NCBI GenBank assembly: GCA_030619905.1
Contig: JAUXAO010000002.1
Coordinates: 1,193 to 65,192, forward strand
Length of the DNA: 64,000 nt
Source: a bacterium
Lineage (GTDB): Bacteria > Patescibacteriota > Minisyncoccia > Minisyncoccales > CG1-02-41-26
Reading direction: 5' to 3'
The position numbers were made by a program, and so were the translations under genes. This document shows, one piece after another, positions 1-64,000 of the stretch. The notes beneath the pieces are model-generated. The model saw nothing but the letters and a program-made list of their open reading frames with translations. It was not told the DNA's origin and ran no database searches. Each line of letters starts with the position of its first letter. Positions within the stretch are counted from its first letter, which is position 1.

Positions 1-255
1 TATGATACAAAACACTTAGGTAATTTTAGGGGATTTAAAAAAATATCAAATCTGAAATACAATATAGGGCCTTATGAATGTATTAATAAAGGGTGTGGAA
101 ATGACTGTAATATAACAATGGCTAAAATCGGAGATGAAGAATTTTATATAGGTGACAGATGCCAGAGATATAGTGCCAAAAAAGCTGAGAAAAAAATAAA
201 GCCTCCTAATTTATTTGAAGAGAGACAAAAAATAATGGAGGAGGTATGCAAATGA
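1..255 (+). CDS. 3' end of a CDS continuing upstream of the window; Cys-rich C-terminus of a BadF/BadG/BcrA/BcrD-type activase-related protein
   Basis: Frame 1 is open from base 1 to TGA at 253-255 (...ECINKGCGNDCNITMAKIGDEEFYIGDRCQRY...). It overlaps ATG 246 of the next ORF. The assignment rests mainly on pairing with the downstream ORF. Confidence 0.4.
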   Translation, partial: YDTKHLGNFRGFKKISNLKYNIGPYECINKGCGNDCNITMAKIGDEEFYIGDRCQRYSAKKAEKKIKPPNLFEERQKIMEEVCK

Positions 256-2570
256 AGATTGGAATTCCAAGGGGTTTGTTATTTAATGATTTCTCACCCT
301 TGTTTATTCCTTTTTTTAATTATTTAGGCATAAAAACAATTGTTTCAGATGAAACTAATAGGAAGATAATAAATCGTGGTTTAGAAATGGTACCAGCAGA
401 ATATTGTTTTCCAACAAAAGTTGCCTATGGTCATGTTGACAATCTGCTAAAAAAACTAAAAAAAGATGATTTTATTTTTATTCCCTATATTGCAAATACA
501 GGAAAACCAACTGGCAGCTATAACTATTGTGTCACATGTCCGTGGACACAGTCTGCACCAGATCTCATGAAATCTGCATTAAAGCTTGCCAAAGAAGGCT
601 TTAATCCAGAAAAGCTTGTTTCTCCTTCACTATCTTTTGATTGGGGATTAAATCATATTGAGGATCAGATGAAGAAAGCTGTAGCAAAGATGGGTTGTAG
701 CACAAAAAATGTTAGGGCTGCACTTCAAAAGGGATTAATAAATAAAGAGAAGTTTGATAAGAAAATTGAGGAAAAAACAAAAGAAGCCTTTGATTCTATT
801 AAAAAATATAAAAAAAACGAACCTGCTTTTTTGGTTATGGCAAGACCATACACAGCTTATGATGCAAATGTTAATAATGATATTGTAAATAAAATTTTAG
901 ATGCTGGTTATCTGGCAATACCTCTTGAACTTGCTCCAATAGGATCAATAGATATTTATAAACAAATGCCAAAGATGTACTGGATACAGGGTCAAAAGAA
1001 GCTGGCCGCAATAGAATTATTAAATAAAAATAGGAATTTATTTGGAATTGATATAACCTATTTTGCCTGTGGTCCTGATACTCAGATAAACCAGCAAATG
1101 GTATGCAGAGCACAAAAGCCATTTTTAACGATTGAAATGGATGAGCATACTGGGGATGCTGGAATTGATACTAGATTACAGGCATTCTTTAATACTGTTA
1201 AATCTTATCTTGAGATAGAAGCAAAGCAAACCAGTAAGGTTTTTAATGTAAAACTAAAGGGTCTTGATAAGATTAAAGGCAAAAAAATTCTTGTTTTTCC
1301 TCCAATGTCAAAACATAATTATGCAATATCCTCTGCTTTAAATGCCTATGGAATTCAATCAAAGGTTTTAGAGGTAAGCCCTGATGAAACCCTGGAAAAA
1401 GCAAGAAGCTGTACATGTGGCTTAGTATGCACACCCTATCTGCATACCACAGATGCTATGCTTCATTTTATGCAAAAACCAGGGTTTGATCCAGAGAAGT
1501 TTGCCTTTTTTCAGGCAACAACTGAATGTGGTCCATGTAGATTAGGCCAGTATGCAAGCCTAGAATCACTTTTATTCCAGAAAAAGGGAATAGATGTTGA
1601 TATAATAACAGGGGGTGAACTAGGAAGTGAATTCAATCTTGGCATACCCTTACTAATCAAGGCCTGGTCTGGTATGACTGCAGTTGACCAGCTTGAAAAA
1701 ATGAGAATGCACACAAGACCATATGAGGTTAATAAAGGAATCTCAGATCAGATTTATGAGAAATATCTGAAAAAGCTTCTTGATTATTTAGTAGATCCAA
1801 AAACTAATCTTGCAAAAATAAAAACCTATTTAACTATTGGAAAAGCGTTTTTTTCAAATTTATTTAATGGAAAATTATCTCCTATTGAGGAAATCTTAAG
1901 AAAAGCTCAAGAGGAATTTTCTCAAGTCAAAAGAACTAATGAAAAAAAACCAAAGATAGGCATAGTTGGCGAATTCTATGTAAGACTTCATGAGCCAGCA
2001 AACCAAAACATTATAAGAAAACTTGAGGAAAAGGGAGCAGAAATTTGGTTAGCTCCAGCAACAGAATATCTGGTTTATTCTTATTATCTTGGTTCTGTTA
2101 TTGCAAGAGAAAAGTTCAGCTTAAACAGAAAAAAAGAGGATTTAAAGGAATGGCTCTTGAAATCAATATTATATAGAGTTATGATTGGTTATGAGCATAG
2201 GTTATTTAAGGCAACCTTGCCATATATGCAGGGCTTTGATGATATACCTGCAAAAGAAATAGTTTCAAATGGTGAGAAATATATTAGACACTATATTGGC
2301 GGGGAGGCCATAGTGAGCATGGGAAAGGCAGTAGATTATGTAAAAAGAGATTTGGATGGTATTATCAGTGTTATTCCTTTTAACTGCATGCCAGGACTGA
2401 CTGTAGCTGGTTTTATCCTTAAATTTAGAAAAGATAATAATAATATTCCATTTGTATCTATAGAATATGATGGCTTTCAGGATAGTACAAGAGAAGTGAA
2501 AATAGACACCTTTGTTGCACAAGTAAAAGAAAGGCATGAGAACAAAAAATCTACACCAAAATTTTTTTAG
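246..2570 (+). CDS. acyl-CoA dehydratase activase-related protein (DUF2229-type, 'CoA-substrate-specific enzyme activase' C-terminal module)
   Basis: 774-aa ORF. The N-terminus MKIGIPRGLLFNDF...EYCFPTKVAYGHV and later repeats (IGIVGEFYVRLHE, IPFNCMPG) look like this family, by recollection rather than by search. Confidence 0.55.
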   Translation: MQMKIGIPRGLLFNDFSPLFIPFFNYLGIKTIVSDETNRKIINRGLEMVPAEYCFPTKVAYGHVDNLLKKLKKDDFIFIPYIANTGKPTGSYNYCVTCPWTQSAPDLMKSALKLAKEGFNPEKLVSPSLSFDWGLNHIEDQMKKAVAKMGCSTKNVRAALQKGLINKEKFDKKIEEKTKEAFDSIKKYKKNEPAFLVMARPYTAYDANVNNDIVNKILDAGYLAIPLELAPIGSIDIYKQMPKMYWIQGQKKLAAIELLNKNRNLFGIDITYFACGPDTQINQQMVCRAQKPFLTIEMDEHTGDAGIDTRLQAFFNTVKSYLEIEAKQTSKVFNVKLKGLDKIKGKKILVFPPMSKHNYAISSALNAYGIQSKVLEVSPDETLEKARSCTCGLVCTPYLHTTDAMLHFMQKPGFDPEKFAFFQATTECGPCRLGQYASLESLLFQKKGIDVDIITGGELGSEFNLGIPLLIKAWSGMTAVDQLEKMRMHTRPYEVNKGISDQIYEKYLKKLLDYLVDPKTNLAKIKTYLTIGKAFFSNLFNGKLSPIEEILRKAQEEFSQVKRTNEKKPKIGIVGEFYVRLHEPANQNIIRKLEEKGAEIWLAPATEYLVYSYYLGSVIAREKFSLNRKKEDLKEWLLKSILYRVMIGYEHRLFKATLPYMQGFDDIPAKEIVSNGEKYIRHYIGGEAIVSMGKAVDYVKRDLDGIISVIPFNCMPGLTVAGFILKFRKDNNNIPFVSIEYDGFQDSTREVKIDTFVAQVKERHENKKSTPKFF

Positions 2571-2649
2571 AATTTTTTTTATTTATTGTTTTATTCTGCT
2601 ATAATTGATAATCAAATTATTTGACTAATATATCTTAATTTTTGCTAAA

Positions 2650-3927
2650 ATGGTTTCTAAATCTAAAAAAAAGCGAAAAAAACCAAGAAAGCCAAGAAAA
2701 TCAAGAAAGCCAAAAACTCTAAGTTTTTCATTTAAACCGCGAAGAATTAGGATAAGGGTGATAGGTATTGGTGGTGGAGGCAGTTCTATTGTTTCAGAAA
2801 TTGCCAGAAGCGTGAAGAAAACGAATTTTCTAATAGTTGACTCTGACCATAGAGTAGTTAAGAAGGGAGGGAGAAATGTAAAGGTCTTTCAATTCGGACA
2901 AGATTTGACAGGAGGACTAGGTACAGGAATGAATGTTGATTTGGGAGAAAAAATAGCTCTAAAAGAAAAAGAAAAAATCGCCCGAATGTTCAAAGACCAA
3001 GATCTTGTTATTTTAATAGCTTCATTAGGAGGGGGGTTTGCTTCAGGGGCAGCCCCTGTTTTTGCTGAAATAGCAAAAGATTTTAAAAATATTAGTTTGG
3101 GGATATTCACTCTGCCTTTTCGCTTTGAAGGAGAGAAGAAGTTAAGGATTGCTGAAGAAGCAGTAGGCAAGATAAAAGAGAATTTATCCGGTCAGTTTGT
3201 TGTTGCTAACGAAAGAATATTTCAGATTATTGACAAAAAAACTCCTTTAAAAAAAGCTCTTTCAACCTTGAATAGATCTTTAATTTCAATGCTTGAAGAT
3301 TTAATAGAAATGATTTCCAAGCCGGGCTTGATTAACATTGACTTTGCTGATTTAAAAACAATCTTAAAAGGAAGGGGAAGATTAATTTATTTTGGCAGTG
3401 CTTTTTCCCAGGGTCCCAACCGGGCTGAAGAAGTTGTAAAGAAAGTTTTTCAGAATCCTTTAAGCATAGGGGATTTAGGAAAATCCAGAAAAATCCTATT
3501 TAATATTAAAGGAGGAAAAGATTTAACTTTGAGAGAAGTGGAGAAGATAAGCTCGGGAATTTGTAGTTTTAATCGAACAGCAAAAATAATTTTTGGAATT
3601 TCCCAAGATCCAAAATGTAATGGCAAAATCAAGTTAACTTTGCTTGAAGTTGGTGAGGAAAAACATGAAAAGAAAAAGACAAAAAGCAAGTTAAAAGAAA
3701 AAGAACTATCAGGCCAGGAAAAAACCCAAGAGAAAAAGAAACCATCTTCAGTTAAAATAGACAAGAAGGAGAAACAAATTAAAGTGGTTTTTAGAAAAGA
3801 AAAGAAGAAGAAAATTCGGAGGAGTGGTTTAGAAGTAAGGAAAGCAAAAAAAGAAGAAGAAGAACAGGAATGGACGAAAGAACCGGAATGGGAGATTCCT
3901 GCATTTTTAAGGAGAAAATCGAAATAA
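2650..3927 (+). CDS. ftsZ: cell division protein FtsZ (atypical: basic N-terminal extension, altered tubulin signature)
   Basis: IRVIGIGGGGSS, LGGGFASGAAPVFAEIAK, LINIDFADLKTIL, a long K/E-rich linker and a C-terminal EIPAFLRRK peptide. Confidence 0.85.
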   Translation: MVSKSKKKRKKPRKPRKSRKPKTLSFSFKPRRIRIRVIGIGGGGSSIVSEIARSVKKTNFLIVDSDHRVVKKGGRNVKVFQFGQDLTGGLGTGMNVDLGEKIALKEKEKIARMFKDQDLVILIASLGGGFASGAAPVFAEIAKDFKNISLGIFTLPFRFEGEKKLRIAEEAVGKIKENLSGQFVVANERIFQIIDKKTPLKKALSTLNRSLISMLEDLIEMISKPGLINIDFADLKTILKGRGRLIYFGSAFSQGPNRAEEVVKKVFQNPLSIGDLGKSRKILFNIKGGKDLTLREVEKISSGICSFNRTAKIIFGISQDPKCNGKIKLTLLEVGEEKHEKKKTKSKLKEKELSGQEKTQEKKKPSSVKIDKKEKQIKVVFRKEKKKKIRRSGLEVRKAKKEEEEQEWTKEPEWEIPAFLRRKSK

Positions 3928-3937
3928 TTAATTATCT

Positions 3938-4816
3938 ATGCAAGAAATTAAAAAAGCAATTATTCCTGTAGCTGGTCTAGGTACAAGGTTTCTGCCTTTA
4001 ACTAAAGTCTTATCAAAACCACTTTTACCTTTAGTAGACAGGCCAATGATAGATTATATTGTTCAGGAGGCAAAAGAATCCGGAATAGAACGGGTGGTTC
4101 TTGTTTTAGCAGAGGACAAGAAAAATATTCTGGATTATTTTAAAAAGAATTTAAAGTTAGAGAATCTTTTAGCAAAACGCAACCAAAAAGAAATATTAAA
4201 ATCATTAAAAACACTCGATAAGGAACTTGAAGGAATTTCTTTCTCAGCTGTTCTTCAGAAAACTCCCAGGGGAGATGGGGATGCAATTTTAAAAGCTCAA
4301 AAATTGATTGGCAAAGATGCCTGTGGGGTTCTCTTTGGTGACGATATTATTGAATCCAAAATTCCAGCTCTAGAACAATTGAGTAATATTTTCAAGACGT
4401 GTCAAAAACCGATTATTTGTTTAAAAAAAGTTCCTAAAAACATGCTTTCTTCATATGGAGTATTTAAAGTTGAAAAAATTGCCAATCGTCTTTACAAAGT
4501 CAAAGATATTATTGAAAAGCCAAAAAGTGAGGAAGAAGCGCCGTCAGACCTAGTAATTGTAGGAAGATATATTATCACGCCATTAGTTTTTGATTATTTA
4601 AAGAAGACTCGGGCTAATGATAAAGGGGAAATAATTTTAGCTGAAGCATTCAGATCAATGCTGAAAGATGGTAAAATGATTTATGGCTATGAGGTTGAAG
4701 GGAAGTGGCTGGAATGCGGGAGTAAGGAAAACTGGCTGAAATCAAATTTATATCTCTGTCTTAATCATCCTGAGTTTGGTCCAATGCTTCGAGAATTTCT
4801 CAAAAAAATAAAATAA
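3938..4816 (+). CDS. galU: UTP--glucose-1-phosphate uridylyltransferase
   Basis: KAIIPVAGLGTRFLPLTKVLSKPLLPLVDRPMIDYIV N-terminal nucleotidyltransferase motif; 292 aa. Confidence 0.85.
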   Translation: MQEIKKAIIPVAGLGTRFLPLTKVLSKPLLPLVDRPMIDYIVQEAKESGIERVVLVLAEDKKNILDYFKKNLKLENLLAKRNQKEILKSLKTLDKELEGISFSAVLQKTPRGDGDAILKAQKLIGKDACGVLFGDDIIESKIPALEQLSNIFKTCQKPIICLKKVPKNMLSSYGVFKVEKIANRLYKVKDIIEKPKSEEEAPSDLVIVGRYIITPLVFDYLKKTRANDKGEIILAEAFRSMLKDGKMIYGYEVEGKWLECGSKENWLKSNLYLCLNHPEFGPMLREFLKKIK

Positions 4817-4830
4817 TCGCTCAGATATTT

Positions 4831-5694
4831 ATGTTAAAAATTACCAAAGATATTCTTAAAAAAGTTTATCCTCCTCGAGAAACAGAAGTTCATAAATATG
4901 ACTTCGGTCTTTTATTAATTATTGGGGGAGGAGAGTTTTATACCGGGTCACCAGCTTTAGCTGGAATGGCTGCTTTTAGGTCTGGAGTTGATATGGTTCA
5001 GATTTTGGCGCCAGTTAGAGCGGCCAATATTATTGCTTCTTTTTCTCCTAATTTAGCTACTTATCCTTTAAAAGGAAAATGGCTGGATAAGGAAGATTTG
5101 CCAGATTTAGTTTCAATGACTAAATCAGCAAAACAGGTTGCTCCTGATAAAGCAGCGATTGTAATCGGCGGAGGATTGGGCAGATCAGAAGAGACAAAAG
5201 AAACAGTTTTAGAATATCTGGAACAAATTAAAATCAAAGGAGTAATTGATGCTGACGGGATTCATGCTATAGCAGAGAAACCGGAAAAAATTAAAGGAAA
5301 TAAATTTATAATTACTCCCCATGCTTTTGAATTTTTTGTTTTAACAGGAAGAGAAGTTAAAAATCTAAATTTTGAGGAAAAAGTAAAAATAGTAAAGGAA
5401 GAAGCAGCCAGGTTTGGCTCGATTATTTTGCTTAAAGGAGAAAAAGATATAATTTCCGACGGCAAAGAAGTAGCAATAAATGAGGCGGGTTCTCTTTATC
5501 TCACAGTCGGAGGAACAGGCGATGTTCTGGCTGGAATTTGTGGAAGTTTACTGGCCCAGGGAATAGAGCCGTTTTTAGCTGCTCAAGCTGCTGCTTTTAT
5601 TAATGGAAAGGCAGGAGAAATTGCAGCAAAGAAATTTGGTCCAGGATTAACAGCCACTGATTTAATTGAAGCAATTCCAAAAGTTTTAAAATAA
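4831..5694 (+). CDS. ADP-dependent NAD(P)H-hydrate dehydratase (YjeF C-terminal family carbohydrate kinase)
   Basis: HKYDFGLLLIIGGG..., GGLG, and TVGGTGDVLAGICGSLLAQG are typical of the family. Confidence 0.8.
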   Translation: MLKITKDILKKVYPPRETEVHKYDFGLLLIIGGGEFYTGSPALAGMAAFRSGVDMVQILAPVRAANIIASFSPNLATYPLKGKWLDKEDLPDLVSMTKSAKQVAPDKAAIVIGGGLGRSEETKETVLEYLEQIKIKGVIDADGIHAIAEKPEKIKGNKFIITPHAFEFFVLTGREVKNLNFEEKVKIVKEEAARFGSIILLKGEKDIISDGKEVAINEAGSLYLTVGGTGDVLAGICGSLLAQGIEPFLAAQAAAFINGKAGEIAAKKFGPGLTATDLIEAIPKVLK

Positions 5695-5696
5695 TT

Positions 5697-6635
5697 ATGC
5701 AAAATATCTACGATCTGATTATTATTGGTGGAGGACCGGCAGGAATCACTGCCGGTATTTATGCTGCCAGGAAAAAACTTAAAACCTTGTTATTAACCAA
5801 GGATTTTTTAGGTCAAGTTGGAAAAACCGGACAGGTTGATAATTACTTGGGTTTTCCTGAAATTCCTGGAATGGAATTAATGAAGAAATTTGAAAAACAT
5901 CTAAAGGAATTTGATCTTAAGATTAAAAAAGGGGATAAAGTAACAAAAGTTGAAAAAAGTAACAAGAATTTTTTGGTAAAAACAGAAAGAGGAAATGAGT
6001 TTTTAGGAAAGACTATAATTATTGCCACTGGCGCTGATCCGCGGCCTTTAGAAATTCCAGGAGAAAAGGAATTTATAGGTCGAGGAGTGTCTTACTGCGG
6101 TATTTGTGACGCCCCGTTTTTTAAAGACAAAAACACAGCAGTGATTGGCGGAGGAAATTCAGGTTTTGAAACAGCATTAGACTTGGTAAAATATAGCAGA
6201 AGAATTTTTATTTTTGAGAGATCAGATAAAATACAGGCAGATGAGATTTTGCAGGAAAAAGTAAACAAACAAGGAAAGATCCAGGTTCATCTTAATAAAG
6301 AAATGAAGGAAATTGAAGGGAAAGGAAAAGTTCAGTCTCTAATTTACAAGGATTTGAAGACTGGAAAGACTTTTCAGGTGCCGATCGAAGGAGTTTTTAT
6401 TCAAATTGGATCAGTACCAGCAACAGGTTTTTTAAAAGGGCTTTGCCAATTTAATAAAAATGATGAGGTAAAAATTAATTTTGAAACTTGTGCTACTTCT
6501 TGTCCTGGCATTTTCGCGGCTGGTGATGTTAATGATGGCAAATGGAAACAAATAATTATTGCTGCTGCTGAGGGGTGCCGGGCTGCCTTAGCGGCTCACA
6601 ATTATCTAATGCATGATAAAATCAATCAGAGCTAG
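5697..6635 (+). CDS. trxB: thioredoxin-disulfide reductase-like FAD/NAD(P) oxidoreductase
   Basis: DLIIIGGGPAGITAGIYAARK, a redox-centre region SYCGICDAPFF, VIGGGNSGFE and FAAGDV. Confidence 0.75.
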   Translation: MQNIYDLIIIGGGPAGITAGIYAARKKLKTLLLTKDFLGQVGKTGQVDNYLGFPEIPGMELMKKFEKHLKEFDLKIKKGDKVTKVEKSNKNFLVKTERGNEFLGKTIIIATGADPRPLEIPGEKEFIGRGVSYCGICDAPFFKDKNTAVIGGGNSGFETALDLVKYSRRIFIFERSDKIQADEILQEKVNKQGKIQVHLNKEMKEIEGKGKVQSLIYKDLKTGKTFQVPIEGVFIQIGSVPATGFLKGLCQFNKNDEVKINFETCATSCPGIFAAGDVNDGKWKQIIIAAAEGCRAALAAHNYLMHDKINQS

Positions 6636-7818
6636 GGAAATAATTAATTCCAGAGGAGAACCCACAGTTGAAGCCGAGGTTGAGACTGAAGACGGGGTTT
6701 TTAGGGCTTCAGTACCTTCTGGTGCCTCTAAGGGGAAATATGAGGCAGTTGAACTAAAGGATGGAGGAGATAGGCTTTCTGGCCAGGGTGTTTTGAAAGC
6801 AGTTGGGAATATTAAAGAAATTATTGAACCAAATCTTAAAGGGAAAGATGTTTCAAATCAGGAAAAGATTGATGAGATTCTAATTAAACTGGATAACACT
6901 AAAGATAAATCAAAAATTGGAGCTAATGCCATTTTGGCGGTTTCAATTGCTTGTTGCAAAGCAGGCGCAAAAGCAAACAGTGTTTCTTTATACAAATATA
7001 TTTCTCAAATTTCCAATTCAACTTTTAAATTACCCAAACCCTGTTTTAATGTTTTGAATGGTGGGACGCATGCTGGTAATGATTTAGATATTCAGGAGTT
7101 CATGATTATACCTCAGATGGAAAGTTTCAAAGAGAATTTAAGAATCGGGGTCGAAATTTATCAAAAGTTAAAAAAAATCTTAGAAAAGAGATTTGGAAGA
7201 TCAGCAATCAATTTAGGAGATGAAGGCGGATTCGCACCGCCTTTGAATAAAACAAAACATGCCTTGGATTTGATAATGGAAGCGATAAAATCAGCAGGCT
7301 ATATTGGAAAAGTAAAAATTGGTTTGGATTGTGCTGCTTCAGAATTCTTTAAAAAAGGGAAATATATTTTAGAATCTAAAGAACTTAATTCAGAAGAACT
7401 TTTGAATTTTTATGAGGATCTGGCAAAAGAATACCCCATTTTGTTTTTTGAAGATCCATTTGAGCAAGATGACTGGCAGGCATGGAAGAAAATGTCAAAT
7501 TTATTTGTTGTTGGAGATGATTTAACGGTTACTAATCCAGAGAGGATAAAAAAGGCCTATGAGGAAAAGGCCTGTAATGGAATTATTTTAAAGCCAAATC
7601 AAATCGGGACTGTTACAGAGACAATCGAGGCAGCCAAACTGGCAAAAGAGTTTAAGTGGAAAATTATTGTTTCTCATCGGTCTGGAGATACTTGTGACGA
7701 TTTTATTGCTGACCTGGCTGTTGGCATTTCAGTTGATTTTATAAAGTCAGGAGCTCCAGCCAGAGGAGAGCGGGTGGCAAAATATAATAGACTTTTGAGA
7801 ATTGAACAAGAGATATGA
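6613..7818 (+). CDS. eno: enolase (phosphopyruvate hydratase)
   Basis: IKSIRAREIINSRGEPTVEAEV, IKPNQIGTVTET and SHRSGDT. The start overlaps trxB by 23 nt. Confidence 0.95.
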   Translation: MIKSIRAREIINSRGEPTVEAEVETEDGVFRASVPSGASKGKYEAVELKDGGDRLSGQGVLKAVGNIKEIIEPNLKGKDVSNQEKIDEILIKLDNTKDKSKIGANAILAVSIACCKAGAKANSVSLYKYISQISNSTFKLPKPCFNVLNGGTHAGNDLDIQEFMIIPQMESFKENLRIGVEIYQKLKKILEKRFGRSAINLGDEGGFAPPLNKTKHALDLIMEAIKSAGYIGKVKIGLDCAASEFFKKGKYILESKELNSEELLNFYEDLAKEYPILFFEDPFEQDDWQAWKKMSNLFVVGDDLTVTNPERIKKAYEEKACNGIILKPNQIGTVTETIEAAKLAKEFKWKIIVSHRSGDTCDDFIADLAVGISVDFIKSGAPARGERVAKYNRLLRIEQEI

Positions 7819-9008
7819 AAAAGATTCTCTTTATAATTTTAGATGGTCTCGGCGATCGTCCGATTAAAGAACTGGGGAATAAGACTCCATTAGAAGCGGC
7901 GAAAACGCCGAATTTTGATTTTTTAGCCAGTAATGGAGTTTGCGGCTTGATTAAACCGGTTTATCAAGGGAGTTTCCCAAGCTCAAAAGATGCTCATTTA
8001 TCCTTATTTGGTTATGATTTGAAAAAGTGGCGTATGAATAGAGGAGTTTTTGAGGTCTTAGGAATCGGAATGGATCTTAAAAAAGAAGACATTGCCTTAA
8101 GAGGAAATTTCAGCACTGTTGATTCAAATTTTAAAATTATTGACCGTCGGGCTGGTCGAATTCCAGATACCAAACCATTAGTTAAGGCACTTCATGGTAT
8201 GACTATTCAGGGGGTTAAATTTCTATTAGGTATTGGTGTTTCTTATCGGCTGGGAATAATCTTAAGAGGCAAATATTTATCAGATAAAATTTCAGACGGA
8301 GATTTTCATAAGGCGGGTATCAAAGCTCCGAAGATTTTAGCTAAGGAAAATAGAAAAGAGGCAAAGTTTACAGCAAAGGTTTTGAATGAATTTTTGTTAA
8401 AGAGTCACCAAATTTTAAAAAATCATCCTTTGAACAAGAAAAGAATTAAAAAGGGGCAGTTGCCGGCAAACTATATTTTAGTGAGAACAGCTGGTAAATT
8501 GAAAAAACTCCCGAGTTTTGAGAAAAAATGGAAATTGAAATCTTGTTGTGTTGCTGGTGGTGTTTTATACAAAGGAATTGCTAATGTTTTTAAAATGGAT
8601 TTAATAAGAGTTAAAGAGGCAACTGGAAAATCTGATACGAATTTACAAGGAAAAATTAAAGCAGCGAAGAAAAGCTTGAACAAATATGATTTTTGTTATT
8701 TGCATATTAAAGCCACTGATAATTTCAGTCATGACGGAGATTTTTTGGGTAAGAAAAAGTTTATTGAAAAAGTTGATAAAAATTTACCCATTCTTTTTAA
8801 TATGAAAAATACCCTGATAGTAGTAACTGGCGACCACTCTACTCCTTGTAAAGTAAAGGAACACACAGCTGATCCTTTGCCAGTTTTGGTTTTTGGCTCA
8901 AAAAAGGATGAAGTTAGAAAATTTTCTGAAAAAGAGTGCGCAAAAGGAAAAATTGGTAGGATAAAGAGTTTTGGTTTTATGAAAAAAGTCCTAACTTGCA
9001 ATTTCTAG
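7815..9008 (+). CDS. apgM: 2,3-bisphosphoglycerate-independent phosphoglycerate mutase, archaeal-type
   Basis: MKKILFIILDGLGDRPIKELGNKTPLEAAKTPNFDFLA and VVTGDHSTPC; ATGA overlap with eno. Confidence 0.85.
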   Translation: MKKILFIILDGLGDRPIKELGNKTPLEAAKTPNFDFLASNGVCGLIKPVYQGSFPSSKDAHLSLFGYDLKKWRMNRGVFEVLGIGMDLKKEDIALRGNFSTVDSNFKIIDRRAGRIPDTKPLVKALHGMTIQGVKFLLGIGVSYRLGIILRGKYLSDKISDGDFHKAGIKAPKILAKENRKEAKFTAKVLNEFLLKSHQILKNHPLNKKRIKKGQLPANYILVRTAGKLKKLPSFEKKWKLKSCCVAGGVLYKGIANVFKMDLIRVKEATGKSDTNLQGKIKAAKKSLNKYDFCYLHIKATDNFSHDGDFLGKKKFIEKVDKNLPILFNMKNTLIVVTGDHSTPCKVKEHTADPLPVLVFGSKKDEVRKFSEKECAKGKIGRIKSFGFMKKVLTCNF

Positions 9009-9032
9009 AATAATTTATTAAAGTTAAATCAT

Positions 9033-9795
9033 ATGAATAAAAACATAATAAACATTGTTATTCCGATAGTAGTTTTGGTTTGTGGTGTTTTAATTGGAGT
9101 AATTATTTCCCAACAAAGTTTTTTTCACAGAAAACTTTTCTTTTCTAAATAAAGATATTCTCTCATCAGAGGAAGCTGGAGAAAAGGCGCTTGATCATAT
9201 AAATCAGAATATTCTCAAGGACAGAGGCCTAACAGCTTCTCTAACTGAAGAGCCTGTTATTAAAAATGGAGTATATGAATTAAAGTTAAAGATAGAAGAC
9301 TCAGAATTCACTTCTTATCCGACATCTTATCTGACAAGAGACGGAGAACTTCTATTCCCTGAGGCAATTGTTTTAGAAGAAGAATCCACACAACCAGAGG
9401 AAAATGATGTTATTCCAGGAAATTTTTCAGTAAGTGAAGATGAAGTTTGCCTGGAAGATGGTAAACCAATAATTTACTTTTTTGGCTCTGAAGGATGCGG
9501 TTATTGCAAATGGGAACATCCTATAATTGAAGCAGTAGCAAGTAAATTTTCAGACTACATTTCTTTTCACAATAACATGGATTCGGATGAGGATATGGAT
9601 GTGTTTAGTAAATACAGCACAGGAGGAATACCTACTTTAGTTTTTGGTTGCAAATATTACCGAGTTGGCGCTGGGACACAATCAGGCGAAGAACAGGAGA
9701 CAAAGGACTTAACGGCTTTGATTTGTAAATTAACTGGCAGCCAACCAGTTGACGTTTGTGAACAAGTTCAAGATTTAATCCAAGAAATAAAGTAA
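9033..9795 (+). pseudogene. membrane-anchored thioredoxin-fold protein (CGYC) interrupted by a frameshift at a T7 tract; could be an assembly error rather than a true pseudogene
   Basis: ATG 9033 gives MNKNIINIVIPIVVLVCGVLIGVIISQQSFF in frame 3, which stops at 9150-9152. Frame 1 is open from 9103 to 9795 with no ATG/GTG/TTG before 9577, and it encodes ...IIYFFGSEGCGYCKWEHP...GGIPTLVFGC. The frames meet at TTTTTTT 9119-9125. Confidence 0.6.
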
Positions 9796-9798
9796 AAT

Positions 9799-10038
9799 AT
9801 GACTAAAGTTAAAATTTATTCAACATCTGCCTGTCCTTATTGCACGACTCTTAAAGAATTTCTAAAAGAGCGAGGAGTTGAATTTGAGGAAATTGATGTT
9901 TCCCAAGACGAAAAAGCAATGAAGGAAATGGTTGAAAAAACAGGCCAGATGGGGGTGCCAGTCATGGAAATTGATGGGGAAATAGTTATTGGATTTGATA
10001 GAGGAAAAATTATTAAACTCTTAAAACTCGAAAATTAA
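9799..10038 (+). CDS. glutaredoxin-like protein (NrdH/YruB-like)
   Basis: 79 aa; VKIYSTSACPYCTTLKEFL...GVPVMEIDGEIVIGFD. Confidence 0.8.
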   Translation: MTKVKIYSTSACPYCTTLKEFLKERGVEFEEIDVSQDEKAMKEMVEKTGQMGVPVMEIDGEIVIGFDRGKIIKLLKLEN

Positions 10039-10047
10039 AGCATAAAT

Positions 10048-11067
10048 ATGATTAAAATTGCTATTAATGGTCTCGGACGAATTGGCCGGCCTACATTCCG
10101 GAGAATTTTAGATAAACACCCAGAAATGAAAGTGGTAGCTGTTAATGATTTAACTGATACCAAGACCTTAGCTTATCTTTTGAAATATGATTCCCTTTAT
10201 GGAATTTCCAAAAAACAGATTAAGGCAAAAGGTGATGAACTTTTATTTGATGGGAAAGGTAATGGCAATAAAGTAAAAGTTTTTGCTGAGTCTGATCCGG
10301 AAAGACTGCCATGGAAAAAGCTTGATATTGATATTGTTTTGGAATGTACAGGACATTTTATAGATTTAGAGGGAGCAGGAAAACATTTAAAAGCGGGAGC
10401 GAAGAAAGTAATCATTTCCGCTCCAGCTAAATCGGATGAAATCCCAACTTATCTTTTAGGAGTAAACCAGGAAAAGTATAAGCCAAAAAAAGATGACATT
10501 ATCTCAATGGGTTCCTGTACGACCAATTGTTTGGCTCCAATAGCCAAAGTTTTAGACCAGGAATTCGGAATTGTTAAAGGTTTTATGACCACTATTCATA
10601 GTTATACCAATGACCAAAGAATTTTAGATTTAGCTCATAAAGATTTAAGGAGAAGCAGAGCAGCAGCAATAAATATCATTCCCACTACTACCGGAGCGGC
10701 TAAAACAGTTGAGAAATGCCTGCCTCAATTAAAAGGGAAATTAGATGGTTTAGCTTTGCGGGTTCCAACTCCCACTGTTTCAATTGTTGATTTTGTCTGT
10801 GAGGTTAAAAAAGAAACTTCATCTGAAGAGATAAACTACATTTTGAGAAAAAGATCAGAAAAAGAGGAATTAAGAGGGATTTTAGGAGTTGAAGATGCTC
10901 CATTAGTTTCTTCTGATTATAAAGGGAATTCCTATTCAGCAGTAGTCGATGCTCTTTCAACAATGGTCCAGGGGAATTTAGTAAAAGTTTTGGTCTGGTA
11001 TGATAACGAATATGGCTATGCCTGCCGCTTAGCTGAATTTGCGGAATATATTGGCAAAAAACTCTAA
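10048..11067 (+). CDS. gap: type I glyceraldehyde-3-phosphate dehydrogenase
   Basis: IKIAINGLGRIGR, SCTTNCLAP and WYDNEYGY. Confidence 0.95.
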   Translation: MIKIAINGLGRIGRPTFRRILDKHPEMKVVAVNDLTDTKTLAYLLKYDSLYGISKKQIKAKGDELLFDGKGNGNKVKVFAESDPERLPWKKLDIDIVLECTGHFIDLEGAGKHLKAGAKKVIISAPAKSDEIPTYLLGVNQEKYKPKKDDIISMGSCTTNCLAPIAKVLDQEFGIVKGFMTTIHSYTNDQRILDLAHKDLRRSRAAAINIIPTTTGAAKTVEKCLPQLKGKLDGLALRVPTPTVSIVDFVCEVKKETSSEEINYILRKRSEKEELRGILGVEDAPLVSSDYKGNSYSAVVDALSTMVQGNLVKVLVWYDNEYGYACRLAEFAEYIGKKL

Positions 11068-11146
11068 TATTTTGTAAACTTGAGAATCTTCTGGAATTGA
11101 AGTTCGGGAGGTTTTTTTATTTTTGAAAATTGAGTATAATAAGACT

Positions 11147-11716
11147 ATGAACAAGAAAATCCCAATTGAAATCTCGGCCAGGCACATCCATTTATCTCAG
11201 AAAGATTTAGAAAAGCTTTTTGGTAAAGGTTATCAGTTGAAAAAATTAAGAAAACTAAGTCAAGCAAATGATTTTGCTGCTAAAGAAACTTTGGATATCA
11301 AGATCGGTTCTAAAACTATTAAGAAATTAAGAATAGTCGGGCCGGTCAGAAAAGAGACTCAGATCGAATTATCTATAACAGATGCTTTCAGTTTAGGAAT
11401 TATTCCTTCCTTGAGATTATCAGGCGATATTAAAGGAACGCCAGGAGCAGTCTTAATTAAGTCAAAAAAGAGATTAAAGATTAAAAAAGGAGTGATTGTT
11501 GCCCAACGACACTTGCATTGTAATTTCGAAGAGGCTAAAAAGTTAAAACTTAAAAATAAAATGTCTGTTTCTGTTAAGATAAAAGGAAAAAGAGCTTTGG
11601 TTTTTCATAATGTTAAAATCAGGATAGGAAAGAATTACAAACTTGCTGTTCATCTTGATACTGATGAAGGGAATGCTGCTGGTATAATAAAAAAAGGAAA
11701 AGGAGAAATTATATGA
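11147..11716 (+). CDS. pduL: phosphate propanoyl/acetyltransferase PduL-type
   Basis: IPIEISARHIHLSQKDLEKLFG and a second half with AQRHLH. ATG 11147 is preferred over the TTG 11123 of the ORF track. Confidence 0.75.
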   Translation: MNKKIPIEISARHIHLSQKDLEKLFGKGYQLKKLRKLSQANDFAAKETLDIKIGSKTIKKLRIVGPVRKETQIELSITDAFSLGIIPSLRLSGDIKGTPGAVLIKSKKRLKIKKGVIVAQRHLHCNFEEAKKLKLKNKMSVSVKIKGKRALVFHNVKIRIGKNYKLAVHLDTDEGNAAGIIKKGKGEII

Positions 11717-12741
11717 TTTTAATTCTAAATTGCGGAAGTCAATCAATAAAATGGAAGTTATTTAGGGACAGCCTGAGATTAGAGAAAAAAGGAAATAGGG
11801 ATGTTTTTAATTCTCAGAATTATCGGAAAATTCTGACAAAAGAGTTTGAAAAAATAAATAATTACGGAAAGGAGATAAAAACAATAGGACACCGGGTAGT
11901 CCATGGAGGAAATAGATTTAGAAAACCGACCTTAATCAACCAAAGAAATTTAAAAAAACTGGAAAAATTTAATAAATTTGCTCCTCTACATAATCCATTT
12001 AATATCTTAGGAATAAAAATAAGTCAAAAGATTTTTCCAAACTCAAAACAAATAGCTGTTTTTGATACTGATTTTTATCTGAACCTGCCAGAAAAGGCTT
12101 TTGATTATACTTTGCCAAAATACATAATAAAGAAATTTGGGTTTAAAAAACTAGGTTTTCATGGTATTTCTCATGAGTTTGTGGCAAAAGAAGCGGCCAG
12201 AAAAATTAAAAAACCGTTTGAAAAATTAAAGATTATTACTTGTCATTTGGGAGGTGGTTCGAGCATAACAGCTATTAAACATGGTAGAGCGATTGATACT
12301 TCAATGGGATTTACTCCAATGGAAGGAATAATAATGATGACCCGGCCTGGTGATATTGACGCAGGCATTGTTTTAGAACTTACTAAGAATTTTTCTCCAA
12401 AGAAGACAGATGAAATTTTAAATTTAGAGTCTGGACTTAAATCAATTTCAGGGTCTAAAGGAATGTTGGAAATTTTAAGAAAAGTAAAAAAAGGAAACAA
12501 GAGAGCAAAGTTTGCTTTAGAAATATTTGCCTATAAAATTAAGAAATATATCGGAGCATATTTTACTATTTTAGGAGGGTGTGATTTACTGGTTTTTACT
12601 GGAACAATTGGCTGTGGTTCTCTAAAAATTAGAAAGATGATTTGTAAAGATTTAACCATTTTAAAAAATACTAAAATTCTATCTATAGAAACAAATGAAG
12701 AATTAGCAATTGCAAAAAAAATAACAAAAGTAGTAAAGTGA
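11713..12741 (+). CDS. ackA: acetate kinase (short form, 342 aa)
   Basis: ILILNCGSQSIKWKLF, IGHRVVHGG, FDTDFY and HLGGGSSI; ATGA overlap with pduL. Confidence 0.85.
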   Translation: MILILNCGSQSIKWKLFRDSLRLEKKGNRDVFNSQNYRKILTKEFEKINNYGKEIKTIGHRVVHGGNRFRKPTLINQRNLKKLEKFNKFAPLHNPFNILGIKISQKIFPNSKQIAVFDTDFYLNLPEKAFDYTLPKYIIKKFGFKKLGFHGISHEFVAKEAARKIKKPFEKLKIITCHLGGGSSITAIKHGRAIDTSMGFTPMEGIIMMTRPGDIDAGIVLELTKNFSPKKTDEILNLESGLKSISGSKGMLEILRKVKKGNKRAKFALEIFAYKIKKYIGAYFTILGGCDLLVFTGTIGCGSLKIRKMICKDLTILKNTKILSIETNEELAIAKKITKVVK

Positions 12742-12750
12742 TAAAAAAAC

Positions 12751-15147
12751 ATGAAAAGAGAACAAAAATATATTCTTTGGTTTAAAGAGATTACTAGTAA
12801 AGATGTTCTTTTAGTAGGCGGAAAAAACGCTTCTCTTGGGGAAATGTATTCCAAGCTTTCTAAAAAAAGAGTTAATATTCCAGATGGTTTTGCCTTGACC
12901 TCAAAAGCATACTGGCATTATTTGAAAGAAAATAGAATTGATAAAAAGATAAAGAGAATCTTTAAAAAGTTTAATCCTCAAAGTATTAAAAATTTGCAGG
13001 AAACAGGGCGACAAGCTCGCAATTTAATTCTAAAAGCAGAACTTCCAAAGAATTTAGAGAGAGAGATTTTGAAGAATTACAAAAAGTTATCTAAAAAATA
13101 TAAAGAAGACTTTAGTGATGTTGCTGTTCGTTCTTCAGCAACGGCTGAGGATTTACCTTCAGCCAGTTTTGCGGGTCAGCACGAAACTTTTTTAAACATT
13201 TCTAGCGAAGAAGAATTATTAAAAGCTGTTAAAAAATGTATGGCTTCTTTATTTACTGATCGGGCCATTGCTTATCGTGAGGAAAAAGGGTTTAATCATT
13301 TAAAAATTGCTCTTTCGGTTGGGGTCCAGAAAATGGTTAGATCAGATCTGGCTTCTTCCGGAGTGGTGTTCACCCTTGATACCGAAACCGGTTTTAGAAA
13401 TGTAGTTTTAATAAATTCAATTTATGGGATAGGGGAAATGATAGTTAAAGGGAAAATTACGCCTGATGAGTTTTTTGTTTTTAAACCAACTCTAAAAAAA
13501 GGATTTAAATCAATTATTCTTAAAAACTTGGGAAGAAAAGACAAGAAATATATTTATAACAGGAAAGGTGGACTAAAGGAAGTTCCTGTTTTATCAGCTC
13601 AGCAGTTAAAATTTTCTTTGACTGATGAAGAAATTCTTCAACTAGCGCGCTGGGCTTGTTTAATTGAAGAACACTACAAAATTCCTCAGGATATTGAGTG
13701 GGCAAAAGACGGAAAGACAGGAGAACTTTTTATTGTTCAATCCAGACCGGAAACAGTCCATCTTTCTGATACAAAAAAGTTCTATGAAGAATACGAAATA
13801 AAAAGTAAAAAGAAGCCTATTTTAACTGGCATAGCTATTGGAGATAAGATTGGAACTGGGAATGTTCATGTTATTTCTGATGTTTCTAAAATATCTCAGT
13901 TTAAAAAAGGAGAAGTTTTAGTAACAAAAATGACAGATCCTGACTGGACAACAATTATGACTATGGCTTCGGCTATTGTGACTGACGAGGGAAGCAAGAC
14001 CTGCCATTCAGCTATAATTTCAAGAGAATTAGGAATTCCTTGTATTGTGGGAACCCAAAAAGCAACCAAAATTTTAAAAACCGGCCAAGAAGTTACTATT
14101 AATTGTACTCAAGGATTGGATGGAAGAATTTATGACGGTAAAGTTCCTTTTAAGACTAAAAGGTTTAATTTAAAGAAAATACCGAGATTAAAAACCAAGA
14201 TAATGATTAATATTGGGGCTCCAGAAATTGCTTTTAAAACCTCATTTTTGCCAAATGACGGAGTAGGATTAGCCAGAGAGGAATTTATTATTGCTGAAAA
14301 AATAAGAGTGCATCCTTTGGCTCTTTACCACTATAAAAAACTTAAAGCCTCAAAAGATAAACAAATCTCAAGAATTATAAAAAGGATTGATGAGATTACA
14401 ATAGAACATAAAAATAAGAGAGAATATTTTATCAAAGAGTTAGCCGAGGGAATTGCTCAGATTGGAGCCGCTTTCTATCCAAAGCCAGTAATTGTTAGAT
14501 TTTCTGATTTCAAGACAAATGAATATGCTCAATTAGTTGGTGGAAAACTGTTTGAACCTGAGGACGAGGCAAACCCAATGTTAGGATGGCGGGGAGCTTC
14601 AAGATATTATGATGAAAAATTCAAGCCAGCTTTTTTAATGGAATGCGAGGCGATAAAACGGGTTCGAGATATCTTTGGTTTGAAAAATATTGAATTAATG
14701 GTACCTTTTTGTCGAACAGTTGAAGAAGGGGAAAAAGTTTTGGATTTAATGAAAAAAGTCGGACTTAGAAAAGGTAAAGACGGATTGAAGGTTTATGTAA
14801 TGTGCGAAATTCCATCAAATGTTATTTCAGCTGAGGAGTTTTTAAAAATATTTGATGGGATGTCAATTGGATCCAACGATTTGACTCAATTGACTTTAGG
14901 AATTGATAGAGATAATGCTTATATTCAAAAAATTGGAGATGAAAGAAATCCGGCAGTGAAAGAGATGATTGGAAAAGTTATCCAGCTTTGCAATATCAAG
15001 AATAAGTATTGCGGAATTTGTGGTGATGCACCTTCTTCATTTCCTGATTTTGCTAAATTTTTATCAGATTGTAAAATTCTATCCATTTCTCTGTCACCAG
15101 ACGCTGTAATAAAAACAATTTTAAATTTAGCAAAAAAGAAAAAATAA
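12751..15147 (+). CDS. ppsA: phosphoenolpyruvate synthase (pyruvate, water dikinase)
   Basis: 798 aa; VGGKNASLGEMY, VAVRSSATAEDLP, the phosphohistidine region GSKTCHSAIISRELGIPCIVG, and a C-terminal PEP-utilising domain GSNDLTQL. Confidence 0.9.
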   Translation: MKREQKYILWFKEITSKDVLLVGGKNASLGEMYSKLSKKRVNIPDGFALTSKAYWHYLKENRIDKKIKRIFKKFNPQSIKNLQETGRQARNLILKAELPKNLEREILKNYKKLSKKYKEDFSDVAVRSSATAEDLPSASFAGQHETFLNISSEEELLKAVKKCMASLFTDRAIAYREEKGFNHLKIALSVGVQKMVRSDLASSGVVFTLDTETGFRNVVLINSIYGIGEMIVKGKITPDEFFVFKPTLKKGFKSIILKNLGRKDKKYIYNRKGGLKEVPVLSAQQLKFSLTDEEILQLARWACLIEEHYKIPQDIEWAKDGKTGELFIVQSRPETVHLSDTKKFYEEYEIKSKKKPILTGIAIGDKIGTGNVHVISDVSKISQFKKGEVLVTKMTDPDWTTIMTMASAIVTDEGSKTCHSAIISRELGIPCIVGTQKATKILKTGQEVTINCTQGLDGRIYDGKVPFKTKRFNLKKIPRLKTKIMINIGAPEIAFKTSFLPNDGVGLAREEFIIAEKIRVHPLALYHYKKLKASKDKQISRIIKRIDEITIEHKNKREYFIKELAEGIAQIGAAFYPKPVIVRFSDFKTNEYAQLVGGKLFEPEDEANPMLGWRGASRYYDEKFKPAFLMECEAIKRVRDIFGLKNIELMVPFCRTVEEGEKVLDLMKKVGLRKGKDGLKVYVMCEIPSNVISAEEFLKIFDGMSIGSNDLTQLTLGIDRDNAYIQKIGDERNPAVKEMIGKVIQLCNIKNKYCGICGDAPSSFPDFAKFLSDCKILSISLSPDAVIKTILNLAKKKK

Positions 15148-15148
15148 T

Positions 15149-16147
15149 ATGTTTGACATTATTACATTTGGTTCAGCAACAATAGACACCTTCTTAAAAT
15201 TAAGAGATAAAGATTATCACATTTCAAAAGATAATAAATTCTCAAGCGGGAAAGCTTTTTGCCTGCCTTTAGGTTCAAAAATATCGATAGATGATTTAAA
15301 GGTTTCAAGTGGAGGTGGGGGAACAAACACTGCTTGTACCTTTTCAAGACAAGGATTTAAAGTAAGTTATGTAGGAAAAGTCGGTGATGATAAAAGAGGA
15401 GAGGAATTAATAGAGGAACTTAAAAAAAATAAAATTGAAACTCAGTTTGTGAAAAAGGATAAAAATCATCCTACTGCTTTTTCCCTTATTTTATCTTCTT
15501 CAATTGGAGAAAGAACAGCTTTAATTTATCGGGGTGCTTGTCATTTTATGGAAAAAAGCGATATTCCCTGGGAGAAACTAAAAAAGACTAGATGGTTTTA
15601 TTTAGGTCCTTTGAGCGGGAAATCATCCCAGATTTTTGCTCCTTTGGTAAGATTTGCTAAAAAGAACAATATAAAAGTTGCGGCGAATCTCGGAAATAGT
15701 CAGATAAGCTTAGGCCAAAGGGTTTTGAAGCCAATTCTTTCTCAGCTTGACGTTTTAATTTTGAATAGAGAAGAAGCCTCTTTATTGACAAAGATTTCGT
15801 CTAAAAATGAAAAAGAAATCATAAAAAAAATATCTTTGTTTACTAAAGGTATTATTGTTATAACGAAAGGGAAAAAAGGATCAATAGTTTCTAATGGGAA
15901 ATATGTTTTTGAAGCAGGTATTCCGTCAGTTTTAGCAGTAGAGGCAACAGGAGCTGGAGACGCTTATGGAAGTGGATTTTTGAGTGGACTTTTGTCTAAA
16001 AATAATATAGAATATGCTATCCAACTGGCAACTGCCAATTCTTCAAGCTGTACCCAAAAAATTGGAGCAAAAAACGGCTTGTTGCAAAAAAATAAATGGG
16101 GAATTTGGCCCCGGGTTAAAGTTAGAAAGAAATTATTATGGAAATAA
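15149..16147 (+). CDS. PfkB-family carbohydrate kinase
   Basis: SSGGGGTNTA and EATGAGDAYGSGFLSGL motifs; substrate unknown. Confidence 0.75.
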   Translation: MFDIITFGSATIDTFLKLRDKDYHISKDNKFSSGKAFCLPLGSKISIDDLKVSSGGGGTNTACTFSRQGFKVSYVGKVGDDKRGEELIEELKKNKIETQFVKKDKNHPTAFSLILSSSIGERTALIYRGACHFMEKSDIPWEKLKKTRWFYLGPLSGKSSQIFAPLVRFAKKNNIKVAANLGNSQISLGQRVLKPILSQLDVLILNREEASLLTKISSKNEKEIIKKISLFTKGIIVITKGKKGSIVSNGKYVFEAGIPSVLAVEATGAGDAYGSGFLSGLLSKNNIEYAIQLATANSSSCTQKIGAKNGLLQKNKWGIWPRVKVRKKLLWK

Positions 16148-16365
16148 TTTTAGAAAAATCAAAATGTATTGGTTGTGGTTCTTGTATAGCTTTATGTTCA
16201 AAGTTTTTTGAAATAGACGAGCAGGGAAAGGCCCATTTAAAAAAGTCAGAATTTGATCCTAAAACAGAAAAAGAAACATTAGAGATTTCAAAGGCAGGGT
16301 GTATTGAAGAAGCCATAGAGATCTGTCCGGTACAGTGTATAAAAATTAAAAAAATTAAAAAATAG
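16138..16365 (+). CDS. small ferredoxin (single [4Fe-4S]/[3Fe-4S]-type)
   Basis: 75 aa; CIGCGSCIALC ... ICPVQCI; overlaps the kinase stop by 10 nt. Confidence 0.65.
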   Translation: MEIILEKSKCIGCGSCIALCSKFFEIDEQGKAHLKKSEFDPKTEKETLEISKAGCIEEAIEICPVQCIKIKKIKK

Positions 16366-16423
16366 AAAAGAGTTAACTAGCTTCCAATTTCAATTTTCCA
16401 TACTAACCTTTTTTATAAATTAT

Positions 16424-17140
16424 ATGGTTTTACTCAAAGCAAAAACAAGAGATAAAGCGAGTAGAAAAGTTCACTCTATTCGCAAGCAGGGTTTTATTCC
16501 GGCTGTTTTGTACGGAGCGGAGATTAAAAATCTTTCCATTGAAGTTGATAAGAAAGAATTTGAAGATGTTTACAAAGATGCAGGGGAAAGTTCTTTAATT
16601 TCCCTTGAAATAGAAGGCAAGAAATTTTCCGTTTTAATTCACCAGATAGCCCGCGATCCCATAACTGGAGAATTTTTACACGTTGATTTTTATCATCCTT
16701 CTAGCAAGAAGAAAGTCGAAGCTGAGATTCCTTTAATATTTGAAGGAGAAGCGCCAGCTGTCAAAGAATTAGGAGGCACTTTGGAAAAAGCACTCCAGAC
16801 AGTAGAAGTTAAAGGATTGGCTCAGGATCTTCCAAGAGAAATTAAGATTAATGTTGAAAATCTTAAAACGTTTGAAGACAGAGTTTTAATTAAGGATTTA
16901 GAAATTCCTGAAAGAGTGGAACTTTTAAAGGATCCTGATGAAATTGTTGTTCATGTTACACCACCAGGGAAAGTTGAAGAAGAGCTTGCTGCTGAGGAAA
17001 AGAAAACAGAAGAAGAAAAGGCAGAAGAGGAGAAGCCAGAAGAAGAGAAAACTGAAGAGAAACCAGGAGAAGAGAAAGTTAAAGAGAAGCCAGAAGGAGA
17101 AAAAGGTGAGCAGAAAAAAGAAGAAACCAAACACAAGTAA
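16424..17140 (+). CDS. rplY: 50S ribosomal protein L25/general stress protein Ctc, with a long E/K-rich C-terminal tail
   Basis: KVHSIRKQGFIPAVLYG, HQIARDPITGEFLHVDF, and a tail (EEK/KPE)n from about residue 180. Confidence 0.85.
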   Translation: MVLLKAKTRDKASRKVHSIRKQGFIPAVLYGAEIKNLSIEVDKKEFEDVYKDAGESSLISLEIEGKKFSVLIHQIARDPITGEFLHVDFYHPSSKKKVEAEIPLIFEGEAPAVKELGGTLEKALQTVEVKGLAQDLPREIKINVENLKTFEDRVLIKDLEIPERVELLKDPDEIVVHVTPPGKVEEELAAEEKKTEEEKAEEEKPEEEKTEEKPGEEKVKEKPEGEKGEQKKEETKHK

Positions 17141-17151
17141 TTTTCATTGGT

Positions 17152-18549
17152 ATGTTTTTCCGTCCTTCAAAAACAATTCTCTATTTTCTTTTGATAGTCG
17201 CTTTTTTATTGCCAACTATCAAAGGATTTGCCCAAGAAAATCTTGAGGAAATTTGTCAATGGGAAAAGATTGAGGAAAAGCCTGAAAATCTTTCAGATGA
17301 GGATTATGAGTCTTTGTTAAAAAGATGTCAGGAGTATTATCAGAAGATAAGCCAGGATATAGAAGCTGATATTAGTAGAACCGAAGAAGAAAAAAATACT
17401 CTTCAAAATAAGATTTATATCCTAAAAAACAAAATAAGAAGCTTAGATTACCAAATATACCAAGGTAATATAATGGTCAAAGATCTTAGTGTACAAATCC
17501 AAGATACTCAGTTGTCAATTGATGAAACTAATTTAAAAATTGAAGAGGTTAAAAGAAATTTATCTAATATTTTACAACTTCAATATGAAGAAGATCAGAG
17601 GTCTTTTGTATCAATTTTATTGGCCGAAGAAACTTTAACTGATCTTTTTAATGAGTTAATGGCTCTAGAAGCAATAAATTTAAAAACCCAAGATCTTTTA
17701 AGGAGTATTAAAGATTTGAAATTTAATTTAGAAGGGCATAAAGAACACATGGATGAGGAAAAAGGAGATTTAGAAAACGTAGTTATGATGCAAACACTTC
17801 AGAAACAAGAAAGTGCAAGAACAAAAGAACAAGAAGAGTATTTTTTGAGATTAACTGAAGAAGAATATCAAAAGCAGCTTAGAGAACAGGAAGAAATTGA
17901 AAAAAAGGTGGCTGAAATTAGAGCAAGAATTTTTGAGTTAGTCGGAATACCTGAAGCACCAACTTTTGGAGAAGCGTTAGACCTGGCCAAATATGTAGAA
18001 AGTATCACCGGAGTTCGGCCTGCTCTTTTGTTAGCTGTCTTAACGCAGGAGTCAAATATTGGAAAGAACGTTGGCCAGTGTTATTTAAAAAATCCCTCAA
18101 CTGGTGAGGGAGTAGTGGCTTATAACGGTAGAAAAATTGCCAGAGTGATGAAACCAACAAGAGATGTTCAGCCATTTTTATCTATAACAAAAGAATTAGG
18201 TAGAGATCCTTACAATACATTAGTTTCATGCCCAATGAGTTATGGATGGGGAGGAGCAATGGGACCAAGCCAGTTTATTCCGTCTACTTGGATCATATAC
18301 AGAGAAAGAGTAAAACAGATTACTGGTAAACCAGCAGATCCCTGGAACATCAAAGACGCTTTTTTGGCTACGGGTCTGTATTTGTCAGATTATGGCGCAG
18401 CTCAGCGAACTTACAGTGGAGAATGGAGAGCAGCTATGATTTATTTTTCAGGAAGCACTAATTCAAAGTACAGTTTTTACGGAAACAGCGTAATGGCCAT
18501 AGCTAAAGATTTGCAGAAAGATATTGAAACTATTGAATCTGCCCAATAA
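17152..18549 (+). CDS. secreted coiled-coil protein with C-terminal lytic murein transglycosylase-like domain
   Basis: N-terminal signal/TM segment, about 250 aa of heptad-like E/K/Q/L-rich sequence, then LLAVLTQESNIG and GAMGPSQFIPSTW (MltB/SLT_2-like). Confidence 0.6.
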   Translation: MFFRPSKTILYFLLIVAFLLPTIKGFAQENLEEICQWEKIEEKPENLSDEDYESLLKRCQEYYQKISQDIEADISRTEEEKNTLQNKIYILKNKIRSLDYQIYQGNIMVKDLSVQIQDTQLSIDETNLKIEEVKRNLSNILQLQYEEDQRSFVSILLAEETLTDLFNELMALEAINLKTQDLLRSIKDLKFNLEGHKEHMDEEKGDLENVVMMQTLQKQESARTKEQEEYFLRLTEEEYQKQLREQEEIEKKVAEIRARIFELVGIPEAPTFGEALDLAKYVESITGVRPALLLAVLTQESNIGKNVGQCYLKNPSTGEGVVAYNGRKIARVMKPTRDVQPFLSITKELGRDPYNTLVSCPMSYGWGGAMGPSQFIPSTWIIYRERVKQITGKPADPWNIKDAFLATGLYLSDYGAAQRTYSGEWRAAMIYFSGSTNSKYSFYGNSVMAIAKDLQKDIETIESAQ

Positions 18550-18560
18550 AGATTTTATTC

Positions 18561-19283
18561 TTAGATTGATTTTTGAAGAGCTTTAACAATAGGATTTAAA
18601 TTTCCAGTTAAAATTTTTTCTATATTATGGAATTTCTTGTTAATCCGATGGTCTGTAATTCTGTCCTGTGGAAAATTATAAGTCCTGATTTTTTCTGATC
18701 TCTGAGCCCGACCAATTTGAGTTTTTCTTTCCCCAGCTATTTTATTCTCTATTTCCATCTTTTTCTTTTCAAAAAGCTTGGCTTCCAGGATATTTAAAGC
18801 CGCTTTTTTGTTTTCTTCAAGATTTCTTGAATTTTGGGAAGAAGAAACCAGATTAGTGGGTAAATGGGTAATCCGGACAGCAGTTTGGCGCTTGTTGACA
18901 TATTGGCCTCCTGGACCTGATGCTTTAAAGAAATCTATTCTCAAATCAGAAGGATTTAATTTTACTTGAGTGCTCTTTGGTTTTTCTAAAACAGCAACTG
19001 AAACAGTAGAGGTATGGATCCTATTTCCTTTTTCTGTTTTTGGTACTCTTTGAACCCTATGAACTCCGCCTTCATATTTCATTTTTAAATCAGCATTTTC
19101 ACCTTTTATTTCAAAAATTATCTGTTTTAGACCACCAATCTCTGTCTGATTAGAGTCTAAAATTCTAATTTGCCAGCCTTGTGTCTCAGCGTATTTTGAA
19201 TACATTTTAAAGAGGTCATGAGCAAAAAGAGCGGCTTCTTCTCCGCCAGCTCCACCTCTTATTTCCATAATAATTGATGACAT
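18561..19283 (-). CDS. prfA: peptide chain release factor, RF1-type (PKT tripeptide), lacking the N-terminal domain 1
   Basis: Starts MSSIIMEIRGGAGGEEAALFA. Contains GVHRVQRVPKTEKGNRIHTS and SGPGGQYVNKRQTAVRITHLPT. There is an in-frame stop 7 codons upstream of the ATG, and the rpmE stop lies 1 nt upstream. Confidence 0.8.
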   Translation of the reverse strand: MSSIIMEIRGGAGGEEAALFAHDLFKMYSKYAETQGWQIRILDSNQTEIGGLKQIIFEIKGENADLKMKYEGGVHRVQRVPKTEKGNRIHTSTVSVAVLEKPKSTQVKLNPSDLRIDFFKASGPGGQYVNKRQTAVRITHLPTNLVSSSQNSRNLEENKKAALNILEAKLFEKKKMEIENKIAGERKTQIGRAQRSEKIRTYNFPQDRITDHRINKKFHNIEKILTGNLNPIVKALQKSI

Positions 19284-19284
19284 A

Positions 19285-19494
19285 TTACTTTTTCTTTTTT
19301 GCTAATCTTTCCTTGAATTTTTGTACTTGTCCAGCTGTGTCAATTATTTTTTCTCCCCCAACATAAAAAGGATGACATTTAAAACAGATTTCAGTTTCAA
19401 TAGTTTCCTTGGTTGAGCCAACTTCAAAAGTATTTCCACAAGCACAATGGACTTTTGTCTTTGGATAGTATTTTGGATGAATATCTTTTTTCAT
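19285..19494 (-). CDS. rpmE: 50S ribosomal protein L31 (Zn-ribbon type)
   Basis: [10 protein letters not shown]...CACGN...CFKCHPFY. Confidence 0.9.
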
Positions 19495-19519
19495 ACAATA
19501 GCATCATATCATTAGGGTC

Positions 19520-19548
19520 TTGAAAAATCAAGAGGGATATTGTAAGAT
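19520..19548 (+). promoter_or_regulatory. candidate sigma70-type promoter for rpsB-tsf
   Basis: TTGAAA (19520-19525), 17 nt, TAAGAT (19543-19548) with TG at -15/-14. Such matches are frequent by chance in AT-rich DNA. Confidence 0.35.
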
Positions 19549-19577
19549 AATTACATAATAAATATATTAAAAACAAG

Positions 19578-20276
19578 ATGAACATAAAAGGAAATAAATT
19601 TAATATTGATGCTAGCGAAATGATGAAAGCTGGAGCTCATCTCGGTCATCGGATTTCAAAACTTCATCCTAAAATGAAGGATTATATTTTTGGCGTTAGA
19701 AATACCATTCATATCATTGATTTAGAAAAAACAGTTGTTCAGTTTGAAAAGGCCTTGGAGTTTATCAAGGAGCTTACAAAAAAAGGAGAAATTTTGCTTT
19801 TAATCGGGACAAAAACTCCATTGAAAGTTTTGGTAAAAGAAACAGCAGATGACTGTGATATTTCTTATGTTAATGAAAGATGGCTTGGTGGGACTTTTAC
19901 TAATTTTAAAATCATCTTAGAAAGAATTAAATATTTTAGAGAACTTGAGAGGAAAAAAAAGGAAGGGGAGTTAGAAAAATATACCAAGAAAGAAAGAGTT
20001 GAGTTTGATAAAGAATTAAAAAATCTTGAGATTAAATTCGGAGGAATAAAGAGCCTAGAGAAGATCCCTGAAGCAGTATTTGTTTGTGATGTAAAAAATA
20101 ATATTTTGGCAGTAAAGGAGGCTCGAGAAAAAGGAGTAAAAATTATTGCCATAGTAGATACGAATGTTGACCCCAATTTAATCGATTATCCAATCTGTGC
20201 TAATGATGATGCAATATCATCAGTTAAATATATTTTGGAAAAGGTTAAGGAAGTTATAAAAAAATCTAAAAAATAA
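19578..20276 (+). CDS. rpsB: 30S ribosomal protein S2
   Basis: MMKAGAHLGHRISKLHPKM, ERWLGGTFTNF and AIVDTNVDP. Confidence 0.95.
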   Translation: MNIKGNKFNIDASEMMKAGAHLGHRISKLHPKMKDYIFGVRNTIHIIDLEKTVVQFEKALEFIKELTKKGEILLLIGTKTPLKVLVKETADDCDISYVNERWLGGTFTNFKIILERIKYFRELERKKKEGELEKYTKKERVEFDKELKNLEIKFGGIKSLEKIPEAVFVCDVKNNILAVKEAREKGVKIIAIVDTNVDPNLIDYPICANDDAISSVKYILEKVKEVIKKSKK

Positions 20277-20335
20277 ATAATCCTTGGGTATTTTATCTCA
20301 TGGAATATGATAAAATCCTTGGGACTAGTTGTGTT

Positions 20336-20920
20336 ATGACAAATATGGATCATCTTAAACAACTTCGTGAAGAAACTGGAATTCCTTTTTTAGAATGTAA
20401 AAATGCTTTAGAGGAAGCTAAAGGCGATATTAAAGAAGCCAAGAAAATTTTAAGAGAGAAAGGAAAAGAGATATCTCAGAGTAAAGTTTTGAGAAAAACA
20501 GAACAGGGGATTATTGAAAGCTACCTACATCCTGGAGGAAAAATCGGAGTCCTTTTAGAAATTTGTTGCGAATCTGATTTTGTTACTAAGTCAGAAGAAT
20601 TCAAAAAATTAGCTCATGAGATTTGTTTACAGATTGCTGCTACAAAACCATTATTTTTAGATGACAAAGATATTTCCGAAGAATTTTTAGAGAGCGAGAA
20701 AAAAATCTATCAAAAACAATTTAAAGACTCAGGTAAACCTCAAAAAATAGTTGATCAGATTATTGAAGGGAAGTTATCGAAATACAAGAAAGAAGTTTGT
20801 CTTTTAAATCAATCCTGGGTAAAAGACGAAGCAAAGACAATAAAAGATTTAATTAGTGAATACAGTTTAAAACTCGGAGAAAATATCAAAGTTGAAAAGT
20901 TTACAAGATACGAGATATAA
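20336..20920 (+). CDS. tsf: translation elongation factor Ts (short form)
   Basis: LKQLREETGIPFLECKNALEEAKGDIKEA and CESDFV. The start at ATG 20336 or 20345 fits the family better than 20300. Confidence 0.88.
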   Translation: MTNMDHLKQLREETGIPFLECKNALEEAKGDIKEAKKILREKGKEISQSKVLRKTEQGIIESYLHPGGKIGVLLEICCESDFVTKSEEFKKLAHEICLQIAATKPLFLDDKDISEEFLESEKKIYQKQFKDSGKPQKIVDQIIEGKLSKYKKEVCLLNQSWVKDEAKTIKDLISEYSLKLGENIKVEKFTRYEI

Positions 20921-20924
20921 TTAT

Positions 20925-20997
20925 GCCCGGGTAGCTCAATTGGAAGAGCAACAGTTTTGTAAACTGTAGGTTGGGGATTCGAGTTCTCTCCCGGGCT
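20925..20997 (+). tRNA. tRNA-Thr (anticodon UGU)
   Basis: Hand-folded cloverleaf: acceptor GCCCGGG/CCCGGGC, anticodon stem ACAGT/ACTGT, loop TTTGTAA, T-loop TTCGAGT. CCA is not encoded. Confidence 0.9.
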
Positions 20998-21024
20998 TGA
21001 CATAAAAAATTAAAAAGGTAAGAT
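20997..21024 (+). promoter_or_regulatory. candidate 16S rRNA promoter
   Basis: TTGACA (20997-21002), 16 nt, TAAGAT (21019-21024), directly after tRNA-Thr. Confidence 0.4.
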
Positions 21025-21033
21025 AAAAAGGCA

Positions 21034-21046
21034 CAGTTCTTTCCAA
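21034..21046 (+). promoter_or_regulatory. boxA-like antitermination element in the 16S leader
   Basis: CAGTTCTTTCCAA compared with the boxA consensus TGCTCTTTAACAA. A similar GTTCTTT core sits in the 23S leader. Confidence 0.3.
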
Positions 21047-21056
21047 TTGAATATTA

Positions 21057-21119
21057 GTTTTTCTGATCTATTCCATTTAGTTTTTTTAAGGATGTCCGAT
21101 TGGATAATCGGACGAGTAT
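21057..21119 (+). other. 16S leader half of the precursor processing stem
   Basis: AATCGGACGAGTAT (21106-21119) is the perfect reverse complement of 23542-23555. TTTTTCTGATCTATTCCATTTAG (21057-21080) pairs with 23581-23603. Confidence 0.7.
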
Positions 21120-21976
21120 TTTTGAGAGTTTGATCCTAGCTCAGGATGAACGCTGGCGGCGTGGATAAGGCATGCAAGTCGCGGGAGGCTTCGAGCCTAC
21201 CGGCGAATGGGTTAGTAACACGTAGATAACATACCCCAGAGATAGGGATAATCCGTCGAAAGGCGGACTAATACCTAATGGTCCGAGCACATAATACTTT
21301 ATATGTTCGGTAAAGGTTTCGAGCAATCGTTTCTGCTCTGGGAGTGGTCTGCGGCCTATCAGCTAGTTGGTAAGGTAATGGCTTACCAAGGCAATGACGG
21401 GTAGGGGGTGTGAGAGCACGATCCCCAACAGAGGCACTGAGACACGGGCCTCACTCCTACGGGAGGCAGCAGTCGAGAATCTTCGGCAATGGGCGAAAGC
21501 CTGACCGAGCGACGCCGCGTGCAGGAAGAATGCCTTCGGGTTGTAAACTGCTTTTAACCGAGAGGAACCTTCGGGTGACAGTATCGGTTGAATAAGGGGG
21601 TGCTAACTCTGTGCCAGCAGCAGCGGTAATACAGAGCCCCCAAGCGTTATCCGGATTTATTGGGCGTAAAGGGTCCGTAGACTCCTCGTCAAGTTTTCTA
21701 TTAAATCTTCAGGGCTTAACCTTGAAGCTGTGGGAAAAACTAACGAGGTAGAGGGCGTTAGAGGCCAGTGGAATACACGGTGTAGGGGTGAAATCCGTTG
21801 ATATCGTGTAGAACACCAAAAGCGAAAGCAGCTGGCTGGAGCGACCCTGACGTTGAGGGACGAAAGCGTGGGGAGCGAAGAGGATTAGATACCCTCGTAG
21901 TCCACGCCCTAAACGATGGATGCTAGCTGGTGGGAGTGTCGACCCTTTCACTGGCGAAGCTAACGCGTTAAGCATC

Positions 21977-22018
<42 letters not shown>

Positions 22019-22486
22019 AGACGGGGGTCTACACAAGCGGTGGATCACGTGGCTTAATTCGACGACAAGCGAAGAACCTTACCAGGGCTTGACATGTTAA
22101 GTGAAAACTCGAGGAAACTTGAGACTCCGCAAGGCACTTAATACAGGTGCTGCATGGTTGTCGTCAGCAGGTGTCGTGAGATGCTCCCTTAAATGGGGAA
22201 ACCTGCGCAACCCTTGTCCTATGTTTTATTTGTCATAGGGAACCGCCTCATTTTATGAGGAGGAAGGTGAGGACGACGTCAAATCAGCATGGCCCTTATG
22301 TCCTGGGCAGCACACGTGGTACAATGGCCGGTACAAAGAGTTGCCAAAGCGCAAGCTGGAGCTAATCTCATCAAAACCGGTCTCAGTTCGGATCGAGGTC
22401 TGAAACTCGACCTCGTGAAGCTGGAATCGCTAGTAATCGCGAATCAGCTATGTCGCGATGAATATGTCCCTAGACCTTGTACTCAC

Positions 22487-23318
22487 AATTAAACGCGCCC
22501 GGCAGATACATAAACTAAAGAGTTAAAATCTCTTTCTCTACGATTCGTCAGTAGAGCATAGTTGAAAGATAGTTATCCATCGCGAGATGGATAGCGGAGG
22601 ATCTGGAAACAAATAGTAGCCCGAGTTATTAAGAGTTAGTCGACCCATGAACAGGTGGTGAGCATGGGGAAGATTATTTTATAAGCTCAGCTTGGGATGT
22701 TAGGAATAGTTTATGTATTGACCCGGGGAGATCTGATGTTGTATAATGGAACTAACGCAGCGTCAGAAGTCAGCTGGATCATAGTATCTCACTTCTAGTG
22801 GGAAAAGGATCCTCTCTAATTCATGCTTAATTCTAATTACATTATCGGTTTAGTAGATGGTGAAGGTAGCTTTACAGTTTATATTCGTAATTCCAAAGAG
22901 AGTAAATCTGTAAAAAGAAGAGTTAAAGCAGAACCTAGATTTTACGTAAAATTGATAGAGAAAGATAAAAAAATTCTTTATGAATTGAAAAAGTTCTTTG
23001 GTTGTGGAAATGTCTACTTCCAAAGAGACAAACGTAAAAATCACCAAAATTGCTACCGTTATGAAGTAGCCAATCGTAAAGACATAGAGAATGTTATTAT
23101 ACCTTTTTTTAAAGAGCATCAACTTAAGATTTACTCAAAGAAAAAAGATTTCAGAATTTTCTGCAAGATAATAAATCTAATGAAAAAGGGGAAACATTTA
23201 GAAGATAAAGGTTTACAAGAATTGTATAGAATTAAGCAAGAAATGCATTAGAGCTCGCCGTATGCGGGAAATCCGCACGTATGGTGGGAACGTCAACTCT
23301 AAGTTCCTAGAGAACATT
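22487..23318 (+). mobile_element. intervening sequence/intron in 16S between E. coli-equivalent positions 1399 and 1400, carrying a homing endonuclease ORF
   Basis: Exon ...CCTTGTACTCAC ends at 22486 and CGCCCGTCACA resumes at 23319. Together they reconstitute the universal GYACACACCGCCCGT segment. Confidence 0.75.
22823..23251 (+). CDS. LAGLIDADG homing endonuclease, single-motif (homodimer-type)
   Basis: 142 aa; YIIGLVDGEGSF motif near the N-terminus; located inside the 16S insertion. Confidence 0.85.
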   Translation: MLNSNYIIGLVDGEGSFTVYIRNSKESKSVKRRVKAEPRFYVKLIEKDKKILYELKKFFGCGNVYFQRDKRKNHQNCYRYEVANRKDIENVIIPFFKEHQLKIYSKKKDFRIFCKIINLMKKGKHLEDKGLQELYRIKQEMH

Positions 23319-23541
23319 CGCCCGTCACATTAGGGAAGCCGGTAATAGCCGAAACTCCAGCTTGTCTGGGTCTAAGCTAAGATCGGTAACCAGAATGAAG
23401 TCGTAACAAGGCACGGCTAGGGGAACCTGGTCGTGGATCATTTCTTTTTTTTGAATTGGTTGACAAGATTTGAAAATTGAGAATTCTATTTTCAAATCTT
23501 AGATGTTAGTCAAGTCATCTTATAAATTGACTATTCACTCT

Positions 23542-23603
23542 ATACTCGTCCGATTTTTCGATCAGATATCTAGTAAATAGCTAAGTGGGATAGATCAGAA
23601 AAA
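23542..23603 (+). other. 16S trailer half of the precursor processing stem
   Basis: ATACTCGTCCGATT and CTAAGTGGGATAGATCAGAAAAA are complementary to 21106-21119 and 21057-21080. Confidence 0.7.
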
Positions 23604-23665
23604 CTAAAATTACAAGAAACTGCTTTTAGTAAAAACTTGGTTTTTTTTGGATTAAGGACTGAAAT

Positions 23666-23693
23666 AAAAAAGTTCCCATAAGGGGATTTTTTT
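23666..23693 (+). terminator. weak intrinsic terminator-like hairpin after 16S
   Basis: AAAAAAGTTCCC-ATAA-GGGGATTTTTTT: a 5-7 bp stem with G-U pairs followed by a T7 run. Confidence 0.4.
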
Positions 23694-23694
23694 G

Positions 23695-23723
23695 TTGACT
23701 TGTAGTTTTTGACAAAGTAAAAT
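23695..23723 (+). promoter_or_regulatory. candidate promoter for tRNA-Ile and the pilin modules
   Basis: TTGACT (23695-23700), 17 nt, TAAAAT (23718-23723). Confidence 0.4.
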
Positions 23724-23741
23724 ATAATAATGTATTTAAAA

Positions 23742-23815
23742 GGGCGATTAGCTCAGCTGGTTAGAGCGTTCCTCTGATAAGGGAGAGGTCCGAGGTTCGA
23801 ATCCTCGATCGCCCA
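23742..23815 (+). tRNA. tRNA-Ile (anticodon GAU)
   Basis: GGGCGAT...ATCGCCC acceptor, anticodon loop CTGATAA, T-arm CGAGGTTCGAATCCTCG. Confidence 0.9.
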
Positions 23816-23823
23816 ATAAAAAC

Positions 23824-24096
23824 ATGCCAAATGAAGAAAACAAGGGAAATGAAGTAATAGATTACAGCAAGTTTTTTGAAAGAGAAAAGGGGAAGAAAGT
23901 AGAAATTCCTCAGAAAAAAGAGAAGTTTTCTTTTAGTTTTTTAAAAAATCTTTGGTCTGAAATGGACAAAAAAACAAAAGTAGAATTGATAGTTCTCTTA
24001 GTAGTAATTATAATGATAATTGGTATTTTAGTTTTTTATTTTTTGCAGATGAAAGCTTTTGAAGTTCTCCCAGTTCCACTTCCAGCTGAGTATTAA
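23824..24096 (+). CDS. small single-pass membrane protein (module 1), paralog of 24684..24974
   Basis: 90 aa; charged N-terminus DYSKFFEREKGKKVEIPQKKEKFSFSFLKNLWSEMDKKTKVELI, then a TM helix; no family recognised. Confidence 0.5.
   Translation: MPNEENKGNEVIDYSKFFEREKGKKVEIPQKKEKFSFSFLKNLWSEMDKKTKVELIVLLVVIIMIIGILVFYFLQMKAFEVLPVPLPAEY
23863..23991 (+). repeat. 129-bp perfect direct repeat, copy 1
   Basis: Identical base for base to 24717-24845 by manual comparison. Flanks on both sides diverge immediately. Confidence 0.95.
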
Positions 24097-24118
24097 ATTA
24101 GTTAAGAATTTCAGAAAT

Positions 24119-24652
24119 ATGGAGAATAATGAAAAAAGTAAAAAGGGTTTTACTTTAATTGAATTACTAGTGGTAATTGCTGTTATTAGTCTCTTAGCTT
24201 CAGTGGTTATGGTAGCTTTTCCAGGAGCTACAAAAAAAGCCAGAGATGCAGAAAGATTACAAGATACACATCAAATCCTTACAGCTCTTCTTATATATAA
24301 AACAAATGAGGGTCGATATCCTAGTATATCTGGAGATGCTTGTTGTGATGGTTGGGACCAAGGACCTTGTGGAACAGATCCTTTTATTGGAGCCTTGATA
24401 GATAGCGGTACGGCAACTATAGTCCCAACAGATCCAAGTGGTGGTTCGGGAACAGGGTGTTACGGATATAATTATTATCGTTATGGAGCTGGAAATTATG
24501 GTTGCGATTCGTCAAAAGGTGCGTTTTTCGTCTTAGGTGTTCGAGATATGGAAGCGAGTGGAAGACCTCATCCCGATAGTCTTGGTTGGAGCTGTTCAGG
24601 TAGAAACTGGCAGAATGAATTTGACTGGGTTACTGGAGGATTTGAAAAATAA
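24119..24652 (+). CDS. type IV pilin-like / type II secretion pseudopilin-like protein (module 1)
   Basis: Class III signal peptide MENNEKSKKG|FTLIELLVVIAVISLLASVVMVAFP. The Cys/Gly/Tyr-rich globular part contains VPTDPSGG. Confidence 0.8.
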   Translation: MENNEKSKKGFTLIELLVVIAVISLLASVVMVAFPGATKKARDAERLQDTHQILTALLIYKTNEGRYPSISGDACCDGWDQGPCGTDPFIGALIDSGTATIVPTDPSGGSGTGCYGYNYYRYGAGNYGCDSSKGAFFVLGVRDMEASGRPHPDSLGWSCSGRNWQNEFDWVTGGFEK

Positions 24653-24683
24653 CTTATCTAAAATATTATAAATTAAAAAAGCT

Positions 24684-24974
24684 ATGGATTTAAATAAAAA
24701 AAATGATGCAGTAGACTACAGCAAGTTTTTTGAAAGAGAAAAGGGGAAGAAAGTAGAAATTCCTCAGAAAAAAGAGAAGTTTTCTTTTAGTTTTTTAAAA
24801 AATCTTTGGTCTGAAATGGACAAAAAAACAAAAGTAGAATTGATAATTTTTTTGATAGTAGTTTTAATAACTCTTGGTATTTTAACTTTTCATTTTTTAA
24901 GAGAAATTAAAACACCAGAATTATTTATATATCCTCCCTCTCAGAGAGTGGATTTTTTACCATATGAAAAATAA
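24684..24974 (+). CDS. small single-pass membrane protein (module 2)
   Basis: 96 aa; shares the 43-residue DYSKFF...KVELI block with module 1, then a divergent TM helix and tail. Confidence 0.5.
   Translation: MDLNKKNDAVDYSKFFEREKGKKVEIPQKKEKFSFSFLKNLWSEMDKKTKVELIIFLIVVLITLGILTFHFLREIKTPELFIYPPSQRVDFLPYEK
24717..24845 (+). repeat. 129-bp perfect direct repeat, copy 2
   Basis: Identical to 23863-23991; the offset is 854 bp. Confidence 0.95.
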
Positions 24975-25467
24975 TATTTATTTTTTTAAAAAAGGGTTTA
25001 CTTTAGTTGAATTATTAGTAGTAATTTCCGTTATTGGTCTTTTGACTTCAGTCGTTCTAGTTTCTTTTCCGACATCAACGAAAAAAACAAGGGATGCAAT
25101 AAAGATGCGGGAATTAAAGCAAATTCAGACAGCTTTACGTTTATATTACGATATTTACCACCAAATGCCTGTTAATAGAACTCCGGGATTTGGTTATTGT
25201 GATGACCAGCCAAATTTTTTACAGGAAATAGTAGATGCAAAATTATGGCCTGACAATCCAAAGAGTCCAAGCGAGGGACATTATTGCTATTATGATTATG
25301 ATGTTGATAATTCAACAGGAGCTTTATTAGTAGTGACATTGGAAAGCTATTCTGGAACAGATGGGATTCTTGGGTCGTGTCGTCCTTGGGCTGCTGGTGA
25401 GAGTTGGTGCGATAAAAGTGATAATAATTATCATTGCCTTTGTACTCCTTATTCCCCTTATTGGTAG
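24964..25467 (+). CDS. type IV pilin-like protein (module 2)
   Basis: MKNNIYFFKKG|FTLVELLVVISVIGLLTSVVLVSFP. The C-terminal domain is divergent and Cys-containing. Overlaps the preceding small ORF by 11 nt. Confidence 0.8.
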   Translation: MKNNIYFFKKGFTLVELLVVISVIGLLTSVVLVSFPTSTKKTRDAIKMRELKQIQTALRLYYDIYHQMPVNRTPGFGYCDDQPNFLQEIVDAKLWPDNPKSPSEGHYCYYDYDVDNSTGALLVVTLESYSGTDGILGSCRPWAAGESWCDKSDNNYHCLCTPYSPYW

Positions 25468-25477
25468 AGATAAAGAC

Positions 25478-25515
25478 GGGCTCGTAGCTTAGCTGGAAGA
25501 GCGCCGATGTTGCAT
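25478..25515 (+). other. orphan 5' half of a tRNA-Ala(UGC)-like gene, ending in the anticodon loop
   Basis: GGGCTCG-TA-GCTT-AGCTGGAA-GAGC-G-CCGAT-GTTGCAT folds as acceptor 5' strand, D-arm, anticodon 5' stem and loop. I found no matching ATCGG...CGAGCCC 3' half downstream. Confidence 0.5.
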
Positions 25516-25767
25516 AAATAGAGTAACTTCCTAGGACATCTGAATACTTGCGGTAGTAGCAACCATTGGTTATAATATAATAAAAGTATGTCGAAGAAGG
25601 AACAAGGAACAATAGGGCTGTTGCGGGTTGCACAATAGCTATCAACTTCTCGGTTATAACGTTTTGCTTCCACTCGATGGTAAACAGAGGAGAATCCAAC
25701 TGAGAGTCTCTCGAACGAGAAACAATCAGAAAAAGAATATTCGACTAGCAGATGATTATCTGCTTCC

Positions 25768-25841
25768 GGGCCTGTAGTTCAGTTGGTTAGAATACCTCAT
25801 TTGCAATGAGGAGATCGCCGGTTCGAATCCGGCCAGGTCCA
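25768..25841 (+). tRNA. tRNA-Ala (anticodon UGC)
   Basis: Acceptor GGGCCTG/CAGGTCC gives the G3:U70 identity pair; anticodon loop TTTGCAA; T-arm GCCGGTTCGAATCCGGC. Confidence 0.9.
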
Positions 25842-25902
25842 AAATTTATTTATTTTTTATAAAGGTCGACTTTAAAGAACTAAGTTTAATTATAACAATA
25901 TT

Positions 25903-26580
25903 ATGGTTGAAAATTGGTCAGGTATTACATTATTAGCTTTACAAGATTTCTGGCAGGGATTTTTGAGTTTTATGCCACGTCTTGTTGGAGCAATAATTAT
26001 AATTCTTATTGGTTGGTTTATTGCTGATTGGATTGGAAGATTGGTAACCGAGGTTTTAAGGAAATTAAAGTTTGACCGGATTTTTGAAAGAACTCAATGG
26101 CAAGATGCTCTGGAAAAAGCAGAATTTAAAGTTTCTGTTTCTCATTTTTTTGGAGAGATTGTTCAATGGATTTTAGTGATTGTCTTTTTACTAGCAGCTG
26201 TAGAAGTTTTAGGGAGCCGTCAATTCGCTATTTTCCTAAACAAGATAGTTAATTGGCTTCCAAATTTAATAGTAGCAGTTGCCATTTTTGTGGTGGCAGT
26301 AATTATTGCTGACTTTGCTAAGAAAATAATCCAGGCAGTTGTAGAGAAAGCAAAAGTAGCGCATTCAGAATTAATATCATCAGTTGTTCAATGGTCAATT
26401 TGGGTTTTTGCCCTTTTTGCTATTTTAATTCAATTGGGGATTGCCAGAGAATTGATTCAGATCTTATTTACTGGACTTATTGGTTTGGTTGTAATTAGTT
26501 GTGGAATTGCTTTTGGATTAGGAGGAAAAGATTTAGCCAGAGATATCCTGAATGGTTTAAGAAACAACTTAAAGAAATAA
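25903..26580 (+). CDS. multi-pass membrane protein with repeated 'conserved TM helix' units (MscS-N-terminal-like)
   Basis: 225 aa. Repeated pattern of a hydrophobic helix plus a charged linker (e.g. LVGAIIIILIGWFIADWIGRLV, IVAVAIFVVAVIIADFAKKI). Family assignment is by recollection. Confidence 0.5.
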   Translation: MVENWSGITLLALQDFWQGFLSFMPRLVGAIIIILIGWFIADWIGRLVTEVLRKLKFDRIFERTQWQDALEKAEFKVSVSHFFGEIVQWILVIVFLLAAVEVLGSRQFAIFLNKIVNWLPNLIVAVAIFVVAVIIADFAKKIIQAVVEKAKVAHSELISSVVQWSIWVFALFAILIQLGIARELIQILFTGLIGLVVISCGIAFGLGGKDLARDILNGLRNNLKK

Positions 26581-26610
26581 AGAGATTAATCAACAGATTC
26601 TTGGTGTAAG

Positions 26611-26650
26611 GTCAACCCCTCATTTTTAATGGGGGGTTGACAAAGGTTTT
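26611..26650 (+). terminator. rho-independent terminator after the membrane-protein gene
   Basis: GTCAACCCC / GGGGTTGAC is a 9-bp perfect stem (26611-26641), followed shortly by a T6 run. Confidence 0.6.
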
Positions 26651-26665
26651 TTAATTTGCTAAATT
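26637..26665 (+). promoter_or_regulatory. candidate 23S rRNA promoter
   Basis: TTGACA (26637-26642), 17 nt, TAAATT (26660-26665); overlaps the terminator 3' arm. Confidence 0.4.
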
Positions 26666-26780
26666 TAACCGAGTATGCAGGAAATATTTAATGAATTCAG
26701 ATAAAAAAGCGGCTTAAATGCTACAGATTTGGATTTTTTGTTGTAGCCGCTACCAGCGGTTTTTTAGTTTGACAGAATGA

Positions 26781-26792
26781 TGTTCTTTGAAA
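26781..26792 (+). promoter_or_regulatory. boxA-like element in the 23S leader, preceded by overlapping hairpins
   Basis: TGTTCTTTGAAA. Upstream are GCTACA...TGTAGC and CCGCT-ACC-AGCGG-TTTTTT hairpins (26720-26766). Confidence 0.3.
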
Positions 26793-26805
26793 CTAAATAT
26801 GGAAA

Positions 26806-26830
26806 TTTGTGATTATTAATTACTAGCCAA
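26806..26830 (+). other. 23S leader half of the precursor processing stem
   Basis: TTTGTGATTATTAATTACTAGCCAA pairs with TTGGCTAGTAGTTAGTAATCATAAA (31069-31093), allowing G-U pairs. Confidence 0.65.
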
Positions 26831-27394
26831 AGGAATTATCTAAAAATAATTTTAAGGGCAAATGGTGGATGCCTTGGGAGTGGGAGGCGATGAAGGACGT
26901 GGCGTGGCTGCGATAAGCTTCGGGGAGGTGCTTAGCAACCTTTGATCCGGAGATTTCCGAATGGGGAAACCCGATTGCGTAAAACGCAATCGACTCATCA
27001 AAAAGGTGAGTCGCGAACCCGGGGAAGTGAAACATCTCAGTACCCGGAGGAAAAGAAAACAATGCCAGTGTTTTACACTGGTGCATTCCCTTAGTAGTGG
27101 CGAGCGAAAAGGGAAGAGCCCAAACCGAATACATAATTTATTATGTGTTCGGGGTTGTAAGAAAATAACGTCGGGAGCTAAGCATATAATTTTTATATGC
27201 TTAGTGCCTGAGGGAGAGCATTTAGACAAAAGTTGGTTAGGAGAAATTTCCTGGAAAGGAATACCATAGAGGGTGATAGTCCCGTATCTGAAAATCCTTT
27301 TGTGCTCCTTGTTATTTCTCTTAAGTACCTCAGGAAATGAAAGCCCTGAGGGAAGCATCCGTGACTATGCGGAAAGGCTAAATACTACCCACTC

Positions 27395-27435
<41 letters not shown>

Positions 27436-29365
27436 GCCCGGTGAGGGCGATGAAATAGAACCTGAAACCATTTGCTCACAAGGAGTCAGAGCCGAGCATA
27501 TAACTTGTTATATGTTTGGTGATGGCGTGCCTATTGAAGAATGAGCCAACGAGTTCAAACATATAGCTGTTTAAGTCCTTATGGGACGAAAGCAGAGCGA
27601 AAGCAAGTGTTAAAAGCGCGTTTAAAGCTGTCTGTTTGAGACCCGAAGCCAAGCGAGCTTGCCATGACCAGGGTGAGTTCCGCCGAAAGGCGGAAGGAGG
27701 CCCGAACCCGTGAGCCGTACAATACTCTGGGATGAGTTGTGGTAAGGAGTGAAAAGCTAAACGAGCTTGGTAATAGCTGGTTCTCCCCGAAATAGCTTTT
27801 GGGCTAGCCTCAGGTAAATAAACTATAGGGGTAGAGCACTGGATGGTTTATTATGGGATTTTCCTAGGTAAATCAACCAAACTCCGAATACTATAGTGTG
27901 TTATCCTGGGAGTCAGACTGTGGGGGCTAAGCTCCATGGTCAAAAGGGAAACAGCCCAGATCATAATCTAAGGTCCCTAAATTCGAGCTAAGTGTACTAA
28001 GGAAGTAGAGTCTCTTCGATAGCTAGGAGGTTAGCTTAGAAGCAGCTATCCTTTAAAAAGTGCGTAATAGCTTACTAGCTAAGAGTCTTTGCGCCGAAAA
28101 TTCAGGGGGCTCAAGCTCGATACCGAAGATATGGAGCCTTGTGCTTTGCACAGGGTTGATAGGGGAGCGTCCTCTTTGCATTGAAGTTCCGCTGTAAGGT
28201 TGGGATGGAGCGAAGAGGAGTGAGAATGTTGGCATGAGTAACCGCAATCTCGGTGAAAGTCCGAGACACCGAAAGCCTAAGGTTTCCTTGGCAATGACAA
28301 TCAGCCAAGGGTTAGGCGGTCCTAAGGTGAACCCGAAAGGGGTAGCCGATGGACAGCCGGTTAATATTCCGGCCCCTCCATTAAAGCCAAAGAGAAGACG
28401 AAGAGTCTCAACTGAGAGAGTTATTGGATTCTCTTCTTTGTGCTTCGGCATGAGGGAAGTTTTAGTTTCGGCTGAAACAACTCAGTGTAAAACTTTTCCT
28501 AGAAAATTCTTAGAGGAATACTTTAATGGAGTCCGTACCATAAACCGACACAGGTAGGCTAGTGTAAGTATACTAAGGTGAACGAGTGAAAGCTCCTGAA
28601 GGAACTCGGCAAAAAAGTGGTCGTAAGTTTGCAATAAGACCTGCCACCGTAAGGTGGCCACAGAAACATTTCCCTGGCGACTGTTTATCAAAAACACAGG
28701 TCCCTGCTTAACTTGAAAAAGGATGTATAGGGGCTGAGACCTGACCAGTGCCGGAGTGTTAATGTTGCCGGTCCAAGTATGTAACTTGTTATATATTCGG
28801 GCTGAGCGATTGAAGCCTCCGGTGAACGTCCGCGGTAACTCTGACCGTGTTAAAGTAGCATAATCCCTTGCCAGGTAAGTTCTGGCCCGCATGAATGGTT
28901 CCACGACTGGGGAACTGTCTCCAGGAGTTGCTCGGTGAAAATGCAATCCTCGTGAAGATGCGAGGTACCTGCGGCTAGACGGAAAGACCCCGGGAGCTTT
29001 ACTGTTCCCAGATATTGGTCTCTGATTTTGGATGCGTAGAGTAGGTGGTAGACTTTGAATCTTGACTTTCGGGTCAGGAGGAGTCGCCAATGAAACACCA
29101 CCCTTTCAGAATCATAGTTCTAATCCGTTATAAAGCGGAAACAGTGTCTGGTAGACAGTTTAAGTGGGGCGCTTGCCTCCTAAAAGGTAACGGAGGCGTT
29201 TAAAGGTCGGCTAGCTCCGGATGGAAATCGGAGTGATAGGACAAAGCCAAAAGCCGGCTTTACTGCAAGGCGGCTATGCCGCGCAGTTGCGAAAGCAGAA
29301 CTTAGTGAACCGACCCCGGTTAATAGGACCGGGGAAGATTATCAGATAAAAGTTACCCCGGGGAT

Positions 29366-29752
29366 AGACTCTGCTCCGCCAATTGGCGGAAAAAAGAGTT
29401 TGTTGTCCAACCCATTTTAAGTATATAGCTTATTATATGCTTGAACCGAGAACACGAAATTTTGTGTTTCGGCCGTAAGGATGGGAATGTACGGCTTATA
29501 ACGGTAAAACTAAAACCGGTCTTTCTCAGATAATTTTGAGTTTTAGAGTTTTAGCAATACCGTGGGAAGTCGGCGCATTTACTTCGTAAATACTAAATCA
29601 AGAGAGTGGAGTAAGCGCTTGACCCCGTAACGACTGAGACTTTATGTCGAGATAGTGGGTACCTGGTAACCAGGAATTAAACCATTATCATACGCCGTCC
29701 CCACTATATTTATATTAGTGGGTGAAGATATAGTCTAATCTTAAAAAGATTG
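29366..29752 (+). mobile_element. group I intron A (387 nt, no ORF) at the E. coli-equivalent L2449 site
   Basis: Exon GGGGAT|...G|AACAGGCTGG, so the 5' exon ends in U and the intron ends in G. Contains ACTGAGACTTT (R-like) and GAAGATATAGTC (S element). Confidence 0.72.
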
Positions 29753-29803
29753 AACAGGCTGGTAGGGCCCGAGAGTTCATATCTACGGCCCTGTTCGGCA
29801 CCT

Positions 29804-30677
29804 CAAAAAAAACGACAAATCGGGGTGCTATGACAGTAATGTCATACCAAAAATTTGGCTAATAACGGTGAAACCCAAGTCTTTTTATGTTAAAATAAAA
29901 AGATGGGCAATACCGTGGGAAGTCTAACTCAAGTAGAAAAATCAATTATTATTGGATCACTTTTGGGTGATGGGTATTTAAGAATTGTTCCAGGAAGGAA
30001 AAATGCATTTCTCGAAGTTAATCATAGTATATCTCAAAAAGAATACGTAGATTGGAAATTTCGGAAATTGAGAAATATAATAAAAAATCCACCAAAAGAA
30101 AGAAAAGGAAAAGGGAAAAGAATAGCTTACAGATTTTTTACACAACAACATCCTGAATTAACAGAATTATATTTAAGATTTTACAGTAATAAAGTTAAAA
30201 TTATTCCTGATCTGAAATTGAATCCATTAATTATAGCAGTATGGTTTATGGATGATGGAAGTAAAAGTTATAAAACTTACTACTTAAATACTCAAAGTTT
30301 TGATTATCTATCGCAGAAGAGATTTGTGCAAATTCTTAAAAAACAATACGATATTAATAGTTCGTTGAATCGAGATAAACAATACTATCGTATTAGAATA
30401 AAACAAGATAGCGCAAAGAGATTCAAAAAATTGATTTATAACCATATAATTTCTTCAATGAAATATAAACTTAATGAGTTATGACCCCGTAGAGACTTTG
30501 TCCCTAGAGGACAGGATAGAAGGTGCTTTGTAATAAAGATTTAAACTTCTATAATACGCCAACTCCACCAAATTTTAGCAGGTTAAGAAGATTACTTCTT
30601 CTTTACCTTCGCTTTTGCTTTACAAAAGTTCGGTGGATGAAGATATAGTCCATACTATTAGAAATAATAGATAAATG
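29804..30677 (+). mobile_element. group I intron B (874 nt, endonuclease-bearing) at the E. coli-equivalent L2500 site
   Basis: Exon GGCACCT|...G|CGATGTCGGCTCATC. Contains GTAGAGACTTT and GAAGATATAGTCC core elements. Confidence 0.8.
29903..30484 (+). CDS. LAGLIDADG homing endonuclease, double-motif (monomer-type)
   Basis: 193 aa; IIIGSLLGDGYL and LIIAVWFMDDGS motifs; located within intron B. Confidence 0.85.
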   Translation: MGNTVGSLTQVEKSIIIGSLLGDGYLRIVPGRKNAFLEVNHSISQKEYVDWKFRKLRNIIKNPPKERKGKGKRIAYRFFTQQHPELTELYLRFYSNKVKIIPDLKLNPLIIAVWFMDDGSKSYKTYYLNTQSFDYLSQKRFVQILKKQYDINSSLNRDKQYYRIRIKQDSAKRFKKLIYNHIISSMKYKLNEL

Positions 30678-30745
30678 CGATGTCGGCTCATCCTATCCTG
30701 GAGGTGGAGAAGCTTCCAAGGGTTTGGCTGTTCGCCAATTAAAAG

Positions 30746-30782
<37 letters not shown>

Positions 30783-31068
30783 TGGTCCCTATCTACCGTA
30801 GGCGTTGAGTTTTGAGGGGGGTTCGAGATAGTACGAGAGGACCTCTCGGAGCTAACCTCTGGTGTACCAGTTGTCGTGCCAACGGCATAGCTGGGTAGCT
30901 AAGTTAGTAAGGGATAAGCACTGAAGGCATATAAGTGCGAAGCCCGACCCAAGATTAGAACTCTTAGATTCCTCAAAGATGATGAGGTTGATAGGCTCCA
31001 GGTGTAAGTGGGGCAACCCATTCAGCCGAGGAGTACTAATAATCAATCATATTTTTAGATAAGGCCTA

Positions 31069-31093
31069 TTGGCTAGTAGTTAGTAATCATAAA
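31069..31093 (+). other. 23S trailer half of the precursor processing stem
   Basis: Complementary to 26806-26830; lies between 23S and 5S. Confidence 0.65.
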
Positions 31094-31106
31094 TTTTGAA
31101 AATATC

Positions 31107-31218
31107 ATCTTGGTGATAATACCGAGGTTGTTCCACCCGATCCCATTCCGAACTCGGAAGTGAAATACCTCAGGGCTGATGATAGTACATTTGTGCGAAA
31201 GTAAGTCGTCGCCAAGAT
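31107..31218 (+). rRNA. rrf: 5S ribosomal RNA
   Basis: ATCTTGGTG...CCACCCGATCCCATTCCGAACTCGGAAGTGAAA...CGCCAAGAT; the termini are complementary. Confidence 0.9.
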
Positions 31219-31240
31219 AATGTTTTCAAGAATTATGTAA

Positions 31241-31268
31241 AAAACTCCCATTCAGGGAGTTTTTATTT
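31241..31268 (+). terminator. rho-independent terminator after 5S
   Basis: AAAAACTCCC-ATTCA-GGGAGTTTTTATTT. Confidence 0.65.
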
Positions 31269-31300
31269 GGGATTTCATTATGATACAATAAAGTAAAATT

Positions 31301-32113
31301 ATGACATCAAAAAGTAGAAATTTCTTTTTAGTGATTGCTGTTCTCTTAATTTTAATAACTCTAAATCAATTCTTTTTGGATGAGGTTAAGAATACTTTTT
31401 ATATTGTTACTTCACCTATTCAGAATATTTTTTGGAAAAAAGGAGAAGAATTTTCAGGTTTTCTGCAGACCTTAGTCAAAATTAAAAGTTTAAAAATAGA
31501 AAATGAAGAACTTTTGAAGCAGAATCAAGAACTTCTGAGGATAATAGGAGAAGTTAAAGATTTAAGAAAAGAGAATCAAGCCTTAAAAGAGGTTTTAAAC
31601 CTTGAGATTGAGAAGGATTTTGAATTAATTTTAGTTGAGGTGATAAGTAAAGAGACAGATGGAGATTTTATTCTGATTTCCAAAGGAAGCGAAGATGGAA
31701 TCTCAGAAAATATGCCGGTTATAACAAAAGAGAAGATAGTTGTAGGAACTGTTGAGAAAGTATACAAAAATTTTTCAAGAATTTCGCTCCTTTCTAATCA
31801 AAAAAGTAGTTTTGATGTTGAAATTCAAAACAAGGAAGGTGATGAAATTTATGGATTAGCCCAGGGACAAGGTGACTTAAGAATTCGACTTAAGTTTGTT
31901 CCCCAGGAAGAAAAAATAACAGAAGGTGATGTGGTTTTCACTACTGTTTTAGCTGGAATTTTCCCAAAAGGACTCCTGGTAGGAGAGATTGAGGAGGTGA
32001 AAAAAAGTGATTTATCAGCTTTTCAAGAAGCAGAAATTAATCCATATTTCAAAAAGAATTTATCAGAGATTTTATTTGTCATCAAAAGTTTTGTTCCCAA
32101 AAAGGAATTATGA
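31301..32113 (+). CDS. mreC: rod shape-determining protein MreC
   Basis: N-terminal TM, coiled-coil LKIENEELLKQNQELL, C-terminal beta domain with FPKGLLVGEIEEV; followed by mreD-like and pbp2 genes. Confidence 0.8.
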   Translation: MTSKSRNFFLVIAVLLILITLNQFFLDEVKNTFYIVTSPIQNIFWKKGEEFSGFLQTLVKIKSLKIENEELLKQNQELLRIIGEVKDLRKENQALKEVLNLEIEKDFELILVEVISKETDGDFILISKGSEDGISENMPVITKEKIVVGTVEKVYKNFSRISLLSNQKSSFDVEIQNKEGDEIYGLAQGQGDLRIRLKFVPQEEKITEGDVVFTTVLAGIFPKGLLVGEIEEVKKSDLSAFQEAEINPYFKKNLSEILFVIKSFVPKKEL

Positions 32114-32577
32114 AAAAGGAACTATTCTTGATTTTATTTATTTATTTTTTAGTCCTATTTCAACAAAGCCTTTTACCCCATTTTGTTGTTTGGGGTATAA
32201 CCCTAAACCTCGTTTTAATTTCTATTTTTCTTTTGAATTTCCTGGAAAACAGTTCAGGAATAATCTTAGCTTTTTTTGCTGGGCTAATTTTAGATATTTA
32301 TTCAGGATCACTTATAGGTACTTCTGCTTTAGCTTTTTTAATTTTAGCAGTTTTAATTAGAAAATCTTCTCAACTTTTTCAAAAATCAAATATTTTTTAT
32401 CTGATTGCCATGTTTTCTTTTAGTCTACTTTTTTATAAATTCTTTTTAGGTTTCGTTCAAAATTTCTCTTTTCAATTTCATTTTAATGTTTTAACTTTTT
32501 TAGTAGAAGATTTTTTTAGCTTAATCTTGCTTTTTCTTGGTCTTTTTTTGTTTCAAAAAAGGAAAAAAGTTAATTAA
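32110..32577 (+). CDS. mreD: MreD-like integral membrane protein
   Basis: 155-aa polytopic protein; ATGA overlap with mreC; position between mreC and pbp2. Confidence 0.55.
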   Translation: MKKELFLILFIYFLVLFQQSLLPHFVVWGITLNLVLISIFLLNFLENSSGIILAFFAGLILDIYSGSLIGTSALAFLILAVLIRKSSQLFQKSNIFYLIAMFSFSLLFYKFFLGFVQNFSFQFHFNVLTFLVEDFFSLILLFLGLFLFQKRKKVN

Positions 32578-32580
32578 AAT

Positions 32581-34530
32581 ATGAAAGGGATTTTTAAAAA
32601 CAAAAAAGTGAAGAAAAAAAGCGGGGAAATTGAGATGGAAGAAATCTTTTTGGATAATTTTTTAGAAAAACAAAAAGAAAATCTTGAGATTTTCGATAAA
32701 AGATTAGAAATTCCTTTAACTAAACAAATTCTCTATTTGTTTCTCTTATCTTCTTTTATTCTAATCGGAGTTTTATGGATATCATGTTTTCAGCTTCAGG
32801 TAACCAAGGGAGAAGATTACAAGATATTATCTGAAAAAAATAAATTTGCAGTTTTAAAAATTCAGGCCTCTCGAGGCGTAATTTACGACCGCAATTTAGA
32901 ACAATTGGTTTGGAACCAATCAAGTTTTGATTTAATTTTAGATAAATCTCAACTTCCAGAAGAAGAATCAGAGAGAATAGAAATAATAAAAGAAGTTTCA
33001 AAAATTATTGGTTCAGATATTGAGATAGAGAATGTCTTAGTGGCTGAGAATCTTCCTTATCAAACCTTGATTTCTTTGGAAGCAGAAATTGAAAAATTTC
33101 CAGGTTTTCTCATAAAAGAGAGTTCAATTAGAAAATATAAAGATTGTTATAGCCTTGCCCACATTCTTGGTTATATGGGTAAAATAAAAGCTTCAGAGCT
33201 TGAAGAATGTCAGGAATGTTCGATCTTAGATTTTGTTGGTCGAGAGGGATTAGAAAACTCATATGAAGAAGCCTTACGGGAAAAGAAAGGAAAAATTCAA
33301 ATTGAGAGAACAGCTGAAGGAGAAGAAATTTCCAGAGAAATAACCGAATATCCAGAATCAGGAAATAGTTTAATTTTGACCTTGGATCTTTCCTTACAAG
33401 AAAAGATTGAACAAGTATTAATAGAAACTTTGAAAGAAATCGGCTCGCAAGGAGGAGCAGCTGTGGCCTTAGACCCAAGACAAGGAAACGTTTTAGCCTC
33501 GGTTTCTCTCCCTTCTTTTGATAATAATCTTTTTGCCCAAGGTATTAAATTAGAAGAACTTCAAAAACTTAATGAAGATAAAAGAAACCCTCAAGTTAAT
33601 CGAGTTATCAGCGGACTTTATCTTATAGGTTCAACTATTAAACCCTTAATTGGAAGTGCTGCTTTAGAAGAAGGAGTGGTTAAAGAAACTACTAAACTTT
33701 ACTGTCCATTAGATCTCTGCTTGGAAAATATATACACAAAAGAGAAAGAATGTTTTTCTGATTGGAAATTCCATGGTTTAAGTGAGATAAAAAGAGCAAT
33801 AGCCGAATCAATCAACCCTTTCTTTTATATGATTGGAGGTGGATATAATAGACCGGGATTTGCTGATTTAAGATTGCCAAAACATTTTGAAGGATTAGGT
33901 ATTGAGAAAATTAAAAAATACCTTAAACTATTTGGTTTAGGGGAAAAAGCAGGAATTGATTTGCCGGGAGAACTTAAAGGAAGAGTTCCTGATCAGGAAT
34001 GGAAGGAGAATTATTTTGCTAATCAGCCTAGGGCTCAACAAATATGGTATTTAGGAGATACATATAATCTTTCTATTGGTCAGGGGTATCTTTTAGTAAC
34101 TCCTATTCAGATTGCTTCAGCTTTTTCAGCAATTGCTAATGGTGGAATTTTATATCAGCCCAAAATAGTTGACAAAGTTATTAATTCGGAGAAAGAATTA
34201 GTTGAAGAGAAAAAATCAGAAATAATCCGTAAAGATTTTATTAATCTAACTAATCTTGAAATTATCAGACAGGGAATGAAACAAGCAGTAACTTCTCCAG
34301 TTGGTTCGGCTTTTAGACTTAATTCCTTACCAGTAGAAGTGGCTGCCAAGACTGGAACAGCTCAGATAGGTTTGGAAAACATTTACCAAAATTGGATAAC
34401 AGTATTTGCTCCTTACGATGACCCAGAAATTGTTCTGACTGTGCTTATAGAAAAAGTGGAAGGAATGAGAATTAGCTCTCAAAAAGTAGCCAAAGAAGTT
34501 CTTGAATGGTATTTTGATGAAAATAAGTAA
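32581..34530 (+). CDS. mrdA: penicillin-binding protein 2 (elongation transpeptidase)
   Basis: N-terminal TM, dimerisation domain, GSTIKP (SxxK) and KTGTAQ. Confidence 0.85.
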   Translation: MKGIFKNKKVKKKSGEIEMEEIFLDNFLEKQKENLEIFDKRLEIPLTKQILYLFLLSSFILIGVLWISCFQLQVTKGEDYKILSEKNKFAVLKIQASRGVIYDRNLEQLVWNQSSFDLILDKSQLPEEESERIEIIKEVSKIIGSDIEIENVLVAENLPYQTLISLEAEIEKFPGFLIKESSIRKYKDCYSLAHILGYMGKIKASELEECQECSILDFVGREGLENSYEEALREKKGKIQIERTAEGEEISREITEYPESGNSLILTLDLSLQEKIEQVLIETLKEIGSQGGAAVALDPRQGNVLASVSLPSFDNNLFAQGIKLEELQKLNEDKRNPQVNRVISGLYLIGSTIKPLIGSAALEEGVVKETTKLYCPLDLCLENIYTKEKECFSDWKFHGLSEIKRAIAESINPFFYMIGGGYNRPGFADLRLPKHFEGLGIEKIKKYLKLFGLGEKAGIDLPGELKGRVPDQEWKENYFANQPRAQQIWYLGDTYNLSIGQGYLLVTPIQIASAFSAIANGGILYQPKIVDKVINSEKELVEEKKSEIIRKDFINLTNLEIIRQGMKQAVTSPVGSAFRLNSLPVEVAAKTGTAQIGLENIYQNWITVFAPYDDPEIVLTVLIEKVEGMRISSQKVAKEVLEWYFDENK

Positions 34531-34538
34531 TATCTGGC

Positions 34539-34567
34539 TTGAAACAAAGTTGATTTTAAATTAAAAT
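34539..34567 (+). promoter_or_regulatory. candidate promoter for lysS
   Basis: TTGAAA (34539-34544), 17 nt, TAAAAT (34562-34567). Confidence 0.3.
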
Positions 34568-34592
34568 AAAATTGTTGAAGTAATAAAATATT

Positions 34593-36062
34593 ATGGCTAA
34601 TTTAGAAGAGATAAGAAAAAATCGGGAGAATAAACTGAAGAAATTTTTACAAGCTGGTTTTAATCCTTATCCTCAAAAAACAGAAAGAACTCACAAAATA
34701 AGTGAGGTTCTTAAAGATTTTTTGAAATTAAAAAGAAGTTCTCGTGAAGTTATTATTGCTGGGAGGTTAAGGGCTTTTAGAAGACATGGAGGAGCTATCT
34801 TTTTTGACTTAGAAGATGGCTCAGGTAGAATACAGGTGCTTTTAAGAAGAGATATGGTTGGAGAAAAGGCTTTTCAGTTTTTTGAAGAGTATTTTAACAT
34901 TGGTGATTTTCTTGAAGTTAAAGGAGAAACCTTTGAAACAAAAACAGGAGAAAAGACGATCCAAGTTTCTGATTTCAAGATGTTAGCTAAATCCCTGCTT
35001 CCTTTGCCAGAAAAATGGCATGGCTTAAAGGATATTGAAGAAAGATACAGAAAGAGATATTTGGATTTAATTTTCAATTCTGAGATTAAAAAGAAGTTTG
35101 AAATTCGTTCTAAAATTATAAATAATATTAGAGAATTTTTAGAGAAAGAAGAATTTTTAGAAGTTGAAACACCGATTTTACAGCCAATTTACGGCGGGGC
35201 TCGGGCCAAACCTTTTAAAACTCATTTAAATGCCTTAGACATTGATTTATATCTAAGAATTTCCCCTGAGCTTTATTTAAAACGGCTTTTAATTGGTGGA
35301 CTTGATAAGGTATATGAGATTGGAAAATGTTTTAGAAACGAAGGCATGGATAAATTACACAATCCGGATTTTACTATGCTTGAATTTTATTGGGCTTATG
35401 CAGATTACAAGGATATGATGAAATTTACTGAAAAAATGTTTAATTATGTCCTTAAAAAAGTTTTTAAGAAACTGGAAGTAAAATATCAAAATAAAAAGAT
35501 AAATTTTAAAACTCCATGGAAAAGAATAGAATTTTCACAAATACTTAAGCGATATGCAAAAATAAATCTTGAAGAAATCAATCGAGATGCCTTAGCGAAA
35601 AAAGCAAGAGAGCTTGGAATTTCAATAAAAAAAGCAAGACCAAAAGCAGAAATTGCCGATGAGATTTATAAAAAAGTTTGTCGGCCGAAAATTTGGGATC
35701 CTACTTTTATAATTCATCATCCTTTAGGTTTTCAGCCATTAGCTAAACATTTAGAGAAAACCCCAGAAAAATTAGCCAATTTTCAATTAGTTATTGGAGG
35801 ATTAGAGTTAGCTAATGCTTTTTCTGAGTTAAATAATCCTGAAGAACAGAGAAGAAGATTTAAAGAGCAGGAAAAATTTTTTGAAGCTGGTCTTGAAGAA
35901 GCTCAAAGGCTAGATAAAGATTTTTTAGAAGCATTGGAGTATGGAATGCCACCAGCAGCTGGTTTTGGGATGGGGATTGACCGACTTGTAGCTCTTTTAA
36001 CTGATTCTCATAATTTAAGAGAAGTGATATTGTTCCCGACAATGCGTCCAAAAGAAAAATAA
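34593..36062 (+). CDS. lysS: lysine--tRNA ligase, class II
   Basis: GRLRAFRRHGGAIFFDLEDGSG, FRNEGMD, and GFGMGIDRLVALLT. Confidence 0.95.
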   Translation: MANLEEIRKNRENKLKKFLQAGFNPYPQKTERTHKISEVLKDFLKLKRSSREVIIAGRLRAFRRHGGAIFFDLEDGSGRIQVLLRRDMVGEKAFQFFEEYFNIGDFLEVKGETFETKTGEKTIQVSDFKMLAKSLLPLPEKWHGLKDIEERYRKRYLDLIFNSEIKKKFEIRSKIINNIREFLEKEEFLEVETPILQPIYGGARAKPFKTHLNALDIDLYLRISPELYLKRLLIGGLDKVYEIGKCFRNEGMDKLHNPDFTMLEFYWAYADYKDMMKFTEKMFNYVLKKVFKKLEVKYQNKKINFKTPWKRIEFSQILKRYAKINLEEINRDALAKKARELGISIKKARPKAEIADEIYKKVCRPKIWDPTFIIHHPLGFQPLAKHLEKTPEKLANFQLVIGGLELANAFSELNNPEEQRRRFKEQEKFFEAGLEEAQRLDKDFLEALEYGMPPAAGFGMGIDRLVALLTDSHNLREVILFPTMRPKEK

Positions 36063-36089
36063 TCAATAGTCAATAGTCAATAAACATCT

Positions 36090-37370
36090 ATGTTAGATAT
36101 AAAATTTATTCGGGAAAATTCCGATAAAATAAAAGAAGTCTGTGAGAAAAAAGGAATTGAACTTGATATAGATTATCTTTTGTCTTTGGATAAGAAAAGA
36201 AGAGACCTGATTAAAAAGTCAGAAGGCTTAAGGTTTCAGCAAAAAAAATTAGGCAAGGAAGAAAGAAAAAAAGCCAAGGACATCAAAGATGATTTTAAAA
36301 AAATTAAAACCGAACTCAAAAAAATAGAAGAAGAATATGAAAAACTGATGCTTTTAGTGCCGAATGTTTATTCTGATGATACGCCTATTGGTCCGGATGA
36401 AAGCGGAAATAAAGAAATCTATCGTTGGGGAAAGGTGCCAAAGTTTGATTTTCCTATTAAAGATCATATTCAATTAGGAAAAGATTTAGATTTAATCGAT
36501 TTTGAAAAAGGTGTAAAAGTTTCAGGATTTCGAGGATATTTTTTAAAGAATGAAGCCGTTCTTTTGCAATTAGGCCTTATTATGCACGCAATCTTAAAAA
36601 TGTCAGCTAAAGGCTTTAAATTAATGATTACCCCAACATTACTGAAAGAATTTACATTAATTGGGAGCGGTCATTTTCCAGTAGGTAAAGAGGATATTTA
36701 TCAGGTAGCAAATCCAGGTAAATTAGCTGATGGAAATTTCATCAAAGAGCCTTTATTTTTAACTGGAACAGCTGAAACTCCACTGCTTGCTTATTTTTCA
36801 GGAACTACTTTTAAAGAAAGCGATTTACCTATCAAGGTTTGTGGCTTTTCTCCTTGTTATCGTTCTGAAATAGGCAGTTATGGAAAAGATACAAAAGGTC
36901 TTTATCGACTTCATGAATTTGTCAAGGTTGAGCATATAGTTTTTTGTAAAAATGATAACAAAGAATCTGATCAATGGCTGGAAAAAATGAAGTTAAATTC
37001 CCAGGAAATTCTTGAAGATTTAGGATTGCCTTATCGAGTAATTCAGATTTGCAGTGGAGATATGGGGGCAGGCAAGAGAAAGATGTATGATGTTGAAACC
37101 TGGATGCCTTCGAGAAATTCTTATGGAGAAACCCATTCTGCCTCTAACATGACCGATTGGCAGTCAAGGCGGTTAAATATAAAATACAAAGATAGTAAAG
37201 GAGAAATTAAATACGTTCATGCCTTAAACGATACAGTTGTTGCTATGCCGCGTATTTTGATTCCTATTTTAGAATGTTATCAAAGGAAGGATGGAAAGAT
37301 TGATGTACCTAAGGTTCTCCAAAAATACTTAGGATTTAAGAAAATTCCAAGCAGCGATGTTAGAATTTAA
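36090..37370 (+). CDS. serS: serine--tRNA ligase
   Basis: MLDIKFIREN, N-terminal coiled coil, TAETPLLAY, CYRSEIGS and ALNDTVVAMPR. Confidence 0.95.
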   Translation: MLDIKFIRENSDKIKEVCEKKGIELDIDYLLSLDKKRRDLIKKSEGLRFQQKKLGKEERKKAKDIKDDFKKIKTELKKIEEEYEKLMLLVPNVYSDDTPIGPDESGNKEIYRWGKVPKFDFPIKDHIQLGKDLDLIDFEKGVKVSGFRGYFLKNEAVLLQLGLIMHAILKMSAKGFKLMITPTLLKEFTLIGSGHFPVGKEDIYQVANPGKLADGNFIKEPLFLTGTAETPLLAYFSGTTFKESDLPIKVCGFSPCYRSEIGSYGKDTKGLYRLHEFVKVEHIVFCKNDNKESDQWLEKMKLNSQEILEDLGLPYRVIQICSGDMGAGKRKMYDVETWMPSRNSYGETHSASNMTDWQSRRLNIKYKDSKGEIKYVHALNDTVVAMPRILIPILECYQRKDGKIDVPKVLQKYLGFKKIPSSDVRI

Positions 37371-38343
37371 GGAAGAAAATGGAAAAGAAAAATGGAATGA
37401 ATTTATTATTAATAACAAAGGAAGTTTTCTTCAATCTTTTGAGTGGGGTCAATTTCAAAAAGCATTAGGAAAAAAAGTTTGGAGATTTGGAATATCCCGA
37501 GATAATTTGGTTATAGCTGAGATTCAAATGATAAAAGAGACTTTTCCTCTTGGAAGAAAGTCTTTTTTTTATATTCCTTTTGGTCCAATTTTTGAGAAGA
37601 ATATTGGAACTGAGGAAAGAAAAGAAATCTTCGACTTACTTTTCAGAAAAATTACTCAGATTGCCAAAAAAGAAAAAGCCATCTTTTTAAAAATTGAACC
37701 TCTGTCTTCTTTATTTAAAAAAGAAAATTTCGAAATTCCTCCAAGAAGAATCCAACCTCAAAAAACATTACTTTTAGATCTTAAGAAGAAGGAAGAAGAT
37801 ATTTTCAAGAATTTTACCTATAAAGTAAGATATAATGTAAGATTATCGGAGCGGAAAGGAGTAAAAATTGAATTTAAAGATAAATATCTTCCGGAGTTTT
37901 ATGAATTAATAAAAAAAACTGCTGAAAAAGATCAATTTCGTCCTTTTGACGAAGAGTATTACAAAAAGTTATTTGATGTTGTTAGTAAAGACTTTAAAGT
38001 TAAATTGTGTTTGGCAAATTACAAAGGAAGAATTATTGCTGCAAATATCTTAATTTTTTTTGGGAAAGATAGTACTGGAGTTCATGGTGCTTCAGACTGG
38101 AAATACAAAGTCCTGAAAGCTCCTAATCTTTTGCAATGGGAAAGAATAAGATTTTCTAAAAATAGGGGATATGAAAGATATAATTTTTGGGGGATTGATG
38201 AAAAAAAATGGCCAGGCCTAACCTTTTTTAAAAAAGGTTTCGGTGGGAAAGAATTTATATATCCAGAAGGAGGAGATATTGTTTTTCAGAATTTTTGGTA
38301 TAGAGTTTATAAATTATTAAGAAAAATTAAAAAATGTTTTTAG
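37357..38343 (+). CDS. FemAB-family aminoacyl-tRNA-dependent peptidoglycan peptidyltransferase (FemX-like)
   Basis: WNEFIINNKGSFLQSFEWGQFQ N-terminus and overall length typical of the family. The start lies 14 nt inside serS. Confidence 0.7.
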   Translation: MLEFKEENGKEKWNEFIINNKGSFLQSFEWGQFQKALGKKVWRFGISRDNLVIAEIQMIKETFPLGRKSFFYIPFGPIFEKNIGTEERKEIFDLLFRKITQIAKKEKAIFLKIEPLSSLFKKENFEIPPRRIQPQKTLLLDLKKKEEDIFKNFTYKVRYNVRLSERKGVKIEFKDKYLPEFYELIKKTAEKDQFRPFDEEYYKKLFDVVSKDFKVKLCLANYKGRIIAANILIFFGKDSTGVHGASDWKYKVLKAPNLLQWERIRFSKNRGYERYNFWGIDEKKWPGLTFFKKGFGGKEFIYPEGGDIVFQNFWYRVYKLLRKIKKCF

Positions 38344-39557
38344 AAAAAAAATTACAGAGAATTTTAAAAGTTTTTGCCAAAGCAATTCTTAAAAAATATC
38401 AGCCACAAATTGTTATTATAGTAGGTAGTGTTGGTAAAACTTCAACTAAAGAGGCTGTTTATACGGTTTTGGAAGGAAAATTTAAAGTCAGAAGAAGTAT
38501 TAAGAATTATAATAATGAGATAGGTGTTCCTTTAACGATTTTAGGTTCTCCTTCTGGAGAGAGATCATTTTTGAGATGGCTCAAGATTTTCTTTAAAGCT
38601 ATTTTTCTCAATATATTCAGAGATAAAGATTATCCTGAGATTTTAGTACTTGAAATGGCGGCAGATAAACCCGGTGATCTCAAGTATCTAATAGATATCA
38701 TATTAAAAAAACTTTTAAAGGTAATTGTTCTAACTGGAATAGCTCCTGTTCATTTAGAATTTTTTGGCACTATGGATAACATTTTTGAAGAAAAAACAAC
38801 TCCTTTTTCTCATTTAGAAAAGAATGATTTTGCCATAATCAATAAAGATGATTGCGATCTTGAAAAGGTCAAAGAGAAGATACACTCAAACTTACTAAGC
38901 TATGGGTTAAGTCAAGGGTCTGATATTAAAGCGCAAGAAATAGATTATGACAGAACAGGTTTAAAATTTGAATTTAAGTATAAAGATAAGATTGTTTCCT
39001 CAAGACTTGAGGGAGCAATAGCTAAACATCAACTTTATTCTCTTTTAGGAGCAGCTGCAGTTGGAATATCTTTTAATATAAGTTTAGATGAAAGTTTAGA
39101 AGCTCTTAAAGAATACCAAATTTTGCCTGGGAGAATGCGTAAACTTAAAGGAATAAAAAAGACTACTATTATTGATGATACTTATAATTCTTCTCCAGAA
39201 GCAGCCAAAAAAACCCTTCAGGCCTTAGTCGACTTTCCCTTTGGAAAAAGAAAAATTGCTGTTTTAGGAGATATGCTAGAACTTGGTCAGGGCTCTGAGA
39301 AATTACATCGAGAGGTTGGAGGAATTGTAGCAAAATTAGAGATTGATTATTTAATTACTTTCGGCAAAGAATCTAAATATATTTTTGACGAAGCAAGAAA
39401 AACTGGATTTCCTATAGATCAATCTTTTCAATTTGATGATATTGAAAAAATCACAGATTTTATTAGGAATTTAATAATCCCAGATGACATTTTATTGATA
39501 AAAGGTTCTCGGGCGATGAAGATGGAAGAAATAATCAAAAAGGTTTCAGTAGATTAA
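38334..39557 (+). CDS. murF: UDP-N-acetylmuramoyl-tripeptide--D-alanyl-D-alanine ligase
   Basis: IVGSVGKTSTKE P-loop, DDTYNSSPEA and GDMLELG. Confidence 0.8.
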   Translation: MFLEKKLQRILKVFAKAILKKYQPQIVIIVGSVGKTSTKEAVYTVLEGKFKVRRSIKNYNNEIGVPLTILGSPSGERSFLRWLKIFFKAIFLNIFRDKDYPEILVLEMAADKPGDLKYLIDIILKKLLKVIVLTGIAPVHLEFFGTMDNIFEEKTTPFSHLEKNDFAIINKDDCDLEKVKEKIHSNLLSYGLSQGSDIKAQEIDYDRTGLKFEFKYKDKIVSSRLEGAIAKHQLYSLLGAAAVGISFNISLDESLEALKEYQILPGRMRKLKGIKKTTIIDDTYNSSPEAAKKTLQALVDFPFGKRKIAVLGDMLELGQGSEKLHREVGGIVAKLEIDYLITFGKESKYIFDEARKTGFPIDQSFQFDDIEKITDFIRNLIIPDDILLIKGSRAMKMEEIIKKVSVD

Positions 39558-39561
39558 AAAT

Positions 39562-40521
39562 ATGATTAGGAAAAAAATTAAAGTAGCAATATTAATGGGT
39601 GGTATTTCAAATGAGAGAGAGGTATCCTTGTCTACTGGAAAAACTGTGGCTAAATACTTAGATCCAATTAAATTCAGTTTTAAAACTTACGATACAAAAA
39701 AGGACCTCCCAAAATTATTTGATGATGTTTTAAGAAAAAAAATAGACGTATGTTTTATTGCTCTTCATGGTCGGGGAGGGGAAGATGGTTCAGTTCAAGG
39801 CATGTTGGAACTTTTGGCAATTCCTTATACTGGTTCAGGAATAATAGCTTCGGCAATTGGCATAAATAAAATTGTTAGTAAAAAACTGTTTGAAAAAGAA
39901 AAAATTCTTACGCCGAAATTTATTGTTTTTCAGTCTGATGAAATAAAACTAGAAGGGAGAACTTGGAATAATATTCTGAAGAAAATAAAAAGGAAAATTG
40001 GCTTGCCATGTGTTATTAAACCAACAGAATGTGGATCGAGCGTTGGAGTAACTATTATCAAAAGTGAAAAAGAAATAAAAAAGGGAATTAAAACAGCTTT
40101 AAAAGAAGATAACAAAATTATTGTTGATAAATATATTGATGGAAAAGAAATTACAGTTGGTGTTTTGGGAAATAAAAGGCCAATAGCTTTACCGGTTATA
40201 GAAATTGTTCCCAAAAAGAAATTCTTTGATTATCAGGCAAAATATGATCCAAAATTTTGTGAAGAGATAGTACCAGCTCGAATCTCGGCTAAAATAACTA
40301 AAAAAGCCCAAAAAATAGCCCAAAAAGTTTACCGATTAATAGATTGTAGAGGATTCGGTCGTGTAGATATGATTTTAAATGGAAAAAACATATATATATT
40401 GGAGATTAATACTATTCCTGGATTGACCCCTAATAGTCTTTTACCAAAAGCAGCCCAAGAAGCCGGGATTTCTTTTTCAAAGTTACTTGAAAAAATTATT
40501 AAATTTGCTTTGGAAAAATGA
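39562..40521 (+). CDS. ddl: D-alanine--D-alanine ligase
   Basis: VAILMGGISNEREVSL, ALHGRGGEDGSVQG and LEINTIPG. Confidence 0.9.
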   Translation: MIRKKIKVAILMGGISNEREVSLSTGKTVAKYLDPIKFSFKTYDTKKDLPKLFDDVLRKKIDVCFIALHGRGGEDGSVQGMLELLAIPYTGSGIIASAIGINKIVSKKLFEKEKILTPKFIVFQSDEIKLEGRTWNNILKKIKRKIGLPCVIKPTECGSSVGVTIIKSEKEIKKGIKTALKEDNKIIVDKYIDGKEITVGVLGNKRPIALPVIEIVPKKKFFDYQAKYDPKFCEEIVPARISAKITKKAQKIAQKVYRLIDCRGFGRVDMILNGKNIYILEINTIPGLTPNSLLPKAAQEAGISFSKLLEKIIKFALEK

Positions 40522-41288
40522 GACGATTTAGAGTCAAAAAGAGATTTAAAAGGAAAAAATCGATTTTTAAAAATCGATTCTTTTGGATTTCTTTTTTTAT
40601 TTTGATTTTAGTCTTTGGTTTATCTTATTTTTTTATTTTTTCTCAGGTTTTCAGAATAGAAGAAATTAAAATATCAAGCACGGATGATTCTTTGAAAATG
40701 AAAGTTGAGGAAGTTATTAAAAAAGAAATTGGTAAGAATATTTTTTTAGTAAATCTTAAGAAGATAAGTAAAGAAATTCTAAGTGAATTTCCTGAAATTG
40801 CACAGCTAAATTTGAAAAGAAAATTTCCTCGTATCATAAACATTCAAATTGAAACAAGAGAACCGGTTGGAATTTGGTGTTATCAATCCTATGATAAATG
40901 TTTCTTTATTAATAAAGAAGGGATAATTTTTAAGGAAATTGGAGAAGAGTCAATTGAAGGAAAAATAATAATTCTTTCACTAAAAGAGGGAGAGATTTTT
41001 GCCCTTGGAGAAGAAATTCTTGTTCCTCAGACACTAGAGTTGATTTTAGAAATTGAAAAAGAGCTAAAAGAAAATTTAAAAATTGAAATTGAAAATTTTA
41101 CAGTTGTTTCGGAGAAGAGATTAAATGTAAAAACAAACGAAAACTGGGAAATCTATTTTAATTTAGAAAAAGACACTAAATTAGAACTGACAAAACTTAA
41201 AGTGCTTTTAGAAGAAGAGATTCCTCCTGAAAAGAGGAGGAATCTTGAATATATTGATTTAAGGTTTGAAAAAATCTTCTATAAATGA
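40518..41288 (+). CDS. ftsQ: cell division protein FtsQ/DivIB-like (POTRA)
   Basis: Basic N-terminus, a single TM, then a POTRA-like FRIEEIKISS...; position after ddl. Confidence 0.65.
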   Translation: MRRFRVKKRFKRKKSIFKNRFFWISFFILILVFGLSYFFIFSQVFRIEEIKISSTDDSLKMKVEEVIKKEIGKNIFLVNLKKISKEILSEFPEIAQLNLKRKFPRIINIQIETREPVGIWCYQSYDKCFFINKEGIIFKEIGEESIEGKIIILSLKEGEIFALGEEILVPQTLELILEIEKELKENLKIEIENFTVVSEKRLNVKTNENWEIYFNLEKDTKLELTKLKVLLEEEIPPEKRRNLEYIDLRFEKIFYK

Positions 41289-43048
41289 GGTTTATCGTAT
41301 TGGATGTAGTAGATAAATATTGAGTTCCCGGCTCGGGCAATCGGCTCATAATCATTTAGCCAGTTATAATAGCCTGCTGGTTGGTCAAAGTTTTTTACTG
41401 GTTCTCCTCGTCCGCCTTGGAGCAGAGTTGCTGAAACGGCAAGATAGCTTCCACTTGGAAGTTCTGATGGTGATTTTGTTCCCTGCCAGGAAAGATATTT
41501 TTCTCCTAAGTAATAGAAAACATCCCCACCCCCAAAATAGTCAACATATATTTTTTCAATATTATTTTTTTCAATCCAAACTTCTAATCTTTTTAAATCT
41601 TGCCCCCAGTCATAATTTGAATCGGTAACATATTGGTAGCCGTTTTTTTGTCCTCCTCCTAACTCGTTAAAATAAGAAAGATAATGAGGGAAAACTAAAC
41701 AAGAGGAAATAATATACCAGCCAAAGATAACAAATAGAATAGACAGCGCTATTTTTTTAAGTAGTGGTTTTCGAATATTCTTGAATCGTTCCTTAATAAC
41801 TAAACAAACTAAAATATAAGTAAAAGGAAAGACCGGAAGAACATGTCTGATTCCGAGGTTAAGATTGCTTTTGATTGAAACTAACCAATAGATTAGCAAA
41901 AAAACGAGCATTGAAAATTCGGTAAAGTGATTTTTAATCCAGTAATTAAACCTAACAAAACAATTCTTCAAACTTCTTTTTAAAACAAGGCAACACATTG
42001 CAATCAAGGTTAATAAATGAAAAGCCAGAGGAATTTTTAGAAAATAAACAACTGGAAAATAATACCAACTTCCGGCTGCTGAAACTTGACCTAAGAAGTA
42101 TGTGGTATTGCCACCTGCCACCCTTTGGGTAGCCATTAAAAGTCCAAAAAGGTATTGAGCATAGGGACGGAATATTGGTTTTTGAGTCATCCAATAAGTA
42201 AGATTAACTAAAGGTTTTAAAACATTTGATTCTAAGATATATTTTGTGTCATCAAATTGTTTTTCAAGAGGATAATTTAAAAGGTGAAATTCATAAACCA
42301 GCCAAACGACAATCATTCCTATAATTCCTACTAAAATAGCCAATCCAATATATTTTAGGACTTTTTTAAAATTACGAGTATTAAACCAGGCATATGTTAA
42401 AGTAATTATTAGAAAAAATGGAATCAGCAAGACTAAAGAGAACTTCAAAAGCATTGAGATACCGAAAAATATTCCAGCTAGAATTATATTCTTTTTAGAA
42501 GGATTTTTGAGCCATTTTAGCCAAAAATAAGTAGCCAAAAGTACTCCCAGAACAGCTCCGACATCAGTGGTTACTAATCTTCCGTGAGCTAGAAAAGTAG
42601 GAGAAAAAGTGAAAAGAGACAGAACGGAGATTGCCATTATATTGCCGCCTATTTTTCTTGCCCAATAAAATAAGAACCAACCCAGAAGCACTAAGAGCAG
42701 AATCATTGGAATTCTTGCCCAAAATATGATTTGATCGGCGTCATTTCCAGATTGATACAAAAACTGATTTCCAAACCACCATTGCTGATTAACTCCTTCG
42801 GTCCAGGAAGGATGTTCCTCTGGGAAATTAAGATTTAAAAATAAGAGAGGAAAAGCAGATAGGTCTTTTATTAAAGGAGGATGTTCTGCATTAAGTCGGT
42901 AATCTTTTTGGGATAGATAGGAATAACCGGCTGGAATATGAGGCAGTTCATCCATGGTGGAAGACATTCCTTTTATACTAAAGAGAGCTAAAAGGAACAT
43001 TAGGATTAAAAGTACGGAAGCTATTAAATTTGTAAGACGGTTGGACAT
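41279..43048 (-). CDS. polytopic membrane glycosyltransferase, GT39/ArnT-PMT_2-like, with C-terminal soluble domain
   Basis: 589 aa; many TM helices; first-loop MDELPHIPAGYSYL acidic motif. Confidence 0.55.
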   Translation of the reverse strand: MSNRLTNLIASVLLILMFLLALFSIKGMSSTMDELPHIPAGYSYLSQKDYRLNAEHPPLIKDLSAFPLLFLNLNFPEEHPSWTEGVNQQWWFGNQFLYQSGNDADQIIFWARIPMILLLVLLGWFLFYWARKIGGNIMAISVLSLFTFSPTFLAHGRLVTTDVGAVLGVLLATYFWLKWLKNPSKKNIILAGIFFGISMLLKFSLVLLIPFFLIITLTYAWFNTRNFKKVLKYIGLAILVGIIGMIVVWLVYEFHLLNYPLEKQFDDTKYILESNVLKPLVNLTYWMTQKPIFRPYAQYLFGLLMATQRVAGGNTTYFLGQVSAAGSWYYFPVVYFLKIPLAFHLLTLIAMCCLVLKRSLKNCFVRFNYWIKNHFTEFSMLVFLLIYWLVSIKSNLNLGIRHVLPVFPFTYILVCLVIKERFKNIRKPLLKKIALSILFVIFGWYIISSCLVFPHYLSYFNELGGGQKNGYQYVTDSNYDWGQDLKRLEVWIEKNNIEKIYVDYFGGGDVFYYLGEKYLSWQGTKSPSELPSGSYLAVSATLLQGGRGEPVKNFDQPAGYYNWLNDYEPIARAGNSIFIYYIQYDKPHL

Positions 43049-43058
43049 ATATTAAAAA

Positions 43059-44609
43059 TTAATGATTTATTTTAAATATTTCGACTTCATTTTTTTGGAT
43101 GATTTCTCCGTTAGGAAATCTTTTAAGAAGTTGATTAAATAAATTTTCATCATATTTCATCAAGACAATCACTCCTTGTTTTTCGATTTCAATCTTGTCA
43201 ATATTTTCTGGTAATAAGTAAATAGTTTGTATTTCTTTGGACTTTGTTTTTTCAATAAACATTACAGTTTGAGCAGGCACAGGAATTCCTTTTACTAAGA
43301 CACCTGATTGGTTAACAATCACGTATTTTTTTGTTGTTTCTGGTAAAGAATTTAAATAATTTCCTATAGAAACATAGTCTTTAGCAAACGCTCCTTCAAC
43401 TTCCGTATTCGTGCCCCATAAGATAAAGTAACGCCAGTATTGGGTATAAACAAAAGAAGTAGTAAGTATTATAAAAAGACAGACAATAAGCCAAATTGGT
43501 AATTTGGGTCTGGAAAGGAGTTTAACTTTTTTCCAGAGAAATGCACCTCCTATACCAGCTAAGATAAAAACTGGAGGAATAGAACCGATTATTCTTAAAG
43601 AATGGGGGATTCCTTCAAAACTTAAGGCGCCGGGCAACAGCATAACTAACCACCAGCTTAATAGTAACCAATAACCGACAATTGATGCCCAATTTCTATC
43701 TTTAAAAACTTTAAGAATTTTTTGAATGCAAAAAATTAATCCTATGAAAAACAAAATTCCCACTGGCCAAAAAAGAACTGGTTTTCCTGAAATATTATGA
43801 CGCCAGTTAAAATCACCAAAGAAGTTAAAGGTTAAAATGTGAGAAGCCGAACTTTTTGTTAGAGCTAATAAAGGATTGTCTTGAGAAAAAACAGAAACGC
43901 CACCAGCCCTAGAGATAAAATCTTGAGGATTGTTTAAAAAGTATATTCCTATTGGCAGAGCAACAAAAAATGTTGCTAATAACCAACAAGCAATAAATAC
44001 AAAGAATTTTTTTTGTTGATTTTCTTTTTTGTAAATTAACCACCAAGGTATTAAAATTAACAAAACTAGAAGAACAACTAATCGGAAAGCGATGTAAGTA
44101 TGAAAACCTAAACCAAAAAATAAGCCAGATAGGATAAAATTTGATAATTTTTTAGTTTTGAAGCCACGAAAAAGAAAATAGAATAGAAAAACCAGGCAAA
44201 ATGGTACTAAAATTGCCCGGAAAGCGATCCGAGAGAAATTTATATGCCAAAAAGATAAAGCTAAAAGAAAAGAAGAAAGAAGAGCTATATTTCTTGAAAG
44301 AATTTCCTTAGTCAAAAAATAAAGCCCCATAACTGTCAAAACACCAATTAAAGCAGAAATAAATTTAAGAGACCAAATAGAAATGCCGAACAGAGAAAAG
44401 CTTAGATAAATGAGGTTAATAAAGAATCCTTCTCGGCCATTATTTTCGGGATAGAAAATTTTTCCTGGCTCAGAAACTGCTTGATTGGCATTTATTGCTT
44501 CATCCGGGTAAATTCCTGGCGGGATATTATCTAAATTATAAAATCTAAAAAAAGTAGCTATCCCTAAAATAATCAGTAAAAGAAGGATATATTGTAGATT
44601 TCTTTTCAT
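43059..44609 (-). CDS. GT39-family (ArnT/PMT_2-like) glycosyltransferase
   Basis: 516 aa; NIPPGIYPDEAINA first-loop motif; polytopic. Confidence 0.65.
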   Translation of the reverse strand: MKRNLQYILLLLIILGIATFFRFYNLDNIPPGIYPDEAINANQAVSEPGKIFYPENNGREGFFINLIYLSFSLFGISIWSLKFISALIGVLTVMGLYFLTKEILSRNIALLSSFLLALSFWHINFSRIAFRAILVPFCLVFLFYFLFRGFKTKKLSNFILSGLFFGLGFHTYIAFRLVVLLVLLILIPWWLIYKKENQQKKFFVFIACWLLATFFVALPIGIYFLNNPQDFISRAGGVSVFSQDNPLLALTKSSASHILTFNFFGDFNWRHNISGKPVLFWPVGILFFIGLIFCIQKILKVFKDRNWASIVGYWLLLSWWLVMLLPGALSFEGIPHSLRIIGSIPPVFILAGIGGAFLWKKVKLLSRPKLPIWLIVCLFIILTTSFVYTQYWRYFILWGTNTEVEGAFAKDYVSIGNYLNSLPETTKKYVIVNQSGVLVKGIPVPAQTVMFIEKTKSKEIQTIYLLPENIDKIEIEKQGVIVLMKYDENLFNQLLKRFPNGEIIQKNEVEIFKINH

Positions 44610-44689
44610 TTAATATATTTTAACAAATCCTCAAATGTAAACAAGTTTTTTATGGTAAATATTTAATATTGGCGATTTAAGAATAATCC

Positions 44690-44717
44690 TTGACTGTTAA
44701 TCTTAATTTGGTATAAT
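44690..44717 (+). promoter_or_regulatory. candidate promoter of the grpE-dnaK-dnaJ operon
   Basis: TTGACT (44690-44695), 16 nt, extended -10 TGgTATAAT (44709-44717). Confidence 0.45.
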
Positions 44718-44793
44718 AAATTTGGTTATAGAGATAAATACCACAATAGAAAGTGGTTTTTTATGATAAAAGATTGAGGCCTAAAAATAAAAA

Positions 44794-45288
44794 ATGAAAA
44801 AAGAAATTAAAAAAGAAAATAAGCCAAAATATGATAAAAAAGGAAAGCTGGAAAAATGCCAAAAAGAAAAAGATGAATATTTGGCAGGATGGCAGAGGGC
44901 AAGAGCTGACTTCTTGAATTACAAAAAACAAGAAATTGAAAGACTCAAGGAAATTATGGAATATGGCTCTCAGGGATTAATTCTAAAGATTCTCCCGATT
45001 TTGGATAGTTTAGAAAAAGCTGAAACTCAAATTCCTCTGGATTTTAGAAATAATGAATGGGTTAAAGGAATTTCGCAAGTTAAAAGTCAACTTCAAGATT
45101 TTCTTAGAAAGGAGGGAGTTAAAGAAATAAAAACAATAGGAGAAAAATTTGACCCTAATTTTCATGAAGCATTGGAGAAAATTCGAGTAGAAAATAAAGA
45201 ACCAGGAAGAGTTATTAAAGAAATTCAAAAAGGCTATACATTAAATAATAAGGTCATAAGACCTGCTAAAGTAAAAATAACAAAGTAA
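44794..45288 (+). CDS. grpE: nucleotide exchange factor GrpE
   Basis: [26 protein letters not shown] and VIRPAKV. Confidence 0.9.
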
Positions 45289-45292
45289 AATT

Positions 45293-47179
45293 ATGTCAAA
45301 AATTTTAGGTATTGATTTAGGAACAACTTTTTCGGCTATGGCTGTAATTGAAGCAGGAAAGCCAAAAATAATCGAAAATAAAGAAGGCGCGAGAACTACT
45401 CCTTCAATGGTTGCAGTGACTAAAAATAATGAAAGATTAGTCGGAATTATAGCCCGGCGGCAGGCTATTACCAATCCGGAAAACACAATTTTTTCCGTAA
45501 AAAGGTTAATAGGTAGGAAATTTTCCGATCCTGAAATACAAAAAGACAAGAAAACCTTACCATATGAGATTCGAGAATCAAATGATGGGGGAGTAGAAGT
45601 AAGAATGGGTGATAGATTCTACAAATCTCCAGAAATATCAGCTATGATTTTGCAAAAACTCAAACAAGATGCCGAGGAAAAATTAGGAGAGAAAATTGAT
45701 GAAGCTATTATCACCTGTCCAGCCTATTTTGATGATTCCCAAAGAAAAGCTACCAAAGTAGCAGGTGAAATTGCTGGTTTTAAAGTAAGAAGAATTATCA
45801 ATGAACCAACTGCTGCTGCCCTAGCTTATGGTTTAACTAAAAAGAAAGACCATCAGATTGTTGTCTACGATTTTGGCGGAGGCACATTTGATATTTCTAT
45901 TCTAGATGTTGGAAAAGATACAGTTGAAGTTAAAGGAACTGGCGGCAATACTCATCTTGGAGGTGATGATTTTGATCAGCGAGTAATGAATTGGGTAGTT
46001 GATAATTTTAAGAAAGATCAGGGAATTGATTTATCAAAAGATACCTTGGCTCTTCAGAGAATAAAAGAGATGGCTGAAAAAGCAAAAATAGAGTTATCTT
46101 CGAGTATGGAAACAGATATAAACCTTCCTTTTGTCACTTCTGACGCCTCGGGCCCAAAACACCTGCTTTATAAGTTAACCAGGGCTCAATTGGAAAATAT
46201 GGTTTCCGATTACATTGAAGAATCAATTGGCTTAGTGAAAAAGACTCTTAAAGAAGCAAATCTTAAGCCGGAAGATATTGAGGAAATAGTTTTGGTTGGC
46301 GGTCAAACAAGAATGCCGAAAATTCAGGAAGAAATTAAAAAGGTTTTTGGGAAAGAACCTTGTAAAGAAATAAATCCAGATGAAGTAGTGGCAATTGGGG
46401 CTGCAGTTGAAGCTGGAATTTTGCAAGGAGAAGTGAAAGATGTTTTATTATTAGATGTTACTCCACTAAGTTTTGGTATTGAGACTTTAGGAGGAGTAAA
46501 TACAATTTTAATTGCTAAAAATACTACTATTCCTACTTCAAAAACCCAGATTTTTTCAACCGCAGCTGATAGTCAACCTTCGGTTGAAATTCATGTTTTG
46601 CAAGGAGAACGTCCTCTGGTAATTAATAATAAAAGTTTAGGGAGATTTATGCTAGATGGTGTTCCTCCTGCTCCCAGAGGTGTTCCCCAGATTGAAGTTA
46701 GCTTTGATATTGATGCTGATGGAATTTTAAACGTTTCCGCCAAAGACAAGACAACAGGTAAATCTCAGTCAATTAGAATTGAAGGTTCCTGTGGATTATC
46801 AGAAGAAGAAATTGAAAAAATGAAGAAAGAGGCTGAAATGCACCTTGCTGAAGATCAACAAAAGAAAGAACTTATTGAAGCAAAGAATCTGGCTGATAAT
46901 CTGATTTATACTTCAGAAAAAACATTAAAAGAAGCAGGAGATAAAGTTTCTCCAGAATCAAAAAAAGAGATTGAAGAAAAAATCGCTGATTTGAAGAAAG
47001 TAAAAGATAGTGGTAATATTGAGGAGTTAAAAACAAAAACTCAAGAATTATCTCAAATAATTCAAAAAATCGGGTCGGAAATGTATAAGGCTGCTCAGGA
47101 AAAAAAGACAGAAGAGAAAAAAGAAGAGAAAAAAGATGATAAAGAGAAACCAGAAGAAGGAGAATACAAAGAAAAATAA
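45293..47179 (+). CDS. dnaK: molecular chaperone DnaK (Hsp70)
   Basis: [29 protein letters not shown] and [14 protein letters not shown]. Confidence 0.97.
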
Positions 47180-47181
47180 AT

Positions 47182-48255
47182 ATGAAAGACTATTATAATA
47201 TCTTAGGAGTGTCTAAAGATGCTTCTCAGGTGGAAATAAAAAAAGCTTATTATAACTTGGCTCATAAGTACCATCCTGATAAAGGAGGGGATGAAAACAA
47301 ATTTAAAGAGATAAATGAAGCCTATCAAGTGCTTTCTAGTAAAGAAAAAAGAGATCAATATGATAGGTTTGGTCAAGTTTTTGAAGGAGCAGGTTCTCAA
47401 CCTGGATTTGATTTTAGTTCTTTTTGGGGAAATACGCCAGAACAAGGTTTTGGCTCATTAAATCTGGAGGATTTATTTGGAGATTTTTTTGGCTTTAGCA
47501 GACAAAGAAGAGGAAAAAAAGTTAATCAAGGAAGAAATATTGAAGTAAATGTTGAAATAAATCTGGAAGATACTTTGAAAAGTATTAAAAGGACTATTTC
47601 TCTTGAAAAATTAATGACCTGTAGCCGTTGTCGGGGAACAGGAGCTGAGCCAGGGACAAAATTGAAAGAATGTTTTACCTGTCGCGGCAAGGGTCAGGTT
47701 CAGCAAATTAAAAAAACCTTTTTCGGCTCTTTCACTACTTATGTTATTTGTCCGGAATGTAAAGGAGAGGGAAAAATACCGGAAAAACCCTGTAATGTTT
47801 GTCACGGAGAAGGAAGAATTACTGGGAAAGAAAAAATTGAGGTTTTTATTCCAGCTGGAATTGATTCAAATCAAATAATAAAAATCAAAGGTAAAGGAGA
47901 AGCAGGCAGAAGATCTGAAAGAGCAGGAGATTTATACATTAGAGTTTCTGTTAAGTCCCACCCAGTTTTCAAAAGAAAGGGAGACGATCTTTTTTTAGAA
48001 TTAGATATTCCTTTTTCCGATGCTTGTCTTGGTAGCGAAATTGAGCTTACTACTTTAGGAGGAAAGGGAATTTCTTTAAAAATTCCTCAAGGTATTAAGT
48101 CAGGAAGAGTTTTGAGAATTTCTGGGAAAGGAATACCTTATTTTTCAGGTTTTGGCATAGGAAATCTTTATGTTAAGTTCGATATTAAAACTCCTAAGAA
48201 ATTAACAAAAAAACAAAAAGAATTACTGGAAAAATTAAAAAAAGAAGGAATATAA
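47182..48255 (+). CDS. dnaJ: molecular chaperone DnaJ
   Basis: J domain YHPDKGG; four CxxCxGxG repeats ([32 protein letters not shown]). Confidence 0.95.
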
Positions 48256-48263
48256 TTAATAAT

Positions 48264-48335
48264 GGGTCCATAACTCAATTGGTAGAGTAGTAGCCTTTTA
48301 AGCTATTAATCCGGGTTCAAGTCCCGGTGGACCCA
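48264..48335 (+). tRNA. tRNA-Lys (anticodon UUU)
   Basis: GGGTCCA/TGGACCC acceptor, loop CTTTTAA, T-arm CCGGGTTCAAGTCCCGG. Confidence 0.9.
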
Positions 48336-48422
48336 CTTTTTTGTTAAAATCTAAATATCCTAGGGTTCAATCTCGGGATATTTAAGGTTGAAAGAAGTCA
48401 TTATATTTTTTATAATAATAAC

Positions 48423-49652
48423 ATGAATAGGAAAATGAAAATCTTTTTTAAAATAGTAATTTCAATTATCTGTTTAGTTGCAGTTTCCTTTTTGGGTTAT
48501 GAAGTTGGAGTTTATACTGGAGAAAAAAATATCCTTAGGACTCCACCTCCTCAAATAATCAATCAGGATTTAGGAGCGCCTGAAAAACTTGATTTTTCTA
48601 TTTTCTGGGAAGCCTGGCGAGAAGCTGAGAGAAATTTTTTAGAGAGAGAAGAAATTGACGCTCAGAATATGATTTATGGGGCAATATCCGGAATGATTGA
48701 CTCTTTAGGAGATCCTTATACTAATTTTTTTAAACCTGAAGAAGCTAAAGATTTTGAAGAACAACTTTCAGGAAAATATCAGGGAGTGGGAATGATTGTT
48801 GGAATTAAAGATGAACAATTAACAATAGTTTCACCTTTTGAAGGAAGTCCTGCTCAAAAAGCCGGGTTGAAGGCCGGAGATAGAATTATAAAAATAGGAG
48901 ACACTTATACAAAAGATATTTCCATTGAAAAAGCAGTAGAATTGATTAAGGGACCCCAAGGAACGATCGTTAAGCTTTTAATTCAAAAAAAGGACTTGGA
49001 GCAACCAAAAGAAATTGAAGTGAAAAGAGAGATCATAGAAATTCCCACTTTAGAATGGGAATTTATAGAAGGGAATATCGCTTTGATGAGAATCTATCAA
49101 TTTAATGAGATATTAAATTCAGAATTTCAAAAGGCTGCTTTTGAAATCTTGAACTCGGAGGCTGATAGAATAATTTTGGATTTGCGTAATAACCCTGGTG
49201 GTTATTTAGAAGTAGCCCAAGATATAGCTGGTTGGTTCTTAGAAAAAGGGAAAGTAGTTGTTTGGGAAGATAAAGGACATGGAGAGGAAAGAGAGTCTTA
49301 TAAGTCGAAAGGACCGGCTACATTTGCCTCTTTTCCAATAGTGGTTTTAATTAATGAGGGGTCAGCTTCTGGAGCTGAGATTTTAGCAGGAGCTTTAAGA
49401 GATCAAAGAGGAATTAAACTGGTTGGAGAAACTTCTTTTGGCAAGGGTTCAGTCCAAAAGCCAATAATACTTTCAGATGATTCTTATTTAAAAGTAACAA
49501 TAGCTAAATGGCTGACTCCAGATGGTGTTTCTATTGATGAAAAAGGATTAGAGCCAGATGTTGTAGTGGAAATACCAGAGGATTTAGTAGAAGAAGAGGA
49601 AAAAGATTTACAACTTGAGAAAGCAATTGAAATAATAAAAATTTTAGAGTAA
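48423..49652 (+). CDS. carboxy-terminal processing protease (peptidase S41) with PDZ domain
   Basis: N-terminal TM, PDZ segment GSPAQKAGLKAGDRIIKI, LDLRNNPGG and GSASGAEILAGAL. Confidence 0.85.
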   Translation: MNRKMKIFFKIVISIICLVAVSFLGYEVGVYTGEKNILRTPPPQIINQDLGAPEKLDFSIFWEAWREAERNFLEREEIDAQNMIYGAISGMIDSLGDPYTNFFKPEEAKDFEEQLSGKYQGVGMIVGIKDEQLTIVSPFEGSPAQKAGLKAGDRIIKIGDTYTKDISIEKAVELIKGPQGTIVKLLIQKKDLEQPKEIEVKREIIEIPTLEWEFIEGNIALMRIYQFNEILNSEFQKAAFEILNSEADRIILDLRNNPGGYLEVAQDIAGWFLEKGKVVVWEDKGHGEERESYKSKGPATFASFPIVVLINEGSASGAEILAGALRDQRGIKLVGETSFGKGSVQKPIILSDDSYLKVTIAKWLTPDGVSIDEKGLEPDVVVEIPEDLVEEEEKDLQLEKAIEIIKILE

Positions 49653-49685
49653 AATAGTAATAGAATAATAAAATACAATTAGTAA

Positions 49686-50132
49686 ATGAAAATAATTCTA
49701 ATAAAAGACGTTGAAAAATTAGGGAAAAGGTACGAAGTTAAAGAAGTTGCTTCTGGACATGCCAGGAACTATTTAATTCCTAGGGGTTTGGCTATTCAGG
49801 CCTCTAGGAAACTTTTGAAATGGGCCGAATCTCAAAGGGAGGTAGAAGAAAAGAAGGCGGAAGAAAAACTAAAAAAAGTTAGCGATATAGTCTCAGAGAT
49901 AGATGGTTTAGAAATAGAAATTCCAGTTAAAATTGGAAAAGAAGATCAACTTTTTGAAAAAGTGAGTCAGCAGAAAATTTTAGAGAGTTTAAAGGAACTT
50001 GGTTTTAAAGTAAAAAAATCACAAATTGAGCTGGAAAAACCATTAGAAGAAATTGGAGAATTTCCAGTAAAAATTAAATTTGATCACAATTTAGAAGCAG
50101 AAGTAAAAATAATAATAACTGAAGAGAAGTAA
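49686..50132 (+). CDS. rplI: 50S ribosomal protein L9
   Basis: MKIILIKDVEKLGKRYEVKEVASGHARNYLIPRGLA. Confidence 0.88.
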   Translation: MKIILIKDVEKLGKRYEVKEVASGHARNYLIPRGLAIQASRKLLKWAESQREVEEKKAEEKLKKVSDIVSEIDGLEIEIPVKIGKEDQLFEKVSQQKILESLKELGFKVKKSQIELEKPLEEIGEFPVKIKFDHNLEAEVKIIITEEK

Positions 50133-51752
50133 ATGGCGAAATATATTTTTATTGCTGGCGGAGTCATGTCTGGTATTGGTAAAGGAGTAGCCAGCGCTTC
50201 AATCGGCAGAATTTTAAAAAGCAAAGGATTCAGGGTGACAGCCATGAAGATTGACCCATATGTTAATGTCGATGCCGGCACAATGGAATTGGGGGTTCAC
50301 GGTGAAGTTTTTGTAACCGATGATGGAGATCAGTGCGATCAGGACATGGGAAACTATGAGAGATTTTTAGATGAAAATCTCTCTCAAGATAATTATATGA
50401 CGACTGGGAGGGTTTATCAGACAGTAATCAATCGAGAGAGAAATTTAGAATATAAAGGAAAATGTGTTGAAGTAGTTCCTCATATACCAGAAGAGGTAAT
50501 TCGAAGGATTAATAATGTTCAGAAAAAGACCAAGTCTGATTTTGTCCTAATCGAAATAGGAGGAACGGTAGGAGAATATCAAAACCTTTTGTTTTTAGAA
50601 GCAGCCAGAATGTTAAAATTAAAACATCCTAAAGATGTTGTTTTTATTTTGGTTAGTTATCTGCCTATTCCAAAAATAATAGGAGAAATGAAAACAAAAC
50701 CCACTCAACATGCTGTTAGAACAATAAATTCAGCTGGAATTCAACCAGATATAATAATCGCTCGTTCTCAGATCCCCTTGGACGATATAAGAAAAGAAAA
50801 AATCTCCATTTTCTGTAATGTTGATAAAAGGGATGTTATCTCAGCTCCAGATATTAAATCAGTTTATGAAATCCCAATTAATTTTGAAAAAGATAATTTA
50901 GGTAATCGCATTCTGAAAAAGTTTAATTTGGGAGCAAAGAAAAATGATTTGAAAAAATGGAAGAAATTGATTGAAACTATAAAAAAAAGCAAGAAGCCAG
51001 TCAAAATTGGTATAGTAGAAAAAAATATCAAGCCAGAAGCTACTGCACTGACTGATTGTTATCTTTCTATAATTGAAGCAGTAAAACATGCTGCTTGGTC
51101 TCTTACGAGAAAACCTGAGATTTATTGGTTAGATTCTAAAAGATATGAAAGAGATAAGAAAATACTTAAAGAACTGAAAAATTTTGATGGAATAATAGTA
51201 CCTGGAGAATTTGAGGGTAGGGGAGTGGAAGGAAAAATAAAAGCAATTGAATATTGTCGAAAAAACAAAATACCCTTTTTAGGGCTTTGTTTGGGAATGC
51301 AGCTGGCAGTTATTGAATTTGCCAGAAATGTTTGCGGTTTGAAGAAAGCAAGTTCTACTGAATTTTCCAAGAATTGTCAAGTACCAATTATTGACTTAGT
51401 ACAAGAACAGAAGAAAAACTTAATTAGAAAAAAACATGGTGGAACAATGAGATTAGGAGCTTATCCTTGTAAATTAAATCCTCAGAGCCTGTCTTTTAAG
51501 GCGTATAAGGTTCCTTTAATTTCCGAAAGGCATCGTCATCGCTATGAACTAAATAATGAGTTTAGGGATATTTTAGAGAAAAAAGGGATGATAATGGCTG
51601 GTATTAATCCTCAACAGAATTTAGTTGAGATAATTGAGATTTCAGGTCATCCTTTCTTTATAGGTACTCAATTTCATCCAGAATTTAAATCAAGGCCATT
51701 AAGGCCTCATCCATTATTTAAAGAGTTTATTAAAGCTTGCTTAAAGAAGTAA
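50133..51752 (+). CDS. pyrG: CTP synthase
   Basis: KYIFIAGGVMSGIGKG, GLCLGMQ and HRHRYE. Confidence 0.95.
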   Translation: MAKYIFIAGGVMSGIGKGVASASIGRILKSKGFRVTAMKIDPYVNVDAGTMELGVHGEVFVTDDGDQCDQDMGNYERFLDENLSQDNYMTTGRVYQTVINRERNLEYKGKCVEVVPHIPEEVIRRINNVQKKTKSDFVLIEIGGTVGEYQNLLFLEAARMLKLKHPKDVVFILVSYLPIPKIIGEMKTKPTQHAVRTINSAGIQPDIIIARSQIPLDDIRKEKISIFCNVDKRDVISAPDIKSVYEIPINFEKDNLGNRILKKFNLGAKKNDLKKWKKLIETIKKSKKPVKIGIVEKNIKPEATALTDCYLSIIEAVKHAAWSLTRKPEIYWLDSKRYERDKKILKELKNFDGIIVPGEFEGRGVEGKIKAIEYCRKNKIPFLGLCLGMQLAVIEFARNVCGLKKASSTEFSKNCQVPIIDLVQEQKKNLIRKKHGGTMRLGAYPCKLNPQSLSFKAYKVPLISERHRHRYELNNEFRDILEKKGMIMAGINPQQNLVEIIEISGHPFFIGTQFHPEFKSRPLRPHPLFKEFIKACLKK

Positions 51753-51760
51753 ATAGTTGA

Positions 51761-52045
51761 TTAAGAAGATTCTACTTCAACTACTTTAACAACTCTTTGT
51801 CCTTTATTAAACTTTGTTTTTCTTTTTGTTTTAAATTTAACAACTCCAGTTTTCAAAGCAAAAAGAGTGTGGTCTTTTCCACAACCCACGTTATTACCGG
51901 ACAGAAATTTAGTTCCTCGCTGGCGAATAATGATATTACCAGGTTTAACCTTCTGCCCTTCAAAAATTTTAACACCCAATCTCTTTGCCCTAGAATCTCT
52001 ACCTAGCCTTGTTGAACCTGCTGATTTTGTCTTAGACATATGCAA
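51761..52045 (-). CDS. rpmA: 50S ribosomal protein L27
   Basis: [20 protein letters not shown]...[10 protein letters not shown]. Confidence 0.9.
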
Positions 52046-52060
52046 TTTATGTTATCAAAA

Positions 52061-52207
52061 ATGATTCAATTTGTCAAAAAATATTCAGATAATATTTTAT
52101 TGTTCTTAATAGTTTTTCTTCTGTGTTTACTTTCTTTTGGTATAGGAATATTAACTCAATATTATCTTCAAAAACCTCCTTTAGAAATTGAAAATGTAGG
52201 GGAGTAG
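52061..52207 (+). CDS. possible small membrane protein (48 aa)
   Basis: MIQFVKKYSDNILLFLIVFLLCLLSFGIGILTQYYLQKPPLEIENVGE. It fills an otherwise empty 198-nt gap; no homology recognised. Confidence 0.25.
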   Translation: MIQFVKKYSDNILLFLIVFLLCLLSFGIGILTQYYLQKPPLEIENVGE

Positions 52208-52243
52208 TTTATTCTTTTTTCAAGTTCGAATGAATTCTAAAAA

Positions 52244-53194
52244 TTACTTGTTTTTAATACCATGAAATTTTCGATGTATATCGCGGAGTCTTTTACTAGT
52301 AATGTGGGTGTAAATTTGAGTAGCAACAAGGGTTTTATGACCTAGAAATTCCTGAAGTGTTCTTAAATCTACTCCCTGTTCTAAGAGATTAGTACTAAAG
52401 CTGTGGCGCATTACGTGTGGTGTGGTGGTCAACGGCAAACCAGCCATAATGGCATATTTTTTTATACTTTTTTCTATTGACCGAGGAGTTAATCTTCGAG
52501 GAGTCCCTTTTTTATTTTTATAATTAATAAATAAAGCCTTTTCTTTATCTTTTCGAGTTTCAAGATAGTTCCTTAACCAGTGTGTTGCTCTTTTTGAAAA
52601 ATAGATTGTTCTAGGCCGACTACCTTTTCCAATTATTACGATTTCTAAATCTTTTGTCTCAGGTTTTAATTTAATTTGTTCTCGGTTTAGACTGATTAAT
52701 TCTGCTATTCTCATTCCAGTAGAAAATAAAGCTTCTAAGATAGCTCTATCCCGCAATTCATTAATTTTTGAGACATCGGGAACTGCAAATAGTTTTTCTA
52801 GTTGTTCTAAATTTAAGAAGCTTACAACTCTTGCATCTTTACTTTTAGCCAATTTTATTTTTTCAGCAGGTAAAGAGAAGATATCTCTATCAGCAAAAAA
52901 ATTCAGCAAAGATCTCAAGGCTATTAGATAATAATTTTGGGTGGTTTTTTTTAAGGATTTTTTTGTTTTTGGAGTGTATTCACGAGCCAAATATGCTCGA
53001 TATTTCCAGATATGTTCTGAGGTAAGTTCGTGAGGTTTTAGTTGTTCTATCTTATTTATTTTTAACCAATCCAAAAACTTTTTTAAAAATCTAGAATAAT
53101 TTTCTTGGGATTTTGAACTTAAACCTCTCTCAATCTCTAACCAGTCAAGAAAATCATTTAAATGATAGGGGATTGGTTTTTGGCTTTTTTCCAT
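52244..53194 (-). CDS. tyrosine recombinase, XerC/XerD family
   Basis: N-terminal SAM-like domain. Catalytic residues are in RAILEALFSTGMRIAEL, HVMRHSFSTNLLEQG and LGHKTLVATQIYTH. Confidence 0.85.
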   Translation of the reverse strand: MEKSQKPIPYHLNDFLDWLEIERGLSSKSQENYSRFLKKFLDWLKINKIEQLKPHELTSEHIWKYRAYLAREYTPKTKKSLKKTTQNYYLIALRSLLNFFADRDIFSLPAEKIKLAKSKDARVVSFLNLEQLEKLFAVPDVSKINELRDRAILEALFSTGMRIAELISLNREQIKLKPETKDLEIVIIGKGSRPRTIYFSKRATHWLRNYLETRKDKEKALFINYKNKKGTPRRLTPRSIEKSIKKYAIMAGLPLTTTPHVMRHSFSTNLLEQGVDLRTLQEFLGHKTLVATQIYTHITSKRLRDIHRKFHGIKNK

Positions 53195-53336
53195 AAAATA
53201 GCTTATAAGCTCCTATTATTATACTCTTAAGTGTAATTATGCGAACCAATATCTATTAATAATATAGGTTCTTTAAAGAACCTTGTCAACCCCCCTACTG
53301 CGAAAAACTCTCTATATTGTTAGAGAAAGGGAGGTA

Positions 53337-53699
53337 TTAGAAAATAAGATTTTTTAACCATTGCCAACTTTTTGAGTACAGTTCTTTTATTTCTTCCTTA
53401 ATTTGAGATATTTCTTTTTTAATTTGTTCTCTTATAATTGGCTCTCTTTTGCTTATTTCTTTTTTTATCCAGTTTTGGATTTTGGGAAGTAAATTTCCCT
53501 TCCAATAATTTAATATTTTCTGATGAACACTTTGCCAAATTTCAAATGCTTGTCTAAGAGATTCTTTTAAGGGCTGAATAAAAATTCTAGAAAGATTATT
53601 AAAAGTATTTTCTTGAGCTAATACTGAACTGAACGAGTAGAAAAGAAAAACAGATATTATCAAAACAGAGAGAGGTATTTTAAGATCAGAGTATATCAT
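53337..53699 (-). CDS. hypothetical secreted/membrane-anchored helical protein
   Basis: 120 aa; signal-like PLSVLIISVFLFYSFSSVLAQE; overlaps the gltX stop by 14 nt. Confidence 0.4.
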   Translation of the reverse strand: MIYSDLKIPLSVLIISVFLFYSFSSVLAQENTFNNLSRIFIQPLKESLRQAFEIWQSVHQKILNYWKGNLLPKIQNWIKKEISKREPIIREQIKKEISQIKEEIKELYSKSWQWLKNLIF

Positions 53700-55224
53700 A
53701 AGATTGATTTAATCTTTCTAAAGTTTTTTCTTTTCCCAGAATGGTTGCTACTTCAAATGGGCCGGCTGAGGCTTTCTCCCCTGTTAAAGAAACCCTTAGA
53801 GGCCATAATATTTTTCCTCTATCCCCTATTTTATCTGCTTCTGCCATTAGAATATTTGTTAAATTCTTTTCTGTCCAATTTTCTGATTTTATTTTAGACA
53901 ATATCTTTTTTACTTTTTTCAGAATATTTTTTATTTCTTTATCTTCTATATCTTTCCATCTTAAAAGCTCCTTATCATATTCTAGTTTTCCTTTGAAAAA
54001 GAAATGGGTTAATTCTGGAATTTCAGATAGTTTTTTCAATCTTTCTTGATATAGACTTATAATTTTTTCAAGACGTTTAAGACTTATTTTTTCTCCAGTT
54101 TCAATGATTTTATAGAATTGACCTGGTAAACCTTCGGCTTCGAGCTCTGGTTCAATTAAATTTTTCTCAACTAAATAAGGAATACAATATTCAGTTAATT
54201 TTTCTGGAGATTTCTGTCTAATATAAAAACCATTCATCCAATCTAATTTAGTGATATTGAAAATTGCTCCTGATTTTTGAATTTTCTCTATGGAAAACTC
54301 TTTTATTAATGAAGGCATTGAAAAAACTTCTCTCTCTGTCCCAGGATTCCAGCTTAATAAAGCTATGAAGTTTGTTAGCGCTTCAGCCAGATATCCATCC
54401 TTACGATATTCAGTAATTGATATAGCTCCGTGTCTTTTGCTTAACTTGCTCCGATCAGGTCCTAAAATTAAAGGCAAATGGGCAAACTTTGGCTGAGGGA
54501 AACCAAGAGCCTCTTGAAATAAAATTTGCTTAGGAGTATTTGGAATATGATCTTCTCCTCTAATAACATGAGTAATTTTCATTTCAAAATCGTCTATTAC
54601 ACAAGCAAGGTTATATAAAGGATCAGTAAGACTTTTAGCAATACAAAGATCTCCAAAAAGAGCAGTGTCAAATTCTATTTTTTCGCGAATCATATCCTGA
54701 AAAACTATCTTTTTTGAGGGTGTTTTGAATCTAATAATAAATGGTTTTTTGGCCTTTAAATATTCCTTTACTTTTTGGGGAGAGAGGTTTTGGCACTTCC
54801 CTGAGTAGCGTGGCGGCTCTCCTATGCTCATTTGGTACTGTTTTTGACTCTCTAGCTCTTCTTTAGAACAAAAGCAATAATAGGCCTTATCTTCTTTTAA
54901 GAGCTTCTGGATGTATTTAGAGTAAATTTCCCGTCTTTCAGACTGTCGATAAGGGCCATAATCCCCTCCTATGTCAGGGCCTTCTGACCACTCTATTCCG
55001 AGCCATTTTAATCCTTCGATAATTTTTTGTTCCCATTCTTTTTTTGATCTTTCAACATCAGTATCTTCAATTCTTAAAATAAAACTACCTTCATGTTTTT
55101 TCGCAAAAAGATAGTTAAAAAGGGCTGTCCTGGCAGTACCGATATGTAAATGTCCGGTTGGTGAAGGAGCAATTCGAACTCTTACCTCTCCAGGGCTTAT
55201 TAACTTTAGATCTTCTTCCATCAT
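53686..55224 (-). CDS. gltX: glutamate--tRNA ligase
   Basis: RVRIAPSPTGHLHIGTARTALFNY and KLSKRHG. Confidence 0.95.
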   Translation of the reverse strand: MMEEDLKLISPGEVRVRIAPSPTGHLHIGTARTALFNYLFAKKHEGSFILRIEDTDVERSKKEWEQKIIEGLKWLGIEWSEGPDIGGDYGPYRQSERREIYSKYIQKLLKEDKAYYCFCSKEELESQKQYQMSIGEPPRYSGKCQNLSPQKVKEYLKAKKPFIIRFKTPSKKIVFQDMIREKIEFDTALFGDLCIAKSLTDPLYNLACVIDDFEMKITHVIRGEDHIPNTPKQILFQEALGFPQPKFAHLPLILGPDRSKLSKRHGAISITEYRKDGYLAEALTNFIALLSWNPGTEREVFSMPSLIKEFSIEKIQKSGAIFNITKLDWMNGFYIRQKSPEKLTEYCIPYLVEKNLIEPELEAEGLPGQFYKIIETGEKISLKRLEKIISLYQERLKKLSEIPELTHFFFKGKLEYDKELLRWKDIEDKEIKNILKKVKKILSKIKSENWTEKNLTNILMAEADKIGDRGKILWPLRVSLTGEKASAGPFEVATILGKEKTLERLNQSYDIL

Positions 55225-55266
55225 TATGCTTTATTTTACAACAAACCTAATTATTTGGCAAATTTT

Positions 55267-56400
55267 TTATCCTTTTTTAGGTTGTTTTTTTAATGGAGAA
55301 AGATATTCCAGGAGATAAGAAGCCATTATTTTAGCTGCTTTTGGTCTTGAGAATCTTTTACTATTTATTGACATTTCTTCAAGGTCTTGAGGTCTGGAAA
55401 ACAAATACTTTAATTTTTCTAAGAAAAAGTGAGGTTTTAAATTTTCCTGTTCAATTACCTGACAAGAACCACTTTTACTGTAGGCATAGGCATTTTTAAT
55501 TTGGTGATTTTGAGCAGAATGAGGTAATGGAATCAAAATACTCGGTTTTTCATTTGCTGCAATCTCAAAAATCGTTCCTGATCCAGCCCTGGAAATAACT
55601 AAAGAGCATGCAAAAAGAGCATGTTTATAATATTCTTCATCTAAAAATGGAAAAGGATGATAGTATTTTTTCGAAGATTTTAAAAGAATAGCATCAGTTT
55701 CAGCTTTAATTTCTGAAAAGTTTTTTTGACCCGTTTGATGAATAATTTCAAAACTTTCAAGCATCTCTGGTAAAATTTGTAAGATTATATCATTTAGTCT
55801 TTGGGCTCCTTGAGAACCTCCTAAAATTAAAAGCAGGGGTTTATTATCTTGTAATCGAAAAATCTCTTTTGCTCTTTCTTTAGATCCTTGTAAAATTTCC
55901 ATTCTTACTGGGTTGCCTAAGTTAATTATTTTTTCCTTGGGAAAAAATTCTGTCTTTGGAAAAGAAGTGAAAATTTCAGCTGCCCATTTACTTGTCTTTT
56001 TTGTGACTAAACCGGGTATAATATCGGATTCGTGTAAAAAGACAGGAATATGGAGTATTCTAGCAGATACTACTATTGGAAAAGAACCATAACCGCCTTT
56101 ACTAATTACAACATCAGGCGCTATGAAAAAGAGATAGAAAAATGCCTGCAACATACCAATTGGAATTTTGAAGATATCAATTAAATTTTTGAAAGAGAAA
56201 TATCTTCTTAGCTTGCCAGCTAATATTTTTTTAATTGCTACATTTTCCTGGCCAAGCAGGGCCAAACTATAATCGTCCTTTGGCCCAATGTAAAACAATT
56301 TCATGTCTTGTCTGGGATAATTTCTTTTCATCTCCCTTATTACTGCTATTATGGGGAAAATATGGCCACCGGTTCCCCCGCCGGTAAAAACTATTTCCAT
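55267..56400 (-). CDS. murG: undecaprenyldiphospho-muramoylpentapeptide beta-N-acetylglucosaminyltransferase
   Basis: IVFTGGGTGGHIFP, and GGSQGA in LLILGGSQGAQRLN. Confidence 0.9.
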   Translation of the reverse strand: MEIVFTGGGTGGHIFPIIAVIREMKRNYPRQDMKLFYIGPKDDYSLALLGQENVAIKKILAGKLRRYFSFKNLIDIFKIPIGMLQAFFYLFFIAPDVVISKGGYGSFPIVVSARILHIPVFLHESDIIPGLVTKKTSKWAAEIFTSFPKTEFFPKEKIINLGNPVRMEILQGSKERAKEIFRLQDNKPLLLILGGSQGAQRLNDIILQILPEMLESFEIIHQTGQKNFSEIKAETDAILLKSSKKYYHPFPFLDEEYYKHALFACSLVISRAGSGTIFEIAANEKPSILIPLPHSAQNHQIKNAYAYSKSGSCQVIEQENLKPHFFLEKLKYLFSRPQDLEEMSINSKRFSRPKAAKIMASYLLEYLSPLKKQPKKG

Positions 56401-57491
56401 GTATTTTTTGAGATATTTAAAAGTATTCCTATTCCTATTAATTCTACTATTATATGCGATCCTCCATAACTAATAAAGGGTAAGGGAATACCAGTTAAAG
56501 GGAGCAATCCGGTCATTGCGCCCATGTTAAAGAATGCTTGAAGAGTTATCCAGATAGTAATACCCAAAGCCAATAGGTAAGAAAAATTATCTTTAGATTC
56601 TTTTGCGATTTTTAATCCCCTTAAAGCAAAAACAAGAAAAAGAGTAATAAGTACAATGCATCCAATAAATCCCATTTCTTCTCCTATTATAGCAAAAATT
56701 GAGTCAGACATGGAATGAGGTAAGAAACCGAATTTTTGCTGACTCATTCCTAGACCAAAAGGTCCTCCAATGCCAAACATTTTTCCAGAACCAATAGAAA
56801 TGAACGACTGATGAATTTGATACCCTTCTTTTAATGGATTAAATTCAGGATGTAAAAAACTCATTAATCTTTCCATCCTATAGGGGGCAATCATTATCAT
56901 TAGAATTGTTCCTCCTATTCCAACAAAAACTACTGAGATTTTATGCCAAAAAGAACTAGGAGTAAGAAAATAGATTAAAATCGAAGTTGCGAGGATTAGC
57001 ATTAAAGTACCCATATCTGGCTGTTTGATTAAAAGACAAGTTAGAATAGTCAAGATTATCAGGAAAGCGACTAAAGTTTGATTTTTTGACCTTTTTTGAC
57101 TAAACCAAGCAGCAAGATAAAGTAAAAAAGTGATTTTCAGAAATTCTGAAGGCTGGAAGGAAATAGGTCCGAGAGATATCCAGCGATAAGCTCCTCCAAT
57201 TGAAACTCCAATCTTAGGGATAAAGACAAGAACTAAAGCAATCAAATTTAAGAATAAAAGAGCTACGGCATATTTTCTTAAAACAGATAGAGGTAATTTA
57301 AAAAATAGTATTCCTAGCAAAATAGCTGGTAGCAGACCTAAGAGGATTTGATGGGATAAATAATGCCAGGTATTACCGAAGTTTTCCAAACTTAAAGGAG
57401 CAGATACTGTAGCAATCATTAATATACCAAGGAGAATTAAGATTCCAACAATGGTGAGTAAGATATAATCATAATGGAGATTTTTTTTCAT
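56391..57491 (-). CDS. ftsW: SEDS-family peptidoglycan polymerase FtsW/RodA (FtsW by position)
   Basis: ISFQPSEFLK, PDMGT and LPLTGIPLPFISYGGS; lies between murD and murG. Confidence 0.85.
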   Translation of the reverse strand: MKKNLHYDYILLTIVGILILLGILMIATVSAPLSLENFGNTWHYLSHQILLGLLPAILLGILFFKLPLSVLRKYAVALLFLNLIALVLVFIPKIGVSIGGAYRWISLGPISFQPSEFLKITFLLYLAAWFSQKRSKNQTLVAFLIILTILTCLLIKQPDMGTLMLILATSILIYFLTPSSFWHKISVVFVGIGGTILMIMIAPYRMERLMSFLHPEFNPLKEGYQIHQSFISIGSGKMFGIGGPFGLGMSQQKFGFLPHSMSDSIFAIIGEEMGFIGCIVLITLFLVFALRGLKIAKESKDNFSYLLALGITIWITLQAFFNMGAMTGLLPLTGIPLPFISYGGSHIIVELIGIGILLNISKNTWK

Positions 57492-58825
57492 AAAGACTTT
57501 ACGTATTTTTTAAACAGATTTCCCCTTTCTTTATAATTACGAAAAACACTGAAACTGGCTGAAGCCGGAGAAAGAAGGCAGATACTCCCCTTTCTCGTAT
57601 GTTTATAGACTGTTTTGACTGCTTCAGCCATTGACGAAACAAAAAAACTTTTTGGTAAGTTCTTCTCATCTTTTTTAAAATTGAGAACTTCTTTCCAAAT
57701 TTTTTTACCGGTATATGGAAAAAGAATAAGATTTTCTATTTTGCTTTTTAAAATCTTTTTGGCCAGAACAGGAAAATCAATTTCTCTCTTACTTGAACCG
57801 CCCAAAATTAGGGTTTTAACTTTTTTCCCTAAAGCGTCCAAGGCAACAATCGTTGCCTGGGGAATTGTGGCAAAAGAATCATTGTAAAATTCTATTCCCT
57901 TATATCTTCCAACAAATTCTAATCTATGAGCTAAGGGTTTAAAAGATTTTATTGCCTTTTTAATGTCTTTAGACGGAATATTAAAGATTTCTCCGACCAA
58001 AACTGCTGCTAATATATTTAAAAGATTAAAATCCCCTTTTAAAGGAATTTCTTTTCGACTAATGATTTTTTCTAAATTCTTTATTTTTTTAATATTAAAT
58101 GCAATTTTTTTCGCCTTTGATTTTTTAGCAATTTCTCTTAAAAGTTTTTGTTCAGAGTTGTAAATAAAATAATCTTTTTTTGTTTGGTAACTAGTAATGC
58201 TTTCTTTTGCTTGGCAGTATTCTTTAAAATTTTTATAATAATCTAAATGATCTGGATAAAGATTTAAAAAAACCGCAATATAAGGGGATTTTTTAAGAAA
58301 TTGCAGTTGGTGGGAAGAAAGTTCGTAGACGAAAATATCTTCTTTCTTCGCTTTTAACAAAGTTTTAAAAACCGGTCTGCCAATATTTCCTATTAAGTGA
58401 GTTCTGAACTTGCCTTTTTTCAATATTTGATAAATTAAGGAAGAGGTTGTGCCTTTTCCTTTTGTACCAGTTACGCCAATAATTTTACCTAGACAGTATT
58501 CAAAAAAAATCTCGGTCTGGGAAGTTACCTTTGTTTTTTTCCTTAAAAATGGTTTTAGACTGCTTAACTTAATGCCAGGCGTCTTGATTATTAATTGGTA
58601 ATTTTTAAGAGATTCAAGATAATTCTTACCAAGATAAAGTTTTAGATTTTTGCCTTTTTTTAAAAATTCTTGGTTTCTTTTCGACAATTCTTTGAATTCT
58701 AATTTATCAGCTATGGCTATAATCTTTTCCGGAAATAGTTTTCTCAGAGCTAAATAATTATCTTTTCCTTCTTTTCCAAATCCAAGAACTAATATTTTCT
58801 TATCCTTTAATTCATTTAAGTACAT
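57488..58825 (-). CDS. murD: UDP-N-acetylmuramoylalanine--D-glutamate ligase
   Basis: KILVLGFGKEG and GVTGTKGKGTTSSL. Confidence 0.85.
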   Translation of the reverse strand: MYLNELKDKKILVLGFGKEGKDNYLALRKLFPEKIIAIADKLEFKELSKRNQEFLKKGKNLKLYLGKNYLESLKNYQLIIKTPGIKLSSLKPFLRKKTKVTSQTEIFFEYCLGKIIGVTGTKGKGTTSSLIYQILKKGKFRTHLIGNIGRPVFKTLLKAKKEDIFVYELSSHQLQFLKKSPYIAVFLNLYPDHLDYYKNFKEYCQAKESITSYQTKKDYFIYNSEQKLLREIAKKSKAKKIAFNIKKIKNLEKIISRKEIPLKGDFNLLNILAAVLVGEIFNIPSKDIKKAIKSFKPLAHRLEFVGRYKGIEFYNDSFATIPQATIVALDALGKKVKTLILGGSSKREIDFPVLAKKILKSKIENLILFPYTGKKIWKEVLNFKKDEKNLPKSFFVSSMAEAVKTVYKHTRKGSICLLSPASASFSVFRNYKERGNLFKKYVKSL

Positions 58826-58826
58826 T

Positions 58827-59882
58827 TTAACCCAATAATCTTATAGTTACTCCTATAATTGCCATTATCATACCTAGAATCCAAAATCTCATAGTGATCT
58901 TAGGTTGACTCCAACCTTTGGCTTCAAGGTGATGATGAATTGGCGATGAAAGAAAAATCTTTCGATGAAGGAATTTTTTTGATAAAAGCTGTAAAATTAC
59001 AGAACCAGCTTCAATAACTAAAAGTCCGGCAATAATAGGAAGAATAACTACTGAATCAGTTAAAAAAGCAACTGCAGCCAGGGTTGCTGTTAATCCCATC
59101 ATTCCGTTTTCTCCCATATAAAACCTAGCCGGAGGGATATTAAACCACAAAAATGCCAGGATTGTTCCTGTTAAAACAGCGCAAAAGGAAGCTAAACCTA
59201 TTTGAGCCTGAGAAAAAGCGATTATGGAAAAAGCGAAGAAAATCATGGCAAAAGTTCCTCCGGACAAGCCGTCAATGCCATCTATTACTCCACCAGCCCA
59301 ACAACCCAAAGTAGTTATGATAAAAAGAGGAATATAGAAAAAACCAATATTAATATCCCCTATCAGAGGGATGAAAAGAGTTGTCCAACCTAATTTATAA
59401 TAGAACCACCAAGATCCCACGGCAGCTATAATTATCATGATGAAAAGGCGTCTGGAAAATTTCATTCCTCCCCCTATATATTTTCCTTTACCAAAAACTT
59501 GCAAAAGGTCGTCGCAAAGACCCAATAAAGAAGCAGCGGCTAAAATAGCCAAGGGAAGCCAAGTCTGACTTCTTGATAAAAAGTTTAATTTTTGAAACCA
59601 AAAACCGTCAAAAAACTTAGCCAAAATTGCAAAAAAGAAGATAACAAAAATAACAGTTACCCAAATTAAAAGACCGCCTAATCTAGGCACCCCTACTTCT
59701 TTTTTTTTATGAAGTTTGAAAAAAACAGGAGCTGCTTTTCCGTCTATTGATTTTTTTCTTGCTTCTTTTTTCCAAAGTTTGTATTTATAGAGAAAGTGAG
59801 TTAAGAAAGGAGTCCATGAAACTGCTAAAAATGAAGAAAAAGCGCAGAGAAATAAAATTTTGATTATATTAGCATCAACCAT
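58827..59882 (-). CDS. mraY: phospho-N-acetylmuramoyl-pentapeptide-transferase
   Basis: Polytopic; GLCDDLLQV, DGIDGL and PIHHHLE. Confidence 0.9.
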   Translation of the reverse strand: MVDANIIKILFLCAFSSFLAVSWTPFLTHFLYKYKLWKKEARKKSIDGKAAPVFFKLHKKKEVGVPRLGGLLIWVTVIFVIFFFAILAKFFDGFWFQKLNFLSRSQTWLPLAILAAASLLGLCDDLLQVFGKGKYIGGGMKFSRRLFIMIIIAAVGSWWFYYKLGWTTLFIPLIGDINIGFFYIPLFIITTLGCWAGGVIDGIDGLSGGTFAMIFFAFSIIAFSQAQIGLASFCAVLTGTILAFLWFNIPPARFYMGENGMMGLTATLAAVAFLTDSVVILPIIAGLLVIEAGSVILQLLSKKFLHRKIFLSSPIHHHLEAKGWSQPKITMRFWILGMIMAIIGVTIRLLG

Positions 59883-59886
59883 AAGA

Positions 59887-60858
59887 TTAAAATCTAAATG
59901 CTTGTTTTGTCCAGTTTATCAATTGTTTCATTTCTTCAAATCTATTTTCTGAACCTAAGACTACGTTTATTAAAAAGGTATTTTTTCTTGGTCCTTCCAA
60001 AATCAGAATTAAACAGCCCCCTGCCCTATCAGTATAGCCGGTTTTTCCTCCGATTATCCCTTCAATTTCTCCTAAAAGTTTATTTGTACTTTGAAGAGTA
60101 TAATGGAAATCTTCATTTTCTCTTTGAGAAAGAATTTCCAAAATTTCAGGCTTATATTTAATTAAATATTTCGCTAACTTTACCAAATCTTCAGATGCAG
60201 AATAATTTGTAATTTGAGAAGAATCTTTGGGGTCTAAACCAGTAGGATTTATAAAATGGGTAGTTTTTGGATTTAAACCTACATTATAATAAGCCTCTAG
60301 ATTCATTAAATCAACAAAACTTTTTTCTTCTAATCTTTCTGTCTGAATATTTGGAGTAGCTAAAGCATATGCCGCATCATTACTTGATTCAATAAGTGCC
60401 ATGGACAAAAGTTCTTTTACCGAAACAATTTGTCCAGCTTTTAGTTTTATTTCCTCCCCTTCCTGCTCAATAGCTTGCTTAGAGATTTCTATTGTATCTG
60501 ATAATTCATATATATTTAAAGCAACTAAAGCTGTCATTAGTTTTGTTAAACTCGCAATTGGAAGTTTTTCAGATTTATTCTTCTCAAAAAGAATTAAATC
60601 TTTTTCTTGAGAGTCAACAAAAACAGAGATAGCTGATTTAGCTAAAATTTTTAAATCAGGAATTTCTTCAATTCTCACTGGCTCTCCAATATTCAGAAGA
60701 GTAGAATAAGAAATATCAGATGTTAAGATTAAAGGGTTTTTTTCAAGTTCCCGAACATAGAAAAAATCCTCCATGCCTTTTTCTAGAATATTTACTCCAC
60801 TCCAGAAAAATATGCTTAATATGAAACAAACTAAGAAAAATTTAATGTTTTTAGACAT
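59887..60858 (-). CDS. D-alanyl-D-alanine carboxypeptidase (peptidase S11)
   Basis: IASLTKLMTA (SxxK), ESSNDAA (SxN) and GKTGYT (KTG). Confidence 0.8.
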   Translation of the reverse strand: MSKNIKFFLVCFILSIFFWSGVNILEKGMEDFFYVRELEKNPLILTSDISYSTLLNIGEPVRIEEIPDLKILAKSAISVFVDSQEKDLILFEKNKSEKLPIASLTKLMTALVALNIYELSDTIEISKQAIEQEGEEIKLKAGQIVSVKELLSMALIESSNDAAYALATPNIQTERLEEKSFVDLMNLEAYYNVGLNPKTTHFINPTGLDPKDSSQITNYSASEDLVKLAKYLIKYKPEILEILSQRENEDFHYTLQSTNKLLGEIEGIIGGKTGYTDRAGGCLILILEGPRKNTFLINVVLGSENRFEEMKQLINWTKQAFRF

Positions 60859-60865
60859 TTTATAA

Positions 60866-62263
60866 TTACTTATCTCTAATTATTTTAATATGCAATTCTT
60901 TTAATTGATCCTCAGGGATTTTTGACGGGACGTCCATCATCAGACCTCTATTATCTCCAGTTTTTGGGAAAGATATAACTTCTCTAATGTTTGGTTCGCC
61001 TAAAACTATAGCCAAAAATCTGTCAATTCCAGGTGCTATGCCGCCATGAGGAGGGACCCCATATTGAAAAGCTTCAAAGTAATTTTTGAATTGTTCTTTT
61101 GTTTCTTTTGGAGAATGTCCTAAAACTTCAAATACAGCTGTCAAAACATTTAAATCTGTGGTTCTTATACTTCCTCCGCCGACTTCCCAACCATTAAGAA
61201 CAAAGTCATGTTGATAAGAGATGATTTTTTCTGGAGTTTTCTTAATCTTTTCTGTATCATCTGTTTTTGGTTTAGTAAAAGGATGATGCGATGCTCCCCA
61301 TCTTTTTTCTCCTTCATGCCATTCAAACATTGGAAAATCAATGATAAAACAAAAGGCAAGTTCATTCTCGTCTTTTTTGTTTTTTCTCAGATCTGGTTTG
61401 TCGCTCTTATATTTTGCCATTGCCTCTTTATATGTCATTCGAGGGAAAGGAATTTCTGAGATTCTTTTTTCAGGAAATAATTTTTTACAAATATCAATAT
61501 AAAGAGATTCGGTCAAATTCAAGATATCATCTTGTTCTACAAAAGACATTTCAATGTCTAATTGGGTGTGTTCTGCCTGCCTATCAGCTCTAGCATCTTC
61601 ATCACGAAGACATCTGGCAATCTGAAAATATCTCTCAAGACCAGCTACCATTAAGAGTTGTTTATATTGCTGTGGGGATTGAGGTAGAGCGTAGAATTTT
61701 CCTGGTTGTAGTCTTGCCGGAACTAAAAAATCACGTGCTCCTTCAGGCGTAGATTTTGTCAAAATAGGAGTTTCCACTTCAACGAAATCCTTTTCTTTAA
61801 GGTATGTTCTCATAAAATAAATAACTTCCTGTCGTATTTTTAAGTTTTTCTGAAGTCGTTGCCTTCTTAAATCCAGATATCTGTATTTTAATCTTTTTTC
61901 TTCGTTGATTTCGTAACCATCACTTTCAACAGAAAAAGGTAAAGTTTTGGCCTCACTGTGAATCTTAAGATCTTCGGCTTTTATCTCAATACCCCCGGTT
62001 TCGATCTTTGGATTTTTCATCTTTTCTGGTCTTTTTTCAACAGTTCCAACAACTTCTATTACCCACTCTGGTCTCAATTTATCAGAGAGTTTGTAAATTT
62101 CTGATTTTAATTCCTCTGTAAATACTATTTGAACTAAGCCGCTTCTGTCTCTTAAATCAATAAAAATAATTTTTCCATGGTCTCTTCTAGAATTAACCCA
62201 TCCACAAACTTTGACTTTCTCCCCTATATATTTAATTGTTTGGTTTATAAAAATTCTTTCCAT
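60866..62263 (-). CDS. aspS: aspartate--tRNA ligase, bacterial-type but lacking the GAD insertion domain
   Basis: VCGWVNSRRDHGKIIFIDLRDRSGLVQIVF, FQIARCLRDEDARADRQAEHTQLD and GIAPGIDRFL. Only 13 residues lie between SDKPDLR and IIDFPMFEW. Confidence 0.88.
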   Translation of the reverse strand: MERIFINQTIKYIGEKVKVCGWVNSRRDHGKIIFIDLRDRSGLVQIVFTEELKSEIYKLSDKLRPEWVIEVVGTVEKRPEKMKNPKIETGGIEIKAEDLKIHSEAKTLPFSVESDGYEINEEKRLKYRYLDLRRQRLQKNLKIRQEVIYFMRTYLKEKDFVEVETPILTKSTPEGARDFLVPARLQPGKFYALPQSPQQYKQLLMVAGLERYFQIARCLRDEDARADRQAEHTQLDIEMSFVEQDDILNLTESLYIDICKKLFPEKRISEIPFPRMTYKEAMAKYKSDKPDLRKNKKDENELAFCFIIDFPMFEWHEGEKRWGASHHPFTKPKTDDTEKIKKTPEKIISYQHDFVLNGWEVGGGSIRTTDLNVLTAVFEVLGHSPKETKEQFKNYFEAFQYGVPPHGGIAPGIDRFLAIVLGEPNIREVISFPKTGDNRGLMMDVPSKIPEDQLKELHIKIIRDK

Positions 62264-62271
62264 AATTTGTT

Positions 62272-63483
62272 TTATTTGATAATTTTTATGAACTTTCTTT
62301 TACCTACTTGTAAAACCATTTCGTTTTTTAATTTAATGTTCTCGTGCCAATCCTTGATTTTTAATTTCTGATCTTTGATTTTTATACTTACTCCCCCTTG
62401 CAGGATTAATCTTTTCGCTTCATTTTTTGAAGAAGCTAAATTTGTTTTTACTAATAAATCTAAAATGAGAAGAGATTTCTTTGAGGTTTTAAAACAAGGA
62501 ATTTTTGAAGGCAGTTTTTTCTCTTGAAAAACACGATTAAATTCTTTTTCAGCAGTTTCTCCTGCTTTTTTACTGTGATACATTTTGATAATTTCTTTAG
62601 CTAAAATCGCTTTTGCATCTTTAGGATTAAGCTCTTTCTTCTTTAAATCTTTTTTAATTTTCTCTATCTCTCTTAAAGAAAGACGTGTTGTTAGTTTGAG
62701 ATAACCCTCGATTAATTCATCTTTCATTGACATAATTCCCCCGTACATATCTTTTGGACTATCAGTAATATTTATAACATTTTTCCAACTGGTTGACATT
62801 TTTCTGCCGTCCATACCATAGAGCATTTTGGAAACCATAATATCCTGTGGCGGTTGGGTGAATATTCTTTGCATGTCTCGGCCAATTTTTAAATTAAACA
62901 GCTGGTCAAAACCACCTATTTCGACATCAGCTTTTATCATAACCGAATCATAACCTTGGAGCATTGGATAGCTTAATTCGTGTAGACCAATAGGCTTGCC
63001 CTTTTCCCAGCGTTCTTTGAAGTTTCGACGTTGAATCATCTGTTGAGCAGTGAAATTCATTGCTAAAGAAAGAAAATCTTTAAGTTTTAATTTACTTAAC
63101 CATTCTGAATTTCGGCGGAATTCAACTTTGTTTAAGTCTAAGATTTTCCCAATTTGTTTTCTATAAGTTTTTAGATTTTCTTTAATATCTTTTTCAGTTA
63201 AAGGTTTTCTCATTGCTTGCTTGTCTGAAGCATCGCCAATTTGGCCGGTGAAGTCCCCGACTATAAAAACGATTTGATGTCCTAAATCCTGAAAATCTCT
63301 TAGTTTCCAAAGTTGAATTGCTCGGCCAATGTGTATTTTAGGCCCTGTAGGATCAATTCCCAGTTTGACTCTTAGTTTCTTTCCTGACTTCAGCTTTTTT
63401 AAAAGATTTTTTTTATTAATAACATCTTCTATCCCCCTTTCTAATATTTCTTTTATCTTTTTAGGATTCGTATTTGTTCTCAT
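62272..63483 (-). CDS. tyrS: tyrosine--tRNA ligase
   Basis: GIDPTGPKIHIGR (HIGH-like), KMSTS, and a C-terminal S4-like KNEAKRLILQGGVSI. Confidence 0.88.
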   Translation of the reverse strand: MRTNTNPKKIKEILERGIEDVINKKNLLKKLKSGKKLRVKLGIDPTGPKIHIGRAIQLWKLRDFQDLGHQIVFIVGDFTGQIGDASDKQAMRKPLTEKDIKENLKTYRKQIGKILDLNKVEFRRNSEWLSKLKLKDFLSLAMNFTAQQMIQRRNFKERWEKGKPIGLHELSYPMLQGYDSVMIKADVEIGGFDQLFNLKIGRDMQRIFTQPPQDIMVSKMLYGMDGRKMSTSWKNVINITDSPKDMYGGIMSMKDELIEGYLKLTTRLSLREIEKIKKDLKKKELNPKDAKAILAKEIIKMYHSKKAGETAEKEFNRVFQEKKLPSKIPCFKTSKKSLLILDLLVKTNLASSKNEAKRLILQGGVSIKIKDQKLKIKDWHENIKLKNEMVLQVGKRKFIKIIK

Positions 63484-63544
63484 AGTTTTAAACTCTATTA
63501 TTTTCTTATTTTAATTGAATTTCTGACTGAAATCAACCCAATCA

Positions 63545-63572
63545 AAAACCGCGAGGTTTTCTCACGGTTTTT
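63545..63572 (-). terminator. terminator-like hairpin downstream of the small minus-strand ORF
   Basis: On the minus strand, CCGTGAG-AAAA-CCTCGCGG is followed by TTTTT. The stem has one mismatch. Confidence 0.4.
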
Positions 63573-63588
63573 GTAAAATCTATAATAG

Positions 63589-63744
63589 TTATTCTCCTTC
63601 GCTTTCTTTATCTTCTGGGGTTGAAAAACTTGAAGGAGTTTCTATCTTAGGTTTCCCTTTTTTCTTTGATTTAACAAACCATAGAATAAGACTGACTACA
63701 GCAACACCTGCAATTACCCAAAATATGCATATTAGAGTGTCCAT
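63589..63744 (-). CDS. possible small membrane protein (51 aa)
   Basis: MDTLICIFWVIAGVAVVSLILWFVKSKKKGKPKIETPSSFSTPEDKESEGE: one TM helix plus a charged tail. Confidence 0.3.
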   Translation of the reverse strand: MDTLICIFWVIAGVAVVSLILWFVKSKKKGKPKIETPSSFSTPEDKESEGE

Positions 63745-63895
63745 AATTGACGTTTTGTAGTATGTTTTTTCGCGACTTTTTTTCTAAAAAAGCAGTCGAA
63801 AACTGTACTACTTTATTATTTTATTTTTTACAACGACTTTTTATCTTTAATCTATTTTAGAGAAATATTTGATAGCAGTCAACCCTAGATGAATA

Positions 63896-64000
63896 TTAAT
63901 TGTCAGTAATTTTGTAAATGTCTCCGGCACCCATTATTATCACTACTTCCCTACCCTTTAGGCCCTTTTTTAAATAATTTATTATCTTTTCTTTTGGTAA
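63896..64000 (-). CDS. 3' end of a CDS continuing beyond the window; Mur ligase family C-terminus (MurC-like)
   Basis: The minus-strand frame reads ...EVVIIMGAGDIYKITDN* with the stop at 63896-63898. It lies in the same orientation as the downstream cell-wall genes. Confidence 0.4.
   Translation of the reverse strand, partial: LPKEKIINYLKKGLKGREVVIIMGAGDIYKITDN

Follow-up and report, generated by a model that had tools for sequence, protein, structure and literature searches.

The window, as we call the whole 64-kb stretch of DNA analysed here, carries a 16S rRNA gene (rrs) in which UUUCU stands in place of the anti-Shine-Dalgarno (anti-SD) core CCUCC. This is very probably a functional rrs from a Gribaldobacteria-like member of the Parcubacteria (Candidate Phyla Radiation) that has lost its anti-SD core by drift and initiates translation without rRNA:mRNA pairing. 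The evidence consists of the tail itself and its return in related genomes, an intact rRNA, sequence upstream of genes that is complementary neither to the canonical tail nor to the real one, and the statistics of start-codon contexts. The affiliation follows the best named homologue of EF-Ts, which is from Candidatus Gribaldobacteria (85% identical), and the gene order shared with Gribaldobacteria contigs (GAPDH, PTAC, acetate kinase, PPDK, PfkB, Fer4, L25, SLT, RF1, L31, S2, EF-Ts, 16S). The window has a G+C content of 33.8% and encodes many housekeeping proteins, including FtsZ, enolase, GAPDH, PPDK, DnaK/DnaJ/GrpE, several Mur ligases, Ddl, aminoacyl-tRNA synthetases, and the ribosomal proteins S2, L9 and L25. 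It holds a single rrs; any second copy would lie elsewhere in the genome, beyond the 64 kb covered.

Read directly, with coordinates re-derived, the nucleotides at 23435-23448 (forward strand, as are all rRNA and tRNA coordinates below) are GGATCATTTCTTTT. In a global alignment of 16S 3′ ends, the tail GGAUCA|UUUCU|UUU lies opposite GGAUCA|CCUCC|UUA of E. coli. The hexamer GGAUCA (E. coli 1529-1534) is conserved at 23435..23440 and is invariant in the alignment except for one GGAACA (L017). UUUCU then occupies 23441..23445, directly after GGAUCA, where CCUCC (E. coli 1535-1539) is expected; the same 5-mer occurs in relatives. The replacement proposed by the original prediction is borne out. 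That prediction had counted four altered positions in the five-nucleotide core, whereas the alignment gives three (C1535U, C1536U and C1539U), with a further change, A1542U, outside the core. A run of U follows at 23446..23452, and downstream of UUUCU the sequence differs from relative to relative. The absence of CCTCC, earlier claimed for the next 60 nt, extends in a sequence scan from 23441 as far as the tRNA-Ile gene at 23742. The putative 3′ end was placed at 23448, the position homologous to the end of mature E. coli 16S, in agreement with its earlier placement.

The Rfam match to the small subunit rRNA ends at 22539, with the last ∼150 model positions in a forced, low-quality alignment. 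This end is false and arises because an 832-nt insertion, which has the character of an intron, interrupts the gene at 22487..23318, between E. coli positions 1399 and 1400. Exon 1 (21118..22486; E. coli ∼1 to 1399; Rfam RF00177, 1308.6 bits) ends in CTTGTACTCAC, and its end and the boundaries of the insertion were fixed against four intron-less relatives (L006, L002, L003 and L009), in whose 16S genes the insertion is absent. Exon 2 (23319..23448), which was aligned with the 3′ domain of E. coli, runs from CGCCCGUCACA through GUCGUAACAAGG and helix 45 to GGAUCA and the tail. The gene thus conforms to the bacterial small subunit model, exon 1 by RF00177 and the last 130 nt by hand and by pairwise alignment to E. 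coli. The universal 16S motifs GCCCGTCACA (23320-23329) and GTCGTAACAAGG (23400-23411) are followed by the hairpin of helix 45; the 3′-domain motifs GCCCGUCACA, GUCGUAACAAGG and GGAUCA are all present, and the decoding-centre motifs in the exons are fully conserved in the alignment to E. coli.

Helix 45 (23412..23435) comprises 10 bp closed by a GGAA loop and is intact. In a 3′-end alignment of the window with 14 relatives, all 150 of 150 cells are standard pairs, and compensatory changes on both sides are found in five of the ten pairs. The covariation score across these 15 sequences was reached by none of 500 shuffles, and no slid register comes near it. The pairing and covariation indicate that selection acts as far as GGAUCA. 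A leader strand (21089..21118) and a trailer strand (23542..23572) are predicted by RNAduplex to form a stem of ∼30 bp (−38.7 kcal/mol) that looks like the usual processing stem of the 16S precursor. The operon continues with tRNA-Ile(GAU) at 23742..23815, and its order is tRNA-Thr, 16S, tRNA-Ile, tRNA-Ala, 23S (large subunit match, 1918 bits) and 5S.

By every test that the sequence affords, then, the gene looks functional. The original prediction had itself raised the prospect of a pseudo-copy, and one could picture a decaying or chimeric rrs, or an assembly artefact, with the real 16S of the organism keeping a canonical tail: an 832-nt insertion interrupts the gene, Rfam fails to align its 3′ end, and our view is limited to 64 kb of the genome. 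Such a copy would not be expected to combine fully conserved decoding-centre motifs, a perfectly paired helix 45 with compensatory changes, an intact leader/trailer stem and a complete operon with tRNA-Ile, tRNA-Ala, 23S and 5S. Non-canonical tails are also found at the syntenic locus in assemblies of separate origin (JGI, ENA and NCBI), and rRNA insertions with homing endonucleases have been described from some candidate-phyla bacteria (PMC9297842, citing Brown et al. 2015). We therefore consider a pseudo-copy or artefact extremely unlikely.

The insertion sits in the decoding-centre strand of 16S. It contains an open reading frame for a LAGLIDADG_1 homing endonuclease at 22823-23251 (Pfam PF00961, E=2e-18), together with sub-threshold Rfam matches to RF01998 (22734-22810, 31.4 bits) and to domain V of RF00029 (23256-23286, 24.4 bits). 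These elements resemble a group II intron, with a good domain-V-like hairpin at 23256-23286, and the insertion begins with AAUUAAAC, not with GUGYG. A homologous insertion is present in L005 (74% identity over 815 nt), partial matches occur in L008 and L010, and L017 encodes a 142-residue LAGLIDADG_1 protein in the equivalent gap. A different intron lies inside GUCGUA|ACAAGG, at approximately E. coli 1497-1500, in L011-L013, L015 and L016 (for example, L011 13327-14140), and contains a LAGLIDADG_3 reading frame in L011-L013 and L016. Since introns occupy two 16S sites among the relatives, the 3′ minor domain is a recurrent intron target in this clade. The 23S gene is affected as well: group I intron-like insertion(s) with three sub-threshold RF00028 matches span 29433-30671 and include a LAGLIDADG_2 endonuclease reading frame at 29903-30484 (E=1.4e-40), and the true 3′ part of 23S runs from 30528 to ∼31050. 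The Rfam matches at 21118-22539 (small subunit) and 26840-29423 (large subunit) each claim full model coverage and yet end ∼900 and ∼1600 nt early, respectively, because, with introns in the way, the 3′ domains are aligned spuriously. Automatic annotation would consequently mis-call the 3′ ends of both 16S and 23S, and with them the anti-SD.

In the survey of related genomes that had been proposed, each relative looked at had a 16S ending in UUUCU or in a comparably degenerate tail. Scanning one genome per species for the pattern GTCGTAACAAGG-N18-30-GGATCATTTCT returned ten contigs (L001-L010). Nine come from candidate-phyla genomes labelled Paceibacterota, Gribaldobacteria or ‘Saccharibacteria’ and have the identical tail, and their 16S sequences are 80-88% identical to that of the window where exon 1 is fully covered. 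All ten were selected for UUUCU, so that they document recurrence rather than frequency and inflate the apparent conservation of the tail. The tenth, a 1.7-kb contig from a Gammaproteobacteria bin (L004, JALSUJ010000499.1, 1077-1122), also has the tail GGAUCAUUUCU; its 16S is unrelated to that of the window, with which it shares 69% identity in a partial match of 250 nt, and its helix 45 is a different one. The contig represents either an independent loss of the anti-SD or a mis-binned symbiont or organelle-like sequence.

An unbiased sample was obtained by fetching syntenic relatives through EF-Ts regardless of tail (L011-L017) and reading their 3′ ends by BLAST with exon 2 as well as directly. 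GGAUCA-UUUCU was found in L011-L013 and in L015, GGAACA-UUUCU in L017, GGAUCA-UUUUU in L014 and GGAUCA-UUACA in L016; thus, none of the five syntenic lineages has a CCUCC tail and three of the five have UUUCU. These non-canonical tails occur at a shared locus (S2, EF-Ts, tRNA-Thr, 16S) in assemblies of independent origin (JGI, ENA and NCBI), and the presence of a degenerate tail in every relative examined argues against chance, sequencing error and assembly effects alike. In a broader metagenome scan that required a Parcubacteria-type helix 45 and left the tail free, there were at least 120 matches (L019-L138), 119 with readable tails. Among the matches listed, CCUCC was present in 54 of 119 tails (45%), and the other 65 included AUUAA (14), UAUCC (8), UUUUU (5), CUACA (5), UCUCC (4), AUUCC (3) and UUUCU (2), along with many singletons. 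A mixture of this kind looks like decay in many directions and not like convergence on a new motif. Two regularities were noted in the same 119 listed tails: G is essentially absent (0-1%) from positions 1-8 after GGAUCA in any variant, and position 3 (U1537) is U in 89%.

The occurrence of UUUCU in lineages whose 16S sequences share only 80-88% identity could mean that some constraint on the tail remains. In that case, GGAUCAUUUCU would be kept for a role other than mRNA pairing, such as docking of platform proteins, maturation of the 3′ end or regulation of special mRNAs, one or a few in number. The tail of Bacteroidia, for instance, is held by bS21/bS18/bS6 (PMC7797042), and Flavobacteria keep one gene, rpsU, that uses the anti-SD (PMC9976891, PMC13000453). 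The identity of UUUCU across this range while the sequence just downstream varies, and the lack of G at positions 1-8 among the 119 listed Parcubacteria-type tails, would both fit such a role. The unbiased syntenic sample nevertheless drifts, to UUUUU in L014 and UUACA in L016, the broad metagenome sample is highly heterogeneous, the conservation seen in L001-L010 is inflated by their selection for UUUCU, and no candidate target mRNA was seen within the window. We judge retention for another function to be unlikely. A composite reading, in which GGAUCAUUUCU is kept for a non-SD role in the Gribaldobacteria-like clade while starts are chosen by their A-rich/U(−1) context through extended pairing with A37 in the anticodon loop of the initiator tRNA, seems to us equally improbable; if true, such a retained tail and such a reading of context would amount to a distinct initiation signal for a large uncultured radiation. 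We thus favour loss of the core by drift.

For the mRNA side, we compared duplex energies of the −20..−1 windows against the canonical tail GAUCACCUCCUUA and the real tail GAUCAUUUCUUUU with those of shuffled controls. Genes in all sets were called from the first in-frame ATG (≥100-120 codons, non-overlapping, rRNA regions excluded), and the analysis covers 43 genes of the 64-kb window and 106 genes of relatives. The first in-frame ATG is wrong for at least EF-Ts, and some of the upstream windows are therefore misplaced. For EF-Ts (20300-20920), the longest reading frame begins 12 codons early, the homologues being 194 residues long and placing the true start at 20336; longest-frame starts are accordingly not always right in this genome.

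With the canonical tail, the mean ΔG upstream of the 43 window genes is −2.22 against −1.99 for shuffled sequence (z=−1.0), and upstream of the 106 genes of relatives it is −1.70 against −1.58 (z=−0.8). By way of comparison, 50 genes of Staphylococcus phage K, an AT-rich, SD-using control, gave −8.42 against −4.45 (z=−15.4), with GGAG upstream of 62% of genes, so that the method does detect SD use at such base composition. GGAGG occurs within −20..−1 of 2% of the 43 window genes. The earlier observation that most start codons here lack a GGAGG-like motif therefore holds, and the genes it had named as examples were identified by Pfam as FtsZ, a nucleotidyl transferase, a TrxB-like protein, Hsp70, DnaJ and Ddl. 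SD-independent initiation, as the original prediction had proposed, is supported by these data, with z values of −1.0 and −0.8 in the two gene sets against −15 for the control.

The only strong SD-like string in the window, GGAGGAGG at 237-244, precedes a reading frame at 246-2570 that encodes a DUF2229/HGD-D, CoA-enzyme-activase-like protein. We rejected it as a genuine SD because it is inside an upstream reading frame that overlaps the next gene; it thereby agrees with the earlier remark that GGAG strings before overlapping genes lie in the preceding coding sequence. This upstream frame is open from the start of the window and stops at TGA (253-255), past the next start, and the pair of frames around 237-255 may represent a fusion gene that is split or frameshifted.

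At the listed Parcubacteria loci with a canonical tail, GGAG precedes 14% of genes, compared with 3% within genes (z=−8.1), indicating weak but real SD use; for listed loci with non-canonical tails, a group that includes near-canonical ones, the figures are 7% and 7% (z=−3.1).

The original prediction had also entertained a shifted pairing code, in which UUUCU or the longer UCAUUUCUUUU pairs with AGAAA-type leader motifs in replacement of GGAGG:CCUCC. Pairing that persists despite an altered core has been documented in other organisms (category iii in PMC10783764), the leaders here are A-rich and contain strings such as AAGAAA, and 19 genes have AGAAA upstream where 13.6±3.1 would be expected (z about 1.7). 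Yet the predicted energy of pairing to the real tail at −20..−1 is indistinguishable from that of shuffled sequence, both in the window (−2.35 vs −2.40, z=+0.2) and in the relatives (−1.82 vs −1.79, z=−0.3), and it is weaker than within genes (−3.4 and −3.0). Indeed, in window and relatives alike, either tail is predicted to pair less strongly with sequence upstream of genes than with sequence inside them, and a shifted code is accordingly not supported. The 5-mers complementary to the tail are not among the enriched words, pairing by A-U alone is worth close to 0 kcal/mol, and relatives with the same kind of leaders have other tails (UUUUU, UUACA, AUUAA, UAUCC and others). The leaders, moreover, lack the enrichment for the complement of the tail that would be expected of the altered-specificity SD:anti-SD systems of category iii, and U at −1 (see below) clashes with pairing that extends through the CAU of the tail. 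A replacement code of this kind is very improbable.

Two variants of this idea were considered and rejected. In the first, CAU in GGAU-CAU-UUCU would pair with AUG together with an upstream AGAA; the nucleotide at −1 is U in 68% of genes, so that U would face U there, and AGAAAUG shows no enrichment. In the second, A-rich leaders would have evolved to pair with the U-run; the predicted pairing of the real tail, taken as 13 or 17 nt, is weaker upstream than within genes. Initiation without rRNA:mRNA pairing thus remains the preferred reading, and no replacement pairing code seems to have arisen.

If the ribosome does not read an SD, the starts have other features by which they might be told apart. 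In the 146-149 pooled genes, A makes up 50-58% of positions −11..−2 and G and C fall to 3-14% (G, 3-13%), and the 40 nt around the AUG fold at −1.8 kcal/mol, compared with about −4.3 on either side. U occupies position −1 in 101 of 149 genes (68%); the share is 20% at 674 internal in-frame AUGs (Fisher p=2e-28) and 32% in phage K. Competing start codons are scarce: out-of-frame AUGs number 13 at −24..−1 (31.7±5.2 expected) and 11 at +4..+27 (33.8±5.4 expected) in the 149 genes, a depletion of about 2.5-3-fold on both sides; control regions are less strongly depleted. Not all genes can be leaderless, since many abut or overlap their upstream neighbour. Parcubacteria loci that keep CCUCC, among those listed, have U at −1 in 57% of genes, and the preference is therefore not a consequence of anti-SD loss.

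These findings suggest how initiation may proceed in this lineage. SD use would have been low in the group already, a proposal that fits the weak SD use at canonical-tail loci, and the anti-SD would then have decayed in about half of the lineages; loss across the clade, with tails that are heterogeneous and degenerate, likewise points to decay after SD use had become rare. Drift within the window's own lineage would have turned CCUCC into UUUCU. Starts would be marked by a weakly structured region around AUG that is rich in A and poor in G and C, by the strong preference for U(−1) and by the paucity of competing AUGs. Accessibility may then guide the 30S subunit to the start, possibly with the help of bS1, initiation factors or an extended U(−1):A37 pairing. 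That U(−1) acts by pairing with A37 of the initiator tRNA is speculation on our part.

For annotation, start prediction based on the SD will fail on genomes of this type, and the U(−1)/A-rich context together with AUG depletion could improve start calling in candidate-phyla genomes. To specialists in translation initiation or candidate-phyla genomics, the findings are within expectation.

Several other features of the window were recorded. Protein-coding genes lie inside the rrn operon (23824-26580): two pilin-like proteins with N-terminal methylation motifs (24059-24652 and 24964-25467) are encoded between tRNA-Ile and tRNA-Ala, and a protein with the transmembrane helices of a mechanosensitive channel (25903-26580) between tRNA-Ala and 23S. 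L011-L013 and L015 share this arrangement, and L017 retains the channel gene alone. A class-I release factor of 240 residues is encoded on the reverse strand at 18561-19283, directly after the L31 gene (about 19298-19492, also reverse). It matches the PCRF profile from position 101 on and is missing domain 1; it keeps the PKT (RF1-type) and GGQ motifs, and the form in relatives is also short (237-255 residues).

Loss of the anti-SD in Parcubacteria has been published (PMC10783764, PMC9297842), and the window adds one more member to a known kind; a literature search combining Patescibacteria/Parcubacteria with Shine-Dalgarno returned nothing beyond the works cited here. According to Tsurumaki et al. 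2022 (RNA 28:1041; PMC9297842), the anti-SD is missing in a subgroup of Parcubacteria that overlaps the group lacking uL1, and the motif CCUCCU is detected in 48% of Parcubacteria. The rplK-rplA region lies outside the window. The window belongs to the same superphylum-level group and likewise lacks CCUCCU at the 16S 3′ end, rRNA insertions are found in both, and the 48% is close to the 45% of canonical tails among our 119 listed ends. The earlier work reports presence or absence of the motif only, without replacement sequences or an analysis of the mRNA side, and Gribaldobacteria are not named in the text consulted.

A second survey (PLoS One 2024, PMC10783764) assigns Campbellbacteria, Wolfebacteria, SR1 and Peregrinibacteria to a category iv, ‘SD-scarce lacking CCUCC’, in whose candidate-phyla members 2-7% of genes have an SD. 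The window resembles this category in lacking CCUCC and in having very few genes with predicted rRNA:leader pairing: its tail variant is common to relatives, leader pairing is scarce in the 43 and 106 genes on which our estimate is based, and the affiliation is with the Parcubacteria/Paceibacterota. The lineage of the window is not among the representative examples in that study.

Anti-SD loss is also recurrent in reduced genomes, according to Nikolaeva et al. 2021 (PMC7782861), citing Lim et al. 2012 and Amin et al. 2018. The tiny-genome symbionts and Mollicutes described there resemble the window in the lineage-specific decay of the anti-SD, which goes with AT-rich, reduced genomes and is associated with simplified ribosomes, but they belong to other phyla (insect endosymbionts and haemoplasmas), whereas the organism of the window is part of a free-standing environmental radiation.

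The mRNA side resembles that of Bacteroidia, in which mRNAs have no SDs and initiation takes place in A-rich regions of little structure (PMC6847099; Jha et al. 2021, PMC7797042), and AUG triplets are under-represented near the start codon there as they are in the window and its relatives. For Flavobacterium johnsoniae, the roles of A-richness, low structure and AUG depletion at starts have been shown experimentally (Baez et al. 2019, PMC6847099). The strongest single-position signal differs, being U(−1), at 68%, in our genes and A at −3 in the work on Bacteroidia. The two groups also differ in the fate of the rRNA: Bacteroidia mostly retain CCUCC and hide it under bS21/bS18/bS6 (PMC7797042), whereas in the window the anti-SD is not sequestered but absent, the lineage having lost the sequence itself.

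Follow-up and report, generated by a model that had tools for sequence, protein, structure and literature searches.

The 23S rRNA gene in the 64,000-nucleotide stretch of DNA analyzed here (hereafter the window) is interrupted at two sites in domain V, L2449 and L2500. The two inserts, introns A and B, are very probably site-specific IA-type group I introns that were acquired independently, and the 18-nucleotide sequence that they share (the 18-mer, GCAATACCGTGGGAAGTC) would be a piece of their common core.

Exon and Intron Structure of the 23S rRNA Gene

Alignment to Escherichia coli 23S rRNA (L001, positions 501–3404) restored a continuous domain V when positions 29366–29752 and 29804–30677 were excised, the exon ends falling between U2449 and A2450 and between U2500 and C2501 in E. 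coli numbering. On the forward (+) strand, to which all coordinates below refer, exon 1 (26840–29365) begins with the Rfam LSU match and ends at U2449. It is followed by intron A (29366–29752), an ORF-less, IA-type L2449 insert of 387 nt with G29752 as its terminal guanosine (ωG); by a 51-nt mini-exon (29753–29803; E. coli 2450–2500) that contains the peptidyl-transferase A2451; by intron B (29804–30677), an ORF-bearing, IA-type L2500 insert of 874 nt with ωG at G30677; and by exon 3 (30678–31041), which runs from C2501 to about the 3′ end of the molecule according to both Rfam and the E. coli alignment. A preliminary description of this DNA had proposed two group I introns at L2449 and L2500 with a 51-nt exon between them, an arrangement borne out by the alignment and by the group I anatomy and covariation described below. 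It had also noted that at both junctions the 5′ exon ends in U and the intron in G, as can be read directly from the sequence. A repeated A or a repeated C leaves 1 nt of ambiguity at each junction, which was settled as in that description because of the U(−1)/ωG rule. The comparison with intron-less relatives that it had suggested also proved informative: a close relative, L082 (93–98% identical), has an empty L2449 site reading GGGGAT/AACAGG, which confirms the limits of intron A. The intron-less L2500 site reads GTTCGGCACCTCGATGTCGGCTCA.

The best named matches of the 23S gene were Saccharibacteria, Parcubacteria, and Patescibacteria MAGs (80–87%, a measure of rRNA similarity only), and, judged from this similarity and from the intron load, the host is probably a CPR/Patescibacteria-like bacterium. 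The rRNA operon of the window carries introns in both 16S and 23S and has protein genes inside it; near position 1400 the 16S gene contains an insert that is group-II-like and bears a LAGLIDADG_1 ORF.

Ribozyme Anatomy and Covariation

Both inserts are recognizable from their sequences as group I introns of the IA type, with a G·U pair in P1, a P10, ωG, and helices P3 through P9 including P7.1 and P7.2. The guide of intron A, read from the sequence, lies at 29401–29408. Its GUCC (29405–29408) pairs with GGAU of the 5′ exon (29362–29365) to form P1, the G29405·U29365 wobble being followed by A-U, G-C, and G-C pairs, and UGUU (29401–29404), directly 5′ of the wobble G, forms a 4-bp P10 with AACA of the 3′ exon (29753–29756). 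Across 17 homologues GTC is invariant and the flanking T and C almost invariant. The guide of intron B (29819–29829), read in the same way, contains ATCGGGGTGC, which is invariant in 10 homologues. Here P1 is formed by GGGUGCU (29823–29829) with GGCACCU of the 5′ exon (29797–29803), comprising the G29823·U29803 wobble and 5–6 more pairs, and P10, again of 4 bp and directly 5′ of the wobble G, is formed by AUCG (29819–29822) with CGAU of the 3′ exon (30678–30681).

The 3′ cores, comprising P6′, J6/7, P7, P7.1, P7.2, P3′, P8, and J8/7, occupy 29621–29735 in intron A and 30483–30650 in intron B, as located by covariation and by the profile R1 introduced below. In intron A, P7 pairs GACU (29632–29635) with AGUC (29732–29735), P3′ is 29694–29698, P8 pairs 29700–29706 with 29716–29722, and P7.2 pairs GAUAGUGG (29651–29658) with CCAUUAUC (29682–29689), the equivalent strands of homologues, compared by eye in the alignment, being GAUAGCGG/CCGCUAUA, GAUAGAAGG/CUUCUAUC, and similar. 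Intron B has its P7 at 30494–30497 with 30647–30650, P7.1 at 30499–30503 with 30509–30513, P7.2 at 30516–30522 with 30546–30552 (double changes at 4 of the 7 pairs), P3′ at 30558–30562, and P8, which carries a long extension, at 30564–30569 with 30632–30637. Subgroup IA is marked by two additional helices, P7.1 and P7.2, that separate P7 from P3′. Both introns possess them, and we assign both to IA, with an IA1-like predicted structure. The sequence GAAGATATAGTC occurs at 29724–29735 in A and at 30639–30650 in B. The preliminary description had named GAGACUUU as a core element of both introns; this stands for B, in which 30492–30499 contains P7, but not for A, in which 29637–29644 belongs to the variable P7.1 and the true 5′ strand of P7 is (C)GACU (29631–29635), invariant across all homologues.

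The structural case rests on counts of paired positions in the alignments. In the L2449 family including A, 88.3% of cells were paired, compared with 35–46% when the partners were slid, and changes on both sides were seen in 26 of 40 pairs; none of 500 shuffles reached the observed value. The L2500 family including B gave 88.8% against 35–43%, with double changes in 31 of 64 pairs. P7 is invariant in both families and hence uninformative for covariation. A profile of the 3′ domain built solely from 35 foreign L2449 introns (R1) matched intron A at 77.5 bits (E = 5.5e-16) and intron B at 58.4 bits (E = 9.3e-12), with 12 of its 110 positions fixed by the pattern that gathered the homologues; over the 64 kb it returned nothing significant besides these two. 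Because the RNAalifold structure gave only 3 pairs, we treat R1 as essentially a sequence profile, and the structural argument does not draw on it. The Rfam model RF00028, suggested earlier as a check, did match both introns at a relaxed E-value (A, 22.6 bits, E = 0.0036; B, 26.6 bits, E = 2.3e-4, and 23.2 bits), but all of these scores lie below the gathering score of 50 bits, at which neither intron was found; that score is the curated cut-off of one general model and not a defining property of group I. For comparison, the acceptance limit in a published survey of CPR bacteria was a cmscan E ≤ 1e-4 (PMC11270868).

Endonuclease ORF and Predicted Splicing

An ORF scan, Pfam, and alignment to I-SceI upheld the assignment of a two-motif LAGLIDADG enzyme to intron B and none to intron A. 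No ORF of at least 50 aa was found on either strand of A. The ORF of intron B (29903–30484) encodes a putative I-SceI-family endonuclease of 193 aa that matched Pfam LAGLIDADG_2 (PF03161) at 139.4 bits (cut-off 25; 1.4e-40) and aligned end to end with I-SceI, the matches spanning residues 16–190. Both acidic motifs are intact (LLGDGY and WFMDDG), and the stretches around them, IIGSLLGDGYL and IAVWFMDDGSK, line up with the motifs in PDB 6x1j. The body of the ORF lies in loop L6; its ATG is within the 3′ strand of P5a/P5, codons 2–8 overlap J5/4, P4′, and P6, and the stop codon TGA belongs to P6a′ (UGACCCC). The L6 of intron A (29572–29620) is a 49-nt hairpin closed by GGCGC/GCGC, at the place where relatives carry an endonuclease ORF of ∼600 nt.

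We infer splicing of A and B by analogy with characterized group I introns, in which case each would be removed by two transesterifications. The guide would pair with the 5′ exon, giving the G·U at the cleavage site, and then with the 3′ exon via P10; the terminal G would sit in the G-binding site of P7, and the ligated exons would restore domain V. The endonuclease borne in L6 of intron B would be expected to cut intron-less L2500 alleles, leading to homing by double-strand-break repair.

Group-I-derived inserts might instead have ceased to splice, being retained in the mature rRNA or removed endonucleolytically to leave a fragmented 23S. Such behavior has precedents, as group I introns that stay unspliced and intervening sequences processed by RNase III are both known from bacterial 23S rRNA, according to works cited in the CPR survey (refs 28 and 32 of PMC11270868). 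We nevertheless consider it improbable here: both inserts retain all splicing elements (guide with G·U, P10, ωG, invariant P7, J8/7, and compensatory changes), a single rRNA operon was seen in the window, and, reasoning from ribosome structure, an insertion of 387–874 nt or breaks around a 51-nt piece near A2451 are hard to square with a working peptidyl-transferase center.

The Shared 18-mer and the Ancestry of Intron A

The window contains exactly two copies of the 18-mer, at 29554–29571 in intron A and 29907–29924 in intron B, and a search allowing up to 3 mismatches returned the same two only, compared with 0.02 expected by chance. The exact repeat on which the preliminary description drew is real. 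It was equated there with codons 2–7 of the intron B ORF, which is nearly right; the match starts with bases 2–3 of codon 2 and ends with base 1 of codon 8. From the pair list, covariation, and family-wide conservation, each part of the copy in A has a place in the ribozyme: G29554 is the 3′ side of the P5 closing pair, CAAU is J5/4, ACCGU is P4′, GGG is P6, AA is a bulge, and GUC is P6a. The copy in B has the same structural roles. The paired bases of the 18-mer covary with their partners in the L2449 and L2500 families. With no more than 1–3 substitutions the 18-mer was present in 38 of 40 L2449 introns of other genomes, ORF-less and ORF-bearing alike (exactly in L020), and it was identical or nearly so in almost all of the L2449 and L2500 introns examined, whether or not they carry an ORF. 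The copy in intron A of the sister genome L083 begins ACAACACC and is accompanied by a compensating change in the 5′ strand of P5, so the exact identity of A and B in the window is genome-specific and incidental. We interpret the 18-mer as conserved catalytic core of both intron families. Its overlap with coding sequence would reflect an upstream extension of the reading frame of B, which would have brought the start codon and first seven codons inside the P5/J5/4/P4′/P6 core.

The preliminary description had drawn a different history from the same repeat, namely that a B-like intron spread within the gene from L2500 to L2449 and lost its endonuclease there, giving A, with the 18-mer as what is left of the 5′ end of the ORF. 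The exactness of the repeat speaks for this, given that orthologous introns elsewhere deviate at 1–3 positions, but the supposed relic is covarying ribozyme core, found in L2449 introns with and without ORFs in dozens of unrelated genomes. The blocks D5, D1, D6, and D3 are likewise common to A and B and collinear, yet in the catalytic core A and B share 67% identity, which does not exceed the 68–71% between A and foreign L2449 introns. In neighbor-joining trees A fell among the L2449 introns and B among those at L2500; the clade of B was split from A in 98 of 100 bootstraps and the two were paired in 1 of 100, which, with 159–238 columns, is sufficient to reject the pairing but not to settle deep branching. 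A weak match (16/19) between L6 of A (29579–29597) and the ORF of B (30277–30295) is not significant; the figure for the sister copy L083A is 13/19, and blastn-short at E ≤ 1 did not return the match. Nor did L6 of A contain a collinear or significant ORF remnant, whether sought by tblastn with 27 intron ORFs or by blastn-short against three sets of L6 sequences, those from ORF-bearing L2449 introns, from intron B, and from ORF-bearing A-lineage introns.

The ORFs of the A lineage itself weigh against such a history as well. In the ORF-bearing A-lineage introns (L089–L091) the gene is of the L2449 type, with 75% identity to the L058 ORF and 35% to that of B, and its ATG lies ∼25 nt downstream of P6a, i.e., after the 18-mer. 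Among 40 L2449 and 7 other L2500 introns the ORF, where present, always lies between GGGAAGUC and GACCCCGUA. Descent of A from a B-like intron within this gene is largely refuted, and we give it very little chance. Intron A would rather be the ORF-less form of a separate L2449 lineage, the ORF-bearing members of which would encode their own, distantly related endonuclease in L6. That A and B are related, as first described, is supported by their common IA type and by core strings that are alike and in one order; the common origin does not, however, lie within this gene.

It is plausible that the L2449 and L2500 intron-plus-ORF families share a deep origin. More tentatively, the L2500 intron and endonuclease family may have arisen when an L2449-type element transposed ectopically to a site 51 nt downstream, with guide and protein retargeted and the ORF extended upstream, an origin that we regard as possible though somewhat less than an even prospect. 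If true, ribozyme folding and endonuclease translation would be mutually exclusive, and the two families would supply a natural pair of compact (190–200 aa) I-SceI relatives whose targets are separated by 51 bp, suited to studies of specificity retargeting. The 18-mer carries a general lesson: endonuclease ORFs can reach into the ribozyme core, which is conserved for RNA reasons, and an ORF-less intron that matches the start of another intron's ORF need not contain a relic.

Distribution of Introns A and B Among Relatives

Among close relatives the two introns are present or absent in every combination, with A and B together, A only, and B only represented. The pair occurs in the window and in L083, L089, L015, L031, L041, L079, and L087; A-lineage introns occur without B in L088, L090, and L091, and B without A in L082, L002–L011, and L084. 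Among close relatives, moreover, A is found with or without an ORF, and the ORF of B is either intact or internally deleted. Of the gain, spread, and ORF-loss cycle that the preliminary description saw in this one gene, the gain and loss of introns and endonuclease genes are reflected at the locus, but an origin within the gene is not. In the pattern search of genome contigs, ∼17 of 67 matches lacked surrounding 23S sequence (Faecalibacterium, Pseudomonas, Bathyarchaeota, and others), ∼8 such matches being expected by chance for the search pattern (an estimate); several of those from Faecalibacterium are probably one shared sequence.

Homing is known to co-convert markers that flank the break, and with the two sites only 51 bp apart and A+B pairs recurring, A might be thought to spread by hitch-hiking, repair of the break made by the B endonuclease carrying along the flanking exon and A; this is highly unlikely given that A and B each occur without the other, that the A lineage has its own endonuclease, and that 12 of the 15 ORF-less L2449 introns of other genomes have no L2500 insert (of the others, L059 and L065 carry a short insert at that site and L033 has its interruption near 2474).

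Comparison With Known rRNA Introns

Insertions were reported in 82% of CPR 23S genes, mostly at fixed hot spots, of which sites 23IS6–14 are group I introns clustered about the peptidyl-transferase center (Tsurumaki et al., J Bacteriol 2024; PMC11270868). In that survey one site can hold both ORF-bearing and shorter ORF-less forms that are highly similar outside the ORF, and the LAGLIDADG_2 proteins, of ∼210 aa, group by insertion site, with occasional ectopic transposition suggested (PMC11270868). Introns A and B fit these published surveys of rRNA introns in CPR bacteria, where such introns are already well documented, as does the group-II-like insert in the 16S gene of the window; the fit is to the reported pattern, and L2449 and L2500 may be among the sites 23IS9–11. 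The survey does not describe the overlap of the L2500 ORF start with P5/P4/P6 or the structure of both families (PMC11270868). Current understanding is unchanged by A and B. They add another documented instance of a probable CPR bacterium with rRNA genes dense in introns, and a clean local example of introns and endonuclease genes being gained and lost independently; endonuclease engineers might find a use for the compact I-SceI relatives at L2449 and L2500.

One of the 23S introns of Coxiella burnetii carries a LAGLIDADG ORF. In that gene, as summarized in the CPR survey, Cbu.L1917 and Cbu.L1951 flank a 34-bp exon (Raghavan et al., 2007, in PMC11270868). On that account the likeness is that a single bacterial 23S gene holds a pair of group I introns with a mini-exon between them; the Coxiella introns are in domain IV around a 34-nt exon, whereas those of the window are in the domain V peptidyl-transferase center around a 51-nt exon, with a canonical ωG in both.

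A closer parallel in position is the chloroplast of Floydiella terrestris, with Ft.rrl.5 at site 2449 (IA1, 375 bp) and Ft.rrl.6 at site 2500 (IB, 381 bp) (PMC2997540, Table 4). The same two sites in one LSU gene produce the same 51-nt exon, and the IA1 class of the L2449 intron is consistent with P7.1 and P7.2 in A. Compared by published annotation, the Floydiella L2500 intron differs in being IB, whereas B has IA-type P7.1/P7.2 and is L2449-like, and both Floydiella introns are ORF-less.

The yeast mitochondrial ω intron (Sc.L2449) occupies the same insertion site as intron A, the exon in the window reading GGGGAT/AACAGG and the I-SceI site being TAGGGAT/AACAGGGTAAT. I-SceI belongs to the same family as the ORF of B, to which its chains matched with E values of 2e-9 to 6e-9; the ORFs of L2449 introns are in turn homologues of that of B. 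I-SceI has 235 aa, compared with 193 aa for the putative endonuclease of intron B. In contrast to yeast, the host is bacterial and its L2449 intron (A) is ORF-less, the I-SceI relative being encoded by the intron at L2500.

Insertion Sites and Intron Boundaries

When the segments at 29366–29752 and 29804–30677 were cut out and the remainder was aligned to the E. coli 23S rRNA gene, the exon ends fell between U2449 and A2450 and between U2500 and C2501, as the preliminary description had placed them, with surrounding domain V sequence almost the same as in E. coli. The observation of two inserts in the 23S gene, an ORF-less intron A (387 nt, + strand) at L2449 and an ORF-bearing intron B (874 nt, + strand) at L2500 separated by a 51-nt mini-exon (29753–29803), is confirmed with three small corrections. 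A repeated A or C permits a one-base shift at both junctions, and the group I rule (U 5′ of the intron, G as its final base) picks out the coordinates of the preliminary description. The empty L2449 site of a related genome, L082 (GCA_054773815.1), fixes the limits of intron A independently: its 23S flanks are 93–98% identical to the window, the first site is intact (GGGGAT/AACAGG) and intron B is retained. L2449 is also the position occupied in yeast by the ω intron, which has I-SceI.

Group I Structure

Both inserts are group I introns. The guide of intron A, UGUU-GUCC (29401–29408), pairs with the 5′ exon GGAU (G29405·U29365) and the 3′ exon AACA, that of intron B, AUCG-GGGUGCU (29819–29829), pairs with GGCACCU (G29823·U29803) and CGAU, and each intron ends in G. 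P7.1/P7.2 lie between P7 and P3′ in both, a mark of subgroup IA. The classical core reported earlier is present in each, but the P7 strand of intron A is GACU at 29632–29635 and not GAGACUUU at 29637–29644. The proposed search with the general Rfam model (RF00028) likewise matched both introns, but at 22.6–26.6 bits, below the gathering score of 50.

Genomes scanned for GAAGATATAGTC with AACAGGCTG 8–38 nt beyond it yielded 67 loci, about 50 of which are 23S genes with an L2449 intron, mostly in Patescibacteria MAGs but also in gammaproteobacterial MAGs, Pyrinomonas methylaliphatogenes K22 and a Dehalococcoidia MAG; L2500 introns were taken from contigs that encode relatives of the intron B ORF. 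For intron A plus 16 ORF-less L2449 introns, the hand-drawn P1 extension, P3, P4, P5, P6, P7 and P8 contained 88.3% standard pairs (35–46% with partners slid), with both-sided changes in 26 of 40 pairs, values attained by none of 500 shuffles. P2 through P9 of intron B plus nine L2500 introns gave 88.8% (35–43% slid) and both-sided changes in 31 of 64 pairs. When a profile was made from the 3′ domains of 35 foreign L2449 introns and no others, just two places in the 64-kb window matched significantly: intron A at 77.5 bits (E = 5.5e-16) and intron B at 58.4 bits (E = 9.3e-12). We infer that both introns are spliced. The cultured acidobacterium Pyrinomonas (L026, NZ_CBXV010000008.1) has a group I intron of the same family, 827 nt long and with an ORF, at 23S site L2449, and is a possible experimentally tractable host for splicing and homing tests.

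P2 of intron A (29409–29488) is longer by about 55 nt than in other L2449 lineages, an expansion common to L083, a sister genome, and to four metagenomic relatives (L088–L091). The extra sequence folds as two hairpins, AAGUAUAUAGC...AUAUGCUU and CCGAGAACAC...GUGUUUCGG, and the P1 loop of the same introns also holds a hairpin; compensatory changes among these relatives show that the hairpins are maintained.

ORFs and Their Position in L6

As claimed, intron B (ORF at 29903–30484) encodes a LAGLIDADG enzyme (LAGLIDADG_2, Pfam 1.4e-40), which aligns over its full length with I-SceI and a homologue, PDB 6x1j, has both acidic motifs intact and counts more than 2,000 relatives among public data. Intron A, also as described, has no ORF of ≥50 aa on either strand. 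The intron B ORF starts inside the ribozyme: its AUG straddles the P5a′/P5′ boundary, codons 1–7, M(G/D)NTVGS, are ribozyme core, and the UGA stop lies within UGACCCC.

Among 47 other introns, the ORF, wherever present, lies between GGGAAGUC and GACCCCGUA (loop L6), which measures 555–632 nt with an ORF and 11–94 nt without. The exceptions are L042 (L6 of 21 nt, 3′ part of 391 nt) and L043, an L2449 intron of 630 nt whose 342-nt L6 is intermediate between ORF-less and ORF-bearing (about 600 nt) forms and may hold a decaying ORF. In the L082 copy of intron B (L082:143-952) an internal 18-codon deletion shortens the ORF in frame to 175 aa, which may be an early stage of decay, while the product could still be functional. 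L043 and L082 look like ORF decay under way.

The Shared 18-mer

The window contains the 18-mer GCAATACCGTGGGAAGTC twice, at 29554–29571 and 29907–29924, and has no third copy even when up to three mismatches are allowed (chance expectation 0.02). The preliminary description read the intron A copy as a relic of codons 2–7 of the intron B ORF; the copy is exact, but one base out of register with those codons, and it is conserved ribozyme core rather than a relic. In intron A, G29554 pairs with C29510 to close P5, CAAU is J5/4, ACCGU (29559–29563) is P4′, GGG is P6, AA a bulge and GUC P6a; the roles in intron B are the same. The TAACGGT(A/G)AAAC block 5′ of it is J3/4, P4 and J4/5, and the shared TGACCCCGTA 3′ of it is P6a′/P6′/J6/7. 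The paired bases of the 18-mer covary with their partners. P5 is closed by C-G in 14 sequences of the L2449 alignment, by U-A in 2 and by G-U in 1, and two P4 pairs have switched, G-C to A-U and U-A to G-C; among the L2500 introns P5 closes with U-A (6 sequences) or C-G (4). With 0–3 substitutions, the 18-mer is found in all but two of 40 L2449 introns from other genomes, ORF-bearing or ORF-less; in L020, a gammaproteobacterial MAG whose intron lacks an ORF, the match is perfect. The L083 copy of intron A has ACAACACCGTGGGAAGTC at this place, compensated by a change in P5, so that the full agreement between A and B in the window is incidental.

Origin of Intron A

Derivation of intron A from a B-like intron, as proposed earlier, is not supported, and A does not descend from the co-resident B. 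In a core comparison omitting P1, P2 and P9, so that site-specific guides could not bias the result, intron A showed 91% identity with its L083 orthologue, 68–71% with foreign L2449 introns and 67% with intron B; intron B was 94–95% identical to its L082/L083 orthologues and 73–78% to other L2500 introns. Of 100 bootstraps, 98 set the intron B clade apart from A and one grouped A with B. Scanning metagenomes with a 23-mer peculiar to the P1/P2 junction of intron A added four members to the A lineage. One, L088, has 460 nt and no ORF, and its L2500 site is empty. The others, L089 (981 nt, intron B downstream) and, both without intron B, L090 (about 982 nt) and L091 (975 nt), each carry an L6 ORF of about 197 aa. 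Its ATG lies ~25 nt past P6a, 3′ of the 18-mer. Since this ORF shares 75% identity with its L058 counterpart at L2449 and only 35% with the intron B ORF, intron A represents, in ORF-less form, an L2449 lineage with an endonuclease gene of its own. Intron A may have lost this gene, or an A-like intron may have been invaded by it; no collinear trace of the A-lineage ORF was found in the 49-nt L6 of intron A or the 114-nt L6 of L083 and L088. L088 and L089 come from one metagenome, and their A-type introns are identical over the first (5′) 120 nt and differ in P5 and ORF content, which suggests recombination between intron variants.

At the family level, an old ectopic move between L2449 and L2500 is plausible: the ORFs are homologous (23–41% identity), lie in L6 in both families with a stop codon overlapping UGACCCC, the cores have long common strings in conserved order, and the L2500 clade falls among L2449 lineages in an unbootstrapped tree. 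That nesting hints at the direction 2449 to 2500, in trees that are weakly resolved.

The rRNA Operon

The window holds a single rRNA operon (+ strand), with the 16S gene from 21118 to about 23445, tRNA-Ile at 23742, tRNA-Ala at 25768, the 23S gene from 26840 and the 5S gene at 31109–31217; the Rfam 23S match ends early, at 29423, where the introns lie. Its rRNA and tRNA genes are interspersed with protein-coding genes, and mreC comes after the 5S gene. The tRNA spacer (23824–25467) contains two tandem gene pairs, each a small ORF (23824–24096 and 24684–24974; common N-terminus DYSKFFEREKGKKVEIPQKKEKFSFSFLKNLWSEMDKKTKVELI) followed by a prepilin-type (GFTLIELLVV) pilin-like gene (24059–24652 and 24964–25467). 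A mechanosensitive-channel-like gene (25903–26580) lies between tRNA-Ala and the 23S gene.

The 16S gene carries an insert of ~815 nt at about E. coli 1396–1400, between CCTTGTACTCACA and CGCCCGTCAC (22493–23310), with a single-motif LAGLIDADG_1 ORF (22823–23251, Pfam 2e-18); group II intron models match it below threshold, RF01998 at 22734–22810 (31.4 bits) and RF00029 domain V at 23256–23286 (24.4 bits). The insert fits the CPR class "position 1400 group II intron + LAGLIDADG_1." The 16S 3′ end (23437–23452) reads GGATCATTTCTTTTTT (E. coli, GGATCACCTCCTTA) and appears to be missing the anti-Shine-Dalgarno CCUCC, consistent with no obvious Shine-Dalgarno sequence 5′ of the intron B ORF's ATG.

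Comparison With Known Systems

The intron pair is real, yet an ordinary member of a described class, and the most distinctive earlier claim, an ORF relic recording spread within one gene, was conserved ribozyme core misread. The 2449 + 2500 pair with a 51-nt exon recurs in at least nine of the genomes compared (L015, L031, L041, L059, L065, L079, L083, L087 and L089). Relatives both close and distant (L083:1-130, L087, L002–L010, L088) have further 23S introns, absent from the window, at about L1951, L2262 (with a 218-aa LAGLIDADG_2 ORF), L2511/2512 and L2593/4. In a survey of CPR rRNA genes, 82% of 23S genes had insertions, these sat at fixed hot spots and the group I introns gathered around the peptidyl-transferase centre; LAGLIDADG_2 proteins of about 210 aa grouped by site, some ORFs were degenerate, ORF-bearing and ORF-less forms, highly similar outside the ORF, were dispersed over the phylogeny, and ectopic transposition was hinted at (Tsurumaki et al., PMC11270868). 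Like the window, the Coxiella 23S gene, as cited in that survey, has a mini-exon flanked by two group I introns (PMC11270868), and the Floydiella chloroplast rrl has the same two sites, 2449 and 2500, filled in one gene (PMC2997540, Table 4).
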